Under the pieces are notes generated by a model that ran no database searches, was not told the origin of the DNA, and saw only the letters and a list, made by a program, of their open reading frames with translations. From Heterodontus francisci (taxonomy: Eukaryota): 64,000 bases of DNA. The position numbers were made by a program, and so were the translations under genes. The DNA is taken from NCBI RefSeq assembly GCF_036365525.1, contig NC_090404.1, positions 37,133,497 to 37,197,496 on the forward strand, in the 5' to 3' direction. Numbering within the stretch: position 1 is the first letter of the stretch; every line of letters starts with the position of its first letter. Below, in pieces: positions 1-64,000 of this stretch.

Positions 1-570
1 TCTCAGCCTTCTTCGCTCCAGGGAAAACAGACCCAGCCTATCTAATTTCTCTTTATAACTCAAGCCCTCCAAACCAGGCAACATCCTTGAGAATCTTTTT
101 TGCACCTTCTCCAGCTTAATCACATCTTTTCTGTACTCCTTTGACATTGATGTTATGACTTTTGATTACTGAACCTCTTGATGGTGAAAGGAGTTTTTCA
201 CTACGTGCTCGATCAAAACCTTCATAATTTTGGATACCTATATGACATCTCCCCTTAATCTTCTCTTCTCTCGGTGAACAATCACAACTTTTACAATTTC
301 CCCACATAACTAAACTCCCTCATCCCTGGCATCATCCTGGTAAACCTCCTCTCTACTCTCTCTAAGGCCGTGACATCCTACCAACAGTGCCATGCGGAGA
401 ATTGTACTCAATACGCTAGCAGAGGCCGAACTAAATGTTTAGAAACGTGTAATATGATTGCCTTGTTCCTGATTTCAATATCTATATTAACAAAGCCAAG
501 TATCCTATTCACTTTCTTAACCACTTTGCCAACTTTCCCTGCCGCAAACAAAGATTTGTAAATGTGTATC
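1..570 (-). mobile_element. Degenerate CR1-like LINE 3' fragments
   Basis: Reverse complement matches CR1 RT C-terminal region (LGLFS/RRLRGD-type motifs) seen in other copies in the window. Confidence 0.65.
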
Positions 571-2254
571 CCGAGGTACCGAATTTGATAATAAAACTGA
601 TAAAAATTGATTAAAACACTAATTAACTAATTAATAAGTAGAGTAACTACACCAGAGGGAGGAGATTACTGTATTTAGTTAGCATTTGTATTTATTGTAG
701 AAATCTAGCACCAGGGACAATATAGTTAAGTGTATCATAATTTAGTAAGGATTTAATAAGTATTTATTTATTTATTATTAATTAACTAATTAGTTTTAGA
801 AATGTCAGTTAGAGGGGTGAAGTGCTTCACCTGTGAGATTGTGGGAAGTCCGTGACGCTTCCAGCGTTCTGGGCGACCACATCTGCAGGAAGTGCACTCA
901 GTTGCACCTCCTCACAGACCGCATGGATCGGTTGTAGCGGCAACTGGATGCAGTTAGGAGCATGCAGGTGGCGGAAAGCATCATAAACAGGAGTTTTAGA
1001 GAAGTGGTTACTCCCAAAGTGCAGGCAGATAGATGGGTGACCGCTAGAAGGGGCAGGCAGTCAGTGCAGCAATCCCCTCTGGCTATCCCCCTCTCTAACA
1101 AGTATACCGTTTTGGACACTGTTGGGGGGGATGGCCTATCAGGGGAAAACAGCAGCAGCCAGAGAAGTGGCACCACGGCTGGCACTGTTGTTCAGCAGGG
1201 AGGGACAAAGCGCAGAAGAGCAAAAGCAAAAGGGGACTCTAGAGTCCGGGGCACAGGTAGGCGCTTCTGTGGACGTGAAAGAGACTCCAGGAAGGTATGT
1301 TGCCTCCCTGGTGCCAGGGTCAAGGATGTCTCTGAACGGACAGGGGGCATTCTGAAGGGGGAGGGTGAACAGCCAGAGGTTGTGGTACACATCGGTACCA
1401 ATGACATAGGCAGGAAGAGTGATGAGGTACTGCAGGGGGAGTTTAGGGAGTTCGGTAGTAAGTTAAAAAACAGGACCTCTCGGGTTGTGATCTCTGGATT
1501 ACTCCCTGTGCCACGTGCCAGTGAGGCTAGAAATAGGACGATAGTGCAGCTAAACACGTGGCTGAGCAGCTGGTGTAGAAGGGAGGATATCTGGACCATT
1601 AGGCTCTCTTCAGGGACAGATGGGACCTGTACAAGAAGGACGGGTTGCATCTAAACTGGAAGGGCACTAATACCCTGGCTGCAAGGTTTGCTAGCGTCAC
1701 TCGGGAGGGTTTAAACTAGTGTGGCAGGGGGGTGGGAACCAGAGCAGTAGGACAGCTAGTGAAATAAATGAGAAGGACATAGTAACTAAGGCCAGTGGGA
1801 CTAAGAGGAAGAGCAGGCAGGGAGATGTTGCTGAGAACAGCGGGACTGGTGGTCTGAAGTGCATTTGTTTCAATGCAAGAAGTATAACAGGTAAGGCAAA
1901 TGAACTTAGAGCTTGGATTAGTACTTGGAAATATGATGTTGTTGCTGTTACATAGACTTGGTTGAGGAAAGGGTAGGATTGGCATCTAAATGTTCCAGGC
2001 TTTAGAAGTTTCAGGCGGGATAGAGGGGGATGTAAAAGGGGTGGGGAGTTGCATTACTGGTTAAGGAGAGTATCACAGCTGTACTGCAGGAGGACACCTC
2101 AGAGGGGTCATGCAGCGAGGCAATATGGGTGGAGCTCAGGAATAGGAAGGGTGCAGTCACGATGTTGGGGGTTTACTACAGGCCTCCCAACAACCAGCAG
2201 GAGGTAGAGGAGCAGATATGCAGACAGATGTTGCAAAGATGTAAAGGTAACAGG

Positions 2255-4653
2255 TACATTACTCTACCCCCCTCACTCACTCTAACCTGTCCCCCTCTGA
2301 ACTTGAGGCACTCCGTTCTCTCAGGTCTAACCCCGACATGGTCATCAAACCTGCAGACAAGGGTGGTGCTGTTGTTGTATGGCGTACCGACCTCTACCTT
2401 GCAGAAGCTCAACGCCAACTCACAGACACCTCTTCCTACCTCCCTCTGGACCATGACCCCACCACCGAACATCAAGCCAGCGTCCAAAGGACTGTCACTG
2501 ACCACATCTCCTCTGGAGATCTTCCCTCCACGGCTTCCGACCTCATAGTCCCACAACCCCGGACAGCCTGCTTCTACCTCCTTCCCAAAATCCACAAACG
2601 GGACTGTCCCGGCAGACCCATTGTTTCAGCCTGCTCCTGCCCCACTGAACTTATTTCTTCCGATCCAGACTCTATCTTTTCTCCGCTGGTCCAGTCTCTT
2701 CCCACCTACATCCGTGACTCTTCTGACGCCCTACGTCATTTTGACAATTTCCAGTTTCCTGGTCCCAACCGCCTCCTCTTCACTGTGGACGTCCAATCGC
2801 CCTACACCTCCATCCCCCACCAGGATGGTTGGAGGGCTCTCCGCTTCTTCCTGGAACAGAGGCCCAACCAGTCCCCATCCACCACCACCCTCCTCCACCT
2901 CGCTGAACTTGTTCTCACATTGAACAACTTCTTCTTCAACTCCACGCACTTCCTTCAAGTAAAAGGTGTCGCTATGGGTACCCGCATGGGTCCTAGTTAT
3001 GCCTGTCTTTTTGTGGGATATGTCGAGCATTCTTTGTTCCAGTCCTACTCAGGCCTCCCTCCCCCAACTCTTTTTCCGGTACATTGATGACTGTATCGGT
3101 GCCGTTTCCTGCTCCCGCACCGAACTAGAAAACGTTATCAACTTTGCTTCCAATTTCCACCCTTCTCTCACCTTTACATGGTCCATCTCTGACACTTCCC
3201 TTCCCTTCCTCGACTTCTCTGTCTCCATCTCTGGGGATAGGTTGTCTACTAATATCCATTATAAGCCCACCGACTCCCACAGCTACCTCGACTACACTTC
3301 TTCACACCCTACCTCCTGTAAGGACTCCATTCCATTCTCCCAGTTTCTCCGTCTCCGACGCATCTGCTCTGATGATGCTACCTTCCATGACATGCTTCTG
3401 ATATGACCTCCTTTTTCCTCAACCGAGGATTTCCCCCCACTGTGGTTGACAGGGCCCTCAACTGTGTCCGACCCATTCCCCGCACCTCTACCCTCACCCC
3501 TTCCCCTCCCTCCCTGAACCGTGACAGGGTTCCCCTTGTCCTCACTTTTCATCCCCCCAGCCTCCATATCCAAAGGATCATCCTCTGCCATTTTCGCCAC
3601 CTCCAGCGTGATGCCACTACCAGTCGCATCTTCCCCTCCCTTCCCCTGTCAGCATTCCGAAGGGATCGTTCCCTCCGTGACACCCTGGTCCACCCCTCCA
3701 TTACCCCCACCACCTCGTCCCCGTCCCAGGGCACCTTCCCCTGCAATCGCAGGAGGTGTAATACCTGCCCATTTACCTCCTCTCTCCTCACTATCCCAGG
3801 CCCCAAACACTCCTTTCAGGTGAAGCAGCGATTTACTTGTACTTCTTTCAATGTAGTATACTGTATTAGCTGCTCACAGTGTGGTCTCCTCTACATTGGG
3901 GAGACCAAGCGCAGACTGGGTGACCGCTTTGCGGAACATCTCTGCTCAGTCCGCAAGCAGCACCCTGAGCTTCCGGTTGCTCGCCATTTCAACACTCCCC
4001 CCTGCTCTCATGCTCACATCTCTGTCCTGGGATTGCTGCAGTGTTCCAGTGAACATCAATGCAAGCTCGAGGAACAGCATCTCATCTACCGATTAGGCAC
4101 ACTACAGCCTGCCGGACTGAACGTTAAGTTCAATAATTTCAGAGCATGACAGCCCCCCATTTTACTTTCATTTTTAGTTATTTTTTCTTCCTTTTTTTTC
4201 CATTCTTTTTACATTTTTTACAATCTTTTTTTGCATTTATTTCATTTCATCTTAGTTTGTTCAGTTTGCTTACCCACTGTTTTTTTCAGGTTTTTTGTCA
4301 GGTTTGCACTTGCTGCTGTTCAATATTCAGTTTATTCACACCTAATCTCTCCCAATGTTTTGTCTTTCAACACACCATTAACATATTGTTTGCCTGTTCC
4401 CCGTGACCTTTTGGTCAGCTATGTGGCCTGGTCCAATCTACACCTTCTCCTTTGCTATCTCTTGCCCCAGCCCCACCTCACTTGCTTATAATCTGTGACT
4501 TTTCTAATATTTGTCAGTTCCGAAGAAGGGTCACTGACCCGAAACGTTAACTCTGCTTCTCTTTCCACAGATGTTGCCAGACCTGCTGAGTGATTCCAGC
4601 ATTTCTTGTTTTTGTTTCAGATTTCCAGCATCCACAGTATTTTGCTTTTATTA
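2255..4653 (+). mobile_element. Penelope-like retroelement (RT + GIY-YIG), 5'-truncated, frameshifted
   Basis: KPADKG, LPKIHK, GRPIVS, GVAMG, FRYIDD, LPFLD motifs; Cys linker CNRRRCNTC; GIY-YIG NVVY..C..C..YIGETKR; 13-bp TSD TAAAGGTAACAGG at 2242-2254 and 4654-4666. Confidence 0.92.
4516..4552 (+). ncRNA. Putative minimal hammerhead ribozyme motif in Penelope 3' end
   Basis: AGTT-CCGAAGA-A-GGGTC act GACCC-GAAA-CG-TT-AACT; stems I and II pair; palindromic ACGT helix III. Confidence 0.55.
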
Positions 4654-7600
4654 TAAAGGTAACAGGGTTGTGGTTGTGGGTGATTTTAACTTCCCCAATA
4701 TTGACTGGGACTCACTTAGTGCTAGGGGCTTGGCTGGGGCAGAATTTGTGAGGAGCATCCAGGAGGGCTTCTTGAAACAGTATATAGACAGTCCAACTAG
4801 GGATGGGGCCATTCTGGACCTGGTATTGGGGAATGAGCCCGGCCAGGTGGTCGAAGTTTCAGTGGGGGCGTATTTCGGGAGCAGTGACCAAAATTCCATA
4901 AGTTTTAAGGTACTTGTGGATAAGGATAAGAGTAGTCCTCGGGTGAAGGTGCTAAATTGGGGGAAGGCTAATTATAACAATATTCGTCAGGAACTGAAGA
5001 ATTTCGATTGGGAGCGGCTGTTTGAGGCTAAATCAACATCTGACATGTGGGAGTCTTTCAAACATCAGCTGATTAGAATCCAGGACCAGCATGTTCCTGT
5101 GAGGAAGAAAGACAAGTTTGGCAAGTTTCGGGAAGCTTGGATAACACGGGATATTGTGAGCCTCGTCAAAAAGAAAAAGGAAGCATTTGTAACGGCTGGA
5201 AGGCTAGGAACAGATGAAGCACTTGAGGAATATAAAGAAAGTGGAAAGAAACGTAAGCAAGGAGTTAGGAGGGCTAAAAAGGGTCATGAAAAGTCATTGG
5301 CAAACAGGATTAAGGAAAATCCCAAGGCTTTTTACACATATATAAAGAGCAAGAGGGTAACCCACTCAAGGACAGAGATGGGAATCTATGTGTGGAGCCA
5401 GAGGAAATGGGCGAGGTGCTAAATGAGCACTTTGCATCAGTATTCACCAAAGAGAAGGACTTGGTGGATGATGAGCCCAGGGAAGGGAGTGCAGAGAGTC
5501 TCAGTCATATCATTATCAAAAAGGAGGAGGTGTTGGGTCTTGCAAAGCATTAAGGTAGATAAATCCCCAGGGCCTGATGGGATCTACCCTAGAATACTGA
5601 GGGAGGCAAGGGAAGAAATTGCTGGGGCCTTGACAGAAATCTTTGCATCCTCATTGGCTACAGGTGAGGTCCCAGAGGAATGCAGAATCGCCAATGTTGT
5701 TCCTTTGTTTAAAAAGGGTGGTAAGGATAATCCAGGAAATTATAGGCCGGTGAGCCTTACGTCAGTGGTAGGGAAACTATTAGAGAGGATTATTCGGGAC
5801 AGGATTTACTCCCATTTGGAAACAAACGAAATTATTCGCGAGAAACAGCATGGTTTTGTGAAGGGGAGATCGTGTCTTACTAATTTGATTGATTTTTTTG
5901 AGGAAGTGACGAAGATGATTGATGAAGGAAGGGCAGTGGATGTCATCTATGTGGACTTTAGTAAAGCCTTTGACAAGGTCCCACATGGCAGACTGGTACA
6001 AAAGGTGAAGTCACACGGGATCAGAGATGAGCTGAAAAGATGGAAACAGAACTGGCTCGTTCATAGACGACAGAGGGTATCACTGGATGGGTGTTTTTCT
6101 GAATGGAGGGATGTGACTAGTGGTGTTCCGTCGGGATCAGTGCTGGGACCTTTGCTGTTTGTAGTATATATAAATGATTTGGAGGAAAATGTTGCTGGTC
6201 TGATTAGTAAGTTTGCGAATGACACAAAGGTTGGTGGAGTTGTGGATAATGATGAGGATTGTCAGAGGATACAGCAGGATATAGATGGGTTGGCGACTTG
6301 GGCGGAGAAATGGCAGATGGTGTTTAATCCGGACAAATGTGAGGTAATGCATTTTGGAAGGTCTAATGCAGGTGGGAGGTATACAGTAAATGGCAGAACC
6401 CTTAGGAGTATTGACAGGCAGAGAGATCTGGGCGTACAGGTCCACAGGTCACTGAAAGTGGCAACGCAGGTGGATAAGGTAGTCAAGAAGGCATACGGCA
6501 TGCTTGCCTTCATCGGTCGGGGCATAGAGTACAAAAATTGGCAAGTCATGTTGCAGCTGTACAGAACCTTAGTTAGGCCACACTTAGAATATTGTGTGCA
6601 ATGCTGGTCGCCACACTACCAGAAGAATGTGGAAGCTTTGGAGAGGGTACAGAGGAGGTTTACCAGGATGTTGCCTGGTCTGGAGGGCATTAGCTATGAG
6701 GAGAGGTTGGAAAAACTCGGATTGTTTTCACTGGAACGACGGAGGTGGATTGGCGACATCATGGAGGTTTACAAAGTTAAGAGCGGCATGGACAGAGTGG
6801 ATAGTCAGAAGCTTTTTCCCAGGGTGGAAGTGTCAGTTACTAGGGGACATAGGTTTAAGGTGAGAGGGGCAGAGTTTAGACGGGATGTGCGAGGCACGTT
6901 CTTTACACAGAGGGTGGTGAGTGCCTGGAACTTGCTGCCAGGGGAGGTGGTGGAAACAGATACTATAGCGATGTTTAAGAGACATCTTGACAAATATATG
7001 AATAGGAAGGGAATAGAGGGATATGGGCCCTGGAAGTGCAGAAGGTTTTAGTTTCGGCAGGCATCAAGATCAGCGCAGGCTTGCAGGGCCGAATGGCCTG
7101 TTCCTGTGCTGAACTGTTCTTTGTTCTTTGTGCATCTGATCCTGCACCCCTCTCAAAGTAGCAAAATTTATATTCTACTGCCTCTCCATGTGGCTACTCC
7201 GAAACTGTAGAACTTCACATTTATCTGCATTAAACTGCATCTCCCATGCGCCTGCTCCTTTCACCAATCTGTCTAGGCGCTACTCAAGTCTGCTGCCACC
7301 ATGCTCACTATTTACTACGTTGTCAAGTTTCGCATAGTCGGCAAGTTTCCAAATTGGACTCCCAATACTCAAGTCTCGGTCTCTTATATATCACAATGTT
7401 ACTCTAATCAATCTTCTTATTGTTCAATTGAGTCATGGAAGTCAGTCAATGATTCAATTGCTTTTAAAAAAAATGTCAGCATGAAAGCAATTTCCAAGCA
7501 GAGTGTTGTTAACAGGTAGGATGCACTTGAATGTGAGCTTGCATTGCTTTTGTCTGTCATCCAAAGGAAAAGTGGCTATTGAATTCATTATGCTTATCAA

Positions 7601-8149
7601 ACTGCACCTGTTCCTTATACAGTAATCTCTTGTCTAATTTTGAGTAACTTCAGTCCATTATTAACCTTCAGCACACATCCATATTTTTTTCCAAGGGACC
7701 TAGAAAATGTTTTTTTTATACATTGTTAGAGAATCGTTTCGGTTTTAGTGTCCTTGCTTTGTTTTGGCTCGTACCTAACTTAGGACTTATGAGCTATCAA
7801 CAAACAAGAAAAACAATTGTCATAATAGCAATCCTGAAAGCCACACTGCATACATTTCTTCAGTCAAAAATGTGGGCGTTTCAAAAAACAGGATAAATAT
7901 TGCAACTGAAAATAAGGGTAGTGCATACCTGTTGAATAATTGCTTTTTACAGCCTCACAGAACAGGAAAGGGATAATATAACTGACATTCCAGGGACATT
8001 AATAATAAATAAGGGAATGGGACTCATGAAATTTAAGGTAAGTAAGTTTAGAGTGTTTCCCCAAAAAAGTGTTGAAGACTGAAAAATCCCCAAGGACCGA
8101 ATGGTTTTTAATCCCATGGTTTTAATTAGAAACAGGTGAAGATATTATA

Positions 8150-9570
8150 GATGCTTCAACGATAACCTTCCAAAACTCTCTTGATTGAGGAATTGTTCAT
8201 TTAAATTGGAAAATTGCAAATAATGTCCATTATTTTTGAAAGGTGAGAGAAAGAGACCTATTGTGGGAAGGTATTAGCATCTATAATTTCGGAGAGTGAT
8301 TGCGGTCATAGAGAAATTTGAGCTGATTAGAAAAAAGCCTGTGAAAGGTAGGCGATATATAACGAACCTAATTATAATAACTAAAGTATTAACAGGGGAA
8401 CAGCTATGGATGTAGTTACTATCAACTTCCATAAGACATTTGATAAGCTTCCACATAAGAGACTGTTGGATACAAAATAATGCACAGGGAATGGAAGGTG
8501 ACGTGGTTAGGAGGTTAGTTAGGAGGTGGAGCATAGAAAGTAGGGACACTGGGTATCACCTCTCATTGGAAATAACTGACAATGAGATCCCACAAGTCTC
8601 TGTCTGGGGCCTCAACTGTTCACTATATTTGTTCATGATGTGGATAAAACAAGTGAGAGTCATATATGGAAGTTATCCGATGACACCAAGTTTGGTGATA
8701 TAGTACGTGGTGCAGACAGGAGCATACAGTTACATATAGACATTGATAGGTTCAGTGAGAGAGTGAAACTGTGGCAGATGGGGTTCAACACAGGCACCTG
8801 GGAATTCAATCATTTCCAACCAAAGACGGATAGATTTGAGTACTATTTATCTCGGAATATTGCAGGTCTATTGAGTTTTAAAGGTTTGTGTGCACAGTCC
8901 ACTAACATATAGTAGTCACGTACAAAAATAATCATAAAAGCTAATGGGATGATATATATTTTAACTTGAGGGCTAGAAAATAAAGGATAGGACTTTTTGT
9001 TACAGCGTGATAAATCCCTGTTTACAATACATCTGGAATACTGCGTATAGATGTTGGCACCACAACTGAGAAAGAATATACTGACCTTTGAAGATGTAAA
9101 GCACAAATTCACAAGAACGTTTACCAACGCTCCAAGGATTAGATTATATGAAGAGATTAAATAAATCCGGTGTTTAATCTCTTGAATATAAAAGTTTACG
9201 TGGCGATTTTATTGGTATTTTGAAAGGAAGTGGTAGGGTTGTATAGAAGAAAACTATTTCCATCAGAAGGAGCGTCTCCGACACGGGACAGGATCTTAAA
9301 ATTCAGAGACAGGTCATTCAGAAGAGAGGTGAGAAAACACTTCACACAAAGCGTGTTAGAAGTGTAGAATTCTCTCCCACAAAAAAAGATGCTCACTCAA
9401 TTAATAATTTGAGATCTGAAATCGGTAGATATATTCATTTATGCAAAACGTTGCAAAACAAATTCAGCCAAAGTGAATGGATGGAATTAAGATGCAAATC
9501 ATCCATGATCTCAGTAAATAGCAGCACAGGCTCGATGGGCTGAATAGTTTACTTCTGCTCCTATGTCCTT
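8150..9570 (+). mobile_element. Old degenerate CR1 LINE
   Basis: Residual RT motifs (FDKLPH, SDDTKFG, VKLWQMGFN, HLEYC) with many stops. Confidence 0.75.
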
Positions 9571-9589
9571 ATGCAACAATCCAGGCCAA

Positions 9590-9960
9590 AATTAACCCCA
9601 CAGCCCTCTATCAATCCTATACTAATCGCACTGACTTGTTCTCTACGTTGTCCTGTATCAATCCAAAACTAAATATATTCACACGCTCTGCCCCCTCCTG
9701 TAGCTACGTATTAATAATAAACGAGTCCCACTGTCACACCTTTACCCCATAGTTTGATATCAATCTCATACTAATTTCACAGCACAGCGCTCTCCGCATG
9801 GCTCTACATCAATTGTATACTAATCCCACTGACCTGCTCTCGTCAAGTATTTCTGAATAAATCCAAACTAAACCTACATCATCTCTATCACTCCCCGTAG
9901 TCCATTATTAATCATAAAACCCCAGTGCCTCATTCGCTCCCCATAGATTGGCATCAATTG
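9590..9960. repeat. Degenerate ~47-50 bp tandem repeat with ~197-bp higher-order duplication
   Basis: Recurring atcaatcctatactaatcccactg / ccccatag motifs. Confidence 0.6.
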
Positions 9961-9964
9961 CAAA

Positions 9965-12900
9965 AAAGTATACCATTTTAGATACTGTTGGGGGGAACGA
10001 CCAACCAGGGGAAAGCCACAGCGGCCAGGTCTCTGGCACTGAGCCTGGCTCTGTGGCTCAGAAGGGAAGGGGGAGAATAGGAGAGCTATCGTGATAGGAG
10101 ATTCAATGGTTAGAGGAACAGACAGGAGATTCTGTGGTCACGAATGAGACTCCCGGATGGTATGTTGCCTCCCGGGTGCCAGGGTCAGGGATGTCTCGGA
10201 TCGAGTCTACAGGATTCTTAAGGGGAAGGGGGAGCAGCCAGAAGTCATGGTACACATCGGTACCAATGACATAGCTAGGAAAAGGGATGAGGACCTGAAA
10301 AGCGAATATAGGGAGTTCGGTTGGAAGCTGAAAAGCAGGACGGGCAGAGTAGGAATCTCAGGATTGATACCGGTACCACGTGCTAGTGAGGCTAGAAACG
10401 GAGAGCGAGTGCAGCTGAACACGTGGCTACAGAGCTGGTGCAGGAGGGAGGGCTTCAGCTATGTGGATCATTGGGATACCTTCTGGGGAAGGTGGGACCT
10501 GTACAAGAAGAACGGGTTGCATCTGAACTGGAGGGGCAACAATATCCTGGGTGGGAGGTTTGCTAGAGCTCTTCGGGAGGGTTTAAACTAGTTTGGCAGG
10601 GGGATGGGAAATGGAGCTACGGAACAGTGGATGGGGTAACTGTTGAACAGGCAGATACAGAGTGCAGAGAGTCTGTGAGGAAGATTTGACAGTTGACAGG
10701 GCAAAGCTGCAACCAGTATGATGGGTTGAAGTGTGTCTATTTTAACGCAAGAAGTGTCAGAAATAAGGGTGATGAACTTAGAGCATGGATCAGTACTTGG
10801 AGCTACGATGTTGTGGCCATTGCGGAGACTTGGATATCACAGGGGCAGGAATGGATGTTGGATGTTCCGGGGATTTAGATGTTTCAAAGGGAATAGGGAG
10901 GGAGGTAAAAGAGGTGGGGGAGTGGCATTGCTAATCAGGGATAGTATCACAGCTGCAGAAAGGGAGGTTGTCGAGGAGGGTTTGTCTACTGAGTCAGTAT
11001 GGGTGGAAGTCAGAAAAGGAAAGGAGCAGTCACTTTATTAGGAGTTTTCTATAGACCCCCCAATAGCAGCAGAGACACGGAGGAACAGATTTGGAGGCAA
11101 ATTTTGGAAAGGTGCAGAAGTAACAGGGTTGTTGTCATGGGTGACTTCAACTTCCCTAATATTGATTGGAACCTCTTTCGTGCAAATAGTTTGGATGGAG
11201 CAGATTTTGTCAGGTGTGTCCAGGAAGGTTTCCTGACTCAATATGTAGATAGGTCAACTAGAGGGGAGGCTATGTTGGATTTGGTGCTTGGCAACGAACC
11301 AGGCCAGGTGGCAGATCTCTCAGTGGGAGAGCATTTCGGTGATAGTGATCACAACTCCCTGACCTTTACTATAGTCATGGAGAGGGACAGGAGCAGACGG
11401 GATGGGAAAATATTTAATTGGGAGAGAGGGAATTACAATGCTATTAGGCAGGAACTGGGGAGCTTAAGTTGGGAACAGATGTTTTCAGGGAAATGCACGA
11501 CAGAAATGTGGAGGTTGTTTGGGAGCACTTGCTGCGACGAATGGACAGGTTTGTCCCGGTGAGGCAATGAAGGGATGGTAGGGTGAAGGAACCTTGGATG
11601 ACAAGAGATGTGGAACAGCTGGTCAAGAGGAAGAAGAAAGCTTACTTAAGGTTGAGGAAGCAAGGATCAGACAGGGCTCTAGAGGGTTACAAGGTAGCCA
11701 GGAAGGAACTGAAGAATGGACTTAGGAGAGCTAGAAGGGGACATGAAAAAGTCTTGGTGGGTAGGATTAAGGAAATTCCCAAGGCGTTCTACACTTATGT
11801 GAGGAACAAGCGGATGGCCAGTGCGAGGGTAGGGCCGATCAGGGATAGTGGAGGAAATTGTGCCTGGAGTCGGAGGAGGTAGGGGAAGTCCTTAATGAAT
11901 ACTTTGCTTCAGTAACCACTAGTGAGAGGGACCTGGTCGTTTGTGAGGACAGCGTGAAACAGACTGATATGCTAGAACAGGTTAATGTTAAGAAGGAGGA
12001 TGTGCTGGAAATTTTGAAAGACATGAGGATAGATAAGTCCGCGGGGCCAGACGGGATATACCCAAGGTTGTAACGAGAAGTGAGGTAAGAGATTGCCGCG
12101 CCTTTGGCGATGATCTTTGCGACCTCACTGTCCACATGAGTAGTACCAGGTGATTGGAGGGTGGCAAATGTTATTCCCTTGTTCAAGTAAGGAATAGGGA
12201 TAACCCTGGGAATTACAGACCAGTCAGTCTTACGTCGGTGGTGGGCAAATTATTGGAGAGGATTCTGAGAGACAGGATTTATGATTATTTGGAAAAGCAT
12301 AGTTTGATTAGAGCCAGTCAGCATGGCTTTGTGAGGGGCAGGTCATGCCTCAAAAGCCTTATTGAATTCTTTGAGGATGTGACAAAACACATTGATGAAA
12401 TAAGAGCAGTGGATGTGGTGTATATGGATTTTAGCAAGGCGTTTGATAAGGTTCCCCATGATAGGCTCATTCAGAAAGTCAGGAGGCATGGGATACAGGG
12501 AAATTTGGCTGTCTGGATACAGAATTGGCTGGCCCATAGAAGACAGAGGGTGGTAGTCGATGGAAGGTATTCAGCCTGGAGCTCGGTGACCAGTGGTGCT
12601 CCGCAGGGATCTGTTCTGGGACCTCTGCTCTTTGTGATTTTTATAAATGACTTGGATGAGGAAGTGGAAGGCAGGGTTAGTAAGTTTGCCGATGACATGA
12701 AGGTTGCTGGAGTTGTGGATAGTGTGGAAGGCTGTTGTACGTTGCAACGGGACATTGACAGGATGCAGAGCTGAGCTGAGAAGTGGCAGATGGAGTTCAA
12801 CCTGTAAAAATGTGAAGTGATTCATTTTGGAAGGTCGAATTTAAATGCAGAATACAGGCTTAAAGACAGGATTCTTGGCAGTGTGGAGGAACAGAGGGAT

Positions 12901-13583
12901 CTTGGGGTCCACGTCCATAGATCCCTCAAAGTTGCCACCCAAGTTGATAGGGTTGTTGAGAAGGCGTATGGGGTGTTGGCTTTCATTAACAGGGGGATTG
13001 AGTTTCAGAGCCGTGAGGTTCTGCTGCACCTCTATAAAGCCCTGGTTAGACCACACTTGGAATATTGTGTTCAGTTCTGGTCGCCTCATTATAGGAAGGA
13101 TGTGGAAGCTTTGGAGAGGGTGCAGAGGAGATTTACCAGGATGCTGCCTGGACTGGAGGGCATGTCTTATGAAGAAAGGTTGCGGGAGCTAGGGCTTTTC
13201 TCATTGGAGCGAAGAAGGATGAGAGGTGACTTGATAGAGGGGTACAAGATGATGAGACATAGATAGAGTGGATAGCCAGAGACCTTTTCCCAGGGCGGAA
13301 AGGGCTATCACCAGGGGGCATAATTTTAAGGTGATCGGAGGAAGATTTAGGGGAGATGTCAGAGGTAGGCTCTTTATACAGAAAGTGGTGAGTGTGTGGA
13401 ATGCACTGCCAGCGGTGGTAGTAGAAGCAGATACATTAGGGATATTTAAGCGACTCTTGGATAGGTACAGGGATGATAGTAGAATGAAGGGTATGTAGGT
13501 TGCTTGATCTTAGAGTAGGTTAAAGGGTCGGCACAACATCATGGGCCGAAGGGCCTGTTCTGTGCTGTACTGTTCTATGTTCT
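9965..13583 (+). mobile_element. CR1 LINE, truncated within ORF1, multiple stops and frameshifts
   Basis: Esterase ORF1, APE and RT motifs ([18 protein letters not shown]); tail TGTTCTATGTTCTA. Confidence 0.92.
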
Positions 13584-26889: not shown

Positions 26890-28130
26890 TCATAGAACCA
26901 TCAAATCATAGAATCCTTGCAGCACTGAAGGAGATCATTCAGACTGCAGTTTCCATGCTGGATCGCTGCCAGAGCAACTCACCTAGTCCCACTCCCCTGC
27001 TTGTTCCTATAGCACTGCATTTCCTTTTTCTCTTCAGGTGCTTATCCAATTGTGAGGACAGTTTTGAATCCTTTTGGATTGAATCTGCTTCCACCACACT
27101 CTCACGGAATACATACCAGATCATAACCACTCGCTGCATAAAAAAGGTTTTGCCTCTCTGGAACCATTCTCATAAATGTTTTCCACATCTTTTCTAATGT
27201 CTTCACATCCTTCCTAAACTGTGGTGCCCAGAATTTGGCGCAATACTCCAGTTAAGATCGAAACAGTGTTTTATAAAGGTTCACCATAACTTCCTTTCTT
27301 TCATACTCTGTGCCTTTATTTATAAGGCCTAGGATCCCGTCTGCCTTTCTTTATGCACTTTCTCAACCTGCTCTGCCACCTTCAACGAATTGTGCACGTA
27401 TACCCCCAGGTCTCTCTCATCCTGAATCCCATTTAGAATTTTCCCCTTTAGTTTCCATTGGCTTTCCTCGTTTTTCCTAGCAAAATTTATCACTTCACAT
27501 CTCTGAATTATGTTTAATCTGCCACTTATCCGCCCATTACAATAGGCTGTCTATTCCCTCTTGAAGTCTATCACCATCTTTCTCACAATTCACAATATTG
27601 CCCAGTTTTGTCTCATTCGCAAATTTTTAAATTGTGTCCGGCACAACATTGACATGGTCATTAATATCTATCAAGTAAAGCAGTGGTCCTAGTACTGACC
27701 CCCTGGAGAACTTCACTTTTTATGCTCCTACAATCTGAAAAAGAACCATTCACCACTATTCTCTGATTCCTATAACTCAGCCAACTTTGTATCCATGCTG
27801 CCACTATCCCTATTATTCCATGGGTTTCAACTTTGTGGAAAAGCATCTTATGTAGCACTTTAAGAAACGCCTTTTGGAATTCTATATACATCACATCAGA
27901 TGCATTACCTTCATCAACCTTCTCTGCTACCTCATCAAAAACTCAATCAAGTTAGTCAAACACGATTTTACCTTAACAAATCCTTGCTGTCTTTCCTTAA
28001 ATATTCCACATTTGTCCAAGTGACTGTTAATTTTGTCCTGGATCAGCGTTTCTAAAAAGCATTCCCACAATTACAGTTCAAATGACTAGCCTGTTGTTGC
28101 TGGACTTATCTAATATCATTTATTGAACAA
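26890..28130 (-). mobile_element. Degenerate CR1 LINE
   Basis: Minus ORFs with FQKAFLKV..HGIIG..WIQSWL motifs; CR1 tail near 26890. Confidence 0.8.
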
Positions 28131-28825
28131 CAGTGTATTTCAAGTCAAGTATTGGCTTATGTAGTTATCGGGTTATGGTAATCCTAGCCGAGGCATCTTT
28201 GTGTGTGGGGGGGGGGGGGGGGGTGGGGGGGGTATGTGACTGTTGGGGGAGGTAGCGGGGAGGGGGGGATATCTGTTGTGATTAGAGGGCGACCTTTATA
28301 TTTGCATTACATTCAGACTGTTGGAGCCTGAGTCCAAAATTATCATAACCACAGGAGTCACTGACCTGACGTAGAGTAAATGTTGTCATATTATAAATTC
28401 AAAGATCTCAAATCCTGGGTTACGGTCTGAAGTTTTATTCTAGATTGAACTGACAGGTCATATCTTCTTAAGAACAGCTGAACAGGGGATAAATTCAGCA
28501 CCCCAAGCAAATCCTCCTAATTTTACAATGTGAAAGCGAGAGCTGAACATGGGTTGGTTATACGTGTCCATATGCGCTTCCTTAGCTGATGAGATATTGT
28601 GGGATTAGGCGACCCAGAGATAGTTTGATAACAAAGTGAAATACAACCTGCTAACACTGCACAACCGGACGTGAGCCAACTCTATTGAATGAAGCGGGGT
28701 CCACTCACAAATTGGCATAATGAGAAACACAGATACCAATTTGCTGACTAAATTAGTGCATCTGACCACAAGCTGAATGAACAGCATCCATCATGCAACG
28801 ATGGCAGAGTAAGATACACTGCTCA

Positions 28826-30200
28826 CCACCTCACCGAGGCAATCTCCAGCGTGGTAGATACTTCACCCCATAGAACAGCGCATCCACCACTCACCGAGAC
28901 ACCCTCCAGCGTGGAGAGACATAACTTCCCATAGAACAGCCGTTCCTCCACTCAACGAGACATTTTCCTTCAAGGATAGATACCACAATCCAGAGCACAT
29001 AGATTCCTCTACTCACAGAAGCATTCTCTAATTGGATAGATACCAGACCCCATAGAAAAGTGGCGAATCCACGCACTGAGACACATTCAGCAGAGAGAGA
29101 GACCACAGTCCAGATGTTCCCCGATTCACCAAGACATCCTCAGCACGGACAGATACCGCATCCTAGAGACCAGAGGTCTCCCACTCACTGAGACACACTC
29201 TAACATGGACAGAAATTCAGCCCATACAATATCGGTTCCCCTACTCATCGAGACGTCTTCCTGCATAGGTAGGATATCACCCCCCACTATACAGAGACTC
29301 CCCCACTCAAAGGGCCATCCTTCAACATGGATAGCTATCGCATCCCATATAGCATGGATTATCCCACTCACCACCACACCCTCCAGCATGAATAGGTAGA
29401 GAACATGGATTATCCCACTCACTGAGACACCTGCAGCATCGATAGAATCCACAGGCTATAGAACATGGATTCCCCACTCACCGAGACACACTTCAGCACA
29501 GATAGACACCACATCCCATAGAACAGCTGCTCCCCCACGAACGGAGACACCCTCCAACAGAGAGAGAGATACCACACCCTATAGGACAGTGGTTTCCTCA
29601 CTCACTGAAACATTCTTTAGCATAGATGGATACCATACCCCATCAAACATCAGTTGCTTCACTCACTGAGACATACTCCAGCATGGATACCTAACAAACC
29701 TTATAGAACAGTAGTTCCCCCAGTCGTCAAAATATCCTACAGCAGGGAGAAATACCACACGCCAAGGAACAAGTGATCCCTCACTCACTGTGACACCCTC
29801 CAGCATGGATAGTTACCACATTCCATTGAACAGACGTTCTCCCACTCACTAAGACACACTCCAGGAAGGAGAGATACCACATCTCATCGAACAACGGTTG
29901 CCTCACTCACTGAGGCACACGCCTGCATGGATAGATACCACATCTCATAGAACAGCGCTCCCCCCACCCTACCGCCCCCCGCCCCCCTTAACCGAGACAT
30001 TCTCCAGAGTGGAGAGACGCCGGACCTCAAAGAACAGCGGTTCTTCCACTCAATCAGGCAGCCTCCAACATGGCGAGTTAACCACAACCCAGAGAACAGC
30101 GGTTCCCAAATCAGCGAGACAGCCTCCTTCTTAGACCGATACCACACATCTGAACAGTGGTTCCACCACTCATACAGATGCAATCCTGTATGGATCCCAT
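28826..30200. repeat. Degenerate minisatellite, ~61-bp unit, ~22 copies, in C5-TM1 intron
   Basis: Consensus approx. CCACTCACTGAGACACCCTCCAGCATGGATAGATACCACATCCCATAGAACAGCGGTTCC recurring at ~60-62 nt period. Confidence 0.9.
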
Positions 30201-30979
30201 GAAACAGCTGTTGCAGCTTCTGACTCAGCTGGCTAGTCACAGTAATTAGGCAAAGTGCGTTACGTTAAAGAACGGTCTGATTTCTCCTTGAGAAGATAAT
30301 GCAACACCAAAAATGATCGGATCAGCTGTCTCACTGCAGGCTGCAATTCGCTGTGAATACAGGTTAGCTTCCCATTCGAAAAACTGTCGGATCCTGTGCT
30401 GCACTTTAACTGACCATTATGAGAAGATGAATAGATTCCACTTCATACATAGCCTTTCACGGCTTCCAGAGGTCACAAAGCTGTACGTCCAAATAATTAC
30501 TTTTTTAATGTTTGATAAACTACATCACAGTCAATTAACCCAGAACCACGCCCAAAAAGCAGCAATGTGGTCAATGGGAATTTAGTCTAATAAGTGTTGC
30601 TCTGGGAGCCGCCGGCAGAGCTCGCTAATCCTTCAATACACCCAGGGTATCTTTAACATCTACCCGAACAACCAGACGAGGCCACGGAGCAGCATTTTAT
30701 CTGGAAAACCGCACCCGCTGTTGTGTGGAATTGTCAGCCTGGATTAGAAACCGAAGTAAGGCAGAGGAGCTTGAACCCACTGGAGTTGAAATTCCTCTCA
30801 GGCGGTGGCGCCATCACTTGAGGCGAATTTCTACCCACAATATTGTGATTCAGAAGCCCGCCAGCTGACAATGAGCTCAAATGACACTAAAGTGCTGAGG
30901 ATATTCCAACGTCAAGTCATACCTTGGAAACAAAAGCTTTTGAAACTGCACAGATTAATAGTTCAATACAACAATAGCA

Positions 30980-31620
30980 TTGCCATCAACATCTTGGGGG
31001 TTACCATTGAGCAGAAAATGAACTGGAGCAGTCGCATAATTACTATGGCTCCAGGAACAGGTCAGATGCTGGGAATTCTGCAGTGAGTAACAACTTCTGC
31101 CTCCCCAATGTCTGTCTACAGGAGTGTGATGGAATAGTCTCCACTTGCCTGGATGGGTGCACGTTCAACAACATTCAAAAAGCTCGACAACATCCAGGAC
31201 AAAGCAATCCCCTTGGTTAGTACCCAAAACACAAACATTCACTCCCTCCACCACTGACACAGAGTGACAGCAGCGTGTATAATACACAAGGTGCACTGCA
31301 GTCGCTCACCAAAGCTCCTCAAACAATAGCTTTCCAAACCAACAGCCTCTATCACCTAAAAGGACAAAGGCAGCAGATGCATGGGAACACCACCGCCTGC
31401 AAGTTCCCCACCAAGACACACACCATCTTGACCTGGAACTATATCGCTGCTCCTTCACTGTCACTGGGTCAAAATCCTGGAACTCCCTTCCTAACAGCAT
31501 TGTGGGTATATCTACAGCAGATGGACTGCAGTGGCTCATGAAGGCAGCTCATCAACACCAACTCAATGTCAACTAAGGCTGGTCTTAACATTGATGCACA
31601 TACCCCATCAAATAATAAAA
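30980..31620 (+). mobile_element. 3' fragment of a non-CR1 LINE (clade not assigned); same family as 58185-59150
   Basis: INILGVTI..KMNWSS motif; shared nucleotide sequence with the 58 kb copy. Confidence 0.7.
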
Positions 31621-31624
31621 ACAA

Positions 31625-31860
31625 ATCAGAGTCAGCGGAGTGGTTGAAAGAGGTGATGGTGAGATAGAGCTGGGTGTCAGCAGCGTACATGTGGACTCTG
31701 ATTTTGGATGATGTCACCCAGAGACAGCATGTATGTGAGCAATAGGAGAGGACCAGGGATAGATCCTTATGGAACTCCAGATATACTGGTGCGGGAGCTG
31801 GTGGAGATCTCACTGAAGATCTAGCTATGACTGGATAAGTAAGAGTGAATACAAGCAATC
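31625..31860 (-). mobile_element. L2-like LINE RT fragment
   Basis: HMYAADTQLY (YADDTQLY-like) and degenerate PQGS region. Confidence 0.65.
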
Positions 31861-32181
31861 ACTAGTTTTGGGAAATTATTGTCGTACTAAATAGTGACTG
31901 GATGTTGTTCTACCTTTACTCATATCGATTTACAACTAGATACATCATTGGCCAAATGTAAACCACAAGAGCTCTGGAAGCTGCAAACACGGTTAGGAGT
32001 AGTGTAATCTGTTTGAAAGAACCCTTTGTATCTCTAAAAATGGGGGAATGGAAACGTGTTGCACAGCTGGAAGATTAGACAATGTATATCATACATATTT
32101 GGATCAAGTTTAAAATGAAGATCGTGAAAGTAACACGCACACAAACGACAAATAGGGGAGCCAGCAGGTTTTCATTCTACA

Positions 32182-32187
32182 TTTATT
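32182..32187 (-). terminator. Probable poly(A) signal AATAAA of secretory transcript
   Basis: TTTATT on +, about 320 nt after the secretory stop. Confidence 0.65.
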
Positions 32188-32503
32188 GCAATTAGCAGAT
32201 CCACATACAGACTAAAGCACAATTTCCTATTGATCCAATAACATCACTCAACCCTTCAAGGGATCTTCAAAACGATTGCAGCTGTGTTAAGGTTATCCAG
32301 GGTTATCGGATTCTAACCATAACTATCCTTCATTGACTGATATGGTTTCATATATTACTGAAATATCTCAACAATTATTCGTCGACATAGAGGGTGACAG
32401 TGACATGTGATAAACAGGAGATTCGCTGACTCAGATACTCAAACAGTTATGAACATCACAACAGTAACACATCTATGGGAAACAGATATTCACCCACACT
32501 GGG

Positions 32504-32886
32504 TTATGTACATGATTTAACACTGTCAGATAGGACAAGTGAAACATTAACTGAAGTAGGTTTACCATAAGATTTATTTATGCTTCTGCGTAAATCCCTT
32601 TGGAGGGACGGGTGTCCCACTAAACAGGTATATGTGGTGCCACTGTTCCACTCCACCGCAGTGATTTTCAATCTGCTGGCAATGGAGCTGGAACCATTTC
32701 TCTTCTCGATCTCTGCTTGGCTAGGAGAACCTGAATCCAAAAGGGTGTCATTGGCCATCCAAGCGATGTAAATCTCAGCAGGATAAAAACCAGTGACTAG
32801 ACACACCAGAGTAGCCGTCTGCTCAGTGTCTATCTCTTCCGCTGATGGAAGTAGAACGTAGACTTTAGGAGGATGCATTTCACCAA
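32504..32886 (-). CDS. IgNAR: IgNAR C5 exon plus secretory tailpiece (internal donor after 32566 for membrane form)
   Basis: (V)GEMHPPKVYVLLPS...TYTCLVGHPSL...INKSYG|KPTSVNVSLVLSDSVKSCT*; tail has NVS sequon and penultimate Cys; cryptic donor G|GTAAAC. Confidence 0.96.
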
Positions 32887-33284
32887 CTGAAAAGAGAGAA
32901 ATATTGGTTAAACTGAGTCTGTTTCTTCTTCAGTCTTCACTTCATGTTCCCCTTTTCTGGAAATAATGTGCATTCGGGCATTTGGAATAGTTTCCGAACT
33001 GTGAGAGTTTACATATTTCTCTACTTGTTCATGGGTGCCTTTAATTTTCTTTATTTTGGTGGTTTTTCAATGTGGTCTGACGTCAGATTGCAAAGAGTTG
33101 GAGACAATCAAAAAGCACTGACGCTGTTAGGATGCAACAGTGTCAAACCACTTCTATTTTTTCATACTATTTTTTACCCGTCTGGTGACTTCCCAGGTCC
33201 CAGATGACATAGGAACATTTAATGAAGAAACTGGGTGATTTGTTAACATCATTTATCATCTGACCGAGTATTATCTGTGCTTAC

Positions 33285-33605
33285 CCTTTACTTTCCTGGT
33301 GGAAGTTTTCACTGGTGTTGGTAATTCGCTGTCCTCTATGAAGCAGACGTATTCCACCCCACTGTCCCACTCTGCCGCAGTGACTTTCAGTTTACTAACG
33401 ATGGCGAATTTGTATCCATTCCACTCGGGACTCTGAGTCTCGACTCCTTCCGTTCTCCCACTCCCATCCACTTGCCAGGACACGATGACGCTTTCTAAGT
33501 CGCTGTAAAGGATTTCACAAACAATGGTCGCCGTTCGTTGAGTCCAAATCTCTTCAAAGAGGGGGTTCAATATATTGACAGAAATGTCTGCCTCATGACA
33601 ATCAT
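33285..33605 (-). CDS. IgNAR: IgNAR C4 exon
   Basis: 321 nt, open: (D)DCHEADISVNILNPLFEEIWTQRTATIVCEIL...EWDSGVEYVC...RKVK; extra N-terminal Cys. Confidence 0.95.
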
Positions 33606-35399
33606 CTGGAAAGAAGAGGGAATGATTATTTCAAGCTGTCATGTTGAATTCACGGGTAACAACAACAACATACTCCAAGAGATATAAAATAATTCTACTT
33701 ACTGGAGTAGGTTAGGACTTTTCTCAGATTGTTTCTGTTTAGCTAATAAGATGCAGCGCCCTTCTGGTCTTGTTGCTTTCATCTCCTGGCTTCTCTGGAT
33801 GATGTCCGCAAAAATATTTCCGATTATTAATTCCATAAATTGGGAATTCCTCTAACTGGGATTTAATTGGGACTAATTGTCCCTGCTCTCATGCTGCAAA
33901 GGTTCACACATCAGACTGACTGACTGATGCTAGAGGTCAATTGCAGCCCTGTGTCCTGAATGTGGTGGGTTCAAATATACCTCCTATAAAGTGACTAAAA
34001 TTCTCCACTTTTTCAGTCGAAGCATTTGGGTTGAAATGAACTTGTCTCTGCCTGAGCAATGAATGGAAGCATGGCCTCAAAACCAACACGCATATGTTCT
34101 ACATCATTTGACACTGACTTCGCTCATCACTTAAAAGCTACAATGTATTTAGGAAAACGTGAAAACCACCACTCTGGTCTAGGAAGGAGCATTGCTGGAA
34201 GGCTGAGATTAAAGACACCATTGTTTAATTGTGTAAAGTGAGGAAGTCTATAATTTTACGATGATATACCTGGCCCAGAGGTACACGATATTGACATCAG
34301 TTACAGTTGAAAGGTTTTCTCTAGTATCCAGACCTTTACAAAATTGAGATAAATGCTTAAGATATTGGAAAACATACCTTCAGTTTTTAAAGTAAAATAG
34401 TCACTCTGACCATAAGAATCATTACTTTCTTTATACATGGCATGAAATCTAAATGAATAAACATTCTCCTTTGTTTTCACTAAAAGTTAAATTTGTTTCT
34501 CTGAACATTATCGAAACCACCATCATTATATTCAGCGAGGATGTCATCTCTGAAATTCTCAAGATCTCTACAAGGGACCAAAGTTACATATTTATTGCGC
34601 ATGTCCAACATTGTTACTTTTTTTTCTAATCTACACTAAAATTGGTGAATTTCTCTCAATGATGTTTCAGAAGGGAGTGCTGTGCAAACTGTTTCTGGAT
34701 TCTCATCATTCCCATTGGCTCTCCTTCCAGATTGGCAGATGTAAACATGTATTTGTCTACTCACTGGGATCCCTGATTTCATCCCATGAAGTTAACATCC
34801 CTTCATAAAATGAGTGAAGAATATTTCATGGTGTATGTTACAAGAACCCTCTTATCTGAAGGGATTTGATCTTACTTTCATTTCCAAAAGTTGCTATTTT
34901 TGGCAGAAAAAGGAAAAAGGAAGGCACAAAAAAGTGAGAATGTCAGATGACTGATTGTAATAAAATGAATCATCTCCATTGGTTTAAACAGCAAACTGAG
35001 TTTCAACCCTGAGATATGTTGAGGCAACGACAAGCAGAAATGTCATGTGTAGGACTTGGGCTGATTTCAACACTCAAATCTTCACCTCAGTATTCTGAAA
35101 CAAAGACAGCGTGCACATTTAGATTCACTTCTTATCGATTTCTGTGAAGAGGCACGAGGCATTTAAAAGTGCTATATAAATGCCTGCTGTCATTGTTACT
35201 CCAGTACAGGCTCCACTGAATCGGTTGCCTTGAGTACCTCTCACGATTGGACACTGAGTAGATCAGCAGAAAATGTGAATGCCAACAGCTTATCCTACAG
35301 CAACAACATCAGAGCCCCGTCCAGTCCTGCCCTCAGCAGAGGTGCAAACACATCGAACTCCACCTGACCTCCTCAGATCGGAGGACCATTAATGTTTGG

Positions 35400-36310
35400 G
35401 ATGTTAAAATCAGAAATCCAATTTCTAAATTTGTGGATTACACCAAATTCAGGCGAATAGCCAATGTTGAGGAGGACTGCAACAAATTGCAAGACGATAT
35501 GAAGATACTTGCAGTATGGAGAAATGATTGGCAAATGAATTTAACATAAATAAATGCAGAGTATTGCATTTCACCAAGAAAGTTAAAGAGGTGGCATATT
35601 ACTTAGAAAATAAAAATATAAATGTGGAAGAGGAGCAAATGGATCTGGGATTACAGATACATAAATCATTACAACTAGAAACACAGATTAACAAGGTCAT
35701 AAAAAAAACTAGAATTGAAAGGTAAAGAAGTTACACTAAAACTGCATCGAACCTTGATTTGACTACACTTGGATTACTGCGCACAGTATGCTTGTTATAT
35801 ATTGAAAAAATGATGCAGAGGCATTAGAGAGGGCGCAAACATTATTTACAAGGATGACAACATCAATACGGGGGTATACATTTCAGGAGAGATTGAACAG
35901 GCTAGGTGCCTTTTCTACTGAAAAGAGAAGGCTGAGGTGTTCTCTAATATAGTTTTTGTTTCATTATGAAAGGTTTGGTCGAGTAGACACAGTGAAGTTT
36001 TCCACTTGGGAAATAGCAAAGCTAGTGGCCATTAACATAAGGTAGTCACCAAGAAATTCAATAGGGCATTCAGAACAAGCTTCTTTATCTAGAGAAAGGT
36101 GAAAATAGGGAACTCCTGACAACAGGAGTGGTTGAAGTGAACAGTATAATTGTATTTAACTGGACTCTAGCCAAGCATATGAAGGAGATAGCAATGGAGC
36201 GTTATGTTCAAAGAGTTAAATGGGGAAATACCGAAGGAAGACTTGAGTGAAGCATAAACGCTTGCCTGGACTTATTGGGCCGAATGGACTGTTTCTGTGC
36301 TGTATGTTCG
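35400..36310 (+). mobile_element. Old CR1 3' fragment
   Basis: NEFNINKCRVLHF, DLGLQIHKSL motifs; CR1 tail. Confidence 0.75.
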
Positions 36311-36427
36311 ATAACCCTATGTAAGAGGAAACGATGGGGTTCGCCTCAGTAACCCGGATGTATCTCGGCCATTGCATTTACAAAAAGCCAGCAGTTGAGA
36401 TTCGTCAACTCAGCGAGGTCTGGTGGC

Positions 36428-37292
36428 AGAATATAAATAGATTGGAGAGTTGGGCAGAAAAATGGCAGATGGAGTTCAATCAGGGCAAATGCGAGGTGAT
36501 GCATTTTGGAAGATCCAATTCAAGAGTGAATTATATAGTAAATGGAAAAGTCCTGTGGAAAATTGATGTTCAGAGAGGTTTGGGTGTTCAGGTCCATTGT
36601 TCCCTGAAGGTGGCAACGCAGGTCAATAGAGTGGTCAAGAAGGCATACGGTATGCTTTCCTTCATCGGACGGTGTATTGAGTATAAGGGTTGGCAGGTCA
36701 TGTTACAGTTGTATAACACTTTGGTTCGGCCACATTTGGAATACTGCGTGCAGTTCTGGTCGCCACATTACCAAAAGGATGTAGATGCTTTGGAGAGGGT
36801 GCAGAGGAGGTTCACCAGGATGTTGCCTGGTATGGAGGGCGCTAGCTATGAAGAGAGGTTGAGCAGATTAGGATTATTTTCATTAGAAAGACGGAGGTTG
36901 AGGGGGGACCTGATTGAGGTGTACAAAATCATGAGAGGTATAGACAGGGTGGATAGCAAGAAGCTTTTTCCCAGAGTGGGGGATTCAATTACGAGGGGTC
37001 ACGAGTTCAAAGTGTGAGGGGAAAAGTTTAGGGGGGATATGCGTGGAAAGTTCTTCACACAGAGGGTGGTGGGTGCCTGGATTGCGTTGCCAGTGGAGGT
37101 GGGAGACGCGGGCACGATAGCGTCTTTTAAGATGTATCTCGACAGATACATGAATGGGCAGAAAGCAAAGAGATACAGACCCTAAGAAAATAGGCGACAT
37201 GTTTAGATAGAGGATCTGGATCGGCGCAGGCTTGGAGGGCCGAAGGGCCTGTTCCTGTGCTGTAATTTTCTTTGTTCTTTGTTCTTTGTTTT
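36428..37292 (+). mobile_element. Young 5'-truncated CR1
   Basis: Open RT C-terminus WAEKWQMEFN...RPHLEYCVQFW; (TTCTTTG)n tail. Confidence 0.9.
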
Positions 37293-38582
37293 TGGTCTGC
37301 ATAGCTGACTATTACAGTGTAGGGTTCCTCACCAATGCTAGAAGCTTGTTTGTTAGTGTTTATGACTGCGTCTGATAACAATATTTGCCTTATTCTATCC
37401 TCTCCTGTATTCACTGCTGTACGAGATCTGTTGGCCGCCCTCCGGTACCTGACCCAATGGTCTACTGTTCATGAGACCCGAAACACAGCAAATATCAGCA
37501 GGTTGTTGTACCGTGAGGACATTGCAGCCAAGTCCTCTCTTCTTCTTCCCAGAAATAGCACACACGCATTTACCATAGATCAGGAGTGGAACCACGCACT
37601 ATTGCTGTTTCATGAATCTAGGGACACTAAGACCAATTTCAGGCCCCGAACACCATCAGGTGAAATCAACGAACTCAGCAAGAAACGGTATCCAACCCCA
37701 GATCCAGGGAATTTTATTGCTTCTTCATCCTTCACACGGAGGTGGTGGGATTATTATTGTGCAAATAATATTTCCAATCATTTATTCCACAGATCAGGAA
37801 TAACTGTGACTGGAATTTAATTGGGACAAATTGTTCCCGTTCTCATGCTGCAGACGTTCACGCATCAGACTGACTGGTGCTGGAGGTCAGTTGCAGCCCC
37901 GCAGCCAGAACGTAGTGGGTTCCAATATACCTCATTATTTGTAATTTGATTGGAATAAAAACAATCAGAAATGAAAACAGTTTAGTTTACACTCATGAAA
38001 ACAAAAGGTCACAGCATTGGATTCTGTTCATGATGACGTTATTAGACTCCTCCTATGACCTCTAACCCTGGCGGTGCAGAAGATATGAAGAATTGAAATG
38101 CAAAAAGCTACTGACAAAATTGGCTGAGTCGCCTGATAACTGGCTGTTTTTAGCTTTTAACTGACTGCCGGCACTCAGTGTTGTGTCGGACTTAAATCCA
38201 GCAGTACAGAATGAAGTAAACAGCACCCAAAGTCTTCTCCCCACATTATGGAACTCTATGCATTTTTAGCTACGGTTTATTGCTGTTTAAAGATAGCCGA
38301 CAATCAGCAGTGAACCGTACAGTGAAGTTGGAGAAATCCTTCTCCTACTTCATTCTTACCATTGGGTCCTCACATGTTTCTGGCGGCGCACACACTGAGT
38401 GCTGATCATTTTATTGTCTCCGTGCGGCCTGTGAGTTTAGGCTGCATTAATTGTTATCCACACATTTTACTGTTCCTACAACTAGAGGAATCTGATCACT
38501 AGTGCCCCTGTTGTTTGATGTTGCCTTTAGATTAAGTACAAAGCACTGATTGTGTGAGTATATATTGTGTAACTGCCCTTAC

Positions 38583-38900
38583 CTTCCGGGTTGCTGATCG
38601 CCCTCTTCACGGTAGAGTCTGAAGGTGGATGTAAGGCGGAACAGGTGTATGTTTCTCCCTTTTTCCATTCAGCTGCAGGTAAAATGAGAAGGCTGCTTGT
38701 GCTGAAGCTTTGGTCCTGTTCAAGAGCAGTGGGGAAACTGGTGATGTTCGAGATTAAAGCAACTCCGTCCTTCTCCCAGGAAACGGTTATTTTATCAGGA
38801 TAGAATCCTCTTATCAAGCATGTGAGAATGGCGGTGCTGGTATTTTGAATCTCCTCTGGTGATGGAGGCAGGAGGCGGACCTTTGGCTGTATTGGCTCGA
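38583..38900 (-). CDS. IgNAR: IgNAR C3 exon
   Basis: 318 nt, open: (V)EPIQPKVRLLPPSPEEIQNTSTAILTCLIRGFYPDKITVSW...TYTCSALHPPS...NPE; 75-nt intron to C2. Confidence 0.95.
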
Positions 38901-38975
38901 CTGTAACAGAATTTGAACCAGGGTTAGTCTTCCTTCCACTGTCATTTAAAAACAGGGTGATATATTTTTACCCAC

Positions 38976-39278
38976 CTTTTGTCTTTCTTGTTTGTTTTGT
39001 TACCGGATTTGATGATTGGCCCCCATGTGCTGAGCATGAGTATTCAACCCCGCTATCCCACTCTTCCACGCTGCTTGTCAAGTGGCTGATTGTCAGGTAC
39101 TGGTTTCCATCCTTTGTAGCTGCTTCGGTTTGAACTCCTTCAATCCTCATCTTACCATCAACTGTCCAAGAGATCGCAATCTCAGTGGAAACTGTAGAGA
39201 CCACTTCACACACCAGGGTGGCAGTCTTATTGATCCAGATATCTTCAATGGAGGGATCTCTGAGAAATACTGTGATTT
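38976..39278 (-). CDS. IgNAR: IgNAR C2 exon
   Basis: 303 nt, open: (E)ITVFLRDPSIEDIWINKTATLVCEVV...EWDSGVEYSC...RKTK; AG/GT boundaries. Confidence 0.95.
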
Positions 39279-39484
39279 CTGTCAGTGAGAAACCAGAGAT
39301 TCAGAAACAGGACAATGCGTCAATGTTGACAAATCCGTTTGTTTAGGAAGAATTTAATTTTAGTGACAACTGATAGCTGATGAGCATATTTTCACTGATT
39401 ATTATTGAATTTAAAACATCATTCTGTTGTTTACGCACAGTTTGAGTTGAATCACTAATTTGAAAAAATAATTTATACTGAATG

Positions 39485-39885
39485 ACAGGCAGAGAGACAA
39501 AAAGAGAGCTGGATACAAAGAGACAAACCGACAAAACAGAGAGCAACACAGAGATAATGAGCATCAGGAACAGGACAAGAGAGAGAGAAATCGATAGGGA
39601 GAGACAGGCAGCGACAGTGTAGCAGAGAGAGAGGTAACAGCAGAAAGAGTGGGATGGAGAGACCGTCAGAGAAAAAGTGAGAGGCAGAGATATAAAGAGA
39701 GAGGGGAGAGAAAGAGATAAAGGGAGTCCAAGAGCCAGACACCAACAGAGATTTAAAAAAAAACATGCAGCGACATGGAAACGGAGTGTGAGAGAGAGAC
39801 AGTGGGTTATAAAGTGGGAGAGTGACAGACACAGAGAGAAAATCTGAGGGAGATGGAGAGGGAAAGAAAGAGAGAAATAGACAAA
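39485..39885. repeat. GA-rich low-complexity tract in C1-C2 intron
   Basis: Extended imperfect (GA)n/GACA purine-rich run. Confidence 0.75.
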
Positions 39886-40746
39886 TGAATTGGGCCGATC
39901 GTGTTTGATGACTCCCTAGAATTGTTGTCCAAATAGTCGTATTTCCCTGGCTCTTACCCATGTCGTTTTAAATAAAATATTTAAAAGAAAGAATCGTTTG
40001 CTGTTTTATTTCGGTTTTCTGATCATATCTGTCTCTTTAATTTAGTAGCAGTTCTCTCTCAATGTCTATCCCTCTCTCACTCACTGTTCTTACTTTCTCT
40101 GTCCCACTCTCACCTATTTCATTTTATTTACACAATTATGTACCGAATGCAGCAGCAGATATAATAAATCCTCAGAAATGTAACGAGTAACTGAACCGTA
40201 CTGTGAAATTTGATCCATTATTTTCTAAAGATACGCTTTTGATCTGTATTTCTGTCCTGTTTCACCTGGATTGATTTGGTGAATTAATTAAATGGGATGT
40301 GAGACGATCTTTGTAAATTATTCCTAATATCGTAAAAGATTATGTTCGATGCATTACATTGACCACGGCATCATATTCATGTCAAGTTAGTGTCTTTTGC
40401 AATACTAGCCTGACAGTGAGCACCATCCAGTACTTCAGTCATTGCCGCTGAAATAGGGAATGATGTAACACAGAAGGAGGTCATTCGGTCGATCGTGCCT
40501 GTGCTGGCTCTTTGAAAGAACAGCTTCAGGTAGCTCGGACGTTGCTGCTGAAACATTCCCAACAACTTTTACTATAGAATTCCAGTACACCATGAATTGG
40601 TACAGATGTCATTCACTGGACCAGTTCAGGAATGTTTAATCCTCATCGATAAATGGTCACAATAACATCGCAACTAATCCAATTTTGATACAGAAAGTGG
40701 GAATACTTCACTCGTGCAAGCTTCTGAATTAGTTTCATTTCCTCAC

Positions 40747-41061
40747 CTGATTTTGATCTAATGTCTTTCCGCTGTACACTGTTGGTTGCAGAATGGGATA
40801 CTTGGCAGCTGTACACAGAACCGCTACTCCATTCCTGCAGGGGCACTTTAAGGATGCTTCTGGAGCTAAAATCTCCATTCGATGTTTTAGTTGGGGATGT
40901 GGTGGTAAAGCCAGACTGTATGGAGTTTCCATCCTTCTCCCAGCTCACTGTAATGCTTTCTGGGTTGTATTCACTGATGAGGCAAAACAGTTGTACCAAC
41001 CCCTTTATTCTCAGTTCGTCAGTTGCAGAGTAGAGGAGACTGATGGTTGGTGGAGCAGGTC
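40747..41061 (-). CDS. IgNAR: IgNAR C1 exon
   Basis: 315 nt, open: (G)PAPPTISLLYSATDELRIKGLVQLFCLISEYNPESITVSWEK...EWSSGSVYSCQVSHSATNSVQRKDIRSKS; AG/GT boundaries, phase 1. Confidence 0.95.
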
Positions 41062-42009
41062 CTAGAATTACAAGGATATTTTACTCCCTTCTATAATTAT
41101 GAAAAGACCATTTCCCTCATGTCCCGGCCGGCATTTATCCTTCAACCAACACCTAAAACTGATGATCTCATCATTATCACATTGCTATTTGTGGGATCTT
41201 GCTGTGCGCGTTTCATACATTCCAATAGTGACTACTCTTCAAAAAGCGTTTGGACGTACTGAGGACGTGAAAGATCCGATAGAAATTCAAGCCTTCATTT
41301 ATTTATTGAAATCACGGTCTCTGGTTAATTGTCATTTGTTTTATTTTCCTTAGTATTGCTGTGAAATATTTTCAATATTAGAGGCCAGCTATTGATTCTT
41401 AAGATAATATGATTGGCTCACAACCACTGCCTGAGCAAAGTTTAATACTAATAGATGGCATATAAGAAATTACTTCTTTTTTTTTTTTAAACTGCTTCTG
41501 AAATGTCACTGATCCATTTACATTCAATATCACAATATATTGCTGTTCTATGAGTTGTGTTATATAGGGATTGCTTGTTTGTGAAGACATATTACGGGAT
41601 AGGACAAGTCCAAGGCCCCAGTCTGATAAAGGAGGTTTCCAGGGGCAGTTGCTAATTATCCAATGCCTCTGTGTTTATCACATTGCAATTTTCTGTTGGT
41701 GTGTGGCTGTGTCTATTGAAATTGGTAAGAAATGTAGGGATATCACAGTGGGCGTGTTGGGAGAAAGAAGTTTAGATATTGAATGAACGTTCATTTCTTT
41801 TTATAAGTTGTTAATTTCTGAATAAAGAATGATCAATGCGCTGGGGCAAAATTATCCTCACCCTTGATGTGGATGCAGTGATGGTCAGATATTGAATGTA
41901 TATCCTTTATTATTTCCCCCATTCCTCCTCGTATTTCTTATCTACATGCAGCCCTTCAGCGACACAATAGTTTTTACATGTGTGCTAACAATACCCAGCT
42001 CCCCCTCAC

Positions 42010-42920
42010 CACCACTTCTCTTGACTCCTTCACTGTCTCTAAATTGTCAGACTGTTAGTTCAACATCCAATAGTAGATGAGCAGAAATTTACTCCAACTA
42101 AATATTGGGAAGACAAAAGCCATTGTCTTCAGTTCCTGCTGTAAAGTCCATTCCCTCGCTACTGACTTCATTTCTCTCTCTTGCAACTGTCTGAAGGTAA
42201 ACCAAGCCGTTTGCCACTTTGGTGTCATATTTGACTAGTAGATCAGCTTCTGACCACATATACGTACTCCCCATCACTAAAACCGCCTATTTTCACCTCC
42301 ATAATGTGACATGACTTCGCCCCTGCCTCAGCTCTTCTGCTGCTGAAAACGTCTTTCATGCCTATGTTACCTTATAGACTCGACCGTTGCAATGCACTCC
42401 TGCCCATCCTCCCTAAAAGTAAGGTCATCCAAAACTCTGCTGACCGTTTCTTAATCACACCAAGTCCTGTTCACACACCATCATTGTGCTGGCTGACCTA
42501 CATTGTGCCTCGATCAACCAACGCTTTGATTTGAAAATTCTCATCACTGCCTTCAAGTCCCTCATGGCCTCGCCCATCCTTACCTCTGTAATCTCCTCCA
42601 GTTCCACAACCCTCCGAGATATCCGCGTTCATCTAATTCTGGCCTCTTGAGCAGCGCCGATCTTAATTGTTCCACAGTTGGTGTCCATGCCTTCAGCTGC
42701 CTTTCTGAAATCCCTCCTAATTTTCTCTGCCTCTTTATCTCTCTTTATTTCTTTCAGATACTCCTTAAAACCTTTCTCCTTGACCAAGCTTTTGGCCATG
42801 CACTGTAATATAACCTTATGTGGGTCGTTATCAAATTTTGTTTTATAACGTTTTTGTGAGGTGCCTTGTACATTCTATTACATTAAAAAGCGCGATATAA
42901 ATGCAAGTTGATGTTGTTGT
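42010..42920 (+). mobile_element. Degenerate L2-like LINE 3' fragment
   Basis: L2-type C-terminal similarity and tail ..atataaatgcaagttgatgttgttgttg. Confidence 0.65.
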
Positions 42921-43009
42921 TGTTTGGTACCAATCATCTGTTTTGATTTGTGTGGTTATGGAGCAAATTGATTTCTTAACTTTACAGGGAATTGTTTTTG
43001 AAACAGAAC

Positions 43010-43165
43010 GGGTGGCACAGCGGCTCAATGGTTAGCATCGCAGCCTCACAGCTCCAGCGACCTGGGTTTAGTTCTGGGTACTGTCTGGGTGCAGTTTACA
43101 AGTTCTCCCTGTGACCGTGTGGGTTTCTGTTGGGTGTTCCGGTTTCCTCAAACAGCCAAAGACTG
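43010..43165 (+). mobile_element. tRNA-derived SINE head (HE1-like), cut by a Penelope tail
   Basis: gggtggcacagcggctcaatggttagc...ctgggtt..; homologous to the minus copy at 48270-48614. Confidence 0.75.
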
Positions 43166-43282
43166 GGTTCCGAAGAAGGGTCACTGACCCGAAACGTTAA
43201 CTCAGCTTCTTTCTCCACAGATGCTGCCAGACCTGCTGAGTATTTCCAGCATTTCTTGTTTTTATTTCAGATTTCCAGCATC
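43166..43282 (+). mobile_element. Penelope 3'-end fragment beginning at hammerhead-like motif
   Basis: Near-identical to 4517-4650 apart from a short deletion. Confidence 0.85.
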
Positions 43283-43329
43283 CACAGTATTTTGCTCTCA
43301 TAATTTGAATGTCTGTTATAATTTATTCT

Positions 43330-43850
43330 CATGAAAAGTTCCCAGATTTCACTTGCTCCCAAACTGACTTCAGTCTTTTGCCGTCACTGTCTCAGATGGA
43401 ACCAGTCTGTTCTTAACCTGGATGTCAGATTTGACCCTGAGATAAACTTCTGATCCCATATCCTCGTCACTGCAAACGCCGTTTACGTCCACATCTGTAA
43501 GATTTCCTGCCTCGGCCCCTGCCTCCGCCTATCTGCAGCCTCGCCTATTCCAATCTCTCCAAGCCGGCCTCCCACCTTTCATCCTCCATAAAATTGAGCT
43601 GATCCAAAATTCTGTTGCCTGCATACTAACTCGCACCAAGTCCTGTTCATGCCTCACTCCTGTGCTTGGTGACATACATTTGCTTCCAGTTGTACAACAC
43701 CTCGAATTTAAAATGATCATCCTTGTGGTCAAATTCTCATGTCTGTCTCTGAAACCTTCTCCAACATTAAAACCCTCCGCGATCTCTGTCCTTCTCCAAT
43801 CCTGGTCTCTTACCCATCTCTGATTTCCATCGTCCCACCATTGGCAGCCA
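43330..43850 (+). mobile_element. Degenerate L2-like fragment
   Basis: Homologous to 42100-42680. Confidence 0.6.
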
Positions 43851-43889
43851 GATAAGAAGCAACATTATAAAACTTAGAGCATCTGTAAT

Positions 43890-45900
43890 CATAGAGTCAC
43901 TAAATGATACAACAGAGAAGGAGGTCATTCCATGATAGTGCCTGTGCCTGGCTCTTTGAAGGAACTATCCAATTCGTCCTACTCTCTGCTTTTCCTCCAC
44001 AGCTCTGCAATTTTCTCCCTTTACGTTTTTATCCAATTTACCTTTGGAAGTTACAATTGAATCAGCTGCCACTAGGCTTTCAGGCAGTGCATTTCAGATC
44101 GTAACAACTCAATACATAAAAAGCTCTCTATCTCTCCTCCAGTTCCTTTTCTTCACTCTGTGTCCACATGTTCCTGACGTCTCTGACACTGAAAACGGTT
44201 TGCCCTGAACTCTTCTATCAAAACACTTCGGGATTTTAGCAGCTCCATTACATCTTGCCTTAACATGCCCTGCTCCGAGAGGAACAATCCCAGTTTCAAT
44301 AAAGCTTTCTCAGAACTAACATCACTGGTTCCATTGTTGTAAATTTCCTCTGCACCCTTCCTAAGGGTTTAATTTCCTTCCTTAAGTGCGGTTCATAAAA
44401 TGGTCACAAAATTCCAGTTGGGGCCTAACCATTGACTTTTCAGATCCAGCATATCTTCCATGCATTTGTAATCTCTGTCTCTGATGATAAATGCCACCTT
44501 CAACTATTTGTGTCCATGCAGACCCAGGTCTCTCCGTTCCTGCACCCCCTAAAAATTGCATCATTTAGTTTATATTGTCTCTCCTCATTCTTTCTACCAA
44601 AATGCAGCACTTAACACGTCTCATCATTCAATTGTACCTTCCATGTGTCTGCCTATTTGATCAATCAGTCCATATTTTCTTCGCAGTTTACGAAAATAAC
44701 AAGTTTCATGTCATCTCCAAACTTTGAAATTAGCCCTGTATCCTCTAGTCCAGGTCATTAATTTATATACAAAAGAGCAGTAGTATTAATAATGCTGGGT
44801 GGCACCACTGTATGCGAGTTCCCAGTTCGAAAGATAATTGTATACCACTACTCCCCGCTTTGTGTTTCTTGGTTAATCTCGTACCAATGCAGTCGCTGCC
44901 CCCAAAATCACATGGACTTAAAATTTGTTAACAAGTCTATTGTGTGGTACTTTATCAAAACAACTATTGAATTTCAATTTACATCAACATCATTCACACT
45001 CCCCTCATCAACATTTTCCAATACACCATCAATGAACTAAAACAAATTAGCTAAGCACGATTTTTCTTTAACAAATCTGAGATGCTGTCAAGAATTAACC
45101 CTTATTTTCCCAAGTGTCAACTTATTTTGCCTCACATTATTGCCTCTACCAATTTCTCAATCACCTACATTCGGATGACTGGCTGCAGTCGTTGGGTTTA
45201 TAACTCTTCACATTTTGGACAAAGGTCTAACATTTTATGTTCTCCAGTCCTATGGGACCATTCCAATATCTGAGGAGGAATGGAATATTGCAGTCAGAAC
45301 CTCAGCTATGCCCACCCTTACTTCCCTGAACAAGTTTGGATGCATTCCATCCGTCCAGGTGACTTTTTACTTGAAGCTTTGCCAACCTTTGAATTATCAC
45401 ATCTTTATCTATTTTAACCTATTTTCTCCACTACATCCTCATTTGCTGTGACATTGGCAGCATCCTCATTTTCAGTAAAGATAAATGGCAACTATTTATT
45501 TAGTACCTCAGCCAAGCCCTCGAACTCCACAAAAATATAAGTTTTGGTCCCTAATCAGTTCCACCCTTCATTTGACAATCATTTTACTATTCATAAGTTT
45601 ATAAAAGACTTTTGAGTTCCCTTTTATTTTAGCTGTTAATCTTATACTCTTTCTTTTCACCTCCATTCCCTTTTTCAGTTCCCCCTGCACTTCCTATACT
45701 CAGCTTGCTTCTCTACTGAATTATCATAAGCTTCCGGTTTTGTATCATTTCAATGCTATAGCTTTACTCTTTCATGGAGCTCTATCTTTGGATGCTCTTC
45801 CCTTGCCTCTCTTGGAAATGCACCAACCCTATTGCCGAAACATCTCATCTTTGAAGACTTCCTGTTATGCTTACTGTTTTACCTACCAATATTTGATTAC
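43890..45900 (-). mobile_element. Old CR1 LINE
   Basis: Minus-strand RPQLEFC and other RT remnants; CR1 tail at left end. Confidence 0.7.
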
Positions 45901-48175
45901 AATCCAATATCTACTTCTGTTCAAGCTAATCTCCAATACTAATCATTAGATTTTCGGAATCCTCACATCTAACGTTCAGTCATTGCAAGCTTGCAGGTTA
46001 TCGACAAAGACAATGATGCAAGGTATACATAGTACAACAGGATGGTTCAGAACGAACCAATATGGAGAAACGTGACCGAGAAGAGTGGCCATTTATGAAT
46101 TATTAATTCATTCATCAGCAGTAAATCAGAATCCTCTGTCAAATGAGGAAAACATTATAAAATTACAAAGTGTTAATTTGATGTCACTTCTGACCGTTTC
46201 AGTGAATATACTAGGAATAATGTAAAAGCAAGGTTGGAACTGAGAATCTCTTTATTACGCTAGTTTGGGATTGTTTCTTCTCAATATAAATGTGACACAC
46301 TGTTAAACAAACTGTTTAGGTTAGATTTAGCTCTGTTAATTGGCCCTGTCGTTAACTCTGTTCCCTAACCACTGGTTCTATCGGCCTACCTGACCACTGT
46401 CTTCGGCACAAGCAGACTGTTCACAGTCTCTACATCCTCTTCATACCAGAGCCTCATATCCTTGCACCCCATATTCTCTCAACACAATGAACGCCCACTT
46501 CAGTCTCTAACATCACCTGCCCGCAATATTACCTCAGACAATTTGCAACTGATCCCTTCCTGCATGCCTTTATCAGCTTTATTTCCTGCAATGCAGAAAC
46601 ATCAGTTTACCCAACAGTCGCCAGCTGCACCAAGTTCCAATCAACAATCAGTCCTGTCCTCGCTGATATTTATTACTTCCCTATGTTTCCAATTTAAAAT
46701 TCTTCTACTTGTCTTCATCTCGCTTTTTCCTACTTCTAGATCCTCCCTCAGTACTGAACCCTGTGTCTCTAATTAAATTAAAGGCACGACATAAATGCAA
46801 GTCGTTATTGCTGATTTGAGGGATCTGTTTATAATTTGACTATTGCTGAATAAATATTGTTATAGTTGAGAATTCTAACAATGTGGGTTTCAAGAAATTG
46901 CGAATAAAACTTATTTGTGGAACTATGGGAAATGTTGAAGTGAAAATAAATTGTGAAACTTTCCTCAGAACTGGATCAATGAGAAAAGATGGATTCTACA
47001 TCAGTCTGTTACAGGTGGCCAAGAAATTAAGTATGGGGCATGATTACGATTCGACACTTCTAGCACAGATCTGGAATTTGCACAATCCCAACCCCTTAAG
47101 TTTCAATGGACTGAAAAGCGGGTACTGGGAGTGCGACGTTACCACTCATTTGAATGAAGAAAAGTGAGACACAGAGCAAACTGGTCTGTGGGACAGTGGA
47201 AGGCTGGGACTAGTTCAGTAAAATCACGTGGCTGAATTCGAGGATTTGGCAATCGGTAAAACAAATAGGTTCAAAACATTCCGAAGCACCCAATGGAATT
47301 TACAATATGTGCTGTGAACCAGAGAGATTTGCGCTCTGCTGTGTTAGGGTGAAATATACAAACAAGTAGATATAATTTAAATATTCAAGGCACACAACAT
47401 AGGCAGAGTTGGGCGGGCTTGTTCAGGAGTCGAGAAAATATTGGCAGCGAAAAATAAAATCACAGAAAAATAGATAAATCTCCAATCATATATGATTTTC
47501 TTTTACAAAAGACTGGTTGAAAAATATATACATCTTTTTAAAACGATCAAAGAGGAAGTAATGAAAGGACGAAGTGGAAATAAACAAATTAATTAGCTGG
47601 AAAATGACCAACACCAACAATGCAAGTAGTAAATTCTTAATCATTGGGCGAGTTGGAAGATCACATAAAATGATTTGCCTATGATAGTGTGAATGTAAAT
47701 ACCATTGACAGATATTAATACCATTGCTTTCCTCGTTGCATTCAGGCAGAGGAGGCAAAGAATGAAATTAGTTCGAAATATCACCGTTGCTCATCTCAGG
47801 GAACCACATTTAACGCTTGATTTTCCTAAGTTCAATATTCTGCAACCACTTTTAAATAAACAAATTGACCTCTGAATTAATGTAGTGGACAGAATTAGGT
47901 GGTTGGTCCTGGAATATCACATCAGAAAGCTGACATTTTTTTGCTTTTTATTTAAACTGGGAGGTATCAATTGATTTGGGAGGTAATTCCATTGAGGAAC
48001 AACATGTATCGAGGTGTGAAATGGAACCAATCGGCTATTCTCAACATCCACTCTCCTGCCTTCTTAGAGAGATTTTCCTTTTGATAAGCGACATGTTCTA
48101 TCTCTGCGATGAAAGCTGCACCTTAGCAATGTTTCTAGTCTAATCTGTATCTCACTGTTCACCTTCAAATACAAT

Positions 48176-48706
48176 GGGCTAGAAATTCTTCTCAGGCGAT
48201 GGCACAGAACAGGCCTTATCGGATCAGGCGCCTGTTATAGGCAGTGCCTGATATTCAGTTCCATTGTCAGTTAGTTAGAGATACAGCACTGAAACAGGCC
48301 CTTCTGCCCACCGAGTCTGTGCCGACCATCAACCGCCCATTTATACTAATCCTACACGAATTCCATATTCCTCCCACATCCCCACCTGTCACTATATTTC
48401 CCTACCACCTACCTATATTAGGAGCAACTTTTAATGGCCCATTTACCTATCAACCTGCAAGTCTTTGGCATGTGGGAGGAAACTGGAGCACCCGGAGAAA
48501 ACCCACACAGACACCGGGAGAACTTGCAAACTCCACACAGGCAGCACCCAGAATTGAACCCGTGTCGCTGGAGCTGTGAGGCTGTGGTGCTAACCACTGC
48601 ACCACTGTACCGCCCCAACGGAATTTAATATTAAGCGCTGCATAGAACGGGCAGCCGATCTGATCCCACCCGTTTTACATCACTGCCCAAGATGAATATC
48701 GAGCAC
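48176..48706. mobile_element. Palindromic MITE-like element (arms 48176-48266 and 48616-48706) with a SINE inserted at its centre
   Basis: Arms are imperfect reverse complements over ~90 nt. Confidence 0.7.
48270..48614 (-). mobile_element. Full-length tRNA-derived SINE (HE1-like) with CR1-type tail
   Basis: Minus strand starts gggcggtacagtggtgcagtggttagc (A box) ..gggttcaattc (B box); ends in CR1-like tail. Confidence 0.85.
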
Positions 48707-48986
48707 TCAGATTCCAAATAAATAGACTGCTTCCTCAAATTTAAAATAAGTAAGTAAATCAAGACGTCATTATTCTCCTTAAAGCAGTAAATAAAGAGAC
48801 CGCTTATTTCATTTCCAAACACATACTTTAAAAGAGAACCTACTTTTTACACTGTAACTTACTGTAGTTTCAAAGTTCTCTGCTGTTCGGCGCAGTCTTA
48901 TGCACAGAGCCCTCCTATTAGCTGAAACATGGGTGACCAGGGATATGGTTTCCATGTACACAGGATTCCAACAGAATAACAGTCTA

Positions 48987-49255
48987 GGGGGTGAAATTGG
49001 TCTAGTAGCGCAACAGCAGCTCATCGTGAATCGGCAGTTGGTTTTTCACCAGGTCTCATGGACTTTCCACTGTGGTTCACAGTTCAAGCTCTTTTGGAAG
49101 CTCGATAGTTTCATTGATACTTTTACTTAGTTTGAAATTAAAACCTTGGCAACGTTTTCCAAGTCAATGAGTAAAAATAGCTGCCGCCTTGTTTAACAGG
49201 CTGTCCATTCACTATCCCCCATTTTGCGCTACAGGATGAGACCAATTTCGTCCCG
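48987..49255. mobile_element. MITE-like element with terminal inverted repeats
   Basis: GGGGTGAAATTGGTCT..GTAGCGCAA / TTGCGCTAC..AGACCAATTTCGTCCC, flanked by TA. Confidence 0.6.
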
Positions 49256-49841
49256 ATAATGGGTCAGTTTCTAGGTCGCTGACATGTGCGCCTTTAATCC
49301 AGAGTCACAAATGTCAGAATTCGTACTTGCAGGTTGTGTGCCGATATTAACTGAACAGATACTCTTTTATACAAAAAGGTTTTTAGAAGCGGCACAGAAT
49401 TCGTAAACAGCAGTTTATACAATTTCATCCACTCCTTGCTTGGAGAAAATTTCTCTCGCCCCAGAATTGCATTAATTTATGAATCAGAAATAGTTTACAT
49501 TAAGGATATACAGGGACAGCTCTGTAAGGAAGTAACTTCAGAAGACTCGGTCAGTTTTATCTGTTAAAACTAACATCATCTATTCAGATCAGCATTTAAA
49601 GTCATACATGAGAGGTAAATTACAGAATTAAATCCATGTTCAATTTATTCTTGGGTAAAATCGCTTTTGAAAAATATATTCTAAGTTTAAGCCAAATAAA
49701 CTGATAGCTAACCTAACCGAGTCATTTGAAAAACTGCAGCTATTGCGTTTGTTGTTCAGGCGATTTTGAACGAGAGCACTGATTTTTCTTACCCTCTATC
49801 GAAAAGATTTTAGTGATAAAGTAGCAAGAGAGGTGACTTAC

Positions 49842-49894
49842 CAGAGTTCACAGTCAGCACGGTGCCAGCTCCGTCGTAGTAGTAACTGTAGCTA
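49842..49894 (-). CDS. IgNAR: IgNAR J segment (SYSYYYDGAGTVLTVNS + 1 nt)
   Basis: VNAR FR4 motif DGAGTVLTVN; phase-1 donor G|GTAAGT; abuts RSS. Confidence 0.95.
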
Positions 49895-49933
49895 CACAGT
49901 CAGTCAGCTCCCAGTCAGCCCAGTTCAAAAAGG
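49895..49933 (+). other. J 5' RSS, 23-nt spacer
   Basis: CACAGTC (49895-49901), 23 nt, TCAAAAAGG (49925-49933). Confidence 0.88.
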
Positions 49934-50246
49934 GTCAATGAAACAAAGGTCCGTTAATAAATATAACAAAGTAACACTGATCAAAAGGATCATTCGAATA
50001 TATTAGTGATTAATAAATCTTCATTTTCCTGTCAGTTGCTATCCATCCAGCTATTTTCTATGTACAATGTGAACTCCTGTAGCTCTGAAAAAAACAATCC
50101 GCTGATTTAACATCGGAGAATGAGGATAGATTTCAAACAAAGGTCGACCTAAAATTGATTTCAAACTCTGTGTAGTAACAACGATGAGGAAGAAATCGCA
50201 TTATGCAGCCACATTCACTAATAGTCAAAGAAATAACTGTTTGAGA

Positions 50247-50314
50247 GGTTTGTGCTGTTGCCTGAATCACTGTGTCAGAGCAGCCACACATCATTTCACA
50301 CCAGCACAAGAAAT
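50247..50314 (-). other. IgNAR: D3 segment (coding ~50275-50286, TGGCTGCTCTGA) with 12-RSS on both sides
   Basis: 3' RSS CACAGTG-12-GCACAAACC (50274-50247); 5' RSS non-consensus CACATCA-12-ACAAGAAAT (50287-50314). Confidence 0.82.
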
Positions 50315-50641
50315 CCAATGTTGCATACATCACAGAAAATCCTTCAGATATTCCAAGATATTGATTGAAAGATGCAGTAAATATGATTCAAATCATTGCC
50401 TCTATATTGGAATCCCATTAGACGTTTATAATTCTCAGCCACTCATACAAATCCTGGAGAAACATCAATGCTCTATTATGAATATGATGATAACAATTAC
50501 AAAATAATCACCTCAATGAATAAAGAAAAGGCTTTAATATACAAGCCAGTGTCTGACAGAGACAAGGGATATTTAACCATGAGGTTTCTTGGCCATTCAG
50601 AGGTTAATTTGCATTTTCTTCTTAATAAGAAGAGTGGGGAC

Positions 50642-50722
50642 AGTTTATGTATTGCAGGAGTTCAAGATTCATTACTGTGGTGTATACGAAGTCACACAGT
50701 CACGGAGATCAGTGCAAAAAGG
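50642..50722 (-). other. IgNAR: D2 segment (coding 50680-50694, TGACTTCGTATACAC) with 5' 12-RSS and 3' 22-RSS
   Basis: CACAGTC-12-GCAAAAAGG (50695-50722) and CACAGTA-22-ACATAAACT (50679-50642). Confidence 0.9.
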
Positions 50723-50911
50723 TCTCATGTACATCAATACAAGTGACTCAGGTCGAGACGCATGCTGCAATCCGGATTCCCGAAATAATACATTTTGCCA
50801 AGGTTTACTGAGAATGAAGAGTGTTATCCCTCCAAAATACTGAGTATCTACTCTTCATACTTCAGCATCAGAGAAATATTGCCCTTGTTCCAATGAAAAT
50901 AGTGGGTTCAT

Positions 50912-50994
50912 AGTTTGTGTATTACAGGAACCAGCTCTTCGATTGCTGTGGCTACTGTAGTATCTACACAGTGGTACAGCCCAGTGCAAAAACA
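50912..50994 (-). other. IgNAR: D1 segment (coding 50951-50966, TAGATACTACAGTAGC) with 5' 12-RSS and 3' 23-RSS
   Basis: CACAGTG-12-GCAAAAACA (50967-50994, read on +) and CACAGCA-23-ACACAAACT (50950-50912, read on -). Confidence 0.92.
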
Positions 50995-51183
50995 GGTTTA
51001 CTTGCATAAATGTAAGTTCAACAGCGGCTCTGCATATCCAACTGTCCCGTTTGGGGGTCTTTGCTGCGCGGTCTGTCAACTGCTATTTGCAAATTATCTC
51101 CAGTCTCAGAATCAATGCTGCAAATTAAGTTTCAGTGAAAAGAGCGAAACAATTCGTATTTTCTTCCCTAGGAGATTGGAAAA

Positions 51184-51221
51184 TGTTTTTGTATTGGTGA
51201 AAGCTCAGACACATTACAGTG
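51184..51221 (-). other. V 3' RSS, 22-nt spacer (23 class)
   Basis: Heptamer CACTGTA (51221-51215), 22 nt, nonamer ACAAAAACA (51192-51184). Confidence 0.9.
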
Positions 51222-51492
51222 GTTTGCGCTTTGCAGTAATAGGTGACACTGTCTTCAACTGTCAGGTCCTTGATTTGCAGAGAAAATGACTTTGCTCCCT
51301 TGTTGACTGATTCAACATATCGTCTGCCAATCGTTATGCGTTCCCAATCTGTTGAACCCGGATTATTCCGGAACCAAGATGTGCCGTACAAACCACAGCT
51401 AGTATCAGTGAGGATGCAGTTAATGGTCAGGGATTCGCCTGTCTCTCTCGTTGCCGTTCTTGGTGTTTGGTTCACGCTTGCAGTGAAGGCAT
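51222..51492 (-). CDS. IgNAR: IgNAR V segment (VNAR), type II-like with CDR1 cysteine
   Basis: Acceptor ttctccattcag|; translates (N)AFTASVNQTPRTATRETGESLTINCILTDTSCGLYGTSWFRNNPGSTDWERITIGRRYVESVNKGAKSFSLQIKDLTVEDSVTYYCKAQ; lacks CDR2 as in VNARs; followed by RSS. Confidence 0.97.
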
Positions 51493-51632
51493 CTGAATGG
51501 AGAAAAATATATTTAGTACATCGCTTGTCTGAAACAATACAAGAGTTTAAAGGTAAGACAATTTCCACAATGTCACACAGCCACGCAGTTTTATGCAATT
51601 AACATGTAATCTCTTCAATAAACAGCACTTAC

Positions 51633-51675
51633 TTGGTAACCAGGTTAAAAGGACCGAAACCCAAACAATATTCAT
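51633..51675 (-). CDS. IgNAR: IgNAR leader exon (MNIVWVSVLLTWLP + 1 nt)
   Basis: ATG at 51675, hydrophobic signal peptide similar to known IgNAR leaders, phase-1 donor A|GTAAGT. Confidence 0.93.
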
Positions 51676-51768
51676 GGTTTGTTCACCAGCAGGGAACAAT
51701 TTAAACAATGTGAGCTCCAGACCTCAGCACTGACTGTTCTGTGTAACGGTGTGTGTCTGATCACCGAG

Positions 51769-51776
51769 CTTATAAA
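51769..51776 (-). promoter_or_regulatory. TATA-like box (TTTATAAG) of IgNAR promoter
   Basis: Lies between the octamer and the leader ATG. Confidence 0.6.
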
Positions 51777-51794
51777 CCTGGGGAGACTAGGCTG

Positions 51795-51802
51795 ATTTGC
51801 AT
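51795..51802 (-). promoter_or_regulatory. Immunoglobulin octamer (ATGCAAAT on gene strand) in IgNAR promoter
   Basis: ATTTGCAT on + strand, about 120 nt upstream of the leader ATG and about 20 nt upstream of a TATA-like box. Confidence 0.8.
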
Positions 51803-52239
51803 AGGGCGGCTTGAGAGACCATGAGCAGTGAGTATAACTCACCATGGGCTGTTGCATTTTGTTTCCCACATCCGTAGTCACACTGGAAAATCTGCATCCA
51901 ATTAACAGGAACAGTTCAGTAGAGTTATACAGAACAGACTTCACGTTAGCTGTGTTGGGTTTGTTTGCATTCAAGTTGATCGCATTACTATCCTTACTCA
52001 GTTTCAAGAAATGGTGATATGTTAATACTATAATAGTAACAGCATCCGTGCATGTATATCAGCTTGACACAGCGAATGCAGTAAAAAGCGTTCTTTCAAA
52101 TAATTACGACTGAAAACTCTAATTCCTTTACTGTGGCAAATGGAGCCGCGACCCCACGGTAACCATGAGCCCCAAGTTTGGCATCCGCTGCATTAATAGA
52201 AACATACCTGCAGCTTTGATTTGTGTTGTCATCTCTCGA

Positions 52240-54165
52240 CATTTCATAACATAGTTTGCACTGTATGTAGATTTTAAGAAAGTCTTTGAAAAGTTACTGC
52301 AGCTGACGTTACGTAAAGATTAAAAAGTTTAGAATTGAGAGGAGAGTAAACTGGATTGAAAGAGACTAGAAGAGAGAAAACAGAGAACTCATTATGTTAA
52401 CAGTGGTTTGAAGTGGGCAGTGGTATCCCACAGGATTCATGTTCTCGGAACACTTACATCAATGATTTAGATCAAGGCCGAAAGAGAGTGTTAAGAAATT
52501 TAAATATAATGCCTAAATAATTATTTAGAAGAACAAAGGGATAGTGATAAAATGGTGAATGGGCTGAAAAGTAGCAAATTGAAGTCAATATCAGTAAATA
52601 TGAGTTGATGCATTTTTGTAAAATAAAACAGTAATTATCTTCTGAATTGAAGTAAGCTTGGTGTTGTGGAATGGCAGAGTGATTTCAGGATAAAGGTTTA
52701 GAGGAAATTAAAGGAAGCACCTCAGGTTACTAAGGCTCTAAAATGCTAATGTGACTCCACGTTTTATCATTAGTGGTACAGACAGAGAAAACAAGAGATA
52801 ATGATGAACCTATATAAAATCTTCATATACTTCAATTCGAGTATTATGTGCAGTATTCTGATGCACCGTATATTATGGATAATGAGGTTTCAAAGTTGTA
52901 CTGGGATGTTGCCTGATATGAGGAAATGCAAATACTTGAAAATGGAGCCTTTTTTGTTTGAACAACTTCGAATATGCGTCCATATAATAGACATGATTAA
53001 AATTAGGAAGAAATGGGATAGGGGAGATGTGACAGGTTACATAGAAGCAGACTGATTTCAGTCGCTGAGGAATCTAGAAACAGGAGATTATATGTTAGGG
53101 ATTTCAAACTGAGGGCAGAAGAGACTTCTTCACACAGAGGGTTGTCATGCTGTGTAATTCACTTCCTGGATTAGTGATTGAAGCAGATACTATGTCAACA
53201 TTCACGATTAGATTGAATAACTGCATAAAGGAAAGTGGGTGAAGGGATGTGGAATTAAAGCGGGTAAATGTGATTCGAAATATTTACTTGCCCGGGGGTA
53301 AAGGACGATTCAGACTGGTTGAGCTAATGGTGTGCCCAAGGGTCAGTGCTAAGGCCACTGTTTTATTTTTGCTATCTATAAATAACTTGGATCTGGAAAT
53401 ACAAAGTAGAATATTTTTAAAATGCCGATGACACCAAACCTGGAGGAGTGGAAAACAGTGAGGATGATAACAATCAACTACACAGGACATAGCTGGGCTG
53501 TTAGAATGGGCAGATAAATGGCAGATGGAATTTAATACTGACAAGTGTGAGGTTGTGCATTTTGGCAGGAGAAATAGGATGAGACAATATCGACTTATTG
53601 GCATAGTTCTAAAGAGTTTGAAGGGAGCAGGACACATTGAGAAAGTGGTTAGTAAAGTTTGTGGGATTTTGGGCTTCATAAATACAGCTAAAGAGTACCA
53701 AAACAGGGAAGTTATGCCGAGCCATTATAAAGTTCTGCATTTGGCGACAACTGGGCTGCGAAGGTCCTTGAAAGGGTGCAGAGGAGATTTCGCAAACTGT
53801 TTCCAGGGGTGAGGAAATTCAGCGAAAAGGTGAGGTTGGAAAAACTGGGGTCGTTCTCCTTGGAGCAAAGGAGATTGAGGGGAGATTTGATAGAAGTGGA
53901 CAAGATTATGACAAGCTTACATAAGTTAGACAAGGAACAACTGTTCCCATTAATTGATGATAAAAGAACTAAAGAGCATGGAGTGAAGATTTTGGGCAAG
54001 AGTTGAAGGGAGAATCTGAGGAAAAGGCTTTTACGTAGTGAGCGATAATGACCTGGAACTCACTGCCCACGGCGGTGGTTGAAGCTGAGAAAATCAATAA
54101 CTTAAGAAGGAAATTGGATGTTCACTTGAAGGAAATAAACTTGCAGGGCCTGGGGATTGAATAGG
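52240..54165 (+). mobile_element. Two degenerate CR1 fragments upstream of the IgNAR promoter
   Basis: MEFNTDKCEVVHFG, LEKLGSFSLEQRRLRGDL motifs. Confidence 0.8.
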
Positions 54166-56779
54166 ATGTAAATTTCTCTCAAGTCTGGAAAGACCCTTGT
54201 GGACAATCTTTTCGGGAAATACCTTTACCAGTTAAAACAACAGGATACTTGATTAATAAGTCCAGAAATTCTATTGACAGTAAAATAGTACTTAATAATT
54301 GGAAGGAAAATAGTACTTAACAAACTTGGGAATATAACTTTACAGCTGTAGCAGTTGCACGGGCTGGTCGAGTTTTGTTTTAGAGTGATGCAGTCCTCTT
54401 CATTCATCTAGATCCCTCTTCAGATGGAGAACTTGGCTGATTATTTATGCCTCTATCTCCAAAGCTTTCTAGTGTTTCTGCGCAACAAAACCTTACACGA
54501 TCCCTGCTTTTAACCCCTGTGTGGTCAGCAGGTCATCTCAGAGTCAGGCTCGTGTAAAACAATAATTGGCTCTAGCTGTTGCTCGGCAAATTTAATTGTT
54601 TCTTAATGATGTCTTCTACTAACGGCCACCTGGTCTCAGAATCTCGGACATGAGTAGATTGAAATGGTTTAATACTAAGTCTGATTCTGATATTAAACAA
54701 GTTTTCTATTGATCAAAGCCTGCCAATTGAAGGCCAAGATATGCCATCCAATGTACTTTATCGGGGATCTGGAAAGGTCTATTGTTTGAATACATTTTGC
54801 TGAAACTGCTCTTTCCCACACAGAGACAGAAACTCACAGTAACGAGATTTAACACACTTTAAATAAAAACCCAGTCTTTCTAAAATGATGATTGATTCAT
54901 TAATTATAACTCAATCAATATTCATCACTTTAATAATCATTGGTTTCATGATGAGTAGCAATTTAATAATCAGTACAGGATACAAAAGTTAGCACTGAGC
55001 ACAAGGTAGCTTCTTTGGTCACGTGTTAATTACAAAATGGCTTCCCTGACCTTGTTAATCATTCCAGTGGATACAGGATAACAATGGTCAGGTTAAACTA
55101 AAATCGAACAACCCAAGCTTGTCTACAAGGGGACTAGGAATGATGGATTGATCTGCATAAAGCTGGCATGGACTCTATGGGCAGAATGGCCTCATTATGG
55201 TCGTAAATGACTCTGACTCATAGCGGAAGAGCACTCTGTGTAATACTTTGATTGTGTAAGCGAATTCCATAATTCTCCTCATTTGATGTCATAATCGAAT
55301 TTCATTACTTCGCATTGAGACTTTGGCTGTCTTTGTGTAACAGTGACATGACCTAGCAGATTATGGATCCCTGCTGCTGAAAGGGAATTATTCATCCGAC
55401 TATGTGCCTTACGATTAATGGGGCAGGTGATCTTCGTACCCGAAACGTTTTCCAGCAGCTGTTAGTTGTGTTTATCTGATCTAGCGCTCTCCAACCATCT
55501 GTTGGAGTTCATACTCCTGGTCTATCTTCATGGATAATGCACAATGACTCAGCTGCAATCGCTCTGACTGAAGCAACATGCACTACATCCTGAAAAGGAC
55601 CAAACCACGTTCCCGTTGGAAGGTATATGTGTAACTTTCCCTTGAGGGCAGAGGCGAGTTCTCTCTGAACCCTTCATGGTAGGCAAGTCTATCAGCCCTC
55701 AGTGCCTATTTTGAAAAATTACTCTGCAAATATTGGTCTCTCTGCAAAAGTCAAAAGTGCATTTTCTGCTGCTGACCTGTGCACATGCTCTTCGAATGAA
55801 AACCGTGAAATTACGCTCCTTTGCGCGTTATTTTTTCCAGAAATTAATGGGCATTAAACCACTGTCTGGAAATGCTTTGATGCACATTTGCCGATAATCT
55901 TCTCAAACAAATGTATTTGCGATTGATATTTGCTGGAATGTGGGTCCAGTGATAGAATTCACACCAAGGGAATGACCATGAAATCAAAAGCGGTGTTAAC
56001 CAGTAGGGATTGTCATTCCTAATCTTGGTCATTTACTTAACCTGGCAGCATGCAAGTGTTAATCGATCAAGGTAGAATTCACAGTGTGACAGTTATTTCC
56101 CATTTGATTATTACTGATATTAACTCAGTCTGATTTCCGATGTCTGATACCAAAAGCATTCATTCTGCATGACATCACCGCCTGATATTAGTGTTAATGA
56201 AGTTGGTGAATTAGCATTTCGAGCATTTGGAAGCATTTCCACTTTTGCTGATTTAATTCAGACATTATTTAATTTATTTTACTCTTGTGAGTATTCCAAT
56301 TAAGAAATGGAAAGAGGAATGTCACTGCGACGCATTTCCTATGCTCCTATCTTCAATACTAGTGCAAATTATTAACCATCTGTTAGCGTGGGAGTGCAAC
56401 ATCAAAGGTCGGGTTTGCCCCCGGCTATTTATAGACTGAGATTCTCATATAACTTTCAGGAAGTAAAACTAGGAGATGGGTCAATGAGTGCATTTATACG
56501 ACAGGTAGCAGTGTCATACTACCTCGGGTGGGCTGATGTTGAGCTGGCTGAGTCAGAGACATTGCCACCTGCACCTTTGCTCAAAGATCAGGGGCAAAGC
56601 AACATTGCGTGAGCTCCATTCTCTGCACAGATACTTTGCAATGTTAGGCTAAAGAGGATGGGTGTTCCACATTTAAAGCAGTTGTCGTTAAAACCTGGCT
56701 TTGCATTGGGCTGTAGTTATATATTACCCGGAGCTGCTGGTTGGAGCTGGTTTTACAACCCTTTAGTGTATTTCAATCT

Positions 56780-58180
56780 CACCAGCTGCAAACAGATTCC
56801 CGTCCATTAGATTTGTAAAAGGCAGATCGTACTTTACTAATCTAATTGTATATTTTGATGAAGTAACTGAGAAGGTTAATGAAGGAAAAGCAATGCATAT
56901 TGTCTACATGGGGATTTTAAGAAAGCCTTTTATAAATTACCACATAAAAGGCTGGTTACCAAAACTAAGGCTCATGGAATAGAAGGGTCAGTGTCAGCTT
57001 GAATCAAAAATTGCCTCAAGGACAGAAAAAATCGAGTTGTGGATGGTGGGCCGTGGTGTTCTCCAAGGTTCAGTGCCAGCAGCACTGTTTTTTATATACG
57101 TAAATGGCTTGGGTATTAGAATACAGAGTAAAACTTTCTAAATTTGCTGATGCTACGAAACATGGAGGTGTGACAGACAATGAACATGATGACAATCAAC
57201 TGCAACAGAACATCAATAGGCGAGCAGATTGGACAGACAAGTGGCAGATGGAATTTAATACAGAGATGTGATGTGATGCATTTTGGAAAAAAGGCATAGG
57301 AGAGGTAATATGACTAAATGGCACAGACTTCACTAGTGGGCAGTGACATGGGGGTACAGGTGTATCGATCTTTGAAGGTGGTAGGATGTATTGAGAGGGT
57401 GATTAGTAAAGCCAATGGGATTTAGAGTTTCATAAATAGAGACATTGAGTATAAAAGCATGGTGATTATGTTGAACTTTTATAAACATCTGGCTAGGCCA
57501 CAACGAGAGAATTGCATCCAGTTCTGGTCACCACACTTTCGGAAGGATGTTCGAGTCATTGAGATGGTGCAGATGAGATATATCAGAATAGTTTCAGGGA
57601 AGAGGGAACTTAACGACAAGGTTAGGTTGATGAAGTGGGAGGCAGTGTAGTGGTAATGTCATTGGACTATTAGCCAGAGGCCCAGTTTAATGCTCTGGGG
57701 TCATGAGTTCAATTCCCACCATGGCAAATGGTGAGATTTGAATTCAATTAATAAAAAAATCTGGAATTAAAAAAGTAACTAGTCTAATGGTGACCATGAA
57801 ACCATTGTCGATTGTTGCAAAAGACCATCTGGTTCACTAACGTCCATTAGGGAAGGAAATCTGCCATCCTTATCCGGTTTGGCCTACATGTGACTCTAGA
57901 CACACAGCAATGTGATTGACTCTTAAAATGCCCTCTGAAATGGCCCAGCAAGCCACTCAGTTTCTCAAGGGCAAATAGGGATGGGCAATAAATGTTGGTC
58001 TAACCCGCGATGCTCACATCCCGTGAATGAATTTAAAAAAAAGCTGGAGTTGTGCTCATTGGAGCAAAGGAGATTGATAGGAGATCTGACAGCGGAGGAT
58101 AAGATTTTTATCGGTTTGGATAGTGCAGAAAGAGAAAAGCTATTCCCATATCTGATGGCACAAGGAGTAGAGGACACAGA
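56780..58180 (+). mobile_element. Degenerate CR1 interrupted by a SINE
   Basis: RPQRENCIQFWSPH, LEQRRLIGDL motifs on either side of the SINE. Confidence 0.75.
57638..58040 (+). mobile_element. tRNA-derived SINE with a LINE-derived tail
   Basis: A/B-box-like head (agtgtagtggtaatg, gagttcaattccc); 3' ~75 nt match the LINE tail at 58185-58260. Confidence 0.75.
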
Positions 58181-58184
58181 TTTT

Positions 58185-59150
58185 TTTTTTACTTGTCTCA
58201 TGGGATGTTGGCATTGCTGGCAAGGCCAGCATTTATTGACCATCCCTTATTTCCTTTGAGAGGTGATGGTGAGCCGCATTCTTGAATTGCTGCTGTTCAT
58301 CTGGTGCAAGTACACCCACCGTGCTGTTAGGGAGGGATTTCCAGGATTTTGAACCAGTAACAGAGAAAGAACAGCGTAATATTTCCAAGTCAGAATGGTG
58401 CGTGGCTTGGAGAGGAACTTGCAGGTGGTGGTGCTCCCACACGTCTGCTGTCCTTGTCGTTCTAGTTTGTAGAGGTCGTGGGTTTGGAAGGTGCTGTCGA
58501 AGGAGACTTGGTGAGTTGCTGCAGTGCCTCTTGTATATAGTCCACACTGCTGTTACTGTACGTTGATGGTGGAGTGAGTAAATGTTGAAAGTGGTTGATG
58601 GGGTGCTGATCAAGCAGACTGCTTCGTCCTGGATGGTGTTGAGCTTCCTGAGTGTTGTTGGAAATGCACGCATCCAAGCAAATGGAGATTATTCCATCAC
58701 ACTCTAATATTTGTCAGTTCCAAAGAAGGGTCACTGACCCGAAACGTTAACTCTGCTTCTCTTTCCACAGATGCTGCCAGACCTGCTGAGTGAATCCAGC
58801 ATTTCTTGTTTTTGTTTCAGATTTCCAGCATCCGCAGTATTTTGCTTTTATTATTATTCCATCACACTCCTGACTTGTGCCTTTTCGATATTGGACAGGC
58901 TTTGGGGAGTCAGGAGGTGGGTTACATGTCGCAGAATTCCCAGCCTCTGACCTTCTCTTGTAGCCACAGTATGTATGTGGCTGGTCTAGATCAGTTTGTG
59001 TTCTATGGTAACCCCAGGATGTTGATACTGGAGGATTCAACGATGGAAATGTTGTTGGATATGAAGTAGAGATGGTTTGATTCTCTCGTATTGTAGATCA
59101 TCATTGCCTGGCATTTGTGTGTCGTGAATATTACTTACTATTCCTATTCA
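58185..59150 (-). mobile_element. Non-CR1 LINE 3' fragment, interrupted by a Penelope tail
   Basis: ORF KLNTIQDEAVCLI..SLHHQRTV..IYKRHC; A-rich end. Confidence 0.75.
58705..58852 (+). mobile_element. 148-bp Penelope 3'-end insertion with 17-bp TSD
   Basis: TSD ATTATTCCATCACACTC at 58688-58704 and 58853-58869; body near-identical to 4505-4653. Confidence 0.9.
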
Positions 59151-62100
59151 AAGGGAAAGGTTGCACCACAACAGGACTGGGACCTACATCCTCACGGGGA
59201 GATTCATTCGTGTCATTGGCGAGGGTTTAAACTGGATTGGCAGGGGAATGGGCACCAAAATAAAGTAACAGAAAAGAAGACTAAGGTGCATATTGTGAGA
59301 GTGTTAGACAGTAGTAGGGAAGAGTATCGTTCTGTATTAGATGGGAGCAGAATGAAAAGTACGATGAAGAATGCAATGACAGGATTACAATGCACAAAGT
59401 GTGGTGAATAAGGTTGGTGAGCTACAAGCTGTACTGGGGGTATGTTGTAGTGACAATAATGGAAAGATGACTGAAAATGGCGCTTAATATACAAGGATAT
59501 CAAGTGTTTATAACTGACTACCAGCTGTTGTCTTTTCTCATGTATATTGATAAGATCTAATCTATTCATAGCCTGATGTATGTGACGGGGTGATGTGGGG
59601 GATGGGGGTACCAAATCTTATATCCTCAATATTTGAAACCACGTTATCTACCAGGTCCTGAGCCAACATGTCACAGGCCCTTCCTTTTGAGTTCACAAAT
59701 AAATGGAGGCAGATTAGTCCATCCTGCCATGATGTTCACTACGGTGTTGGACTCCCTCGAGTTGCTCCCTCCTTTCAGTAGTTTTGAGTACTGTCCTGAA
59801 TGCAGGCAAGTGCTTCTGTGAATATTTACGGTGGGTGCCTCCCATGTTGCCGCTGTTACCAGGAGGATGATCAGCTTTACTGCTACCCACCGGGCTGCCA
59901 TTGCTCTGGCGGTTTACCTGAAACAAAATAATTAAGAGATCTGCTGCTGACCCTCCTGTTGGCAGAAACAGAATGTCAGTCATGTGGTTTGACTTGAGAC
60001 CCTGGGAGTGGTGTCATCCTGTGCGGCATTCCTGGAAAATAAAATATCAATCCCATCACTTTAAGCATTTTCTGTTCAGGATATACCTGTACCAAAGCTC
60101 TGAGCTGACACACAGTGATGTTGTTTTCATACGTAGTCCAAGCAGAAACCACCAAGACAGTGTGTGTGGTTTTATTTTTTTCCTAGAATCTCTTTAAATT
60201 TCAGGTTAGAATACCAACTCAAATTAATGTAATTTAATTCATCATCTTCAATTCATTGTAGATATCTAATCAAATTCCTGAAGCTGTCAGCAATGCTGTT
60301 GCAATAGATTTTGAAAGTTGTATGGTCAGCTTAAACTGCTGGTGGAAAGGGTTAACTTTCTGCTGGTCTGAAAGGGGGTGGGGCGAATGTTCTGGGATGG
60401 ACCAGTGATGATGTCACCACCCCTTTACCGACGAAGACAGAACAAACCATGAGCGATGGAATAGTCTAAGCTCATACTTTTCAGACAAATAAGACATTTC
60501 CCAATTACCAGTATCCGACATTAAACATTACCCTGTTCTCACATGCGCGAATTTATATCTGAATTAAAATTCCCACATTTATCAAAATACAGTCAGGATG
60601 TGATTCTTAGCCATAAATCTCAAATCGAATCTTATAACGTAAAACATTTGGTTTGTTGACACCTTCCTTTTATCCAACTCATATTCCTCATTGTGACATC
60701 CTTCTTTGAAAAAAATGTGCTGACACCCCTTTTGCGCAAGCACCCTTTAGGGAAGAAATCATATTAAGACTTCTACACATACATTATCCACACAATTTGT
60801 GTAATACTCATACATCTTAACTTAAGATGAAAGAAATAAAAGAAAGGAAATAAATTGCATCAGTAGTCTTGGTCCTTCATTTAAATCTGCTAAACTTCAA
60901 ACAGCGGCCTCTCACAGGCATGGGGGAAGGAAAGGGTGGTCGACGTTTCAACCACAGGAAAAATCGAATTGACAGTTCCGAGTATCATTACCTAACGTGA
61001 AACCCCCCCCCCCACCCCCACCCCCCCCCCCCCAGTCCACCCACCTTAATGTAAACCTTCTCTCACTCAACCTGCCAAAACAAAGTGTGTACTTTAACAG
61101 CTTCTCATCAACTTTTGGAGATATCAAAACTTTAGAACATCATGTAGACCAGGCCACTGAGGGTTAATAAACCATTAGTTTGATGACACAGACAAAGCTA
61201 ACACAGGCCGACAAGGAAATCACAGTACACTAATATAATACACGAACAGAAACTTATGCACACACAAGTTTCCTTCCTTTTCATCTTTTCTGACAGCATT
61301 TTAATTTACTGTGGTGCTTCCAATTTAACTTCTCCTAACCCTTCTCTGACTCCTGTCTATGTCTGCTCAAGACAGTTCTCTGAAATGATAAAAACAACCC
61401 CAAATTATTTACTGCCAACCTTCTTAGATCATTTATCTTTCCTCATGACTGCTATGCACCATGCACCCACTCTCTTGGCCTTATGTGCTCATGACAAAGT
61501 GCACAGTTGCCTTTTCCTTTGTGTCCTTCGTCTATTTGTTTGTTCTTTATCTTAGATGACATTTTAGTTTCTTAAAAGTAACTTTCTAAATGACACTAAC
61601 ATTTTGCATCTCAGAGTTATTCCAAAGTCAAATAACAGTGTTGCTTGGGTGACAAGTTTTTCTTCATTCCATTGATTTCTTCCCAAAAATATTTCTCTAT
61701 ATGCAGAGAAACTGACTAGAATTGTTTTTCATGTTTTTTTTTTTTAGTTTGTCTTAATTTGATTTTCCCATTAAACTTCAAAACATCTCCATCAGGGAAG
61801 ACAGTGTTTTAGATTAAACTCCAATTGTTTCCCAACTTTTAACATTTTGTAAGAGGCTCCTACCTCATGGAATTTTTAATGCAACAAAAATGATTCCAAA
61901 TTCCAATTCACAGCACTAAACAATTTAAAGTCAAAACTGCCAATGTTATTTATGAGCGAGCTTTATCTCTGGAAGGTCATTAATGAAATTCCAGTCTTCC
62001 CAACATAACAGGTCCATTAACCTTCATAATTACAATTTAATTCAAACCAATGCTCATTAACTACACATAAACTACGTGCTCTTTTAAAATTTCACATTCT

Positions 62101-62295
62101 TAAAACAAAAGATTTAACACCAGCTACTTAAACAAACTTTAAACAGACAGAATCTTTCCCATATCTCCTTTGTTTATCCTTCTGTCCCTTAAACCAATAT
62201 CCAGTTCATGACATTTGTTACTTTAAAACAGTCACGAAGACATGCCTTTAATTTAAATTGCAAAATAAAACAAGAACCGATTTTAAACTTTCGCC

Positions 62296-63685
62296 CATAG
62301 AGTCATACATTCATAGAGTTATACAGCACAGAGTCAGGCCCTTCGGCCCATCGTGTCCGTGCTGGCCATCAAGCGCCAAACTATTCTAATCCCATTTTCC
62401 AGCACTTGGCCCGTATCCTCTCATGCTATAGCGTTTCACGTGCTCATCTAAATACTTCTTAATGGTTGTGAGGATTCTTGCCTCTACCACCTCTTCAGGC
62501 AGTGCTTTCGAGATTCCAACCACCCTCTGGGTGAGCATTGTTTTCCTCAAATCCCCTCTAAACCTCCTGCCCCTGACTTTAAATCTATGCCCCCTGGTTA
62601 TTGGCCCATCCACTAAGGGAAGAAGTTCCTTCCTATCTAACATATCAATGCCCCTCATAATTTTGTATCCCTCAATCCTGTCCCCCCTCAACCTTCTCTG
62701 CTCTCAGGAAAACAACCCTAGCCTTTTCAGTCTCTCTTCATAGCTGAAATGCTCCAGCCCAGGCAACATCCTGGTGAACCTCCTCTTCACCCTCTCCAGT
62801 GCAATCACATCCTTTCTACAGCGTAGTGCCCAAAACTGTACACAATACTCCAGCTGTGGCCTAACTATTGTTTCATACAGCTCCATCATAACCTCCCTGC
62901 TCTTATATTTTATGCCTCGGCTGATAAAGGCAAGTATCCCATATGCCTTCCTAACCATCTTATCTACCTGTGCTGCTGCCTTCAGTGATCTTTGGACAAT
63001 TACGCCAAGCTCCCTCTGACCTTCTGTACTTCCGAGGGTCTTACCATCCATTGTATATTCCCTTGCCTTGTTAGTCCTCCCAAAATGCATCAGCTCACAT
63101 TTCTCAGGATTAAATTCCATTTGCCACTGCTCCTGCCATCTTAGCAGCCCATCTATATCGTCCTGTAATCTAAGGCTTTCCTTCTCACTATTTACGACAC
63201 CACCAATTTTCGTGTCATCTGCGAACTTACTTATCATGCCTCTTATATTCACGTCTAAATCATTAATGTACACTACAAACAGCAAAGGTCCCAACACCGA
63301 TCCCTTTGGTACACCACTGGTCACAGGCTTTCACTCACAAAAACACCCTTCGACCATCACCCTCTGCCTCCTGCCACTCAGCTAATTTTTGATCCACTTT
63401 GCGAAATTGCCCTGGATCCCATGGGTTGTTACATTCTTAACCAATCTCCCATGTGGATCTCATCAAAAACCTTACTGCAGTCCATGTAGACTACATCAAC
63501 TGCTTTACTCTCATCTACACATCTAGCCACCGCCTCAAAAAAATCAGTCAAGTTGGTTGGACACGATCGCCCCCTGACAAAGTCATACTGTCTATCCCTG
63601 ATTAATCTCTACCTCTCCAAGTGGAGATTAAGCCTGTCCCTCAGAATTTTGTTCCAATATTTTCTCAATCACAGATGTTAGATCC
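62296..63685 (-). mobile_element. CR1 LINE 3' half
   Basis: 206-aa [33 protein letters not shown]; CR1 tail at left end. Confidence 0.9.
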
Positions 63686-64000
63686 AATTAAAATAGTGTT
63701 TTAAACTTCAAATTGGATATCTGCCAGACATCTTCAGACATTCAAGACTGAAGCTTATCTCTTAGAAAATTGTTCATTGCCTTTTCACAGTTGCAAAACC
63801 AACTTTTAAAATAAAAATACAAACTTTAATTTAAAATATAATTAAATTTTTATATCCCATTTCCGGGTGCACAGTCTTAACTTGAAACCGAACACACTCA
63901 ACAATCACCTTCACACTATTCAATTCCAAACAACTTTAAAAAATTGATTCCTGTAATGGGTTATGAATTCAAAGTACCAAAAATCTGCATTAAATTTCCA

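What the first reader, a model, noticed from the sequence alone, without database searches (positions are those of the whole stretch)
4516..4552. Minimal hammerhead-ribozyme motif with covariation at four shark Penelope 3' ends
Seen: four copies (4516-4552, 26408-26444, 43166-43202, 58716-58752) read stem I AGTT / core C(T/C)GANGA / extra A / stem II 5-bp hairpin / GAAA / CG / TT / AACT. Stem II covaries: GGGTC..GACCC in three copies, AGGTC..GACCT in the divergent 26.4 kb copy, which also has the canonical CTGATGA core. Known: Penelope-like elements in animals carry minimal type I hammerheads whose palindromic helix III (here ACGT) works as a dimer, and an extra A after A9 occurs in a natural viroid hammerhead. 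Inference: this shark family encodes a self-cleaving RNA with a predicted GUU cleavage site. Three copies have U4C, the 58.7 kb copy also has G5A (likely dead), and the 26.4 kb copy has lost the ACGT palindrome. Two copies sit inside IgNAR introns, antisense to the gene.
Basis: partly seen in the sequence, partly recalled or inferred. Interest (0 to 1): 0.7.

Follow-up and report, generated by a model that had tools for sequence, protein, structure and literature searches.

The report
Hammerhead heading shark Penelope transcripts
The four motifs are copies of the small hammerhead self-cutting RNA motif already known from Penelope-like jumping genes; in this shark genome the youngest family carries a core change (U4 to C) in over 23,000 identical copies, and about half of its intact copies start at the motif's first letters, so the motif likely forms the very front of the element's RNA and is likely mostly copied uncut.

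Summary
The motif is real and of a known kind: the minimal type I hammerhead in the pLTR of a Penelope-like element (PLE), likely Neptune clade. An intact tandem element (3,290-bp unit, 915-aa ORF) has it in every pLTR. The exact 37-mer occurs 23,220 times. The stem II change is real at subfamily level (A-U, then G·U, then G-C with decreasing age), but it is one pair, and the motif is no more conserved than the downstream tail. U4C is fixed in the youngest, recently expanded subfamilies, not decay. About 53% of copies with an exact young core begin at stem I's 5' edge, 29 nt after a TATA box; the predicted cut site shows no clear peak. Best reading: the hammerhead is the first ~37 nt of the capped transcript, weak and dimer- or protein-dependent, and mostly uncut RNA is reverse transcribed. 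Cleavage is untested. The IgNAR-intron copies are antisense passengers. The scan noted the same things before, on other DNA of this genome and in other shark genomes.

The parts
2255..4654 (+). 5'-truncated PLE copy (RT, C-x4-C-x2-C linker, GIY-YIG, 3' pLTR and tail), frame broken by stops and frameshifts, inserted in a LINE with a 12-bp target-site duplication
   Evidence: (intact relative L073)
4433..4437 (+). CCAAT box, 83 nt before the predicted start (inferred promoter element)
   Evidence: 40 of 43 young copies that extend upstream; 3 of 37 in subfamily B
4487..4491 (+). TATA-like box (TATAA), 29 nt before the predicted start
   Evidence: 40 of 43 young copies; TTAAAA-type at the same place in older subfamilies
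4514..4520 (+). Initiator-like TCAGTTC (consensus YYANWYY recalled); its A at 4516 is the first base of stem I and the predicted transcription start
4516..4552 (+). Minimal type I hammerhead, young subfamily (U4C, G10.1-C11.1): stem I 4516-19/4549-52, core 4520-26, extra A 4527, stem II 4528-32/4536-40, GAAA 4541-44, ACGU palindrome 4544-47; predicted cut between 4548 and 4549
4553..4654 (+). pLTR tail; genomic 3' ends cluster near +93-100 and +126-135 from C3, the two likely RT start sites; the ATG of intact elements lies about 35 nt beyond the second
   Evidence: compare PMC11167929
23933..24096 (.). Inverted pair of pLTR tails without the hammerhead; both arms begin 2-6 nt after the predicted cut
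26356..26547 (+). pLTR stub of older subfamily B; hammerhead 26408-26444 with canonical CUGAUGA, A10.1-U11.1 and a privately lost palindrome; in the IgNAR C-TM intron, antisense
43167..43304 (+). pLTR stub that starts at the second base of stem I, preceded by G; hammerhead with U4C; in the IgNAR J-C1 intron, antisense
58703..58854 (+). pLTR stub with a target-site duplication of about 15 bp; hammerhead 58716-58752 with U4C and G5A (likely dead)

Best explanation
The motif is the minimal type I hammerhead of a very abundant Penelope-like retroelement; it likely forms the first ~37 bases of the element's capped RNA and is predicted to cut only weakly (as a dimer or with the element's protein), so mostly uncut RNA is likely what gets copied into the genome. 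Shown: the motif sits in every pLTR of an intact tandem element; a TATA box, an initiator-like site and a sharp wall of copy starts coincide with stem I's first base; U4C is fixed in the youngest subfamilies. Inferred: Pol II starts at the A of AGTT. RT starts internally at one of two tail sites; in the transcript's own 5' pLTR it runs off the cap and leaves 100-140-bp stubs such as 43.2 kb, and in the 3' pLTR it gives longer truncated or full copies such as 2.3-4.7 kb. When cleavage does happen, it would clip off a capped 33-nt leader or free unit-length RNA from tandem transcripts. The window's copies are dead or passive insertions.
For: Intact tandem element L073 with three identical U4C motifs 3,290 bp apart and a 915-aa ORF from the first Met. 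Match to the published min-HHR consensus. Age series with stem II kept paired at every step: A-U in subfamilies B/C (5.8% and 13% non-CpG tail divergence), G·U in A4 and most of A3 (5.7%, 4.5%), G-C in A1/A2 (about 2%). The G·U state is not CpG decay: T in 11 of 11 A4 copies with 0 of 11 G-to-A at the partner base. None of 11 invariant core positions tested differs among the six consensuses, and 3 of 6 real changes fall in the 5 free positions (post hoc p=0.02). Exact genome counts from the core outwards: 33,221, 23,220, 14,661, 14,182, i.e. retention 0.70, 0.63, then 0.97 per 4 nt; about 53% of exact-core young copies start within -7..0. 28 of 31 inspected drop-outs are true edges. 42 of 167 copies unselected for their 5' end start at -6..0, 6 per nt against 0.1-0.3 per nt upstream. 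TATAA at -29 in 40 of 43 young copies; G precedes 11 of 19 solo starts at -3/-4 (29% expected, p=0.008, post hoc). In the anole PLE the hammerhead cuts only with protein, is not needed for insertion in vitro, and unprocessed RNA is the main template (PMC11167929).
Against: No RNA 5' end or cleavage was observed: only assembled contigs were available, mostly of guessed library type. The covariation is one pair on one lineage path, and the shuffle control (4 of 500) does not correct for relatedness. The motif is not more conserved than the tail, so promoter or RT-binding constraints could explain part of it. A minor cut-site class is not excluded: 13 of 167 copies start at +26..+32. Of these, 4 are broken by another repeat inserted at the palindrome, 1 more looks the same, 5 are inverted arms and 3 are unexplained; the window's own 23.9-kb pair also starts just after the cut. 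The cap-G count does not remove target microhomology.
Confidence: 0.62

Rival explanations
1. Obligatory processing: tandem transcripts are cut at both hammerheads (as an intramolecular dimer) into unit-length RNA that circularises and is the normal template, as Cervera and De la Pena proposed.
For: Tandem arrays with a motif in each unit exist (further motifs 3,290 bp apart). The structure was kept through a compensatory path. Dimer and trimer constructs of a related min-HHR cleave weakly (PMC4209133). A few copies start near the cut. Circular templates would leave no 5' end at the cut.
Against: About half of exact-core young copies end at stem I's 5' edge, which needs linear uncut RNA. There is no peak at +29 (3 of 167, none a clean solo copy). 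A weakening core change was fixed in the most recent burst. Anole HHR mutants insert normally in vitro.
Confidence: 0.15
2. In the young U4C lineage the ribozyme is vestigial; the sequence persists because it overlaps the start site, promoter and RT-recognition region.
For: U4C is fixed in the youngest subfamilies. The tail is as conserved as the motif. Naiad PLEs spread without canonical hammerheads (PMC8557442).
Against: U4C is the core change reported to keep enough activity for viroid infectivity (PMC3088659 passage). The same young lineage completed the G·U to G-C repair of stem II and kept all 11 tested invariant positions.
Confidence: 0.18
3. The wall of 5' ends comes from a 3' splice site (pyrimidine tract, CAG|TT) at stem I, as in D. 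virilis Penelope where the intron ends at helix I, or from a separate SINE-like master, and not from a transcription start.
For: CTAAT/CTAAC plus pyrimidines plus CAG lie just upstream in all subfamily consensuses. The D. virilis precedent is in PMC4209133.
Against: About 8,000 young copies keep the AG but nothing further upstream. No shared upstream exon appears and target-site duplications often abut the start. The edge recurs in several subfamilies. The TATA spacing fits a start at the A.
Confidence: 0.05

Closest known systems
Minimal hammerheads (min-HHR) in pLTRs of metazoan PLEs, Cervera and De la Pena 2014 (PMC4209133; parts 1-2 of 4 of the text and part 2 of 3 of supplement 2 read)
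   Same: Type I, 4-bp helix I, extra base after A9, 5-bp helix II, GAAA-N-N-U-H with a palindromic 15.2-16.2, U-rich flanks, one motif per pLTR, thousands of solo copies. A10.1-U11.1 also appears there (D. willistoni, one coelacanth family).
   Different: No shark in the parts seen (supplement file 1 could not be searched). All cores in the alignment part seen have U4, whereas the youngest shark subfamilies have C4. Copy number is about 10-fold above the 4,000-9,000 reported for coelacanth and Xenopus. Position at the transcription start was not described in the parts read.
Poseidon element PAc of Anolis carolinensis (PMC11167929; part 2 of the main text and passages read)
   Same: pLTR hammerhead; two internal RT start sites that define a tail (here two 3'-end clusters about 36 nt apart); uncut RNA as the main template.
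   Different: In PAc the ORF begins in stem II and RT starts inside the ORF. Here the ATG is about 143 nt after the cut, both RT start sites lie in the 5' UTR, and the protein has a Neptune-type C-x4-C-x2-C linker.
U4C viroid hammerhead (cited in PMC3088659; passage read; original paper not seen)
   Same: Same core change, reported to lower activity in vitro yet allow function in vivo.
   Different: That is a full hammerhead with a stable helix III in a viroid; here the change sits on an already minimal, dimer-dependent motif.
Non-LTR retrozymes (bioRxiv 10.64898/2026.07.22.740005; parts 1-2 of 5 and passages read)
   Same: Type I hammerheads derived from PLE pLTRs; reported in one chondrichthyan genome.
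   Different: Retrozymes are short tandem repeats with a hammerhead per unit. These copies are dispersed pLTR stubs or 3.3-kb autonomous units.

Membership tests
Metazoan PLE minimal hammerhead | Core C3-U4-G5-A6-N7-G8-A9 | tested here: inconclusive
   Met in subfamilies A3, A4, B, C and the 26.4-kb copy; U4C in A1/A2 and three window copies
Metazoan PLE minimal hammerhead | Extra nucleotide between A9 and 10.1 | tested here: met
   A in all consensuses
Metazoan PLE minimal hammerhead | Helix II with a paired 10.1-11.1 (usually G-C) | tested here: met
   In evenly placed samples: A-U 27, G·U 24, G-C 11, other 5 of 67 copies; helix II cells 92% paired
Metazoan PLE minimal hammerhead | G12-A13-A14-A15.1, palindromic 15.2-16.2, U16.1-H17 | tested here: met
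   GAAA-CG-UU in the consensuses; decay at the CpG in old copies
Metazoan PLE minimal hammerhead | Short helix I closing a type I motif | tested here: met
   AGUU/AACU, 90% of cells paired, no real covariation; centroid folds of the four window copies show it
Metazoan PLE minimal hammerhead | Located in both pLTRs of a PLE | tested here: met
   L073 has a motif in each of three pLTRs around two intact ORFs
Metazoan PLE minimal hammerhead | Self-cleavage as a dimer or with protein | not testable with these tools
   Only contigs available; no clear genomic peak at the cut
Rfam hammerhead families | Covariance-model match | tested here: not met
   No hammerhead family among 10 matches up to E=10
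Neptune-clade EN+ PLE | RT, then CX2-5CxxC linker, then C-terminal GIY-YIG | tested here: met
   C-x4-C-x2-C before the GIY-YIG motif in the translation; definition from PMC8557442 passages; Pfam gave only RVT_1, below its cut-off
Neptune-clade EN+ PLE | Placement in the RT phylogeny | not tested
   No tree was built
Non-LTR retrozyme | Short tandem non-coding units, each with a hammerhead | tested here: not met
   Copies seen are dispersed stubs, inverted pairs or 3.29-kb coding tandems; no genome-wide tandem search was run

The most novel reading that the evidence does not exclude
The PLE hammerhead is a cap-proximal switch: it is built from the first nucleotides of the capped transcript, cuts only when element RNAs dimerise or the element's protein binds, and then removes a capped 33-nt leader, damping translation at high RNA levels. 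The U4C change weakened this brake in the lineage behind the latest burst of tens of thousands of copies.
Probability: 0.15. Interest if true: 0.75.

Novelty: new member of a known kind. Interest (0 to 1): 0.38.

Why it matters
What PLE hammerheads do in vivo is an open question (PMC8557442 passage). This family offers an intact, very young tandem element, a dated natural series of core and stem variants (U4 to C4; A-U to G·U to G-C), and tens of thousands of copy ends that map the template RNA. They place the ribozyme at the likely transcription start and indicate that uncut RNA is copied, which agrees with the one in-vitro system. That makes U4 versus C4, and cap removal versus circularisation, directly testable. 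The window's four copies themselves are ordinary debris with no sign of a role in IgNAR.

Tried and rejected
Rfam scan: no hammerhead hit; the top hits are miRNA-like matches to the inverted pair at 23.95-24.04 kb. Folding z-scores gave no signal. The unconstrained two-strand fold prefers an extended stem II duplex over the active double hammerhead; the ACGU duplex is only -1.7 kcal/mol. Two tail-only DNA searches returned nothing; the tool skips very common words. A search for a sister family with a GUC site gave 8 point variants of this family. RNA evidence: contigs only, so no ends, strand or level. In runs of organisms D and E, low-agreement (about 0.5) loose-end consensuses hint at a stem II variant with a change at 10.2-11.2; too weak to count as covariation. 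Rejected: CpG decay as the source of the covariation; a cleavage footprint read from the +26..+32 starts (mostly insertions of another repeat, or inverted arms); the splice-site and SINE-master readings of the 5' wall. Lunse et al. 2017 on PLE hammerhead dimers is not held and may already list U4C or shark examples. Searches for a shark PLE hammerhead in print (listings, plus passages of PMC6155905) and for U4C found no direct report; the library lacks most subscription papers.

Full report
Observation. Positions below count from C3 = 0 (window 4520), so stem I starts at -4 and the predicted cut falls between +28 and +29. A structure-aware descriptor found 7 hits in 400 kb of evenly placed genome samples plus 2 in the window, against 0 in 20 shuffles, and 16 in 1.2 Mb against 0 in 10 shuffles (about 80,000 genome-wide by extrapolation). 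The samples lie at round positions on large contigs, so they are not strictly random. Exact counts are 23,220 for the 37-mer and 90,606 for a 27-nt piece of the tail; 95 family copies in 1.2 Mb extrapolate to several hundred thousand. Rfam has no hammerhead match.

The element. The 4.5-kb motif ends a 5'-truncated, frame-broken PLE (2255-4654) with a 12-bp target-site duplication inside a LINE. Its relatives are 97-98% identical. One of them, L073, is an intact tandem: 3,290-bp units 99.9% identical to each other, a 915-aa ORF from the first Met (RT, C-x4-C-x2-C linker, GIY-YIG) and a U4C hammerhead in each pLTR. The ATG lies about 143 nt after the predicted cut. The linker fits the Neptune definition given in PMC8557442 (passages); no tree was built. 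The other three window copies are pLTR stubs. 3' ends of 167 copies fall in two clusters near +93-100 and +126-135, matching the two RT start sites and tail of the anole element (PMC11167929).

Covariation and age. Among 152 copies that cover the motif, sorting by four diagnostic positions gives a series: C (n=7, 13% non-CpG tail divergence; CUGAUGA, A-U), B (43; 5.8%; A-U), A4 (11; 5.7%; G·U), A3 (15; 4.5%; CUGAAGA, 10 G·U and 5 G-C), A1 (64; 2.3%) and A2 (5; 1.6%), both with U4C and G-C. Seven copies were left as 'other'. This set is enriched for search hits; in the evenly placed samples alone the pair reads A-U 27, G·U 24, G-C 11, other 5 of 67. G·U is not CpG decay (11 of 11 T, 0 of 11 partner changes in A4). 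On 48 sampled copies 91% of cells pair and the covariation score exceeds all but 4 of 500 shuffles, a control that ignores relatedness. Across the six consensuses 7 of 37 motif positions vary (one is CpG decay), none of the 11 invariant core positions tested, against 11 of 97 in the tail and 14 of 36 upstream. The pattern fits selection on a hammerhead (post hoc p=0.02), but the motif is not more conserved than the tail.

U4C. It is the master state of the youngest subfamilies, not damage. A natural viroid U4C variant is reported to lose much activity in vitro yet keep enough in vivo (PMC3088659, passage). The part of the published PLE alignment I could read shows only U4. The 58.7-kb G5A and the 26.4-kb loss of the palindrome are post-insertion changes.

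Where copies begin. In 167 copies not selected for their 5' end (95 from evenly placed samples, 34 from a tail pattern, 38 from a tail DNA query), 42 begin at -6..0, i.e. 6 per nt against 0.1-0.3 per nt upstream. Genome-wide exact counts confirm the wall: 33,221 from 0, 23,220 from -4, 14,661 from -8, 14,182 from -12. With 0.967 per 4 nt as the mutation baseline, about 53% of exact-core young copies begin within -7..0. Of 31 inspected loci that match from -4 but not from -8, 28 are true edges (three of them one triplicated event) and 3 are sequence variants. The A at -4 sits in an initiator-like YCAGTTC, 29 nt after TATAA (40 of 43 young copies that extend upstream) and 83 nt after CCAAT (40 of 43; only 3 of 37 in subfamily B). 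G precedes 11 of 19 solo starts at -3/-4 (29% expected, p=0.008), a possible trace of a copied cap; this is post hoc, and microhomology was not removed. I looked for the TATA box and recounted the G after earlier scan notes mentioned them; the wall itself I had found before.

The cut site. Only 3 of 167 copies start at +29, none a clean solo copy. Of 13 starting at +26..+32, 4 are the downstream halves of motifs split by another repeat inserted at the palindrome, 1 shows the same repeat end, 5 are inverted arms and 3 are unexplained. The window's inverted pair at 23.93-24.10 kb starts 2-6 nt after the cut. A minor cleaved class of a few percent is therefore neither shown nor excluded. RNA data were contigs only and cannot show ends; they do show the stretch in runs of several coded organisms.

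Mechanism. Shown: anatomy, copy numbers, subfamily series and end distributions. Inferred: Pol II starts at stem I's first base, so the hammerhead is the capped leader; RT starting in the tail of the 5' pLTR runs off the cap and leaves stubs, while starting in the 3' pLTR gives long copies. From the literature: related motifs cleave weakly as dimers (PMC4209133) or only with element protein, and are dispensable for insertion in vitro. Untested: any cleavage here. Rivals are obligatory processing to circles (0.15), a vestigial ribozyme in the U4C lineage (0.18) and a splice-site or SINE origin of the wall (0.05).

IgNAR. V, J, C and TM exons lie on the minus strand. The 43.2-kb copy is in the J-C1 intron and the 26.4-kb copy in the C-TM intron, both antisense. 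At about 80 copies per Mb, five copies in 64 kb is what the genome average gives, so no link to the gene is implied.

Novelty. This is a new member of a known kind. My searches found no direct report for sharks or for U4C in a PLE, but Lunse et al. 2017 and supplement file 1 of PMC4209133 could not be seen. The scan has noted the same family and readings many times on other DNA (1,336 notes in at least 37 genomes hold the search words); these are unchecked AI notes and not support. The interest lies in U4C in a recent burst and the start-site position, which make the open question of PLE hammerhead function testable.

Noticed in passing
L112:1870(-), L105:1304(-), L198:4835(+), L241:3155(+): A different repeat, 240-1,150 bp long with similar GGGC/GGGG-rich ends, has inserted at the palindromic helix III/cut site of the hammerhead in 4 of 95 sampled copies; it may prefer this site and can mimic a cleavage footprint.
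   Followed up: partly
window 23933-24096: Fold-back pair of pLTR tails without the hammerhead; it gives the miRNA-like Rfam hits. Such inverted pairs are common (46 of 167 copies flagged).
   Followed up: partly
window 25400-51600 (-): Germline IgNAR cluster (V with RSS, D-type RSS sites, J, five C exons, TM exon). The window's repeat copies have near-identical paralogues at five or more other places on contig C34, so the cluster is multiplied.
   Followed up: partly
window 28850-30080: Degenerate tandem array with a 61-bp period in the IgNAR C-TM intron.
   Followed up: no
window 43010-43166: The 43.2-kb stub directly follows the 5' part of a SINE-like repeat (also at 48471-48615, inverted); it may be a chimera or an insertion followed by deletion.
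   Followed up: no
L042, L055, L087: Loci holding copies of different subfamilies close together or nested, consistent with insertion into older pLTRs.
   Followed up: no
L144:1468(-): A copy with a longer loop II region and a GAGTC 5' arm, like the loose-end variant seen in runs of organisms D and E; possibly an older sister family.
   Followed up: no
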